A stretch of DNA of 63,564 nt, counting the filler, from Collodictyon triciliatum (taxonomy: Eukaryota): the NCBI GenBank assembly GCA_043381765.1. It is 19 parts of 19 records of this genome, joined end to end, with 100 filler letters (N's around TTAATTAATTAA, not from the genome) between each part and the next. Parts side by side here need not be neighbours in the genome. Positions count along the whole stretch, not along the records: positions 56,885 to 60,174 come from JBHJMP010007515.1; positions 60,275 to 63,564 come from JBHJMP010007516.1; 17 more parts are not named here. One strand, written 5' to 3'. Positions 1-63,564 of this stretch are shown piece after piece. Numbering within the stretch: position 1 is the stretch's first letter; every line of letters starts with the position of its first letter. The translations under genes and the position numbers were made by a program. The notes below the pieces were generated by a model. It was not told the origin of the DNA and ran no database searches. It worked only from the letters and a program-made list of their open reading frames with translations.

Positions 1-138
1 CTTTTTTCTTTTTTCTTTTTCTTTTTCTTTTTTCTTTTTCTTTTTTCTTTTTTCTGATTTCTTTTTTCTTTTTTCTTTTAAATATCTTTTTATTATTTTG
101 GTTCCTCGCACTGTTTTACTTCATTTTCGAAACAGGCC

Positions 139-2949
139 ATGTGGACAAAGCTGAGACGTTATTGCCCGAGGCTGCATCACTGGCTCTTTGTGGTCGGTTG
201 TTTCATAGGCATCCTCGTTCGTTGTTCTGCATTCTTGGCCGACGCACACAATCTTTTTTCCTCTAGAGTCGAGTTCACGACTCCGTGGAACTCATATAAG
301 CATGGTGACCTCTAGTTAAAAAAAAAAAAGCTATTCACATCTGCTTGCTTGTCTGTGTATCTTGTATATATATATATATATTTGTGTCTTTGGATATATT
401 CATTTTGTTTTCATTGTGTGTTGTTTGTATATGTTATACTGTATCTGTTTTTGTTTGCTTCAATTTGCTTATATGCTCTTTAGGTTTTTTATTTTGTTTG
501 TTTTCCCGTTTGTTGGATTTTTTTCCCCTATTAATACTGCGCATGGCTTGTAGAAACATGTGCAGCAAGATAGCCAATCTTAGTGATGTTCAATTATATT
601 TTTTATCTGCTTTTTACAAAGAGAGAGAATAGCTTCTTATCAATGATGCCCATATTCGCTATCTGCAAAGGTTTGGAAGACGCGTACCTGTACTGTCGAC
701 GAGTTTCTCCATATACCGGACCTGCTGCTCGCCCGCCTCCTCTCCATATTATATTTGCCAGTTTGACCCTCAAGAATCCAATAGTGCCTTTCGTCTCTGC
801 ATGGGAGCATTTTGATGAAAACGACATTCAGAAGCACGGGAATGAATCATTTGTCCTAGACCTGACCAAAAACTGTGAGGTGGAATCCACGCCATGGTTC
901 CTTTTTGTTGGCCTCATACTCATTGACCTTGTTGCAGCATCAGCAATATTCTGCATAGGTCTGATAGTTTATGATGAGGAGCATAAACCACTAGAATATG
1001 CAGCTGCGTTGTCAATGTGGTAAAAGAAAAGCATTTTTAAACTTTTTGGGAGACAAAAATGAATTATTTGATATAACCCGGCAGCATACGAGGTGATCAT
1101 GTTATTTTAACAAATTTTTGTGAAACATAGGTATTTTGTAAATCCACTCAGCATGGGAACAACTCTATCATTGTCTTCATCGCCTCTATATAATGCCTCA
1201 GCTTCTCTAGCTTTGTATTTTTCAATGAAAGGTTAGTTGATGTGTTCCACAATATTACATTATTATGTATTAAAAAAAAAGGAATTTAAAAGAGGCCCGA
1301 TATATCAAATCAATCCATTAAGGGGTTTTCAAATTTCAGGCTACTGGTTCTTCACATCAGTTTTTTCGTCCATCTGTTTCATGCTTTCACCAGACTTCAT
1401 TTTCCTTTTCTACGGTTTATGCAATATTCTTCACAAAAACAGAAAGGTTTTCTTATTCACATATATTTTTGTTTGCAGTAGCTTTAAAAATAAGAAAGGA
1501 AATATGAGTAATAATTGCAGCATAAGTTTCTGATCCAACGATACAATCATCACTTTCTGCAACAAAGGTGGTCTGCATTATCAAAACAATCATTAGCTTT
1601 ATCCTCCTGAACTGCTTTCAAGCATTTGCATTTTACATTGCACTCGGTTCTTGGGATTTTCTGGCAACATACCGGAACATTCTCACGATAAGCGATCTTA
1701 CACCAAACATAGGCCTCTATTGGTATTTCTTTACAGAGATTTTTCCGAATTATCGTGACTTTTTCAACTTTACGTTTATCTACTGCTTTGTTCTCATGGT
1801 TGTACTAGTTGGCATGAGATTCAGGTTTGATCTTTTCAATCTTTTTCATCATTCTCGATCTTGATATGTTATGAAGTAACTTGATCATTCAAAATTGTCA
1901 TTATTGTTGTTATTATTGTTGTTGTTATTATTGTTATTGTTATTATTGTTATTGTTATTATTGTTATTGTTATTATTGTTATTGTTATTATTGTTATTGT
2001 TATTATTGTTATTATTGTTATTATTGTTATTATTGTTATTATTGTTATTATTGTTATTATTGTTATTATTGTTATTATTGTTGTTATTATTATTGACACG
2101 GGCTTATGTAAATAACAAGTTCTATGTTCCTGAGGAGGAAATTACTAATAAAGAATACTCCCATTTTTTTCTCGTTAAGAAATTATGGACTCTTTACATT
2201 CTTCTACTTCATTTGCATCGTTTCGGTCTTCAAACCATATCCCACTGCATCTGATTTCGTTCTAGTTGTTACTTTCATTCCTCTACTTCACCGAGAGTTG
2301 GGATGTAATTTTTCATCTACATCAGATTGCCTCTTTTGTAACATTTGACATCCCAATAACATTTTACATACAATAAATGTGTAATTTGCGAGAGGAAAGA
2401 TATCTTAGTTTAGCAATATGACATGGTCCAAACTAGCAATCAAATATTTTTATTTCTACTTCGTGATTGTGTACAATATTCAAAGGCAAACTGACCTTTT
2501 AGATCTAAAGTATTACATCATATACGGAACTGTGTGTCTCACTACAATTATTGCATTTCCACTTCTCTTTGACATGTGGATATACAAGGTAGATTAGCCA
2601 TCCTTTTTCAAATCATTCGTCGTAAACCCCAGTCAAATATGTTTAGTACAGCACATGAGACAATTTATTTAAAGAAAGAAAATAAGATGAAAATAATTGG
2701 GATGAAAAAAAAAGTCCGTCAAAAAATTCAGCAAGCGAGACTGAATATATTGTTGATATTAAATTTACACAGATTTTTATTCAATTCAACGTGCCTTCTA
2801 ACTACATATAACTCCTATGTAAGGGAACCGAGCATGCAAATTACTTCTTTGCTGCGAACCTCACATTTGCAAGCTGTCAAGTCTGGTTTCTTGTGGACAT
2901 GACCCATTCAATTCTTCGTCATGAGGCAGCAACCAGATCTGGCAAATAA
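139..2949 (+). CDS. PIGU: GPI transamidase subunit PIG-U (CDC91/GAB1), multi-exon
   Basis: Manually spliced exons give ...SSRVEFTTPWNSYKHGLEDAYLY...SPYTG..., YFVNPLS, DLTPNIGLYWYFFTEIF, FKPYPTASD and GTEHANYFFAANL...*. These match PIG-U hallmark motifs. Introns are GT-AG. Confidence 0.9.
1900..2095. repeat. Intronic (TAT/TGT)n microsatellite
   Basis: Directly visible trinucleotide repeat; it produces the spurious poly-L, poly-I and YC ORFs. Confidence 0.95.
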
Positions 2950-3101
2950 AGAGAAAGGAAAATTGGGATGTGGGTATTGAAAATGAAAATAAGCAACATA
3001 ATAAATCCTCCCGAAAGGAGTCAGATCTACCTCTCGATATTTCCTAGGTGAATAAGCCTTGCACAAAATAGTGTCTTGAATACCTTCCTGAAACTCGCCC
3101 G

Positions 3102-3148
<47 letters not shown>

Positions 3149-3307
3149 CACAGTCCGCTCTCTACCCGCACGATTTACGACCCGAAACCTCGACATGTCA
3201 CACTCCCCTTTGGTTTTGCACAAAAACCACACGTATGGCAACCAAGCCGAGCTCAGGTGCGGTGAGCGCAAGCGAAACGCACAAGAGCGAGGTGCCTCAA
3301 CTTGACG

Positions 3308-3407
3308 NNNNNNNNNNNNNNNNNNNNNNNNNNNNNNNNNNNNNNNNNNNNTTAATTAATTAANNNNNNNNNNNNNNNNNNNNNNNNNNNNNNNNNNNNN
3401 NNNNNNN
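3308..3407. other. Artificial contig-join spacer (Ns-TTAATTAATTAA-Ns), first of 18; the last is at 60175-60274
   Basis: The same 100-bp spacer, with stops in all six frames, recurs about every 3.4 kb. Confidence 0.98.
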
Positions 3408-3602
3408 TTTTATTTTATTTTATTTTATTTTATTTTATTTTATTTTATTTTATTTTATTTTATTTTATTTTATTTTATTTTTAACTACATATACATTCTT
3501 ACTCTTATTGTTTCTAATATCATCTTTGGTTTTGCAGCCGAAAAGAGTGATCAAATAAATAAAAATAAAAAAAAAAAGGAAAGGAAGATAGCTCTTTCTA
3601 AC

Positions 3603-3689
3603 CTCGGTCGGACGAGCTGCTGTCTTTGGCTCTCTCTCCTGCAAGTATTTCTCCAAGTCTGATCCTGATAAACCTGACTTGGCGGCCAT
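3603..3689 (-). CDS. Probable first exon of a gene truncated by the contig end (weak resemblance to an Alba/Rpp25 N-terminus)
   Basis: MAAKSGLSGSDLEKYLQEREPKTAARPTE followed by a GT donor and AT-rich intron-like sequence. The family guess is weak. Confidence 0.3.
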
Positions 3690-4715
3690 TACCAGGCTCC
3701 TGAATGGCTTTTTTTGTTCAAAGTTTCTTTGGCTTTTTTTTTTTCGATTCTTATGTATTTGTGATCGATATAGATCGTTTCTTGGCTTCATCGAGTCCGA
3801 CGCGCCACACGAGCTGATCTTCCTGTTTGTTCGCATCGCAGAGAACAGCTTGAAACGGTTGTAGGCGACAAGTCTCCTGTATTTATTATGCTAGAAAATA
3901 ATTACCGTATATTAGTTACCGGGGTTGTTGAGATTTCGTATCCAAATATATCCATTTTACGATGAACAAAGAGTGTGTTGGTCTCCAAAAGNNNNNNNNN
4001 NNNNNNNNNNNNNNNNNNNNNNNNNNNNNNNNNNNNNNNNNNNNNNNNNNNNNNNNNNNNNNNNNNNNNNNNNNNNNNNNNNNNNNNNNNNNNNNNNNNN
4101 NNNNNNNNNNNNNNNNNNNNNNNNNNNNNNNNNNNNNNNNNNNNNNNNNNNNNNNNNNNNNNNNNNNNNNNNNNNNNNNNNNNNNNNNNNNNNNNNNNNN
4201 NNNNNNNNNNNNNNNNNNNNNNNNNNNNNNNNNNNNNNNNNNNNNNNNNNNNNNNNNNNNNNNNNNNNNNNNNNNNNNNNNNNNNNNNNNNNNNNNNNNN
4301 NNNNNNNNNNNNNNNNNNNNNNNNNNNNNNNNNNNNNNNNNNNNNNNNNNNNNNNNNNNNNNNNNNNNNNNNNNNNNNNNNNNNNNNNNNNNNNNNNNNN
4401 NNNNNNNNNNNNNNNNNNNNNNNNNNNNNNNNNNNNNNNNNNNNNNNNNNNNNNNNNNNNNNNNNNNNNNNNNNNNNNNNNNNNNNNNNNNNNNNNNNNN
4501 NNNNNNNNNNNNNNNNNNNNNNNNNNNNNNNNNNNNNNNNNNNNNNNNNNNNNNNNNNNNNNNNNNNNNNNNNNNNNNNNNNNNNNNNNNNNNNNNNNNN
4601 NNNNNNNNNNNNNNNNNNNNNNNNNNNNNNNNNNNNNNNNNNNNNNNNNNNNNNNNNNNNNNNNNNNNNNNNNNNNNNNNNNNNNNNNNNNNNNNNNNNN
4701 NNNNNNNNNNNNNNN

Positions 4716-6041
4716 CAGACATGTGTGAATGTAAGAGTATGGCTCCATATAATCAAACACATTTTTCCGTCGACAATGTTTACTCTTGGATTTCTTTGGC
4801 TGTTTTACCTTCCAGCAGTCATTTTGCCACGAGACAAACTCAGGGGTGTTGTGGAAGAGATTTTATACATTCACGTTCGGGAGGTGTTGGCCCGAACTTT
4901 GACTATGGTATGCTTTGCCATGATATCCGTCTCAACATTTGGCTATGAATTGTCCAAGAATACTATTTATCATTTGTGGCCAGTATTGTATCTCATGTAC
5001 CTGGGTCTATATGCTGTTCAGGTTGCACTCAACTCTCTGATGCCTATGGTGGATATGATGGCAACCGTGTGTATTGTTTACTTCCTCATATTTCATATTT
5101 ATCTGAATTGCAAGAACAATTGCAGAGATAATGTAACCCAGTTTGTACATGTCCGACAAGTCTGTTCAACACTAGCAAAGTGTATAATTGCAGGGATAAT
5201 ATCACTAGTGTCTATTCAATTTATTGTTCAATCTTTCACAAGAGCAAATCTTGTGGGAAAGCTGTTTATTCGATTTGCTATATTCCCAGTCATCAGCTAC
5301 CTAGTACATAATTACCAGCTGCTCATTTTTGGCTATGAGTACCAGGCGTACTTAAAATTTGTTGTGTCTACAACATACATTAGATATCTTCTGCAATATG
5401 CGAGTCGCTCGATGATGATAAGTATTAGTCATAATGCTTTATCTTTAAACTATTTTATGTTTTCACTCGGAGCGAGCCTGATGCAGGCAATCAACAGAAT
5501 GGCATTCAAGAGGAAGTTCCTTCTCTCGAGGAGGATTTTTAAAATTATCCAAACTACACTTCATTCCCTAGTTAAGAGTATCCGGTCTATGACGAGTATA
5601 CCAAAAAATGATGTCTATATCTATGAGTCTGAGGCCATGCAAGGTTCAGTCGAAGAGGGGCAAGTACGAGGGAGTAGTAATGATGATTCCTTTCAGAAAA
5701 ACTTTTGGAGAATTCACGCTATGCATGTTGTCGAATCCGTTCAAATCGACGTACAAACAATAGTTACGACCCCGATACTCTTTTATTTTATTCATAGACT
5801 CTACGAAGAAAGAGGAATCATGCTTATTCCAACATTGTATGAATGTATAATGCAAATATGTATCCAACTTGTTTTTGATTTGACTGCAAACACAATTCTA
5901 TTCCAATACGAACACCACTACCTTCGCATACCTATTCAGAGTGAACTAGAGAAGATGGATTGTGTTTCATCTGTTTCTCGCTTCTGTTTCCTTCTTGGCT
6001 CTCTACTTTTCTTGCATCATATCTTTCACACTTTTTACTAG
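4716..6041 (+). CDS. Intronless multi-pass membrane protein of unknown family (5' end lies in the N gap)
   Basis: About 440 uninterrupted codons with many hydrophobic segments; ends in TAG. Confidence 0.75.
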   Translation, partial: QTCVNVRVWLHIIKHIFPSTMFTLGFLWLFYLPAVILPRDKLRGVVEEILYIHVREVLARTLTMVCFAMISVSTFGYELSKNTIYHLWPVLYLMYLGLYAVQVALNSLMPMVDMMATVCIVYFLIFHIYLNCKNNCRDNVTQFVHVRQVCSTLAKCIIAGIISLVSIQFIVQSFTRANLVGKLFIRFAIFPVISYLVHNYQLLIFGYEYQAYLKFVVSTTYIRYLLQYASRSMMISISHNALSLNYFMFSLGASLMQAINRMAFKRKFLLSRRIFKIIQTTLHSLVKSIRSMTSIPKNDVYIYESEAMQGSVEEGQVRGSSNDDSFQKNFWRIHAMHVVESVQIDVQTIVTTPILFYFIHRLYEERGIMLIPTLYECIMQICIQLVFDLTANTILFQYEHHYLRIPIQSELEKMDCVSSVSRFCFLLGSLLFLHHIFHTFY

Positions 6042-6643
6042 GTTCGTGAACGATATTATATAAAGATTGACAAGAATCTTGGTTGAATAATTTTTCTCAT
6101 ATATATATATATATAGTATTGATGTCTGCTGCATATTATGTTTTTTTAAAAAAAAATATTCTCACTTATAAATTTTATTATATTTATTTTGATGTGGTTG
6201 TGGTTGTTGTTAGATAATACGTTTTGAACGAGGAGGGAGAATATGAAATTGATGATATCGGGGTTTATCCATTGTGTGCGACCATGACAACATCACCACC
6301 CGAGCCTTGGACGCCACCAGTCTGTGCTTTTTTTTTTTTTTTGATGCATTCTTTCGCAGACCCACCCAACAACAACCCTCCCCATCATATCCAAGAATAG
6401 ACACTCGCACGCATAACAATTCCACATATATATACACACCGAGGCCAGCGCAACACACCACGCCTGTGGCGGATCAAGTATGCGCGCAGCCCCAACTTTG
6501 GCCTGGCATGAGGCTGTCAACAGGATCACAGTCACGACGCACACCAGCGATCGGCGGCTGAGAATCTGTGACAAAACAAAACAGTTAAAATAGATAAAAA
6601 AAAAAAAAAAACAAAGAAAAACAAAAAAAACCAAAAAAAAAAA

Positions 6644-6674
<31 letters not shown>

Positions 6675-7072
6675 CCAAAGTAAAACAAACAAAATCAAAT
6701 AAATAAATAAAAAANNNNNNNNNNNNNNNNNNNNNNNNNNNNNNNNNNNNNNNNNNNNTTAATTAATTAANNNNNNNNNNNNNNNNNNNNNNNNNNNNNN
6801 NNNNNNNNNNNNNNTTTTATTTCTCTTTTTTATTTCTCTTTTTTATTTCTCTTTTTTATTTCTCTTTTTTATTTCTCTTTTTTATTTCTCTTTTTTATTT
6901 CTCTTTTTTATTTCTCTTTTTTATTTCTCTTTTTTTTTTCTCTTTTTTCTCTTTTTTCTCTTTTTTCTCTTTTTTCTCTTTTTTCTCTTTTTTCTCTTTT
7001 TTCTCTTTTTTCTCTTTTTTCTCTTTTTTTTCGTGCATAATACAACCAAGAATGATTGAGACAATATAGAAC

Positions 7073-9938
7073 ATGGCCTCCTCTGCTCTTGAGTTCTTTG
7101 GGAAAAAGATATCTGGCCCATATACCATTCCCAGCGGAATTGTCACTGTTACGTTGGACACTGTGCAAGTAAGTTCGTTGAGCTATTATGCCCCTAATGC
7201 AAACCTCTTTTTCTTCTTTTGAAGTGAAATATGTTTCTCGGTTATTTAACCTTCATCTTAAGTTAATCTAATATGATAATGCATAACTGTCGTATATCGA
7301 TTTACTTGGAGGTCAAGACTACTAAACCATAGATTATTATCTTTTGTGTATAAGCTCTTTGAATCGAATAAAGGAAATCTTTTGTGTATAAGCTATTTGA
7401 CAAATATATGTTTACTGACTCGTATCACATTTAAACTTTGACCTGTGAATGATCCCCTTTTTTTTCATTTTTTTTTCATCAGCTTCTCGCCGAGAAAGTC
7501 CCTGCGCTCGGTATCCTCACTACAAAGAGTATCGGTCCCATTCCACGAACAGGAAACAGGTATGTCATCACAGTTTGAAGAAAAGCGAGATGAAAATACT
7601 TCTGTCTGATTCTAGTAGGTTTATTAATATCGTATCTAACTTTTCTCTTTTTCTTTTTTTTCTTTTTCTTTTTGCAGAGAACCTGTTTACGCTCAACTTG
7701 ACAAAGAATCTTACGTGAATGCAGTTGGACTTGCTAATCCTGGATTTGAGGAATTTGCCAAGGAACTAGAGAAGTTAAAGTATGACGTATTCTATTAATG
7801 ATTTAAATCTTTTTCTTTTTTCTTTTTTGGTTCAGAATGCCATCCACCAAAAGGTATATATTTACTTGATTTTCTCCCCTTTTTTCATTTCTTTTTTATA
7901 CTTTCATTTACGATTCAATTAACTGAACACCTTACTTCATATCACAGACTCCCTCAAGACAAAGCTCTTCTCATCTCTATCTTTGGTGGGACTCCGGAAG
8001 AATTTGCCCAGGTATCCATCACAACAAAATTATTTGAACAGTTACCAACTTAAAAAAAAAGCGCTTTCAACGATTTTGTTAAAGTGTGCTGTTAAAATAT
8101 GATGTAATGCAGATTCAAAATTATGCTCATAGAAAAATCACGCTACCCCAAAATTATTGTGTGATGAACTTGTATTCAATAACTGTCTCGTTTCCCATCG
8201 TTTGAATTATTTATTATCAATCAAATGAAAGGAAAGCCAAGAGAGACATTATTCATATCCAATCCTCTTCATTAACGATACATGGCACAATATCAAGGTA
8301 GCCACAGCTTTGGAGGGATATGCAGATGCTTTGGAGCTAAACTTCTCTTGTCCTCACGCTGAAGGTTACGGCCAGCAGATTTGTCAAAAGACGGAGGTAA
8401 GTAGCTTAATTTTTTCTTTCTGAGTACCAGTTTTGATTCCAGAAGTAACCGACTTTTATCACTTTTAATGAAATTAGACCTTTATCCAACACATTCGATT
8501 TGAAAGATATATGCGTTCAATTCTCATTTCTTTGGGATGAATCAAGAATATTATAATATTAATCATTTCATTTCCCAAATCAGATTGCTGTTCATATTGT
8601 CCAAACGGTAAAGGCGATCACCAAGAAGCCAGTCATCCCAAAGCTCTCACCAAACATCGACAATACTGAAGAGCTTGTCAAGGTGAATTTCAATTCAATC
8701 AAATCGAGTATAACGTATTAGAAATCATGTTTATTTTTAGGTTTGTATCACACTGTATTCTGCCATATAAGTACTCTTTACATCGTTATAAAAGTATAAG
8801 AGTGTATTCAAAAAAAAAACACCCCTCCCAAGGCCTTAGTCGCAGCTGGTGCAGATGGATTTACATGCATTAACACATACGGACCAGTCCATAACCCCGA
8901 CCCTATTGCTGGATGCGACATCCTTAGCCGCGGAAAGGTATAGGACTTTGCATCTTGCAAGTAAAGAAAAGGATGTTCAACGTGGAACTGAGCTTCCTTA
9001 CTATACTACAATCGAAAGTTCTTTTTTCTTCATTTTAAGGCGGTGTAGTACGCCGAGGTACCAGGGTCTAAAATCTACTCTTTCTAATAGGGAGGAAAGA
9101 GCGGACCCGCTGTTGTTTTAGAAGGACTCCGCGTGGTCAGCACTGTCCGTCGTGTTTTAAATGACATTGGACGAAGCGACATTCCCATCATTGGTATGGG
9201 TGGAATCTCAACATTCTCGGATGTCAAACGATTCGAACAAGTAATTCGTGTTGAAATTTTTTTTTAAAAAAAAATAATGAAGGGAAAAAAATGAGGAATC
9301 AAATGGGCATCTTGTCCAAAGTTGTATTCGTGTTCATATATTTGGATGACTCTGTTAATCGGCTGTTGCTTCTTTTTTTTTCTACGATAACATAATATGA
9401 ATCTTTGTCTTATTTTTTTTTGCTCGACCTGCCTTGCCGAGGAGTCTCCCGAATTTAGAATAAATATTTGGTTTATGATAATCATATGATTCTGTCAAGG
9501 CTGGTGCGAGTTACTACGGTATCGGAACTGCGCTGACTGGAATGAGCACTGAGGATTTAGTCCAGTACTTCGCTGCCATCGAAAGAGGGGATGGGACCGA
9601 ATCTCGTTTGCTGAAACTTACCCCAGACTCTATGCGATTTAAGGCATTCCATCTCAAGGAGACCAAGATGGTGAATCAGGGGCTGGGTGTTTTAACTTTC
9701 AATGTATGTAGAAACTGTGCATATAGAGTATATATCATAGATAAACAGATGCAGTTTATATCATAACCTTTTTCAACAGAAGTTCTCAAAAGAAATTAAA
9801 AAAGTTTTTAATTCGTATTTTTCCGCTCTGTATGTTGTATATACATCGGCTATTTCTTTTCAGGAAGGCTTGTCTTGTGAACCTGGTCGATTTGTGGAGG
9901 TGTGGGTTCCTGGTTTCGGCGAGAAACCATTTGCCCAG
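7073..9938 (+). CDS. pyrD: Class 1B-type dihydroorotate dehydrogenase (PyrD) fused to a PyrK-like electron-transfer domain; 10 exons visible, 3'-truncated by the contig end
   Basis: Spliced translation: PYTIPSGIV, LTTKSIG..PRTGNREP, VNAVGLANPG, ELNFSCPH, KLSPN, CINT, GGKSG, IIGMGGI, GIGTAL. It continues in frame into EPGRFVEVWVPGFGEKPF, a PyrK/FNR-like FAD-binding motif. Confidence 0.88.
7339..7394 (+). mobile_element. 20-bp LINE 3'-tip insertion with 18-bp target-site duplication, in intron 1 of the DHODH gene
   Basis: atcttttgtgtataagct [ctttgaatcgaataaaggaa] atcttttgtgtataagct. Confidence 0.8.
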
Positions 9939-10369
9939 GTTAGTATTTACTCTTTTATTTCTTCTTTTTTTATTTCTTCTTTTTTTATTTCTTCTTTTTT
10001 TTATTTCTTCTTTTTTTTATTTCTTCTTTTTTTTATTTCTTCTTTTTTTTATTTCTTCTTTTTTTTATTTCTTTTTTTTTATTTCTTCTTTTTTTATTTC
10101 TTCTTTTTTTTTATTTCTTCNNNNNNNNNNNNNNNNNNNNNNNNNNNNNNNNNNNNNNNNNNNNTTAATTAATTAANNNNNNNNNNNNNNNNNNNNNNNN
10201 NNNNNNNNNNNNNNNNNNNNGAACACCCAGCTGTCTTTTTTATACTCAAAAAAAAAAAACTAAAGAGAAACAAAAAGAAAAGACAAGAAAAAGCTTACCC
10301 AAAGCAACAGCGAGTGCCGAAGGAATCCACAGGAGTTTGCCAGCGAGAGAAAGTCTGCGGGTGGACATT

Positions 10370-23623: not shown

Positions 23624-24602
23624 GTTATTATTATTATTATTGTTATTATTATTATTATTGTTATTATTATTATTATTGTTATTATTATTATTGTTATTAT
23701 TATTATTGTTATTATTATTATTGTTATTATTGTTGTTANNNNNNNNNNNNNNNNNNNNNNNNNNNNNNNNNNNNNNNNNNNNTTAATTAATTAANNNNNN
23801 NNNNNNNNNNNNNNNNNNNNNNNNNNNNNNNNNNNNNNGCAGCCCCGCTGCTCGCTCCACCGGTCGCGTCCGGTAGTGCTCGTAGACCACATTCTCGTCG
23901 TCAAAGTGAGGCTTGGTTGCTATTCGTGTGGTTTTTGCGCAAAATCAAAGGGAAACGTGGTAATTCGAGCTTTTTCTTCTTGTTTTTCTTTTCAACCCTC
24001 TCGATCGCAAAAGAGCACCTTCGAGAACCAGCACAGGCACAGAAAGTGCTGCAGGTATTTCTCGAGAGTGGTAGGACGCCCGAACCACGGAAGATATCTT
24101 TGCCGTCGAGAGTGTTGTTCTTCGGCTTCGGAGAATTGCGAACCCAACGGAAACCAGAGAATGAATGAAGTCTTGGACAAAAATACCAGATTGAAGAAAC
24201 CAAATGACGAATTCTATCCACATTTGCATATAGGATTTTAGATTAAAATTATACAAAATGGAAATAATTCAGAAGAATAGACAAATGTGGGATATATATC
24301 ATGCTGACATTATAACCGCTTTGATACAGTATATATTGCATATAGATGATTCAATAAATGTACTTACACAATTTCCACTGATTCAATCATATCTCAGTCT
24401 AAACAAACTAGACCCAAGAGCTTAAGTGGATGTGTGGCAGAAGAGTTATTTCGCCTGCATCGACCTTTCCTTTTTCGACAATTCGTTTCTCTGTTATTGT
24501 GATAATGCAAACTCGATAGCAAATAATATACTAAACAGCCTCCAACACACACCAAAGAAAATCCCCAATATACAAACCCATAAACCCCACCCACGCACAC
24601 AG

Positions 24603-27031
24603 AATCTGCAGCCGCGCCCACTATCCGGTCCGACGGCTCTGTGTCATCCTCTGCTTCTGCTTCGCTCGTCTGTCCCACCTCAGAATGCGCTGCTGTTGTG
24701 CGACTTAACACGTCCTTCCCAATCTGTAAGTGCAGTGACCTTTTCCTTTTCCTTTTCCTTTACCTTTTCCTTTTCTATTTTCCTTTTCTGTTTTCCTTTT
24801 CTATTTTGGTTTTCCTTTTCCTTTTCCTTGTCGTTTAATTCAATTCAATTTTATTTTTATTTTTCTTTTTAATTCAATTTTCCTTTTATTATTTGTTCGT
24901 CGTCGTCTCATAACGAATATTTTTGTAGTCCGTTTGTCCTTCTAACCAGCTTAATTACGCTTCTGAATTGATATCTGAATTACATAAAATTATTCATATT
25001 TATGCTTTCCTTTCTGCATGTCGATCAATCTCGTCAATAAAATACAATTTTAAGATGTTTCATTCTATTGTTGTGATTAACACCGAATCGCTCATACGCA
25101 TGCAATCTTAGCCTCTCACTTTATTAAGCGCACATCAACACCCAGCCGACACTTATGCTTCAATTTAGCCCCACATTGTTTGGATTCGGGAATCGATAAT
25201 CCCGTTAGACAATATCAAAAACATATAAATCAATATATATATGATCAATTATCTACAACATAAATTAATTATCTATAATTCAACGTATATTCTAGAAGTT
25301 TTCTTCTTCTTTTTGGATTATGATTAGTCGTTTCAAATGTGTACCATTTCAAAGGACGTAATGCTGCTTTGTGATATACTCTGAACCCCAGATATACGTT
25401 TTTTATGCTTAATTATGTTATGTTATCTTATGAACATTTTCTCATTTTCTTATGTTGATTTAGGGGGTTTTTCATAGAAAACACATTGCCATACAAAATT
25501 TTGATTTCTTTTCTATTATTTTTATTGTTTACAAAGTTGATACAAAATCGCATCCCATTTCACGGGATTGTGGTGATGCATCCTTCATAACATTCGACCC
25601 AACCGGAACCTTTGTCGGACTGGCCGCTGATAATACATTTGACATCTTTCAAGTTTCCGTAGACCTTGTATTTATTTTTTTTAAAAAAAAATTGATTTAT
25701 TTATCCGTCAGAAAATTCTTTTTTTATTGGTATTGAATTCCTTGTTATATGTTTCTTATTTCAAAACTCAGGGAGTGAAAAGTCTTTATCTGTCTATATC
25801 TTCCTACAAATCAATCTAATTCATATTTTTAGACAAACAAGCATGTTATCCCTCTCAAAGGTCATAAACGAAGAATCACATGCGCTGCGTTTGGCGGCAA
25901 AAAGGACGAGTTTCTAGTGACCTGCAGCGAAGATAGAAGCTTCAAAGTATGGAATTTCCTTCAAAAACAGCTTGTTTACCAAAATGGTATTCTCTCCACA
26001 TCACCGTTGTTGTCCTTGGATACTGACCAAGAGAATGAGCGATTTGTGTTGGGTTTAGCTGACGGAAAGGTTTCATATATACACTGAGTTTTTCTGTTTG
26101 TTCTCTTATGCTTCTTTCAGACTTGATTAATAATAATAATAATAATCCTCTTTCAATCTCCATTCATAACTCTTTTATGCTTCTTTTATGTTTCATACTT
26201 CCCTCTCTTTGGATGAAATGCCAATCAACTCAACCACAATCATGCTATAGAATACAATTTTGTCAATATTCAAGTAGTTGGTATGGAGAATTCATAATGA
26301 AGGACTTTCATTTTGTGCATCTAGCTCATATTCTACAAGCTAGACCCAGCAACGGTCATGTAGGTCACTTTCTCTGTGAATTGAACTTACATGCATGATT
26401 TTCAGCCAAGCTTTCCAAAGAAATGGATGACCAAGCGGACTCCGGGCCTGCCGTGATATCGAGCGTTCCTCCCTGGAAACAAATGGTATAATCAATTCTT
26501 GCAGAGGAATATTCTTCCCCCAAACCCCGAGGTGGACTGTCCCATTCTTTCCCTTCATTTCCTTCCTTTCGGTGCAGACCAAACACCACACCATAACGGC
26601 GAAGATGAAAGTATTTTCGCTGTTGACCAGACTTTGTAATGTTCATATATATGTATGTGTGTGTATGTTCATATTTGAACTGGTCACAAATTCACTTTAC
26701 ATAAATGTTGTGTTCATTATTCCATCAAAATGCCACTTTCTATCTCGTCTTTTTTTTTTTTTTTAATGAGGTTTACTTCATCTTCCGCTCTTATGTATTT
26801 ATCTTCTTTTATTTTCAGACGATACTTAACCAAACTTGGAAACCAAAAACTGGTTGAAACAACCTTTGATCTTGTTCAAGTAGATTCCCAAACACAAGAG
26901 CCAGTATGGGTACTGAATTTTTTCGTTTATTTGGGGACATATGCTTCATGTCTATAGTATATTTTACTTTTTCTTTAAATAAAAAGAAAAGGAAGGAAGG
27001 ATCACCTCGAATTTTATTGGTTGTTTACAAG
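24603..27031 (+). CDS. WDR27: WDR27-like WD40 protein, N-terminal exons (partial; possible lesions near 25140-25330)
   Basis: LKGHKRRITCAAFG..FLVTCSEDRSFKVWN..LVYQNGILSTSPLLSLD..RFVLGLADGK closely follows the WDR27 N-terminal WD region. Confidence 0.65.
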
Positions 27032-27104
27032 GTGACCATGAAGCTTCTAATTCTCCTTTTCTTTCATATTTTTTTTGTTTTTTTTTTGTTTTTTTTGTTT
27101 TTTT

Positions 27105-27138
<34 letters not shown>

Positions 27139-28839
27139 NNNNNNNNNNNNNNNNNNNNNNNNNNNNNNNNNNNNNNNNNNNNTTAATTAATTAANNNNNN
27201 NNNNNNNNNNNNNNNNNNNNNNNNNNNNNNNNNNNNNNTTTGTTTGTTTGTTTGTTTGTTTGTTTGTTTGTTTGTTTGTTTGTTTGTTTGTTTTTGCCAT
27301 CACCGTCCCAGAAGCTGTGATCGGGGGCTGCACCTTCTATTCAAGTTGCTCAGTCTAAAAGCAAAGTATTTTGAATGAGTCAAAAAAAAAAAAGACAACC
27401 GGATTATTTGGATTGAATGGCCTTAAGAAGGAATAGGTTGTAAAAATTAGAGCTTTATTAAAAAAAAAGACACATGGTGAGAAATATCCAAACTACATGT
27501 GGAAACTCTAATTAATTTTGATTACTATGTTGTTGTAGATTTAAAGCTCACTCCTTGCGCCATAATGACAATGTATGTCTATTATAATAAGAATATTATA
27601 ATTCTTTGTATCATGGAATCAGGAGCTCCTCACTCGGGTGGCGACCGGATAAGACCCCATGCCACAGGCACACCAATGTCCACAATTTAAACCCACAATG
27701 TGCTATTCCCGATAAAATTAGTGCTTTGTAATGAGCAGACCCTTCGTCACAGAATTAGGTAGCAGTTGGTCGCAGCCTAAGCTCACGATTCCGTGCACAC
27801 ATACGAAATTCGTTTTCCAATCTTGGAAGAGAATTTGAACTGATGGAGAGGGTTATTGTCATACCCTTTGTACACGTGGGAAGGTCTGAGGTACCGTATC
27901 TACTCTAAGGGGGTGTGTCGCAGTTCTCTTCGGCATTCTGGAGACCGTAAATGGTCACTCCGTCGTCCCATCCTGCCAATGTCGCGCTCGCGCGGCATGC
28001 ACATCGACCTTGCTGTTTCGGCGGTTTGGGAAAGTGCCCACGTTCCGCGTGGCTGGCCAGGATAAATGTGGAAGTCGGAAGTTGAAACGCGGCTAGAAGG
28101 TACATGTCTTGCTCCTTACGCACAGTCCAATTTGTGAGGCGTGCCCTACTGCCATTCGTGGAAATAGGGTGCGTAACTCAATTCAGACTACTCTTGGTTG
28201 CGACCAACGGCTACTTTTTTGTTAAGGTTTCCTCCACAAGCATAAAATTGGAAGAGGGCAGTGTGAATAACGAGGAAGATCGAGAACATAACATGAATAT
28301 GTATACTGTACAGTCAATCAATTCATTATTTTAAAGACTTTGAATTATTCATTATTAAAAAATATCGATATATGAAAGTATATTCCAGATTTGATTACCA
28401 CGCGATCACAGAACACACCGAATCTCTCTTTTGATCATCAAAGTTGTCTGACAGCAGAATCGAAAAAAAAAATAAACCGAAAAAAAAAAAACAACTAAAA
28501 AAACTGGAGGAAAACGCGTTGGGCGAGCATGGGGCCAACGCATCTGGCTTAATATGTATTTCTACATATATCTTCGTTTGGTTGATTTTTCTTTCTCTTT
28601 TTCCCTTTGCCCATATCCGCTCTTGCGCAATGATCGGTCTTCCGCCTATCGTTTGTGGGTAAATTGGTTGATGTATCCACCAGAATGCATGGCCAGAAAA
28701 ACAAAGAGGCGGATAGAGCCAGAGAGTGGGTGACTTGATACAGTTCTTGTTTGGCAACCTCATGTACTTGTGTCACTCAATCCTTCCTTTTTTTTTTATT
28801 TCTTCTTTTTCCTGGAGTCATCCAGCAGAACAGTCACAA

Positions 28840-30245
28840 ATGAGTGAAGGAAAGCCTCGTCGGCGCAACCAAAGCGAAAATCTCATTCCTCAACGACCAA
28901 AGACAACGCCGTCCCGTTATGCTGAGGTATACGAGGATGCCAAGGGAAAAATAATATAAAATATAAAATATATTGAAAAAATGAAAAAAAATGAAAAAAA
29001 AAATGAAAAAAAAATGAAAAAAATGAAAAAACAATAGAAAAACAATAGAAAAACAATAGAAAAACAATAGAATATTTCTCCTGTAAAATGACATGGAATA
29101 AGTGACACAGATGATGGATCTAACCTCACAATCCGTATAAACGATTTCCCCCCTATTTTATTCGTTTAAGAATTTTCGTCTTGGAGTGATATGCATGTAT
29201 TTGTGTGAATTCAGGATAAGATTGAAAGCTATAAGGACGATGGTTGGGCCCCACCATACCGTTCCATCTTAATGGGTATTCTATCGCTCCGATTGTTCAG
29301 TGGAATGTTCAATATTATCACTGACTGTGACGAAGTATTTAACTATTGGGAGCCAACTCATTACCTACTATACGGTAGCGGTCTTCAAACATGGGAGTAC
29401 AGGTGAGCGATATTCTTTTATTTATTTGAGTATAACATTTAAAATCTTAGCTTGCACAGTAGTTTATTATGTATTCCCCCAATAAAAGTAATGCAACGTC
29501 GTTGAAAGAGATTTTTTTATGTAATGTATGTAATGTATGCAATGTATGCAATGTATGTAATGTATGTAATGTATGTAATGTATGTAATGTATGTAATGTA
29601 TGTAATGTATGTAATGTATGTAATGTATGTAATGTATGTAATGTATGTAATGTATGCAATGTATGCAATGTATGTAATGCATGTAATGTATGTAATGTAT
29701 GTAATGTATGTAATGTATGTAATGTATGTAATGTATGTAATGTATGTAATGTATGTAATGTATGTATGTATGTATGCATCAGTACTTGAACGATGGCAAT
29801 TCTTGTTTCAAACTATACCATCGATAGCGTAAATGGATAATGAGTGTCCTTCTCTGTCTCTTTCCTTTTTTTTTTTTATAAAAAAAACTCTAAGTCCTTC
29901 ATGTTAACAACTTTGAATGTCGCCTCGGGTTGCTTTCTGAATAGCCCAGAATACGGACTGCGGTCATATTTCTTTCTTCTACCTTATGTCATAATCGGGA
30001 AATTGAGCAGTATCTTTTACGACGACAAGGTAGCATGATTCATACAACTATTATAATTGTGATTATAATTACGACTACGATTCAGGTGAGGATATTCTTT
30101 TGCATTCGATTTGGCATGGCAGTTGCATCGGCTTTCTTTGAAGTGCATTTTGTGAAGAGCGTGGAAAGTCGTTTCGGCTCCCGAGTTGCTCTATATCTAA
30201 TGACCATTCTAATGCTGGCACCCGGGATGTTTATATCATCTACAG
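28840..30245 (+). CDS. ALG9: ALG9 alpha-1,2-mannosyltransferase (GT22), 5' part, truncated by the contig end
   Basis: ITDCDEVFNYWEPTHYLLYGSGLQTWEYSPEYGLRSY and APGMFISST. Confidence 0.93.
29517..29776. repeat. (ATGTAATGT)n 9-bp tandem repeat in an ALG9 intron
   Basis: Directly visible. Confidence 0.95.
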
Positions 30246-31305
30246 GTCTACTTTACTCTAGGAATTGCTGTAAAAAAAAAAAAAAGACTTTGTATTCCAT
30301 CACTCGATCATCGCTTTAGTCTATATGTTAAAAATACAATTTTTCTCTTGTGATGCTTTATTATACATACCATTTTTTATCGTGATTCTCTACTTTGATT
30401 TTCGACCCTTTTCTTCCTTATCTTGCAGTGGTGTTGTTGCAAATATGCAGCTTACCTCCCCGTCTGTTTTTCCTCACCGAACCCCCCCCCCCCCCCCCCC
30501 CCTCCCTAACGCTCCTTTTTTCTTTCCCGCCCCCACCCCNNNNNNNNNNNNNNNNNNNNNNNNNNNNNNNNNNNNNNNNNNNNTTAATTAATTAANNNNN
30601 NNNNNNNNNNNNNNNNNNNNNNNNNNNNNNNNNNNNNNNGAAAAGTTCGATGAGACTTGGTGACTTATATTGTATCGTATAATGTAGGAATGAGGCAAAA
30701 AACAATAAACTGAACAAGAATAGTCACGCTTTTCTCAAAGCCAAGAGCTGTTGATGACAGTCGTTTGGTGTATCTGTCTCAACCAAATGGAAGAAGCATT
30801 CTCTGCAGGCAGCCTGATTGTTTTTGGTCTCTTGATGGCCACTTTTTCCTGGTATCGACGTGTTAGCAAGATATTGGAATGAAGAACAAAAAGATAGAGA
30901 AAAATAGAAGAGAAAAAGTGAATGTATAGATGAAGAGACACGAAGATGTTTTCACTTACAGCAATAGCCTGCGGACATAACCATTGTCTTCTATTCTGTG
31001 CTTGGGAGAAGTTCATACTTTTTTTTCGCACGCAAATCAAGGAAGGCGCGCTGCAAGCATAATCCCTTTTGTTTTCAGCTGATCTACCGTTTTTTTTTTA
31101 AGAAAGGAAATTCTATTGAGCATTCACCTTTTGTTTTCCTTTTCCAATAGTTTTTTGGTTATTATTTTGTTGTATTTCTATGCTGTTTTGTTATGGCGTC
31201 AGTATAAACCACCGCACAATAGAACTCCTTATTGATTTCAAAGATATGTTTTTTGTTGGGCGAGCAGACTTTTCACAAAATAAAATACCCGTCCCAGCCA
31301 AAGTA

Positions 31306-32389
31306 ATGGTTGACTCCCAAAAGAGACGCTCTACGAAGGACATCATCCACACGGAATCTGTCCCCAAAGCGATCGGCCCTTAAAGGTATTGTACCATCCC
31401 AATACTTGCACAAGTTCTCTTTTGACTGAAGTACTTTTGCGCATAACAAAGTCGCATACTATTCTTAGCCAAGCGATCGCAGCAAAGGGCTTCCTCTTCG
31501 CCTCTGGACAAAGCGGAATGAATCCCTCGGTGGACACTTCACAACCAAGCAACTTATCGCTCTCTTGTTTATCAAATGCAGAAAGAAAAACTCATTGCAT
31601 AAAAGTGTTTCTCACAAACTCAACAAAATCCCTCGCTCAATAAGCCGAACTGAAAGAAAATATTTTTCATCATCGCAGAACACGGAGCTTGCAGCCGATG
31701 TCCAAAGCCCAAGCTCGCCAGGGCTTATCACAAACAATCAATTGCCCAAAGACATGGCTTTATGTTTTTTCAATATAGCTCCTCATCATGATAAAATACA
31801 ATTTGGGCTATCTGTGTGTGCGTATACTGTGCCGAGTCACTTTCACGCCACTCAACAGGCACTCAGCCTGGTTTGGAGAATATGAAGGTCATTCTGGAGA
31901 CTGGCAGATATCTCTTGCAAATGCTGTCAAAACCACTGTCCTTCTCCGTGAAACGAAAGAATTTGCAGTGATTAACAAAATCCCTGTTCCATATATAATC
32001 ATTCACTGGATAGATTATTGACACATGCCATCACCAGAAAAGCTTGAATCCAAATCTCATTCTTTACAGTCATTTCATGTATATCATTTATCGTGTATAG
32101 CCTATCTGATACCTTATTATTTTTCTACCGATGTATCTTGTGTTCTTGGGAATCAGGAATGGCAAAAACTTTACACAGCATAAAACTGCCATTCCTAATC
32201 TTCACCAAGAAACCTCCCGCTCGCGCCTGTTACGCAGCCATCGGTCTTTCTCGTGATGCCCATGTTGATATGGAATGCATCGCCGTCCTCAATCCCAAGG
32301 AAACACGATTGCATCGACCAATGGAAGAGCTAGCAAACACTCATACAAAAACCAGAATTAAAAAAAAAATAGAAAAATGTAAGATTTAG
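31306..32389 (+). pseudogene. ridA: RidA (YjgF/YER057c/UK114) family pseudogene with introns
   Basis: PKAIGP*SQAI (TAA at 31381 replaces the conserved Tyr), FLFASGQ, a frameshifted DV-AQARQ, LENMKVILE, a further frameshift, VKTTVLL, PPARACY and VDMECIA. Confidence 0.85.
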
Positions 32390-32799
32390 TGGCGTTGCAG
32401 ACGCACTTCCTCCCTTATCTAACGAATCTGAGTCCACCGAATAAGCTGTATTTCCATGAATCTTCAGTCTTTCCAGATCAAACGGATTTCTTCGATCAAG
32501 CAGAATCACAAGTAATCAAACAGGAAATCGCAGCAACTCACAAAGCAGGAAAGCCTGAGATGAAGCAGACTGAATCGTTGCATATCTGCTTTTCAAAGCA
32601 AGCGTGTTGTGAAGAGCCCCAAATAACAGCAGCATAAATACTCTCTTTACTGCGCAGTGAAATACGCTGGAGAAGAAACTGATGTCGACTGCGTGGCCAA
32701 CCTCGGGCTTTCCCAGCAACTGTTCGGGCCGATCGCTGGCAGCACACCGTGTTCTTTGAGGATCTCGTCGAAATCATGGAAAAGAGTAAGAACTGAATA

Positions 32800-33760
32800 T
32801 TTCCATTTCGTTTTTTCTTTATTCATTTCCCTCTTTTCTTTATTTGTTTCCTTTCTTCTTTGGTTCTATCTTTTTCCCTTTCGTTTTCCTTTTCGTTTTC
32901 CTTTTCGTTTACCTTTTCCTTTTCCTTTTCCTTTTCGTTTTCCTTTTCGTTTTCCTTTTCGTTTTCCTTTTCGTTTACCTTTTCGTTTTCCTTTTCCTTT
33001 TCGTTTTCCTTTTCCTTTTCGTTTTCGTTTTCGTTTTCGTTTTTCTTTTCGTTTTCTTTTTCTTTTTCTTTTTCCTTTTCTTTTTCCTTTTCTTTTTCCT
33101 TTTCCTTTTCCTTTTTCCTTTTCCTTTTCCTTTTCGTTTTCGTTTTTTTTTTCCTTTTCTTTTTCTTTTTCTTTTTCTTTTTCTTTTTCTTTTTCTTTTT
33201 CTTTTTCGTTTTCGCTTTACCTTTCCTTATACCTTTTCTTTTTCGTTTTCGTTTTCCTTTTCTTTTTCCTTTTCGTTTTCGTTTTCCTTTTCTTTTTCCT
33301 TTTCTCTTTACCTTTTCTTTTTCCTTTTCTTTTTCCTTTTCTTTTCCTTTTCTTTTTACTTTTCTTTTTACTTTTCATTTTTCTTTTCATCTTTCGTTTT
33401 GGTTTTCTTTTTTGTTTTCCTTTTCCTTTTCCTTTTTGTTTTCTTTGTGTTTTCTTTGTGTTTCTTTTCATTTTTCTTTTATCTTTCGGTTTGGTTATCT
33501 TTTCCTTTCATTTTCGTTTTCGTTTTCGTTTTCTTTCGTTTTTCCTTTTCCTTTTCCTTTTCGTTTTTTTTCGCTTTGCCATTTTCCGTTTTCGTTTTCG
33601 TTTTCGTTTTATTAGTTTTCTTTATTTGTTTTCGTTTTCTTTATGTTTCTTTTCATTTTTCTTTTCATTTTTCGTTTTGGTTTTCTTTTCCTTCCATTTT
33701 TCTTTTCACTTTAGGTTCCCTAGTTTTTTTCTTTGTTTCTTTATCTTTTCTTTTTATACG
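32800..33760. repeat. Approximately 1-kb pyrimidine-rich low-complexity tract (TTTTCS-like hexamers)
   Basis: Directly visible; it is the source of the spurious 424, 358 and 251 aa F-rich ORFs. Confidence 0.95.
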
Positions 33761-35120
33761 CAAAAAGCGTCGCTCCTTTCTTGCTTCATTATTAGTATAT
33801 TTATTGTCAAAGATCGACTATCTAAACCAGAGGAGTCATTCTACTCGCCCACAGGTCACATACCAGCTGTGCTTGGATTATCGCGTTGGTCTTCACACAT
33901 TTTTCTCATCTTGTGCATGAATCTTAATTAATTGATGCNNNNNNNNNNNNNNNNNNNNNNNNNNNNNNNNNNNNNNNNNNNNTTAATTAATTAANNNNNN
34001 NNNNNNNNNNNNNNNNNNNNNNNNNNNNNNNNNNNNNNGTTGTTCTGAGCGAAGAGACATGTTTGATGATAATACTCGAATATTTACCCATGTCATCCGC
34101 AACATTTTATTGGTTTTAGAGTCGGTGGTGGGTTTGCCGGAACTAAATCTCATGCAAGAATCCTACAAATGCGATTATTTATATTCTTTTACATGAATGG
34201 TCTCTTTTTTCCCCTTTTTCTTCTTTCTTTCTCTCTATTGGTGCGAATAGGTCTCTTGTTCGATGGAACTTGTTTTGTATAAGAAGGAAAAGTCTGGATG
34301 TCAGCATCTTTGGGATATCTGCAAGAAAGTTTATTTTGCCAATCCCAAACAGAAAGGAGTCTTTTTCTTCCTCTTCAAAAAAGAGGACTTTGTTACTCAT
34401 GATTCTGCCGAAGGTTTCATTCGCTTGCATTTAATTGTAAAGAATACGCCTTTTACAGGGATACAATACATCTTGCAGCTCTGTCCAAACTAGGCCGTTC
34501 AAGAAATATGCAGCTTGCTGATGTCATGTCTAACAAATGAATATACTTTAGGCGAGATAGGAAGGCGCAGTCTTTATAAAAGTAGCTTCATTTATTCCCT
34601 TTTTCTTCTGTTGATATAAGAGTCCGAGGTTGCAATCAGGATTCACCGATAAAAAAGTCACATCCTTTCGACAGTAGCTTCGGACTTCCATCACTCCGCG
34701 GTTCGCTGCTTTTTTTCTTTCCCAGAGATTAGTAGAGCAGAGAACTGGTTATGACTTTTCTCGAAGGTGTACAACACAGTCTTCGTTTTTCAAGAGGCGT
34801 TTGGTGGGCCGCATTACTTTATCGCAGTTTATCATGTTTGAATGGTTGAAGGAGAATCAGTTTCTCGAAGCGAGATTGATTACATAGGAAGATGAATGAT
34901 GCCGGGTTATTGCGCGTAATCAAGCTGGGATTTGTTGCAAAATGATATTATCAAATAATCACATAAAATATTCACATCCATTTTTACTATTCGGCATTTT
35001 CATAAATACACACAAATAACTGCGATAATCTGTTTAGTTTTTATTCAATCAGACTTTTCTCACTCTGCCTTTTCATCCTCCTTTGAGGATTTTTCTCCGT
35101 CATTCTCTCCAATCGCATTC

Positions 35121-37113
35121 TCATTCACTTTTGCCAAACATTTGGATGCGGTGATTTCTGTAGTCGCAAACATAGAGTTATCAATTCAGTCCAAAGCAGA
35201 TTCCCATCTGACGATAAAAGTGTCCATCATTTGATGAAGACTGCGGCGATGTGCCGTACGTGTGAAAAACGACATCGTCTTTTGTCATGTCATAAACGCG
35301 GATGTGATGATTATTCTATTCACTCACCACAATTGTGTTGTTCGGACCTTCTGCAATCGAAACACGACCCGGCACATTATTGATTCTGACAGTGCGCAGA
35401 AATCTCCCCATCACATAATAAATGTTGATTTTGTCACCGCCGCGTCCAATCACATACACTTCGCTCTTTTCAGTCACGCAAATGCCCTCCGGGGATGCGA
35501 TTCCTTCATCGCCAGAGGATGCTCTCGCAAACGAGCGTTCGTACTCAAACACACGGTTGAACTTGTCCACTTGATTCTTGCCATAGTTTGTAACATAAAG
35601 ATTGCCTTCGCTGTCAAAGCATGCATTATACGGACAGGAAAATCCACCAAAGCCACTGGATTCTGTGCTTTGTGCGCTTCTTTTGCGACCCGATTGGATT
35701 ATCTCAATCACGGTGAAGTTATCATCAAAGATTTGCACACGATGATTATTACTGTCGCAAACAGCGATGCATCCGTCAAGTGAAATGGCGATGCCTTTCG
35801 GATAGCTGAATTGACTTGGGCCTGAGCCATTCGTGCCAAGCGTGCGAGAAAAGCTCAAATCCTCATTTAGAACTTGAACTCGATGGTTGTCACAATTAAC
35901 TACGAACATCTGATTTGTCTTTGGATGTGCTGCGATTCCCCACGGATAAGAAAATTGTTGGGCTCCACTTCCATTTGACCCGTCCTTCTTCTGAAACACA
36001 TAGTCTTTGATGTTGTATTTCCACGCCTTCTGATACAAGTCTATACCGACTCTCTTCTTCAGTCCTTCGTCAATCTTCCTTTCTTCTTCCGCCTTTGCTA
36101 TTCGTTCCTTCATTGCACGATACTCCTGCACTTCGCTCTCCAACTGTTTCATGTGGTTGTCTCTCTCGTCCATGCGTCTCCGCCACTCGGCGTTTTCTCT
36201 TCGCAGCTCTCCCAAGTCAGACTCACACTTTGCATGTATTTCTTTTATGATGTATGCTCCATCTTCTCCTATCACAACATTCCCATTAAACTCAATGCTT
36301 GCTTTCATTTGCTGTACATCCAAAATACCGAGCTCCTCAGTTTCTACTTCCATGTCCGCTTCCATTTGAATAGCTTTACGAGCAAACACTGCGCTCTTGA
36401 AAAGCTTTGTCACGACTTTGTTGCGCACATATATCTCCTTGGACTCTCTGAGCATGGAAATGGAGTGCCTTAGAATGTTCTCTGATACTAACATTCGATG
36501 TTGCATGTATTCAATTTTGTTACTCACTGGCTGAAAAGTCAATTTCACCTGACAAATGTATATCTTTAAATGAGTTCATTTCATAGATTATTTGGGATTC
36601 CTTATAAAAATAATATTGAAATATATTTAAATAAAGAAGAAACTATAAATGCTAATTCGACATACAATTTCAATGAGCTTCTCCTTCAACTGGGCTGCCT
36701 TCTGGACAATATCATCGTATAGTTGATCTATTTTTGCACTTTGGTGTCGATCTTCATCAGTAATCTATCGTATTCGGTATGAAAAAAAGTCGAAGGCGTT
36801 TCATCAGTATCACGTGATTATGTTATACATAAAAAAACAAAAACAAAAACAAATGAAAGACCTTTTGCATTTGAGCATCGAGCTGTGATTTCATTTTGGC
36901 AACAGTGTCGATTTTCCTTTCCACTTCCTCAATCAAGGCATCCTCTTTGATTGCACCGTACTCAATGTCCTCAACTTTAATGTACTCATGTGTTTTAGTA
37001 GTTACATAATCTTCAAAACCACACCTATCACACATTTCTGTGACGGGCCAACATCGCTGTCCAACTGAGACAATTGGAAGCTTATGCAGAATACATTCGC
37101 GCAAATTTACCAT
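35121..37113 (-). pseudogene. TRIM/NHL-type protein (B-box-like Cys/His region, coiled coil, NHL repeats); last repeats interrupted by stops
   Basis: FSYPWGIAA..VVNCDNHRVQV and FSYPKGIAI..VCDSNNHRVQIF. NHL-like sequence continues past TAG 35316 and TGA-TAA 35178-35183 to LYVCDYRNHRIQMF. Confidence 0.75.
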
Positions 37114-37437
37114 ATGAATGTCTCCAGCCTCAAGCAGTGTTCTATTCGAGAAAAATATTTGCTTAATTACGATGAAGTGAAAAATAATATGTAAGATAAA
37201 GAAGATAAAGAAGATAAAGAAGATAATGAAAATAAAGAAAATAAAGAAAATAATAATAATAATAATAATAATAAATAATAATAATAAATAATAATAATAA
37301 ATAATAATAATAAATAATAATAATAAATAATAAATAANNNNNNNNNNNNNNNNNNNNNNNNNNNNNNNNNNNNNNNNNNNNTTAATTAATTAANNNNNNN
37401 NNNNNNNNNNNNNNNNNNNNNNNNNNNNNNNNNNNNN

Positions 37438-37866
37438 GGACAGTCACAAGGGGACATATGCTGTGGTCCTTATGGAGTGTGCGTGCATTCTCTCGCTCTA
37501 ATGATTCACCCGAACGAGAAATCAATGTAGCCAGGCTGGAAAGCTTCGTGCAATACAGCTTCCTGAACAGCCTGCTGAAACACGCCCGCATTCTTCGCTA
37601 CCCTGACCGCAAGCGAAGAGAGGTGTGGGAATGTGTCGTGCGATATCTCCCACAGCACATCCAACCCCTTCCACCCACGCAACCAATCAACCAGTTGGGT
37701 CGCCCACCTGACCAACTTGCTATCACTGATTTCTTTCCAGTGCTAGCCTCTCCACGGTAGTGTCTTCTCCTACTCGCGCTTGCTCTCTCCCATGCGCTCC
37801 CATCTCGCCCCTTTGTATGGCATAACCTCGCTGCACTTTGAATCGAATAAAGGAAAATAAAAATAA
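37438..37866 (+). mobile_element. 3' end of a probable non-LTR retrotransposon (ORF C-terminus, 3' UTR, AATAAA, A-rich tail)
   Basis: ORF tail MLWSLWSVR..., then ...gcactttgaatcgaataaaggaaaataaaaat. A diverged second copy lies at 60560-60960, and its terminal 20 nt recur as TSD-flanked inserts. No RT domain is visible because of the contig edge. Confidence 0.65.
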
Positions 37867-51013: not shown

Positions 51014-54000
51014 TGGAGGGTGTTTTGTTCTATAATGCGTGCATTTCCAACTGTGTTTTTGATCATGCAAATATGAAAGGCGTCAGTTTTGGTCGCTTGC
51101 CTTTGTTTTTGGGTCATACAAGTTCTGTCAAGAGTGTTTGCAGCATTCACGGACCGAATGGTGAAAAATGGCTGGCTTCTGGAAGTGGTGATAATACAAT
51201 ACGTATTTGGGATGTATCCACAGGAAGCCAAATCAAAACATTAGAAGGTCATACAAGCTATGTCACCAGTGTTTGCAGTATTGAAGGACCGAATGGTAAA
51301 AACTGGCTGGCTTCTGGAAGTTATGATAAGACAATACGTATTTGGGATGTAGCCACAGGAAACCAAGTCAAAACATTAGGAGGACATACAGAACCAGTCT
51401 TCAGTGTTTGCAGCATTCAAGGACCGAATGGTGAAAATTGGCTGGCTTCTGGAAGTTATGATAACACCATTCGCATTTGGGATGTAGCCACAGGAAATCA
51501 AATCAAAACATTAGAAGGTCATACAGATTATGTCACTAGTGTTTGCTGTATTCAAGGACCGAGTGGTGAAAAGTGGTTGGCTTCTGGAAGTCATGATAAA
51601 ACAATACGTATTTGGGATGTAGCCACTGGAAACCAGATCAGAATACTAGGAAATCATTCAGAAGCCATTATGAGTGTTTGCAGTATTCAAGGACCGAATG
51701 GTGAAAAGTGGCTGGCTTCTGGAAGTATGGATAATACAATACGTATTTGGGATGTAGCCACAGGAAACCATATCAAAACATTAGAAGGTCATACAAGTTC
51801 TGTCAATAGTGTTTGCAGTATTCAAGGACCGAATGGCGAAAAGTGGCTGGCTTCTGGAAGTCGTGATAATACAATACGTATCTGGGATGTAGCCACAGGA
51901 AACCAAATCAAAACATTTGAAGGGCATACAGATGATGATGTCAATAGTGTTTGCAGTATTCAAGGACCGAATGGTGAACACTGGCTGGCTTCTGGAAGTT
52001 ATGATAAAACGATACGCATTTGGGATATAGCCACTGGAAACCAGATCAAAATATTAGAAGGGCACACAGGTGAAGTTTATAGTGTTTGCGGCATTCAAGG
52101 ACCGAATGGTGAAAAGTGGCTGGCTTCTGGAAGTTGGGATAATACAATACGTATTTGGGATGTAGCCACAGGAAACCATATCAAAACATTAGAAGGACAT
52201 ACAAATTGGGTCAACAGTGTTTGCAGTTTTCAAGGACCTAATGGTGAATTTTGGTTGGCTTCTGGAACTTGGGATAATACAATACGTATTTGGGATATAG
52301 CCACAGGAAGCCAAATCAAAACATTAGAAGGTCATTTAGAGAGTGTCTGGAGTGTTTGCAGTATTCAAGGACCGAATGGTGAAAAGTGGCTGGCTTCTGG
52401 AAGTATGGATAATACAATACGTATTTGGGATGTAGCCACAGGAAACCATATCAAAACATTAGAAGGTCATACAAGTGAAGTCAATAGTGTTTGCAGTATT
52501 CAAGGACCGAATGGTGAAAATTGGCTGGCTTCTGGAAGCGATGATAATACAATACGTATCTGGGATGTAGCCACAGGAAACCAAATCAAAACATTTGAAG
52601 GGCATACAGAGCCAGTCATGAGTGTTTGCAGTATTCAAGGACTTAATAGCGAAAAGTGGCTGGCTTCTGGAAGTCTTGATAATACAATACGTATTTGGGA
52701 TGTAGCCACAGGAAACCATATCAAAACATTGGAAGGTCATACAGATACTGTCATGAGTGTTTGCAATATTCAAGGACCGAATGGTGAAAAGTGGTTGGCT
52801 TCTGGAAGTCGTGATAATACAATACGCATTTGGGATGTAGCCACAGGAAAACAAATAAAAACATTAGAAGGTCATTCAGAGCCAGTCTATAGTGTTTGCA
52901 GTATTAAAGGACCGAATGGTGAAAAGTGGCTGGCTTCTGGAAGTGGTGATAAAACAATACGTATTTGGGACGTAGCCACAGGAAACCAAATACACAGCCT
53001 GAAAAAATCAGAAGCGACGTACAATGAGAAGAGCCAATTGGTCATGAAGGATAAACCCGATGAAGTCATCGCAGTATGCAATAGTACAAGTGATGCGATG
53101 AATATGATTGATACAAGCAGAATAATGAACGTAAGAACTGTTCGAATTATAGTCCCAAGAACACTGGAAGCAGCGAAAACTCGCATTAACAAAGCTGAAA
53201 TAGATACAATGAACAAGAAACTATTCCTGCAAGAGGGTGCTGCTTCCTTTGATGCAGACTTTGTTGCCTATTGTGAGCAGGGAAAGTTCACCATGTTCCA
53301 GGCTCAAATGATGGCTGAATGCTATGAGAATGAATGGAGTGTTGAGAAGGACATCGAGAAAGCTATCGAGTGGCTTGGAAAAGCTGAAAACTTTGACAAA
53401 CTGAAGCAACTCGCACAACAAGGCTCAGAAGAGGCATTCAGTGTTTTGAAAAAAATGGCTGAAATGAAGGAATATGGAAGAGACAGATACAAATATCCAC
53501 AGGCTGTTTCTATTGTTGCTGAATGCTATGAGAATGGATGGGGCGTTGAGAAGGACATCGAGAAAGCTATCGAGTGGCTTGGAAAAGCTAAAAATTTTGA
53601 TAAATTGAGGCAATTCGCACAGCAAGGCTCAAAGGAGGCATTCAATGTTTTGAAAGAAATGGCTGAAATGAAATATAAATATAGGAGATACATATATCCA
53701 CAGGCTGTTTCTATTGTTGCTGAATGCTATGAGAATGGATGGGGTGTTGAGAAGGACATCACATTATCCTTCAAATGGGAAATATTTGGTGGAAAGACTG
53801 AGAACTTCGACAAACTGAAGGAACTCGCACAACAAGGCTCAAAGGAGGCATTCAGCGTTTTGAAAGAAATGGCTGAAATCGTAGACGAGGATTATGGTGA
53901 ATACAAATATCCAGAGGCTGTTTCTATTGTTGCTGAATGCTACGAGAATGGATGGGGCGTTGAGAAGGACACCGAGAGAGCTATCGAATGGCTTGGAAAA

Positions 54001-54304
54001 GCTGAAAACTTCGACAAACTGAAGGAATTCGCACAACAAGGCTCAAAAGAGGCATTCAATGTTTTGAAAGAAATGGCTGAAATCGTAGACGAGGATTATG
54101 TAAGATACATATATCCACAGGCTGTTTCTATTGTTGCTGAATGCTACGAGAATGGATGGGGCGTTGAGAAGGACACCGAGAAAGCAGCCGAGTGGTTTGG
54201 AAATGCTGAAAACTTTGAAAAACTGAAGCAACTTGCACAGCAAGGCTCAAAGGAGGCATTCAATGTTTTGAAAGAAATGGCTGAAATGAAGGAGGATATT
54301 CTGG
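51014..54304 (+). CDS. Intronless repeat protein, open at both ends: pentapeptide-like segment, 14 WD40 repeats, linker, about five 68-aa Sel1-like repeats
   Basis: One open frame spans the whole contig. The 45-aa unit is GH..V.SVCSIQGPNGEKWLASGS.DNTIRIWDVATG; the second unit is AECYENGWGVEKD.EKAIEW. Confidence 0.92.
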
Positions 54305-54589
54305 NNNNNNNNNNNNNNNNNNNNNNNNNNNNNNNNNNNNNNNNNNNNTTAATTAATTAANNNNNNNNNNNNNNNNNNNNNNNNNNNNNNNNNNNNNNNN
54401 NNNNTTGTCTTTGTCTTTGTCTTTGTCTTTGTCTTTGTCTTTGTCTTTGTCTTTGTCTTTGTCTTTGTCTTTGTCTTTGTCTTTGTCTTTGTCTTTGTCT
54501 TTATCTTTATCTTTATCCTTGTCTTTGTCTTTGTCTTTGTCCTTATCCCTTTGTTGATTTCTCAGCACATCGGTCTAAAATGTGTGTTT

Positions 54590-56660
54590 TCTTTTCTTTT
54601 CCTCTCTGGGCCATGGTAGCGGCGTCTCCGTCTTCATGCTTGTTGCCAGCGCCGCCATCATCCTCCACCCGATGGCCAAGTGGGTGGACGTCTGAACGCG
54701 ATCGGTTGATTCGAAGACATAAAGTGTATCTCTTGAGGCAACAAAGTCCCCCTCCTTGACAGCGGCCTGGTCTTTTTACCAAAATGCTGTGGTGTTACGA
54801 GTTGGGTCTAGTCGCTTTAATGTTGTTTGATTGTTGTTATTATTCTTTCGTTTTTTTTTATATGTATATAGCATGTGCTAATCACGCAACCGACCAAGGA
54901 AAAGTGTGCCGACGATTGCGGAGATGAGAAATAGCACGGAGCGCAAGAAAAGCGATGCTCCTGTGGGGCCAGGTGTCTGCACTTTGCCTAGTTTCTGGCA
55001 AGATGCAGAAAGGTGGCTGGTGTCTGCCAACGGCATCGCGCGGCGCAGACTTTGGAACGGGTTGAGAGTGACGCGGCAGAACTCGGGCAGGTCAGATTTC
55101 ATCTTCTGCAGCGCCTGAACCCATTCGTCAGCCTCGCCCGCTTCGCGAAACAAAAGGACGATGCTGGACAGCCGCTCGCACAGGGGCATGGACGCAACCA
55201 CTATTTCGCACATGACGCCCCCAAGCCCCTGGCAGTCCGAGGCCGGGCCGCTCTGGATGTCTCTGTGTAATGTGGGCAGCAGGTCAACAGCGTCGAAGCA
55301 GTTCTGCCCGCAGATGGGGTGCTCGACATCCCGTAGCGACGTTATGATTCGGACCTCAGTGATGCAACCCACAGAGACAAAGTCGATCACCTGAGCCTTC
55401 TGCAGCGAGTGGCAAAAGTACAATGTTCCTCCTCCCATCGGTACTAGGCATACCTCTCGCCAAAGTGTGGACTGGCTCCCGTCGATCTTCAGCAGACGGC
55501 GAGCCCAACCAACACGAATCTGTACCATGTCTTTGGGGGTTATTACATGTCTTACAACGAAGAAAATAGACAGAAAATGAGGGCGTAGTTGTTGGATGAG
55601 GGGGCATACTGTTTGCATGAAATCCGCGGGAATCTCGACAGACTTCACATTTACTGTGTCAGCGTGATATTTTTCCCAATGGTGGACCTTTTCACGAGTT
55701 TTTTCTGGAAATTTGGTATGTTGTGAGTACGTTTCATCTCTTGCCTGTGTATCCATTGAAGTCACTTTGATGTGCTTAATAGAATCCTATGTGGTATTGA
55801 TTCAATGGGTCAATCTGGGGTATGATAGGCTCGTTCAGAGATAATATACAATTGATATGTGATGTTTATCTGCCGTTTTTTTTGTTTTATGAAAGAAAGA
55901 GCTGGTGGATCAATTACCTTGATGAAGTTGGGAAGGGGCAAATTTGTGTCGACTGGAAGTGTTGAAGCGCTTTCTCCCTGTACACCACAGATAATTGGTT
56001 GCCTTCATTTTAATCATCATGCAATATAAATGTATGGAACACCTATCTAGGTGTATTGCTTCAGTACCCAAAGCGAGTCACTAGACTTATCATAGTATTA
56101 TGGATATAATTGGTAGGCTTTGACAGTATTTTGTAATGATAAATGAACCCACTTTTATATCGGTTGTTTAAATATTATCCTGCTTTCTATAAAGACTTTT
56201 CATTTTGATCAATCGTATAGTAAAGAACAAAAATTAAAAAAAATTAAAAAAATTAAAATGGTCAAACTTTTAGTTTTGTCCTCCTCGACATTTTTTCCTT
56301 GTCCTTTTCTTTGTCTCTGTCTTTTTCCCTATCTTTGTCCTTGTTTTGGTCCTTATCTTTCTCTCTTTCTTTCTCCTTATCTCTATCCTTTAGTAAAGTA
56401 GATGATTTCTCTTCGTCTCTTTCTTTGTTTTTTGGTGTAACAGGGTTTGATACCCTTAGAGGCGTGGTAGTCGTTGATGATGAGGCCGAAAGTCCTTTAT
56501 CTTTTGGTTGGATTTTCCCTTCCAGAATTTTTTGATTTGTTGCGATGTTAGAAAACCACCGGTCCAACACAACTTCATCTGATTCGTCCTCTTCTGAGCA
56601 TCTCAACATGTAGATTCTTTCCAAGGTAGCTAAAGAAATCTCCCTTTTCTGTCAAAGAGA
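54590..56660 (-). CDS. Internal exons of an unidentified gene (K/D/E-rich tract and possible PH-like domain)
   Basis: Long open exons at 56262-56624 and 54878-55765 with GT/AG boundaries. GWARRLL..WREV.L..GGTLYF and EADEWVQALQ resemble a PH fold. Confidence 0.5.
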
Positions 56661-56884
56661 ACGTTGGGGATATTAGTATAAAAGAACCAAAACATGGGAA
56701 GCTTTAATTTTTTTTTTTTTTATTCTTCCTTTCAACTTTTGTGCAGGACCGAGGGGGGGGGGGGGGGTTTTTAAATTTTGAGGGNNNNNNNNNNNNNNNN
56801 NNNNNNNNNNNNNNNNNNNNNNNNNNNNTTAATTAATTAANNNNNNNNNNNNNNNNNNNNNNNNNNNNNNNNNNNNNNNNNNNN

Positions 56885-57505
56885 GGATAGTCATAAAAAA
56901 AAATAAGAGTACGGTTGTAAATTTCCAGGATTCGGCAGATATTTTTTAGGAGTTGTTTGCAGAGGTAATTCAAATTCTGTGTTGTAATTACATCCAATCA
57001 CATAAGACCCACCGAAACCAAATTCGCCCTGGTACTGTGAAAATTCTTCATTAGATGTTATATAAACTCTTATTGCCGGTGTCGCAACTGTTTTTCTTTC
57101 AAAATAAAACCGATTGCGAATATTGTCATATCCCATATCATACTGGTCTTGTCCATTGCTTGCTAATAAAGTATTTAATGCAAGGACAACCGCTTGGGCA
57201 TATTGACTTGTGTTATATGTACCCTCAGCAATTGTAATTGTTGAAAAAGTACTGATACTTGTGTTGGTATTCAATACTCGAATTCGCAATTGATTGTATT
57301 GATACAACTCTGTTATCTGATGTATCGTCGTGGGGTAGTATACACTTTTTATAAACAGATTATATGCCTTGTTTTTGATAACTGGGAAATCTGATAAATC
57401 AAAAGTGAAATTGTTGTTTGTCCCACTCACTCGTTTCGATTCCGAATTAATAAAAAGATAATTGGCTTCGTTTACACGTTTTTCATCTAAAAGTCGTCGT
57501 TGCAT
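56885..57505 (-). CDS. Putative minor capsid protein (penton, single jelly roll); runs to the contig edge
   Basis: YLFINSESKRVSGTNNNFTFDL, LFIKSVYYPTTIHQI and TITIAEGTYNTSQYAQAV follow the I.S..R..GT..NF.F / ITI.EG.Y pattern of PLV and virophage pentons. Confidence 0.7.
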
Positions 57506-57538
57506 ACAAGTGTCAATATTTTTTTCTTTATTAAATTA

Positions 57539-57918
57539 ATGGACCAGGAACCTCAAGTTGAATATGTTGAAGATGCACTTATAAAAGCAGTTCCCGAAAA
57601 AAAAAGAACTTTGACTGCCAAGCAGCTCAAAAATTTGGAATTGATGCGGCAGAAAAAAATGGCAAAGAAGGAAGCAGCAAAAATGATTTCTGATTCCGTA
57701 AGAAATTCGGCGAGGGAGGCAGATGCCGAGGAATTCTCTAGTTTAAAAAATGAATTAGCGGAGATTAAAAAAAAAACTGGCCGCCCCGGAAATTGCCGCA
57801 TCCAAATCAAAAAAAAGCCCCAATCAAAAGAAAAAGAATTATAGTTGAAGAATCAGATTCAGATCGAGATTTGGAATATTCCAACCCTTACCTTATGCAA
57901 ATAGTTCGACCGAGGTAA
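57539..57918 (+). CDS. Small charged viral protein, apparently frameshifted at two A-runs
   Basis: MDQEPQVEYVED..KKRTLTAKQLKNLELMRQKK; removing one A from each run (57767-57776 and 57809-57816) joins it to KRKRIIVEESDSD..RPR*. Confidence 0.55.
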
Positions 57919-57945
57919 ATTATTTTTTGTAAAGTAAAAAATAAT

Positions 57946-59688
57946 TTAATAAAGGACCTGGGCATTGTCCTTTCCAATATCCAGGACACGAGTGTGCTCG
58001 ATGATTACCCAGCAGGTGTAGTTATCGATGGGAGTCACTGATGAAACAGCTGCAGATGCAGCAGCAGCAGCATTGGCAGCGGTAACAGATTTTCCCTCTT
58101 TACAAGAAGCTCCGAATTGAAGGCCGACTTGAACGATTCCAGAATTTGAAGATGCGTTGTAACCAGATAGCTCAAACTCATCCGAGTAATCTGACCGAGT
58201 CATAGTCCAACCCAGTGCGAAATATGTAGGAGTTTTCCAGTAAATTTCTTCACAAGATAATGGATTATTATTCTTGTTTGCAATGGTTCCATTTGCCATA
58301 GCAGCATTAACAAGCATATTATTATACACCGCTTTGTTGCTGGCATAAAACGCACCCGCACCTGTTTTTTGTGAAGAGTACACGCTATTTGTAATACTTG
58401 GACTTGATTCAACAACTGGGAAATTGACTTGTCCAAGCATTTCAGCAGATGTGTTATATCCCAGCGCTTTCATTAAATAATTAAGGGCTTCTGGATGTTG
58501 GCACAAAGCTTGTCCATGAAGCCCACTTGTTAAAAGACCATTTGAAGCAGAAATAGTTTGAGCTGCTGCTGGATATGTTAAATACCCTGGATTTTGTAAT
58601 TGAATAGGTACCGATGGCATAACTTTACCATTCACTACGAGTCTTGCTTGAGAGAGACCTTCAATAGCATGCAATCTATCCGTTCCAAGGTAGTTAACAG
58701 TATTTTGCTCAGAGTTTCGAGTAAATATACAATAAATTGCATTGATGTTGCTATACTGAACCGAAATATTCTGAGTAATCCAACCATTTTGTCCTCTGCT
58801 AATTGGAAATTGCGTCATAAAGTAAGTTTCAATTGGTATTTGCAAATTGTTGGAAACCAAATACTGAGAAAGCGCATTATTATAACTGGTTTCAGTTTGA
58901 ATATAATTGATATTCAGGTGGATGTTTGATAAAGTATAACTTAAATTATTATCATCCGAAGCAGTAAATGAATCATATGTATAATTTGCATTCTGCGCAC
59001 AAAATAATACACCGGTCGTAAAGCACTCAGAAGCTGGTGACATCCAAATACGAATTTCAAGACTGTTTGGGCCTAAAAGATATGCTGGTAAAAGTGTTTT
59101 AATATTATTTAGACCTAAATATCTTAAGGGAAATCCAATCTGTATTATGTTACTGGATGTACCGGCCGCACCGATAAGCAATTGTTTGGATTTATCTAAA
59201 ATAGATTGATTTAAACCCATTCCACCACTCATAAGATTTACCCAATTCTGATTATTGCACCAATTGTGCTTGAAAGTTTCCAAATACGAATAGTTGTCTA
59301 TGCGTTCCAATTCTGACCCATTGAGGTATACAGCGATGCGATAAATAAAATATTCGGAACTTTCACAAGGAGCAAGTATTGGTATAGTTCTCGAAGCATC
59401 ATCACCAGCAGTTGAAAAATTGGTGTTTTTTAAATTTCCAATAGCTGCTATAACATTTGCTTCAATTCCCTTGACCTGTAAATCCGCTATTATATGAGCA
59501 CTATCCATTTGAATGCTCCATTCATTGTCAATGGGAACCCTAAAAACAATTTGAGGGCCAGATGAAAAAGTAGCAGTCTGCTCCGTTCCGTTGCTGGGCA
59601 AAACTTGTCTTTGTTGTTTTTCAAGGATAGTTTTCTTCTTGGATGAAATATTTCTGAACTGCAGTTCTTCGGGTAGTGAGTCCATCAT
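57946..59688 (-). CDS. Putative major capsid protein (double jelly roll), PLV type, 580 aa
   Basis: VLPSNG..F..GPQIVFRVP, LNGSELERIDNY, FPLRYLGL..LLP..LEIRIWM, YTLSNIHLNINYI, IPIETY, SNINAIYCIF and VNGKVMP. Beta-rich, intact ORF. Confidence 0.78.
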   Translation of the reverse strand: MMDSLPEELQFRNISSKKKTILEKQQRQVLPSNGTEQTATFSSGPQIVFRVPIDNEWSIQMDSAHIIADLQVKGIEANVIAAIGNLKNTNFSTAGDDASRTIPILAPCESSEYFIYRIAVYLNGSELERIDNYSYLETFKHNWCNNQNWVNLMSGGMGLNQSILDKSKQLLIGAAGTSSNIIQIGFPLRYLGLNNIKTLLPAYLLGPNSLEIRIWMSPASECFTTGVLFCAQNANYTYDSFTASDDNNLSYTLSNIHLNINYIQTETSYNNALSQYLVSNNLQIPIETYFMTQFPISRGQNGWITQNISVQYSNINAIYCIFTRNSEQNTVNYLGTDRLHAIEGLSQARLVVNGKVMPSVPIQLQNPGYLTYPAAAQTISASNGLLTSGLHGQALCQHPEALNYLMKALGYNTSAEMLGQVNFPVVESSPSITNSVYSSQKTGAGAFYASNKAVYNNMLVNAAMANGTIANKNNNPLSCEEIYWKTPTYFALGWTMTRSDYSDEFELSGYNASSNSGIVQVGLQFGASCKEGKSVTAANAAAAASAAVSSVTPIDNYTCWVIIEHTRVLDIGKDNAQVLY

Positions 59689-59714
59689 ATTTTTAAAAAG
59701 AAAATAATTTTCGC

Positions 59715-60126
59715 TTAGTAACCTATTTTATTTCGGATGTTGTCGTCGTATGATTTTATGACTTTTCCCAGGGATTCGTTTCGTTGTCCAGCTCCACGAA
59801 TTACAGGCTCATATTTTTTTAATTGCTTCGTGCCCTGTTCAAATGGCTTCTGCAATTTACTCCCTTCTACAAGACCTGCAACAGTAGCACCCTTTTTACC
59901 TTCAGCTAAGTCAAGTCCCTTTTTCACGTGCCCTTTGTTTGCATTGTACACCTTTTAGTGCCTGCTCCGACAGTCCACCAGTGGCTGTTCGTGCCAAGTC
60001 CCGCAGTCCTCCACCGGTGGCTTTATCAACGGCATTGACTACTTTTTCTCCGACATTCATTCCCTTCCGTACGACTTTAACTGCTCCTTTGAAAAATTTC
60101 TTCAAGCTTCTCCGTGTGAATACCAT
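59715..60126 (-). CDS. Small basic, Gly/Lys-rich protein of about 136 aa (candidate virion core or membrane-active protein), with one frameshift
   Basis: ORFs 59911-60126 and 59715-59951 fuse if one base is removed from the T4 run at 59953-59956 (..EQALKVYNANKGH..). Confidence 0.6.
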
Positions 60127-60559
60127 ATAGTTACTTATAAAAAAATCTATTATGTGAGTTCCTCCTCAAAATTTNNNNNNNNNNNNNNNNNNNNNNNNNN
60201 NNNNNNNNNNNNNNNNNNTTAATTAATTAANNNNNNNNNNNNNNNNNNNNNNNNNNNNNNNNNNNNNNNNNNNNTTGGTTTTTTTTTTGTTTATTTTGGT
60301 TTTCTATGGTTTTCTATTGTTTTATTTTGCTTTATTTTCTTTTATCTTGTTTTTGGTTTTTTTTGTTTATTTTGGTTTTCTATGGTTTTCTATTGTTTTA
60401 TTTTGTTTTATTTTGTTTTATTTTGTTTTATTTTGTTTTATATTGTTTTCTATTGTTTTCTATTGTTTTCTATTGTTTTCTATTGTTTTATTTTGTTTTA
60501 TTTTGTTTTATTTTGTTTTATTTTGTTTTATTTTGTTTTATTTTGTTTTATTTTGTTTT

Positions 60560-60960
60560 CTATTGTTTTCTTTTATTCGACTAGAAGCTCCTGTTGAAGC
60601 TATGCAAGGAGCGAGTTGGTCAGGCAGCCCAACTGGTTGATTGATTATGTAAGCTGCAAGTAGAGGTTAGATGTATTGTGGGAGATATCTTACGACACGT
60701 TCACACATCACTCGTCGCTTGTTGTCAGAGTAGCGATAGAATCCAGGCGTGCTCCAGCAAGTTGTTCAAGAAGATGCATCGCACGAGGTTTTCAAGCCTG
60801 GATATATTGATTTCACGCCCAGTCAACTCATTAGAGCGAGAGAATGCACACACACATACACACTCTCTATAAGGACCGCAGCATATGTCCCCCAATGACT
60901 GTCCAGAGCATTCCAGAGCTGCGAGATATTTGATTTTGCTGACGAGATCTTTGGGATATC
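60560..60960 (-). mobile_element. Second, decayed copy of the LINE-like 3' end, followed by an (AAAAC/AATAG)-type tail at 60275-60570
   Basis: The reverse complement aligns by eye to 37438-37720 (ggacatatgctg.ggtcctta, gcattctctcgctctaatga, gatatctcccaca, aatcaaccagttggg, cctgaccaact) and ends in cgaataaaa. Confidence 0.8.
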
Positions 60961-61118
60961 TTATCTACATCGGTCGATTGGAGTGAGCAATAAATCAAGA
61001 AACTTGAATATTGTGTGCAACAACCGAGGTGTCCTAACTAAAGTAGAGGGAATCTGGTCGCCCATTCTTAATAAATATTCGGGTCAAATAAAATGCTGCA
61101 GTGATTAAGTAAACTGGC

Positions 61119-63173
61119 TCAGATATTGTTCTCCAACTCCAAAATACTTTCTACAGTCGATATCCGAAGCTTCTTCGTTACAAACATGGACCTATCTGGA
61201 TTCTTCCAGTACCCGTACAAGAATCTACACATGAATAGACTCAATGAGAACACGCTACCAGAACATATGCTTCGCAGATTTACAATTTCAATACCACTCC
61301 GCGATACTGCTTTGTTTTCCCCAAACATAGACCCGTATCCAACTTTGCACAAAATGCTTGTCAAGAAGCCAAGTATGATGTATATTACAGAATACCAAGT
61401 CAGCTTTCTCAGGTGTGGTGGGAAGGAGTCAATGAGCATAAACCATTGTGCTGTAAAGAAAATAAATACCCAGATGACGCATCTGTAATCCATCCCGATT
61501 AATGTAAAACCACTTACCACCATTTGAACTCCAAGTCATGTAACGTACCAATAATCAAATGACCGAATCATTCTTCTTGCCATCAGGATATTGGATGTCA
61601 AAAGAATTTGAGTGGAAAAGTTGAATACTGAAAGGGACATCCAGAAGGCAATGAAATATCCAATCCTGTGATTGAAATCGTACCCAAAAACCATCAACCC
61701 AAATATTACCAACGAAGAAAATCCTATAAGCAGAAATACGTAGTGATAAGTTGTCGAATTCAATATCCGGCGAATAACCGGTAATCTGTCTCTCACAAAA
61801 TAGTGGTAAACTGTTTGCCGTTGATCGAGAGACATCACTATCTTTTTAGGAATTCCAATCACAAGATAGTCCCGGGGATTTTCTTTTGCATAACCAGGCA
61901 AGGCAGCCCTGGAATCTCTTACACTGATTTCCCTTTCGTTATTTCCACTATTTTCCCCAAGCTGTACTGAGGTGAATTGGTTTGATAAAGAACTGCCTGG
62001 CTCCACCTCTTTGCTAAATGGATATATTCTTTTCTTAATCGTTGATGTACTATCTTCATTTGCTCCGACTTCTATTCGAAACGCCTTCGAGAAAAATGGC
62101 GTGATGTTGGACATGAGTCTAGACGTTGTTTTCGTTATCACATAGTTATCCTCCAATAGAGCCATAATCCCAGGGTCTCTATAAAGTTTGAAAATCAAGA
62201 CTCTGTTGAAATAAACGAATAAGACACCAGCACTATCGGATATTTGTGTTCTTACATTTATAACCAACCCAAACCACATTTCTATACTTTCACTCTTACT
62301 CTCAAGCTTTATGGATGGAATTTTGATCAGAAAAATAACTAATAGTAGGTTAGTACATCCAAAGACGAAATATAATTTGATTAAATGACTCCTCAAAATG
62401 ACATATGAGTCGACCAGAATCAAAAAGAGCGTGCTTGTGAACCAATGAATGCATACGCACAATATAGTGACGTCCCATTTCCAAAAATATAGAGCACTTA
62501 TGCTCAGCACCATCGAATGTGAAAATAGAAACCAAAAATTAAACGAGCTTAACACGAGCTTTAATGCGCTTAAATTCACAAAAGTCAGCTGAAAGAAAAC
62601 GAAATACAATGTGAATACTATTTGGGCACCGATAAACGAATTACTGGGCATCAAATCAACGTCAAAAAAGAGACACAGTCCAATGGCACTGAATCCAAGC
62701 CAAGACAAGTTTGTGAGAAGGGTGACTGTATAGTTTTTCCATACCCATTTGTAGAGAAAATCGAGTGTCTTTGCATTCAAAATTTTTGCGTAAATTGTGT
62801 TCCTTTTCTTAATCACATGTAGGTTTGGATGTAGCGTTAACTGAATATTTACAAGGTTTCTACTTACTCTTTGGTGATTGTACCCTTGTGCTTGGGGTTC
62901 ATGCAGATTTGATTCATCGGCCATCTCAGACCCACACTTCGCTAGGGAGCCCATTTTTTCATCGGAGACAAAGGAAACGGTTTTCATGGAACCCCCTTGC
63001 TCGTGAGTATCACTTATGTTGCTAAAATTTTCGCTCACCGGGGTTTCTTCCGTCGAGTCATTCTTTTCTCCTTCTTTCACAAATGTAGAGTTCTCTAATT
63101 CTTCAATTTCAAGGTCAAGTCCGACTCCATTTCTGATCTCATCACTTTCCTCTGGCCCCTGGTTCGGCTCCAT
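61119..63173 (-). CDS. Intronless multi-pass membrane protein with two internally repeated TM domains and one in-frame TGA at 61536-61538
   Basis: The 545-aa and 134-aa ORFs share a frame (..WYVT*LGVQMVVS..). Repeated motifs: SSFNFWFL..LVDSY and RSFDYWYV..LIDSF. Confidence 0.75.
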
Positions 63174-63564
63174 TTCGCAGGCAGATAGTCACCAATCTTG
63201 GCTGCTGCGTGATTATTCCCCGATATACCTGAATGGCTGCATCAATCAATACACGAAACGTGGCGCTGACGAGCTCTAACTGACCGTGTATTTTCTTCAT
63301 TTCCACACAGGTATCGCAATCAAATCATTAATATGAACAAGGGAGAGGGGTGAAGTCTAATGATGTATAATAACGCTGATGAAAGGAGGCGATCGCGCAC
63401 ACGTGTTGGTAAAATGAAGGAAATATATTATTGTTATTGTTTTTATTGTTTTTATTGTTGTTATTGTTTTTATTGTTTTTATTGTTTTTATTGTTTTTAT
63501 TGTTTTTATTGTTTTTATTGTTTTTATTGTTTTTATTGTTTTTATTGTTTTTATTGTTTTTATT

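What the first reader, a model, noticed from the sequence alone, without database searches (positions are those of the whole stretch)
51014..53005. HET-E-like WD40 array with hypervariable ligand-face residues: candidate protist NLR-type receptor
Seen: 14 repeats of 135 bp (enough for two 7-blade propellers), nearly identical at DNA level. Variation concentrates at positions 4-5 (SS,SY,EP,DY,EA,SS,DDD,GE,NW,ES,SE,EP,DT,EP), 7 (K,T,F,T,M,N,N,Y,N,W,N,M,M,Y) and 26 (G,Y,Y,H,M,R,Y,W,W,M,D,L,R,G). The gene is intronless and has a pentapeptide-like segment upstream. Known: fungal HNWD NLRs (HET-E/HET-D) combine concerted repeat evolution with diversification at equivalent propeller-face positions. 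Inferred: a repeat-shuffling non-self recognition system; any NACHT or effector domain would lie beyond the contig edge.
Basis: partly seen in the sequence, partly recalled or inferred. Interest (0 to 1): 0.72.

Follow-up and report, generated by a model that had tools for sequence, protein, structure and literature searches.

The report
Protist NLR-like WD40 sensor fragment
A short contig from a protist genome holds the middle and end of a large receptor-like gene whose fourteen near-copy WD40 units differ mainly at four binding-face positions, as in fungal self/non-self receptors.

Summary
Contig 51014-54304 is one reading frame open at both ends. It has 14 tandem WD40 units of 135 bp (one of 138) at 51112-53004. 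Mean identity is 85.5% in DNA and 79% in protein. Codons 4, 5, 7 and 26 hold 37% of all residue differences.

These codons are the known top-face hotspots and the most variable columns in seven other repetitive WD40 proteins. Their non-synonymous divergence exceeds backbone synonymous divergence in 90 of 91 unit pairs.

No NTPase lies on the contig. Seven collinear relatives, all Diphylleia rotans transcripts, share the WD40-to-linker junction. Three of them carry a NACHT-like NTPase before the pentapeptide repeats.

I read this as a fragment of a protist STAND/NLR-like protein with a diversifying sensor. Receptor function, repeat shuffling and an upstream NTPase in this copy are inferred. The window is a chain of unlinked contigs, so neighbouring sequence tells nothing.

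The parts
51014..54304 (.). One 3291-bp contig, bounded on both sides by N44-TTAATTAATTAA-N44 spacers; the neighbouring stretches of the window are other, unlinked contigs
   Evidence: 19 contigs of 2380-3307 bp, ordered by length with one exception. tblastn of the protein finds no match on the other 18.
51016..54303 (+). Single reading frame of 1096 codons without a stop, open at both contig ends (protein P0001)
   Evidence: searches list it as the longest ORF of the window
51016..51111 (+). Last turns of a pentapeptide-repeat region (32 aa), cut by the contig start
   Evidence: Pfam Pentapeptide E 0.024, below cut-off. Collinear with the end of Pfam-positive pentapeptide regions of P0200 and P0242.
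51112..52059 (+). WD40 units 1-7 (135 bp each; unit 7 is 138 bp), roughly the first seven-bladed propeller
   Evidence: Lowest model confidence is at the unit 6/7 junction (51916-51936).
52060..53004 (+). WD40 units 8-14, roughly the second seven-bladed propeller
   Evidence: Best Foldseek match is 2YMU, a solved 14-repeat highly repetitive propeller structure, over 623 columns, E 1.1e-43.
51121..51132 (+). Example from unit 1 of the variable block: codons 4, 5 and 7 around the constant V6. The same codons, plus codon 26, vary in every unit (unit start + 9..20 and + 75..77; shifted by 3 after the insertion in unit 7).
   Evidence: The model places codons 4-5 just before strand A, codon 7 in its second position, and codon 26 directly after strand B.
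53005..53196 (+). Linker (aa 664-727) with no confident fold; partly conserved in the Diphylleia relatives
   Evidence: pLDDT below 50 for residues 1-30 and 32-79 of the model that starts at aa 649; alignments
53197..54303 (+). Alpha-helical solenoid of Sel1-like repeats. From 53314 it has five units of about 204 bp (68, 67, 71, 68 aa and a cut unit of 56 aa), and it runs off the contig end.
   Evidence: TRF 53314-54291, period 204, 4.8 copies, 84% matches. Pfam Sel1 E 4.7e-35, 5 stretches. Unit table. Model pLDDT mostly above 90, pTM 0.71.

Best explanation
The contig is an internal-to-C-terminal fragment of a large multidomain protein. I found this family only in transcripts of the protist Diphylleia rotans.

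Family layout: a variable N-terminal region and a NACHT-like STAND NTPase (with TPRs in some members), then a pentapeptide-repeat region, WD40 propellers, a linker and a Sel1-like helical array.

In this copy the 14 WD40 units, which form two seven-bladed propellers, were recently amplified or homogenised. The four positions on the top, ligand-binding face of each blade stayed or became highly diverse.

Inferred mechanism, by analogy with fungal NACHT-WD40 receptors and Apaf-1-type STAND proteins:
- The propeller top faces bind a ligand.
- Binding releases the NTPase for nucleotide-dependent oligomerisation.
- An N-terminal domain, unknown for this copy, then signals.
- New specificities arise by unit duplication and exchange plus selection at the four codons.

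Shown: the anatomy of the fragment, where the variation lies, the fold, and collinear homology to NTPase-bearing relatives.

Inferred: the NTPase in this copy, ligand sensing, unit exchange, and any immune or non-self role.
For: Array:
- 14 units, with all tetrad residues kept in 14 of 14.
- Internal protein identity is 0.79, above the 0.7 cut-off for 'Highly-Repetitive' WD40 proteins (passages of PMC5587647).
- The seven Diphylleia relatives have only 0.31-0.48 over the units my profile detected.

Variation:
- Four of 45 columns hold 319 of 866 pairwise residue differences.
- pN at these codons is 0.63, against pS 0.19 and pN 0.07 in the backbone. pN(variable) exceeds pS(backbone) in 90 of 91 pairs.
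- The columns are R1-2, R1 and D-1 plus one neighbour (passages of PMC3419727).
- They correspond in my register to HET-E codons 7, 9 and 25 (passages of PMC1805685).
- Columns 4, 5 and 26 are among the six most variable in 7 of 7 other repetitive WD40 proteins, and column 7 in 5 of 7.

Fold:
- AlphaFold model has pLDDT 88.5, with 56 strands in the A-B-C-D order.
- The best solved matches are tandem double propellers: 2YMU, Apaf-1, Gemin5.

Family:
- P0200 aligns collinearly from the pentapeptide end through 14 units to the first Sel1-like motif: 34% identity over 800 columns, 19 gaps.
- A linker-only search of 1.84 billion representatives listed eight hits reaching into the linker. Five are Diphylleia transcripts.
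- P0482 is a seventh family member.
- P0252 has CH, DUF4062, a NACHT-like NTPase and TPRs upstream. P0242 has a NACHT-like NTPase with a Walker A motif and pentapeptide repeats. P0482 has precomputed NACHT and Pentapeptide hits.
- P0242 aligns collinearly with a Mycoavidus protein named as NACHT domain-containing, across NTPase, pentapeptide and WD40 regions (E 5e-64).
Against: - No NTPase, start codon or stop codon is on the contig. No whole genome is held. The neighbouring stretches are unlinked contigs.
- The NACHT hits in P0252 and P0242 lie just under Pfam's cut-off: 25.4 and 24.6 bits against 26.7.
- Two relatives show no NTPase in what was scanned. P0312 has TPRs then WD40 in its 25 best listed families. 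P0319 starts inside the helical region. NTPase-less forms may therefore exist.
- Within the four variable codons pN/pS is only 1.1. The comparison with backbone pS uses non-independent pairs and ignores recombination, so positive selection is suggested, not demonstrated.
- Mean protein identity of 79% is under the 85% used for 'high internal conservation' in fungal NLRs (passages of PMC4986451).
- No read or contig spans the array in the four runs laid, so unit number and order rest on one short-contig assembly.
- No experiment ties any member of this family to immunity.
Confidence: 0.6

Rival explanations
1. A young repeat protein without receptor function. The units were duplicated recently, the core is held by folding constraints, and the four exposed positions drift because they are unconstrained. 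The protein would be a scaffold.
For: pN/pS within the four codons is about 1.1, which is what neutrality gives. Highly repetitive WD40 proteins with variable hotspot sites are described as a general class of unknown function in bacteria, fungi and protists (passages of PMC5587647).
Against: Divergence at the four codons (pN 0.63) is more than three times the synonymous divergence of the same units (0.19), in 90 of 91 pairs. Drift since the last duplication should not exceed the synonymous rate. Of the 56 residues at these positions, 7 are Y, 5 M and 4 W; 7 each are S and E. Bulky residues of this kind are typical of binding hotspots.
Confidence: 0.25
2. The gene has no NTPase. It would be a pentapeptide-WD40-Sel1 protein that starts not far upstream of the contig edge.
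For: The contig shows none. Family members P0312 and P0319 show no NTPase in the parts scanned.
Against: P0319 clearly starts inside a longer protein. It aligns with the middle of P0252 by eye; I ran no separate alignment. The top-25 Pfam list for P0312 was filled by propeller families, so an NTPase could have been hidden. Three full-length relatives have the NTPase directly before the pentapeptide region or before TPRs. So do the Mortierella and Mycoavidus proteins with the same pentapeptide-WD40 junction.
Confidence: 0.15
3. Assembly artefact: the array is a collapsed or chimeric join of units from several paralogues, so the number and order of units are not real.
For: The contig is 3.3 kb in a fragmented assembly. 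In the runs laid, the region exists only as pieces of about 60-290 bases. In X1, 179 of 318 pieces fit two places, and many pieces are 90-99% alike.
Against: The count of 14 equals two full propellers. It matches the collinear Diphylleia relative P0200 with only 19 gap columns over 800. The frame stays open across all junctions. Every unit is distinct: pairwise identity is at most 94%.
Confidence: 0.12
4. The contig comes from a bacterium living with the protist, not from the protist nucleus.
For: It is intronless and coding from end to end. Pentapeptide plus WD40 with NACHT is common in cyanobacteria, Sorangium and Burkholderia-related endosymbionts.
Against: The linker junction was found with WD40 only in Diphylleia transcripts. 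One of these, P0252, also carries a calponin-homology domain. No bacterial protein exceeded 52% identity. Coding GC (0.41) and GC3 (0.34) lie within the range of the other ORFs of the window: GC 0.32-0.52, GC3 0.27-0.53.
Confidence: 0.05

Closest known systems
Diphylleia rotans transcript family (EukProt EP00002; P0200, P0242, P0252, P0312, P0319, P0255, P0482), uncharacterised
   Same: Collinear pentapeptide end, 45-aa WD40 units with the longer A-B loop (motif of the type SVCS..GP.GE.WLASGS), the same linker, and a first Sel1-like motif of the type CYE.G.GVEKD. P0242 also has a spaced Sel1-like array at its end.
   Different: Only 31-45% identical to the query in the 'longer' search (P0252, P0312, P0482). 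Their WD40 units are old and diverged (internal identity 0.31-0.48 against 0.79 here). C-terminal ends differ: P0200 carries a precomputed MIB/HERC2 hit, PF06701, named from recall, and P0252 stops after one motif.
Fungal HNWD / NACHT-WD40 NLRs (HET-E, HET-D, HET-R of Podospora anserina)
   Same: Highly similar tandem WD40 units with diversity focused on top-face codons that flank conserved residues. HET-E codons 7, 9, 25 and 27 flank the conserved 8 and 26; here codons 5 and 7 flank V6 and codon 26 precedes D27. Ceratocystis proteins annotated as HET-E-1 show the same most-variable columns.
   Different: Units are 45 aa, not 42. The fourth HET-E site (column 28 here) is only N/K. Pentapeptide repeats lie before the array and a Sel1-like array after it. 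No HET domain was seen in any relative examined. Identity to fungal proteins is at most 52% and confined to the WD40 part. Repeat-number polymorphism and exchange between paralogues are not shown here.
NACHT-pentapeptide-WD40 proteins of Mortierella and of Burkholderia-related endosymbionts (Mycoavidus, Glomeribacter), and similar cyanobacterial and myxobacterial proteins
   Same: Same order of NTPase, pentapeptide repeats and WD40 units. P0242 aligns collinearly with the Mycoavidus protein P0031 (27% over 848 columns, E 5e-64). P0031 is also highly repetitive (0.83), with the same variable columns.
   Different: 42-aa units, and no linker or Sel1-like array after the propellers in the sequences read.
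Npun_R6612 of Nostoc punctiforme (PDB 2YMU), a solved highly repetitive 14-unit WD40 protein
   Same: Best structural match of the model: 623 columns, 34% identity, E 1.1e-43. It is cited as 14 repeats forming two WD40 domains (passages of PMC5587647).
   Different: Bacterial. TM-score is only about 0.4, plausibly because the relative position of the two propellers differs or is undetermined (model pTM 0.53).
NPHP3 / TEP1 / NWD-type NACHT proteins with TPR or WD40 repeats
   Same: Relative P0252 has DUF4062, an NTPase hitting NACHT, nSTAND1 and NPHP3_N, and TPRs. P0200 and P0319 hit TPR_NPHP3. A 2026 preprint describes a TIR-like effector domain directly before the NACHT in this group, with a few protist members (passages of 10.64898/2026.09.21.753143).
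   Different: All these hits are under or near Pfam cut-offs. That DUF4062 equals that TIR-like domain is not stated in the passages I read. Nothing of this region is on the contig.

Membership tests
WD40 beta-propeller | Repeats matching the WD40 profile | tested here: met
   Pfam WD40 E 1.6e-146, 14 stretches
WD40 beta-propeller | DH[S/T]W tetrad residues in the blades | tested here: met
   H2, S23, D27 and W33 are invariant in 14 of 14 units
WD40 beta-propeller | Four-stranded blades closing into seven-bladed propellers | tested here: met
   The model has 56 strands and pLDDT 88.5. The best solved matches are tandem double propellers.
Highly-Repetitive WD40 proteins (Hu et al. 2017) | Internal repeat identity of at least 0.7 | tested here: met
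   Mean 0.789, range 0.667-0.933; cut-off from passages of PMC5587647
Repeats of high internal conservation as defined for fungal NLRs (Dyrka et al. 2014) | Over 85% protein identity between repeats | tested here: not met
   Mean 79%; only the closest pairs reach 93%; threshold from passages of PMC4986451
STAND / NLR-type NTPase | NACHT or NB-ARC P-loop NTPase on the same polypeptide | not testable with these tools
   The contig ends in the pentapeptide region and no genome is held. In relatives: P0252 NACHT 25.4 bits and P0242 24.6 bits (cut-off 26.7), each with a Walker A motif. P0482 has a precomputed PF05729 hit.
STAND / NLR-type NTPase | Superstructure-forming repeats C-terminal of the NTPase | tested here: met
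   Pentapeptide stub, 14 WD40 units and a Sel1-like array on the contig
Fungal HNWD family (HET-E/HET-D) | N-terminal HET cell-death domain | not testable with these tools
   Off the contig. Not found in the N-terminal parts of P0200, P0242 or P0252.
Fungal HNWD family (HET-E/HET-D) | Diversity at the four codons flanking the conserved strand-A and Asp positions | tested here: met
   Columns 5, 7 and 26 are hypervariable, plus column 4. Column 28 is only N/K, so three of four sites match in my register.
Fungal HNWD family (HET-E/HET-D) | Positive selection at those codons | tested here: inconclusive
   pN(variable) 0.63 against pS(backbone) 0.19, higher in 90 of 91 pairs. Within-codon pN/pS is 1.1. 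No recombination-aware codon model was run.
Fungal HNWD family (HET-E/HET-D) | Repeat-number polymorphism and unit exchange between paralogues | tested here: inconclusive
   Single contigs in public runs join a pentapeptide-type end to units like 3, 5/6 and 13 (loose ends at 51382, 51780, 52728). This shows other copies exist but does not show exchange. Adjacent units are no more alike than distant ones (0.899 against 0.902).
Pentapeptide repeat proteins | Match to the Pentapeptide profile | tested here: inconclusive
   E 0.024, 14.6 bits against a cut-off of 20.2, for the 32-aa stub. Homologous positions in P0200 and P0242 pass (E 1.2e-11 and 9.7e-10).
Sel1-like repeat (SLR) proteins | Match to the Sel1 profile and a helical solenoid fold | tested here: met
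   Sel1 E 4.7e-35, 5 stretches. The model is all-helical from aa 728 on, with pLDDT mostly above 90.

The most novel reading that the evidence does not exclude
A deep-branching protist lineage (Diphyllatea, CRuMs) runs its own expandable intracellular receptor repertoire. It would be built on a NACHT-pentapeptide-WD40 core shared with bacteria and early fungi, and extended by a lineage-specific linker and Sel1-like array. In this copy both the propellers and the Sel1-like array are being homogenised. Specificity would be written into four top-face residues per blade, 56 in all. That would be repeat-based receptor diversification arising independently of fungi, perhaps aimed at the viruses or bacterial prey of a predatory flagellate.
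Probability: 0.25. Interest if true: 0.7.

Novelty: new variant of a known kind. Interest (0 to 1): 0.45.

Why it matters
Repeat arrays that stay alike while a few binding-face residues diversify are the hallmark of fungal NACHT-WD40 non-self receptors. They are also seen in bacterial repetitive WD40 proteins.

Finding the same pattern in a family known only from a diphyllatean protist, with NTPase-bearing relatives, would extend this mode of receptor diversification to a lineage near the base of Amorphea. It also adds an architecture (pentapeptide, two propellers, Sel1-like solenoid) that I did not find described. My searches returned listings with no title on such a protist family. I judged this from titles and abstract starts only, except for the two listed papers whose passages I read.

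It gives a concrete gene for testing whether single-celled predators use NLR-like sensors. As it stands, it is a fragment whose function is inferred.

Tried and rejected
- Whole-genome search for the 5' continuation: no genome is held for this window.
- Neighbouring sequence as context: rejected, because the window is a chain of unlinked contigs.
- Whole-protein homology searches were swamped by generic WD40 proteins of at most 52% identity. They gave no near-identical or full-length copy. Proteins shorter than 602 aa were never searched with the whole query.
- The family was found only with the C-terminal region and the linker alone.
- Of the eight linker hits, three (P0273, P0291, P0296) are short unnamed proteins. 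P0273 and P0296 are Sel1-type proteins without WD40. P0291 was not examined. I do not count these three as family members.
- Public runs: none of the six holders has even a fifth of the sampled words (shares 0.05-0.12), so I name no habitat or strain.
- In X1-X4 only short pieces lie on the stretch, and none spans the array or the contig ends usefully. One 290-base piece in X3 reaches 190 bases beyond the 5' end, but its letters are not given.
- X3 is an RNA library and X1/X2 are only guessed to be RNA, so transcription is not shown.
- The 'other letters' mostly reflect units laid on each other at the 90% threshold. I did not read them as alleles.
- A weak Pfam 'Multi_ubiq' hit in the Sel1-like part has no stretch passing on its own. 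I disregarded it.
- My first script for unit identities failed on a parsing error of mine. It was corrected.
Full report
**What the window is.** The 63,564-base window is not one molecule. It is a chain of 19 contigs of 2,380-3,307 bases, ordered by length with one exception. The contigs are joined by spacers of 44 N, TTAATTAATTAA and 44 N. The finding lies on one contig, 51014-54304 (3,291 bases, GC 0.41). The sequence on either side belongs to other, unlinked contigs and gives no context. A tblastn of the encoded protein against the window finds nothing on the other 18 contigs. No whole genome is held for this window.

**Checking the observation.**
- Tandem Repeats Finder reports 51112-52991, period 135, 13.9 copies, 85% matches, score 2578.
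- From 51016 the frame is open for all 1,096 codons of the contig.
- It splits into 14 units at 51112-53004: 13 of 45 residues, and unit 7 with 46.
- These four columns have 2.07-2.90 bits of entropy; the next column has 1.43.
- They hold 319 of the 866 pairwise residue differences (37%) in 4 of 45 columns.
- Pairwise nucleotide identity is 77-94% (mean 85.5%), or 90% without the four codons. Protein identity averages 79%. 'Nearly identical' is therefore too strong, but the array is clearly highly repetitive.
- Adjacent units are no more alike than distant ones.

**What the units are.** Pfam WD40 matches 14 times (E 1.6e-146). H2, S23, D27 and W33, the stabilising tetrad, are invariant in all 14 units. 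An AlphaFold model of aa 27-668, built on a 16-row alignment, has mean pLDDT 88.5 and pTM 0.53. It has 56 strands in regular A-B-C-D order, and its weakest stretch is at the unit 6/7 junction. Its best solved match is 2YMU, titled as a highly repetitive propeller structure, over 623 columns (E 1.1e-43). Other tandem double propellers follow, such as Apaf-1 and Gemin5. Two seven-bladed propellers is therefore the likely fold. Their relative position is undetermined.

**Where the variable residues sit.**
- In the model, codons 4-5 lie just before strand A.
- Codon 7 is the second residue of strand A.
- Codon 26 directly follows strand B and precedes the invariant Asp.
- In the register of Wu et al. 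2012, columns 5, 7 and 26 are R1-2, R1 and D-1. These three residues are generally required for binding on the top face (passages of PMC3419727).
- In HET-E-type repeats, four codons (7, 9, 25, 27) flanking two conserved positions are under strong positive selection (passages of PMC1805685).
- By my register, columns 5, 7 and 26 here are three of these four. The fourth, column 28, is only N or K.
- I aligned the units of seven other repetitive WD40 proteins found with the query to a profile of the window's units. They were two endosymbiont and five fungal proteins, three of them annotated HET-E-1. Columns 4, 5 and 26 were among the six most variable in 7 of 7, column 7 in 5 of 7, and column 28 in 5 of 7.
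- I had no model coordinates. The 'top face' assignment rests on the strand positions and the established WD40 topology.

**Selection.** Within the four codons, pN is 0.63 and pS 0.57 (ratio 1.1). In the other 41 codons, pN is 0.072 and pS 0.194. Non-synonymous divergence at the four codons exceeds backbone synonymous divergence in 90 of 91 unit pairs. This includes pairs whose backbones are almost identical, such as units 2 and 10 (pS 0.00, pN at the variable codons 0.97). That is what diversifying selection on a homogenising array would give. However, the pairs are not independent, multiple hits blur the counts, and recombination is ignored. I call it suggestive.

**The rest of the contig.**
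- Upstream of unit 1 are 32 residues of pentapeptide-type sequence. Alone they score E 0.024, under Pfam's cut-off.
- They align with the last turns of Pfam-positive pentapeptide domains in relatives.
- From about aa 728 there is an all-helical solenoid modelled with pLDDT mostly above 90 and pTM 0.71.
- It matches Pfam Sel1 (E 4.7e-35, five stretches).
- From 53314 it is itself a tandem array of about 204 bases: 4.8 copies, 84% matches.
- It runs off the contig end, so the true C-terminus is unknown.

**Relatives.**
- Whole-protein searches returned thousands of WD40 proteins of at most 52% identity and no near copy.
- Searching with the C-terminal part, and then with the 137-residue linker alone against 1.84 billion representatives, picked out a specific family.
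- Eight of the 150 listed hits reach into the linker. Five are Diphylleia rotans transcripts in EukProt. The other three are short unnamed proteins; the two I scanned are Sel1-type without WD40.
- With P0200 and P0482, this gives seven Diphylleia transcripts that share the WD40-to-linker junction.
- P0200 aligns collinearly with the query from the pentapeptide end through all 14 units to the first Sel1-like motif: 34% identity, 19 gap columns in 800. This also argues that 14 is the true unit number.
- The Diphylleia units carry the same 45-residue format but are old and diverged (internal identity 0.31-0.48 against 0.79 here). My profile detected only 4-17 units per protein.

**Is there an NTPase?** Not on this contig.
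- P0252 (2,619 aa) has a calponin-homology domain, DUF4062, an NTPase hitting NACHT, nSTAND1 and NPHP3_N, then TPRs, pentapeptide repeats, WD40 units and the linker.
- P0242 (2,169 aa) has a NACHT-like NTPase with a Walker A motif, then pentapeptide repeats, WD40 units, the linker and a spaced Sel1-like array.
- Both NACHT scores are just under Pfam's cut-off: 25.4 and 24.6 bits against 26.7.
- P0482 carries precomputed NACHT and Pentapeptide hits.
- P0242 aligns collinearly with a Mycoavidus protein named as NACHT domain-containing, across NTPase, pentapeptide repeats and WD40 (E 5e-64). Mortierella and Glomeribacter proteins have the same order.
- P0312 and P0319 showed no NTPase in what I scanned. 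P0319 is clearly a partial transcript.
- I put the chance that this copy has an upstream STAND NTPase at about 0.7.

**Organism.** Other contigs of the window encode COX5B and a PHO4-type transporter, so the assembly is eukaryotic. The family-specific relatives are all from Diphylleia rotans. A diphyllatean or a relative is therefore the best guess, though the 31-45% identity to those transcripts leaves this open. Coding GC and GC3 of the gene fall within the range of the other ORFs. I found no support for a bacterial origin.

**Public reads.** No run holds more than 12% of the sampled words. In the four runs laid, the stretch is covered only by short pieces, the listed ones 61-290 bases. In X1, 85 of 318 pieces are at 99% or more, 129 at 95-99% and 104 at 90-95%, and 179 fit two places. 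Many related units therefore exist in those samples. Single contigs join a pentapeptide-type end to units resembling units 3, 5/6 and 13 (loose ends at 51382, 51780, 52728). These point to other copies with a different first unit. This is compatible with a paralogue family and with unit exchange, but shows neither. Pieces occur in an RNA library (X3), which does not prove transcription.

**Comparison with what is known.**
- The array meets the definition of Highly-Repetitive WD40 proteins, a class noted in bacteria, fungi and protists with variable hotspot sites (passages of PMC5587647).
- It falls short of the 85% threshold used for fungal NLR repeats (passages of PMC4986451).
- It works like the fungal HNWD repeats in the pattern of variation, but it is not a member of that family. 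Unit length differs, flanking repeats differ, no HET domain is seen in relatives, and sequence identity is low.
- The nearest defined architecture is NACHT-pentapeptide-WD40, as in Mortierella and its endobacteria. The linker and Sel1-like array are additions specific to this family.
- Literature searches for this domain combination and for NLRs of unicellular eukaryotes returned no title describing such a protist family. I judged this from titles and abstract starts; I read passages of only two of the listed papers.

**Verdict.** This is most likely a fragment of a protist STAND/NLR-like protein with a recently homogenised, top-face-diversified double propeller, followed by a Sel1-like solenoid. 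It is a new variant of a known kind and of moderate interest. The fragmentary contig and the lack of any functional evidence limit it.

Noticed in passing
window 1-63564: The window is a pseudo-molecule: 19 contigs of 2,380-3,307 bases, ordered by length with one exception, joined by N44-TTAATTAATTAA-N44 spacers. Two contigs also have longer internal N runs (3992-4715 and 11763-12157). Any inference from neighbouring genes across spacers would be wrong.
   Followed up: yes
window 56885-60174 (ORFs 57946-59688 and 56891-57505, both on the minus strand): The 580-aa ORF has no Pfam hit and no meaningful PDB sequence match (best E 0.24). The protein-atlas feature search puts it at 0.97 next to viral clusters, some of whose members carry Capsid_N, Sputnik_MCP or DJR-like families. 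It may be a double-jelly-roll major capsid protein of a virophage or polinton-like element, with the 204-aa ORF beside it as a possible minor capsid protein.
   Followed up: partly
window 53758-53799: In the third Sel1-like unit, a 14-residue patch replaces the 12 residues conserved in the other four units. It adds 9 bases and keeps the frame. It may be a local replacement, a sequencing problem or a real variant.
   Followed up: no
window 53314-54303: The Sel1-like array is itself a tandem repeat of about 204 bases with 84% matches. Two different repeat arrays of the same gene are therefore being kept alike.
   Followed up: partly
window 47400-47522 and 54405-54541: There are simple-sequence runs at contig ends: a TC-rich run at 47400-47522, and 22.8 copies of TTGTCT at 54405-54541. 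These probably explain why the assembly broke there.
   Followed up: no
proteins P0242, P0031, P0106: The segment between the NTPase and the pentapeptide repeats is strikingly alike in a Diphylleia transcript, a Mortierella protein and a Mycoavidus protein. This hints at gene transfer of the NACHT-pentapeptide-WD40 core between bacteria and distant eukaryotes. No tree was built.
   Followed up: partly

Follow-up and report, generated by a model that had tools for sequence, protein, structure and literature searches.

Does a short contig in a protist assembly, that of Collodictyon triciliatum, carry capsid genes from a Polinton-like virus (PLV), and if so, does that virus belong to the organism that was sequenced? 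PLVs are small double-stranded DNA viruses of unicellular eukaryotes (Bamfordvirae, Preplasmiviricota), with genomes of ~14-40 kb that often bear terminal inverted repeats. Both lakes and protist genomes are rich in them, and some seem to protect their host from giant viruses; to our knowledge, very few have a known host. The contig in question (JBHJMP010007515.1) is 3290 bases long and lies complete at positions 56885-60174 of the window, i.e., the whole stretch of 63,564 nucleotides that was analysed, which consists of 19 short contigs and 18 linkers of 100 bases (N44-TTAATTAATTAA-N44). Since the window is made of joined contigs and this one is complete within it, the contig comes without host flank and without a real genomic neighbourhood. 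Its features, together with the two adjoining linkers, are as follows.

56785..56884, no strand: artificial linker (N44-TTAATTAATTAA-N44), parting the contig from the unrelated preceding one
56885..57505, minus strand: partial gene for the penton (single-jelly-roll vertex protein); open ORF 56891-57505, 204 aa
57506..57538, no strand: divergent, AT-rich intergenic region of 33 bases between the penton and the opposite-strand ORF
57539..57918, plus strand: small conserved opposite-strand gene; open ORF 57539-57844, 101 aa (relatives 129-170 aa)
57946..59688, minus strand: major capsid protein (MCP) gene, 580 aa, intact, with a predicted double-jelly-roll fold
59715..60126, minus strand: gene for a small, lysine-rich basic protein; open ORF 59911-60126, 71 aa (relatives 136-144 aa)
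60150..60173, minus strand: last seven codons and stop (NFEEELT-stop) of an A32-type DNA-packaging ATPase gene, the remainder of which lies past the contig end
60175..60274, no strand: artificial linker, parting the contig from the unrelated following one

Along the minus strand, the gene order is the ATPase tail, the small basic protein, the MCP, the opposite-strand gene and the first two thirds of the penton. An earlier, sequence-only reading had proposed four genes at this locus, and the four ORFs (204 aa, minus; 101 aa, plus; 580 aa, minus; and a basic one of 71 aa, minus) are present and recur in metagenome loci; as genes, however, only the MCP is intact, while the penton, opposite-strand and basic-protein genes are frame-shifted or cut. 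The contrast that it drew between packed genes and an intron-dense genome has to be withdrawn, since it compared unlinked contigs; open frames of at least 100 aa cover a share of 0.83 of this contig, the second highest of the 19, and 0.20-1.00 of the other 18, three of which stand at 0.72-0.78.

The MCP gene carries most of the argument. Searches by sequence placed the protein nowhere: hmmscan against Pfam returned no capsid family at E ≤ 1 (including Sputnik_MCP_1st, MCP_V20_C, Capsid_NCLDV, and Capsid_N), a tblastn search of a phage record collection gave zero matches, and against the PDB the single query found one chance match (E 0.24) and the 21-sequence profile none. Twenty relatives were found, 41-82% identical and borne on contigs of up to 24,938 bases, and a profile search for named relatives returned the same 20 unnamed proteins and nothing further. 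The contigs that bear the relatives P0005, P0011, and P0002 measure 24,938, 16,634, and 16,000 bases. We modelled the fold with AlphaFold2 from the 21-sequence alignment (pLDDT 65, pTM 0.67); confidence in the model is only middling, with 137 residues below pLDDT 50 and TM-scores of 0.35-0.46. Foldseek nevertheless matched it to 218 PDB entries at E ≤ 0.001, the best being the MCPs of Singapore grouper iridovirus (6.8e-12), Sputnik (2.8e-11), and mavirus (7.5e-11), with EhV-201, faustovirus, ASFV p72, PBCV-1, and vaccinia D13 also ranking high. Among the matches listed, all 50 from VIA and all 25 from Foldseek against the PDB were double-jelly-roll capsid or scaffold proteins. Against BFVD there were 99 matches at E ≤ 0.001 (best 1.5e-15), which include virophage, NCLDV, and adomavirus MCPs as well as proteins of Tetraselmis viridis virus S1, and the nearest clusters in the ESM Atlas were viral capsid clusters (score 0.97, taken as a lead only). 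The identification of the 580-aa ORF as a double-jelly-roll MCP is thereby borne out at the level of predicted fold. The gene is intact and, judged by its codons, under purifying selection, with a dN/dS of 0.157 (dS 0.93) against the nearest relative, in locus L001.

The penton gene is represented by its N-terminal ~204 of 291 codons, the last 87 residues being missing, and the ORF is 90% identical across 204 aa to a 291-aa relative (P0021). Its fold was modelled on a full-length homologue, L003:2797-3672, which is 87% identical to the window's 204 aa (pLDDT 82). The first six Foldseek ranks of this homologue were taken by the mavirus penton (from 1.6e-11), followed by the adenovirus penton base and the Sputnik penton, which supports the earlier proposal that the penton-like ORF is a single-jelly-roll viral penton, predicted to form a module with the nearby MCP. 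In domain libraries it remained as silent as the MCP: NCBIfam held no match for either when the MCP and four proteins of relatives, including the full-length penton homologue, were searched, and Pfam and PHROGs gave nothing significant for the window's four proteins.

The two smaller genes are recognizable by their relatives. The conserved C-terminal end of the opposite-strand gene (...EYSNPYLMQIVRPR) is in another frame, past a shift at or near an A10 run (57767-57776), and is lost from the ORF; L001-L004, L006, and L007 have the gene in the corresponding position and orientation. The basic-protein ORF is the front half of its gene, where one extra base near 59951-59956 breaks the frame, and the remainder (…VYNANKGHVKKGL…NKIGY-stop) can be read in the next frame; compared with the ESM Atlas, the protein reached a best score of 0.88, under the level of a lead. 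Wherever the seven metagenome loci cover it, the order of basic protein, MCP, opposite-strand ORF, and penton is kept. Since relatives exist and order and orientation recur in these loci, the four ORFs are not due to chance.

The sequence-only reading had seen no packaging ATPase. This was correct in so far as most of the gene lies beyond the contig, but its last seven codons stand at the right edge (60150-60173), where NFEEELT-stop equals the C-terminus (...KNFEEELT) of the ATPase of locus L005. That protein matches Pox_A32 (E 3e-13; 50.2 bits against a cut-off of 22.8) and is encoded directly upstream of the module in L005, which also encodes a 736-aa protein with a DUF5906 (SF3 helicase) match (E 6.2e-16) and a weak VapE-like match, a gene wholly outside the window. 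No named domain was found in the N-terminal half of this putative primase-helicase, and a search of the PDB by its sequence gave zero matches. A Pox_A32 packaging ATPase and an SF3-helicase primase-helicase beside the capsid genes make up a PLV gene set (PMC11161782); in place of pPolB, the replication module of PLVs in most cases joins an SF3 helicase to a primase or PolA in one protein (PMC11161782). With a penton near the MCP, an A32-family ATPase (in L005, of which the window holds the last seven codons), and a putative primase-helicase in relatives, the earlier view of the locus as a PLV morphogenesis module stands, both folds being as predicted. The contig is best explained as an internal genome piece of a PLV from a freshwater clade with no named relative. 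That it holds a capsid module of some small double-jelly-roll virus is nearly certain, and that this virus is a PLV is highly probable; since there is no sequence-level link to a named family, the PLV label rests on fold and gene content and not on phylogeny.

By analogy with relatives whose structures are solved, the icosahedral shell would be built from pseudo-hexagonal capsomers, each an MCP trimer, with its twelve vertices closed by pentamers of the penton, and the ATPase would pump the genome into the capsid. To guess from their position, charge, and conservation, the basic and opposite-strand proteins probably lie inside the virion or serve in its assembly. In the window, upstream stretches line up with those of five to six loci, and the short conserved AT-rich stretches before genes are probably promoters; the 57506-57538 region, kept in relatives, is a probable bidirectional promoter.

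Whether the virus was integrated or free had been called undecidable from the contig, and the zero non-viral bases at either end leave that judgement in place. We looked for a junction between virus and host DNA at both ends and found viral genes followed by artificial linkers. The ends are assembly breaks within viral genes and not element termini; contigs of related metagenome runs extend beyond both of them (e.g., a 4844-base record), and the contig has no direct repeats and five short imperfect inverted pairs, none of them terminal. The missing junction lowers the claim that integration is shown, and not the likelihood of integration. On a division drawn from priors only, we favour an integrated element of the sequenced eukaryote, maybe in several copies, and give a small share to origins that are neither integrated nor free or contaminant.

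The chief competitor, possible but distinctly less likely, is a virus outside the eukaryote's chromosomes that entered the assembly along with them, whether free, episomal, a contaminant, or belonging to another organism of the same culture. The absence of non-viral bases at the contig ends would fit it, as would the intact MCP under purifying selection and the other 18 contigs of the window, in which tblastn with eight proteins of relatives found no related gene (best E 0.7). Fragments at least 99% identical, 141-339 bases long, also occur in contigs of the metagenome runs X1, X2, and X5, each from a different study; this virus, or whatever carries it, is therefore in environmental circulation. 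These matches are, however, equally explicable by cells with integrated copies. A replicating virus would, moreover, usually give a deep, long contig, whereas here there is a 3.3-kb piece with frame errors, and its breakage pattern is that of multi-copy integrated elements in short-read protist assemblies, as described in a published survey (PMC10120064). According to the same survey, a contig with an MCP alone is usually a fragment of an integrated element. A search of sequencing runs found none that held at least half of the stretch's words (best share 0.13), and no RNA runs were among the holders.

An integrated element could be alive or dead, and here the frame shifts matter. The penton is shifted at a 9-base homopolymer (56895-56903), ~10 bases from the contig end that then cuts the gene, with two extra bases compared with L002, L003, and the contigs of all four metagenome runs compared; one run contig that lacks the shift otherwise differs by one letter in 141 bases. 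The extra base in the basic-protein gene is missing from all three aligned loci and from the X2 and X3 contigs that cover the place. The contig has three homopolymers of at least 9 bases, and two of the three shifts each sit at one of them; the MCP gene has no homopolymer of even 7 bases. In the protist survey, stops and frame shifts in short-read assemblies are described as often being artefacts (PMC10120064). Old decay is a less likely source of the three disruptions than errors of sequencing or assembly, or than private mutations of very recent date, to judge from their sequence context and from relatives, some 99% identical, that lack the penton and basic-protein shifts.

The opposite reading, a decaying and non-functional endogenous relic in which the shifts are genuine and have already inactivated three of the four genes, is improbable. 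It could claim that three disruptions fall within ~1.5 kb of non-MCP coding sequence and that those of the basic protein and penton occur in no relative compared at those places. Set against this are the 1743-base MCP gene with neither stop nor shift and with its low dN/dS (0.157), the siting of two shifts in error-prone places (homopolymers of 9-10 bases, one of them 10 bases from the contig end), and a 99%-identical environmental contig with an open penton frame. The sparing of the MCP proves nothing either way, since three random indels would miss it by chance about one time in ten. At the other extreme, the sequenced protist may harbour an intact and inducible provirus from which the contig comes, with the shifts as assembly errors; this would be the first host link for a freshwater PLV clade isolated in sequence, and we put it forward tentatively.

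As a find, the contig is genuine but not out of the ordinary: short MCP contigs of its kind have been counted by the tens of thousands in the survey of all GenBank protist assemblies, which gives >35,000 such MCP matches in 462 protist genomes, many of them on short contigs (PMC10120064). A module in the assembly of a named culture, near-identical to environmental sequences, could link a metagenomic clade to a culturable host, and an MCP family for which there is no Pfam model would find its position between PLVs and giant viruses in the evolution of capsids.

Compared with known systems, the virophages (Sputnik, mavirus; Maveriviricetes) have the capsid module in common with this locus. A virophage in place of a PLV would accord with the mavirus penton as the top Foldseek match of the penton (1.6e-11), with Sputnik and mavirus among the ten best matches of the MCP, and with the occurrence of an MCP-penton-ATPase module in virophages too. 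We nevertheless consider it very unlikely: the MCP has no match at E ≤ 1 among the Pfam families of virophage MCPs, its VIA Z to virophage MCPs (12.5-13.7) is below that to NCLDV-type MCPs (15-19) in a model of pLDDT 65, the ~8.5 kb of relatives' sequence that the loci cover showed no cysteine protease (most of the genome lies outside), and relatives carry a putative primase-helicase. The higher Z to NCLDV-type MCPs leaves room for another small NCLDV-related group, and Mriyaviricetes are such viruses, with an MCP that is NCLDV-like by profile search together with VLTF3, RuvC, and HUH endonuclease (PMC11253617). A Mriyaviricetes-like lineage is likewise very unlikely, in that mriyavirus MCPs match NCLDV capsid families strongly by profile search (PMC11253617) whereas this MCP matches none in Pfam at E ≤ 1, the seven neighbouring proteins scanned for domains include no VLTF3, VLTF2, RuvC, or HUH, the longest relative contig measures 24.9 kb against 35-45 kb for mriyavirus genomes, and Z differences from a pLDDT-65 model are weak evidence. 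From Nucleocytoviricota (faustovirus, ASFV p72, PBCV-1 Vp54 and penton) and Mriyaviricetes alike, the locus differs in its lack of a Capsid_NCLDV or Capsid_N match, in relatives on contigs of 25 kb or less, and in that no NCLDV hallmark transcription factors were seen.

Mavericks/Polintons, often integrated in eukaryotic genomes, share the MCP, penton, and ATPase morphogenesis module, but neither the contig nor the ~8.5 kb of related genome covered by the loci shows their protein-primed PolB or RVE integrase, and L005 has a putative primase-helicase instead. Among IMG/VR viral contigs, pattern stretches matched the MCP 76 times, the ATPase 15 times, and the penton five times, with zero confirmed relatives. 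The MCP family differs from named PLVs as a tight set of 20 unnamed clusters with no sequence match to their proteins. With PLVs such as Tetraselmis viridis virus S1, Gezel-14T, and those found endogenous in protists (Bellas et al. 2023, PMC10120064), the locus otherwise shares the same double-jelly-roll MCP, penton, and adjoining A32/FtsK ATPase, a putative SF3-helicase replication protein (here in relatives), genes that are compact, free of introns, and set apart by short AT-rich spacers, and the occurrence on short contigs with an MCP, both in fragmented assemblies of protists and in freshwater metagenomes.

The stretch is made of 19 contigs separated by 18 identical 100-base linkers (44 N + TTAATTAATTAA + 44 N), so that neighbourhood reasoning across any linker is void. 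Eighteen of the contigs are ~3.3 kb long (3290-3307 bases) and one is 2380 bases; two contain internal N gaps (3992-4715 and 11763-12157). The viral contig, 3290 bases without N, is a whole contig and corresponds exactly to 56885-60174. All four open reading frames (ORFs) reported by the sequence-only reading were found in place on it, and neither Pfam nor PHROGs gave a significant match for any of them:

56891-57505, minus strand, predicted penton ORF, 204 aa
57539-57844, plus strand, opposite-strand ORF, 101 aa
57946-59688, minus strand, predicted MCP ORF, 580 aa
59911-60126, minus strand, basic-protein ORF, 71 aa

A search among 5.8 billion clustered proteins returned 20 relatives of the MCP at 41-82% identity, all unnamed or "hypothetical" and on contigs reaching 24,938 bases. 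A profile of the 21 sequences recovered these known relatives alone and had no match among PDB sequences; as judged by sequence comparison, the MCP is a small, isolated family. The gene is intact, and comparison with its nearest relative gives a dN/dS of 0.157 at a nearly saturated dS of 0.93. The AlphaFold2 model built on the 21-sequence alignment had a mean pLDDT of 65 and a pTM of 0.67, with long low-confidence loops. When it was compared with the PDB by Foldseek, 218 matches were obtained at E ≤ 0.001, and every one listed was a double-jelly-roll capsid protein or the D13 scaffold of poxviruses, including Singapore grouper iridovirus (6.8e-12), Sputnik (2.8e-11), mavirus (7.5e-11), EhV-201, faustovirus, ASFV p72, and PBCV-1. 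The BFVD comparison yielded 99 matches at the same threshold (best E, 1.5e-15), including capsids of virophages, giant viruses, and adomaviruses as well as two Tetraselmis viridis virus S1 proteins. TM-scores were modest (0.35-0.46) because of the loops in the model. These model-based matches support the jelly-roll fold that had been predicted for the 580-aa ORF.

The 204-aa ORF is 90% identical over its full length to residues 1-204 of a 291-aa protein, and two further relatives have 291-293 aa. When a full-length homologue was used as query, exhaustive HMMER searching of 1.84 billion representatives yielded 10 at E ≤ 0.001; the closest of these belongs to a 90%-identity cluster with 47 members, whose contigs reach 24,938 bases. 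Modelling of the full-length homologue, which shares 87% identity with the part present here, gave a pLDDT of 82, and Foldseek placed the mavirus penton first (1.6e-11), followed by adenovirus penton bases and the Sputnik penton. Independently, a VIA comparison with 48,161 chains gave capsid-vertex chains in all six top places (PBCV-1 penton, 16.9; a second PBCV-1 chain, 12.9; mavirus, 12.6; aviadenovirus, 12.5; Sputnik, 11.4; EhV-201, 11.4), and the next match fell to 7.3. The earlier suggestion of a penton-like ORF is thereby borne out at the level of the homologue's predicted structure. The copy on the viral contig lacks the C-terminal 87 residues, which include several jelly-roll strands, and as assembled it could not make a whole penton.

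The 71-aa ORF is basic (by count on the translation, 13 K/R vs. 4 D/E among residues 1-58) and matches the first ~58 residues of a 136-144-aa protein in relatives; the remainder can be read in the next frame, to a stop at 59715-59717. Its Atlas score, 0.88, is below that of a lead. The N-terminal half of the opposite-strand ORF is conserved, with 25 invariant columns across six sequences, and the conserved end of this ORF (...NPYLxQ[LI]VR) is displaced to another frame. Neither protein belongs to a known family, and from position, charge, and conservation our guess would be virion-internal or assembly proteins. An AT-rich element ending in TTTTCT[AT][AT] lies ~13-16 bases before the ATG of both the MCP gene and the opposite-strand gene (57506-57538 and 59689-59714). 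It is kept, reading TCTA in some cases, in all of the related metagenome loci (L001-L007) that cover these places. The element is possibly a promoter of the clade and may resemble giant-virus late promoters.

The assembled sequence disrupts three of the four genes:

Penton gene: two extra bases in a 9-base run, 56895-56903, ~10 bases from the contig end
Opposite-strand gene: a shift at or near the A10 run 57767-57776, a stretch in which relatives also show indel variation
Basic-protein gene: one extra base near 59951-59956

The viral contig has three homopolymers of at least 9 bases, two of which carry shifts, and the MCP gene has none of at least 7 bases. The two extra bases at 56895 are absent from the covering contig in all four metagenome runs compared, one such contig showing just one other difference across 141 bases. 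Neither run X2 nor run X3 has the extra base at 59955/59956 in its covering contigs; at 57767, X2 is one base shorter and X3 is not. Bellas et al. (PMC10120064) report that polishing often removes the stops and frame shifts of such contigs. Since two of the three sites are long homopolymers, the extra bases are missing from metagenome contigs, and the MCP is intact, we tend to favour assembly errors or very recent mutations as the cause. The intactness of the MCP is by itself weak proof, since three random indels would spare it about one time in ten.

Seven MCP-encoding metagenome loci (1.6-5.2 kb) were compared, and wherever they cover it the order is constant: basic protein (136-144 aa), MCP, opposite-strand gene (129-170 aa), penton (291 aa), and a further ORF. 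This last ORF starts identically in L004 (3652-4182) and L003 (3689-4198); its final 46 residues in L004 match GDP-mannose 4,6-dehydratase (TIGR01472, E 6.2e-14), where L003 diverges, which points either to a chimera in the metagenome contig or to acquisition of a gene of sugar metabolism. Upstream, locus L005 encodes a Pox_A32-family ATPase of 240 aa (E 3e-13; 50.2 bits against a 22.8 cut-off), with a stop codon that overlaps the basic-protein start, and a 736-aa protein with DUF5906 (E 6.2e-16), by its domain a putative SF3-helicase-type replication protein. The sequence-only reading had seen no packaging ATPase, but the right edge of the viral contig encodes NFEEELT-stop, whose frame and position are those expected for the C-terminus of an L005-type ATPase (...KNFEEELT). 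The gene is therefore severed by the contig end rather than missing.

Both ends of the viral contig thus lie inside viral genes, and contigs of related metagenome runs extend past both, one by 4.5 kb. Its 3290 bases hold no terminal repeats, in agreement with the earlier observation. Bellas et al. (PMC10120064) also report that, in short-read protist assemblies, a contig carrying an MCP by itself is in most cases a fragment of an integrated 14-40-kb element. The present contig may come from an integrated element or from a free virus. Three runs, each from a different study and labelled as hot-spring or freshwater metagenomes, have contigs with matches at least 99% identical to the viral contig (141-339 bases), and all four runs compared contain pieces at 85-95% identity. 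Such near-identical fragments indicate that the virus, or cells carrying it, circulates outside culture.

None of the other 18 contigs carries genes related to the viral contig. They hold pieces of ordinary eukaryotic genes (PIG-U, Alg9-like mannosyltransferase, COX5B, PHO4 phosphate transporter, WD40 and NHL repeats), and in 11 of the 18 the longest open frame is below 200 aa, so that a eukaryote assembly with split genes is reasonable. Frames of at least 100 aa span 0.83 of the viral contig, which ranks second of 19, with three other contigs at 0.72-0.78. The proposed contrast between tightly packed intronless genes and an intron-dense genome compares unlinked contigs, so that the intron density of the others is uninformative about the surroundings of the viral one. 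Contig 51014-54304 is one open frame end to end (1095 aa), with 14 WD40 repeat stretches (Pfam) followed by repeated ~70-residue helical units (…AVSIVAECYENGWGVEKD…), a very regular tandem-repeat protein. The 2380-base contig (54405-56784) has a higher G+C (0.435; ~0.50 over 55001-56000) than neighbouring contigs and a 292-aa ORF without a Pfam family, and may come from another organism. Low-complexity DNA occurs at 60306-60597, on the contig after the viral one (T/C-rich, open in two frames as FYCF… repeats), and at 63328-63564, the window end (a hexanucleotide-type microsatellite).

On predicted fold and gene content, the viral contig is probably a piece of a polinton-like virus (PLV), the group assignment covering ~8.5 kb of related genome. 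A mriyavirus-like group, i.e., a small relative of giant viruses, deserves mention, since giant-virus proteins are the closest structures for the modelled MCP and penton. However, mriyavirus MCPs are identifiable as NCLDV capsids by sequence profile (PMC11253617), whereas Pfam does not recognise this MCP as such; no mriyavirus hallmark genes occur among the seven neighbours scanned, and contigs of MCP relatives end at 25 kb. A Polinton proper would need pPolB and an RVE integrase, neither of which was seen in the viral contig or the ~8.5 kb of related genome. PLV capsid genes on short protist-assembly contigs are a described and very common phenomenon, with >35,000 MCP hits in 462 protist genomes (PMC10120064). 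The added value here is modest, namely an MCP family isolated by sequence with near-identical environmental counterparts, through which this assembly may link a freshwater clade that is an orphan to a host. The compactly ordered gene set of PLVs comprises an MCP, a penton, an A32 ATPase, and a replication protein of SF3-helicase type (PMC11161782), and the viral contig and its relatives together present such a set, with the ATPase and the putative replication protein encoded in L005.
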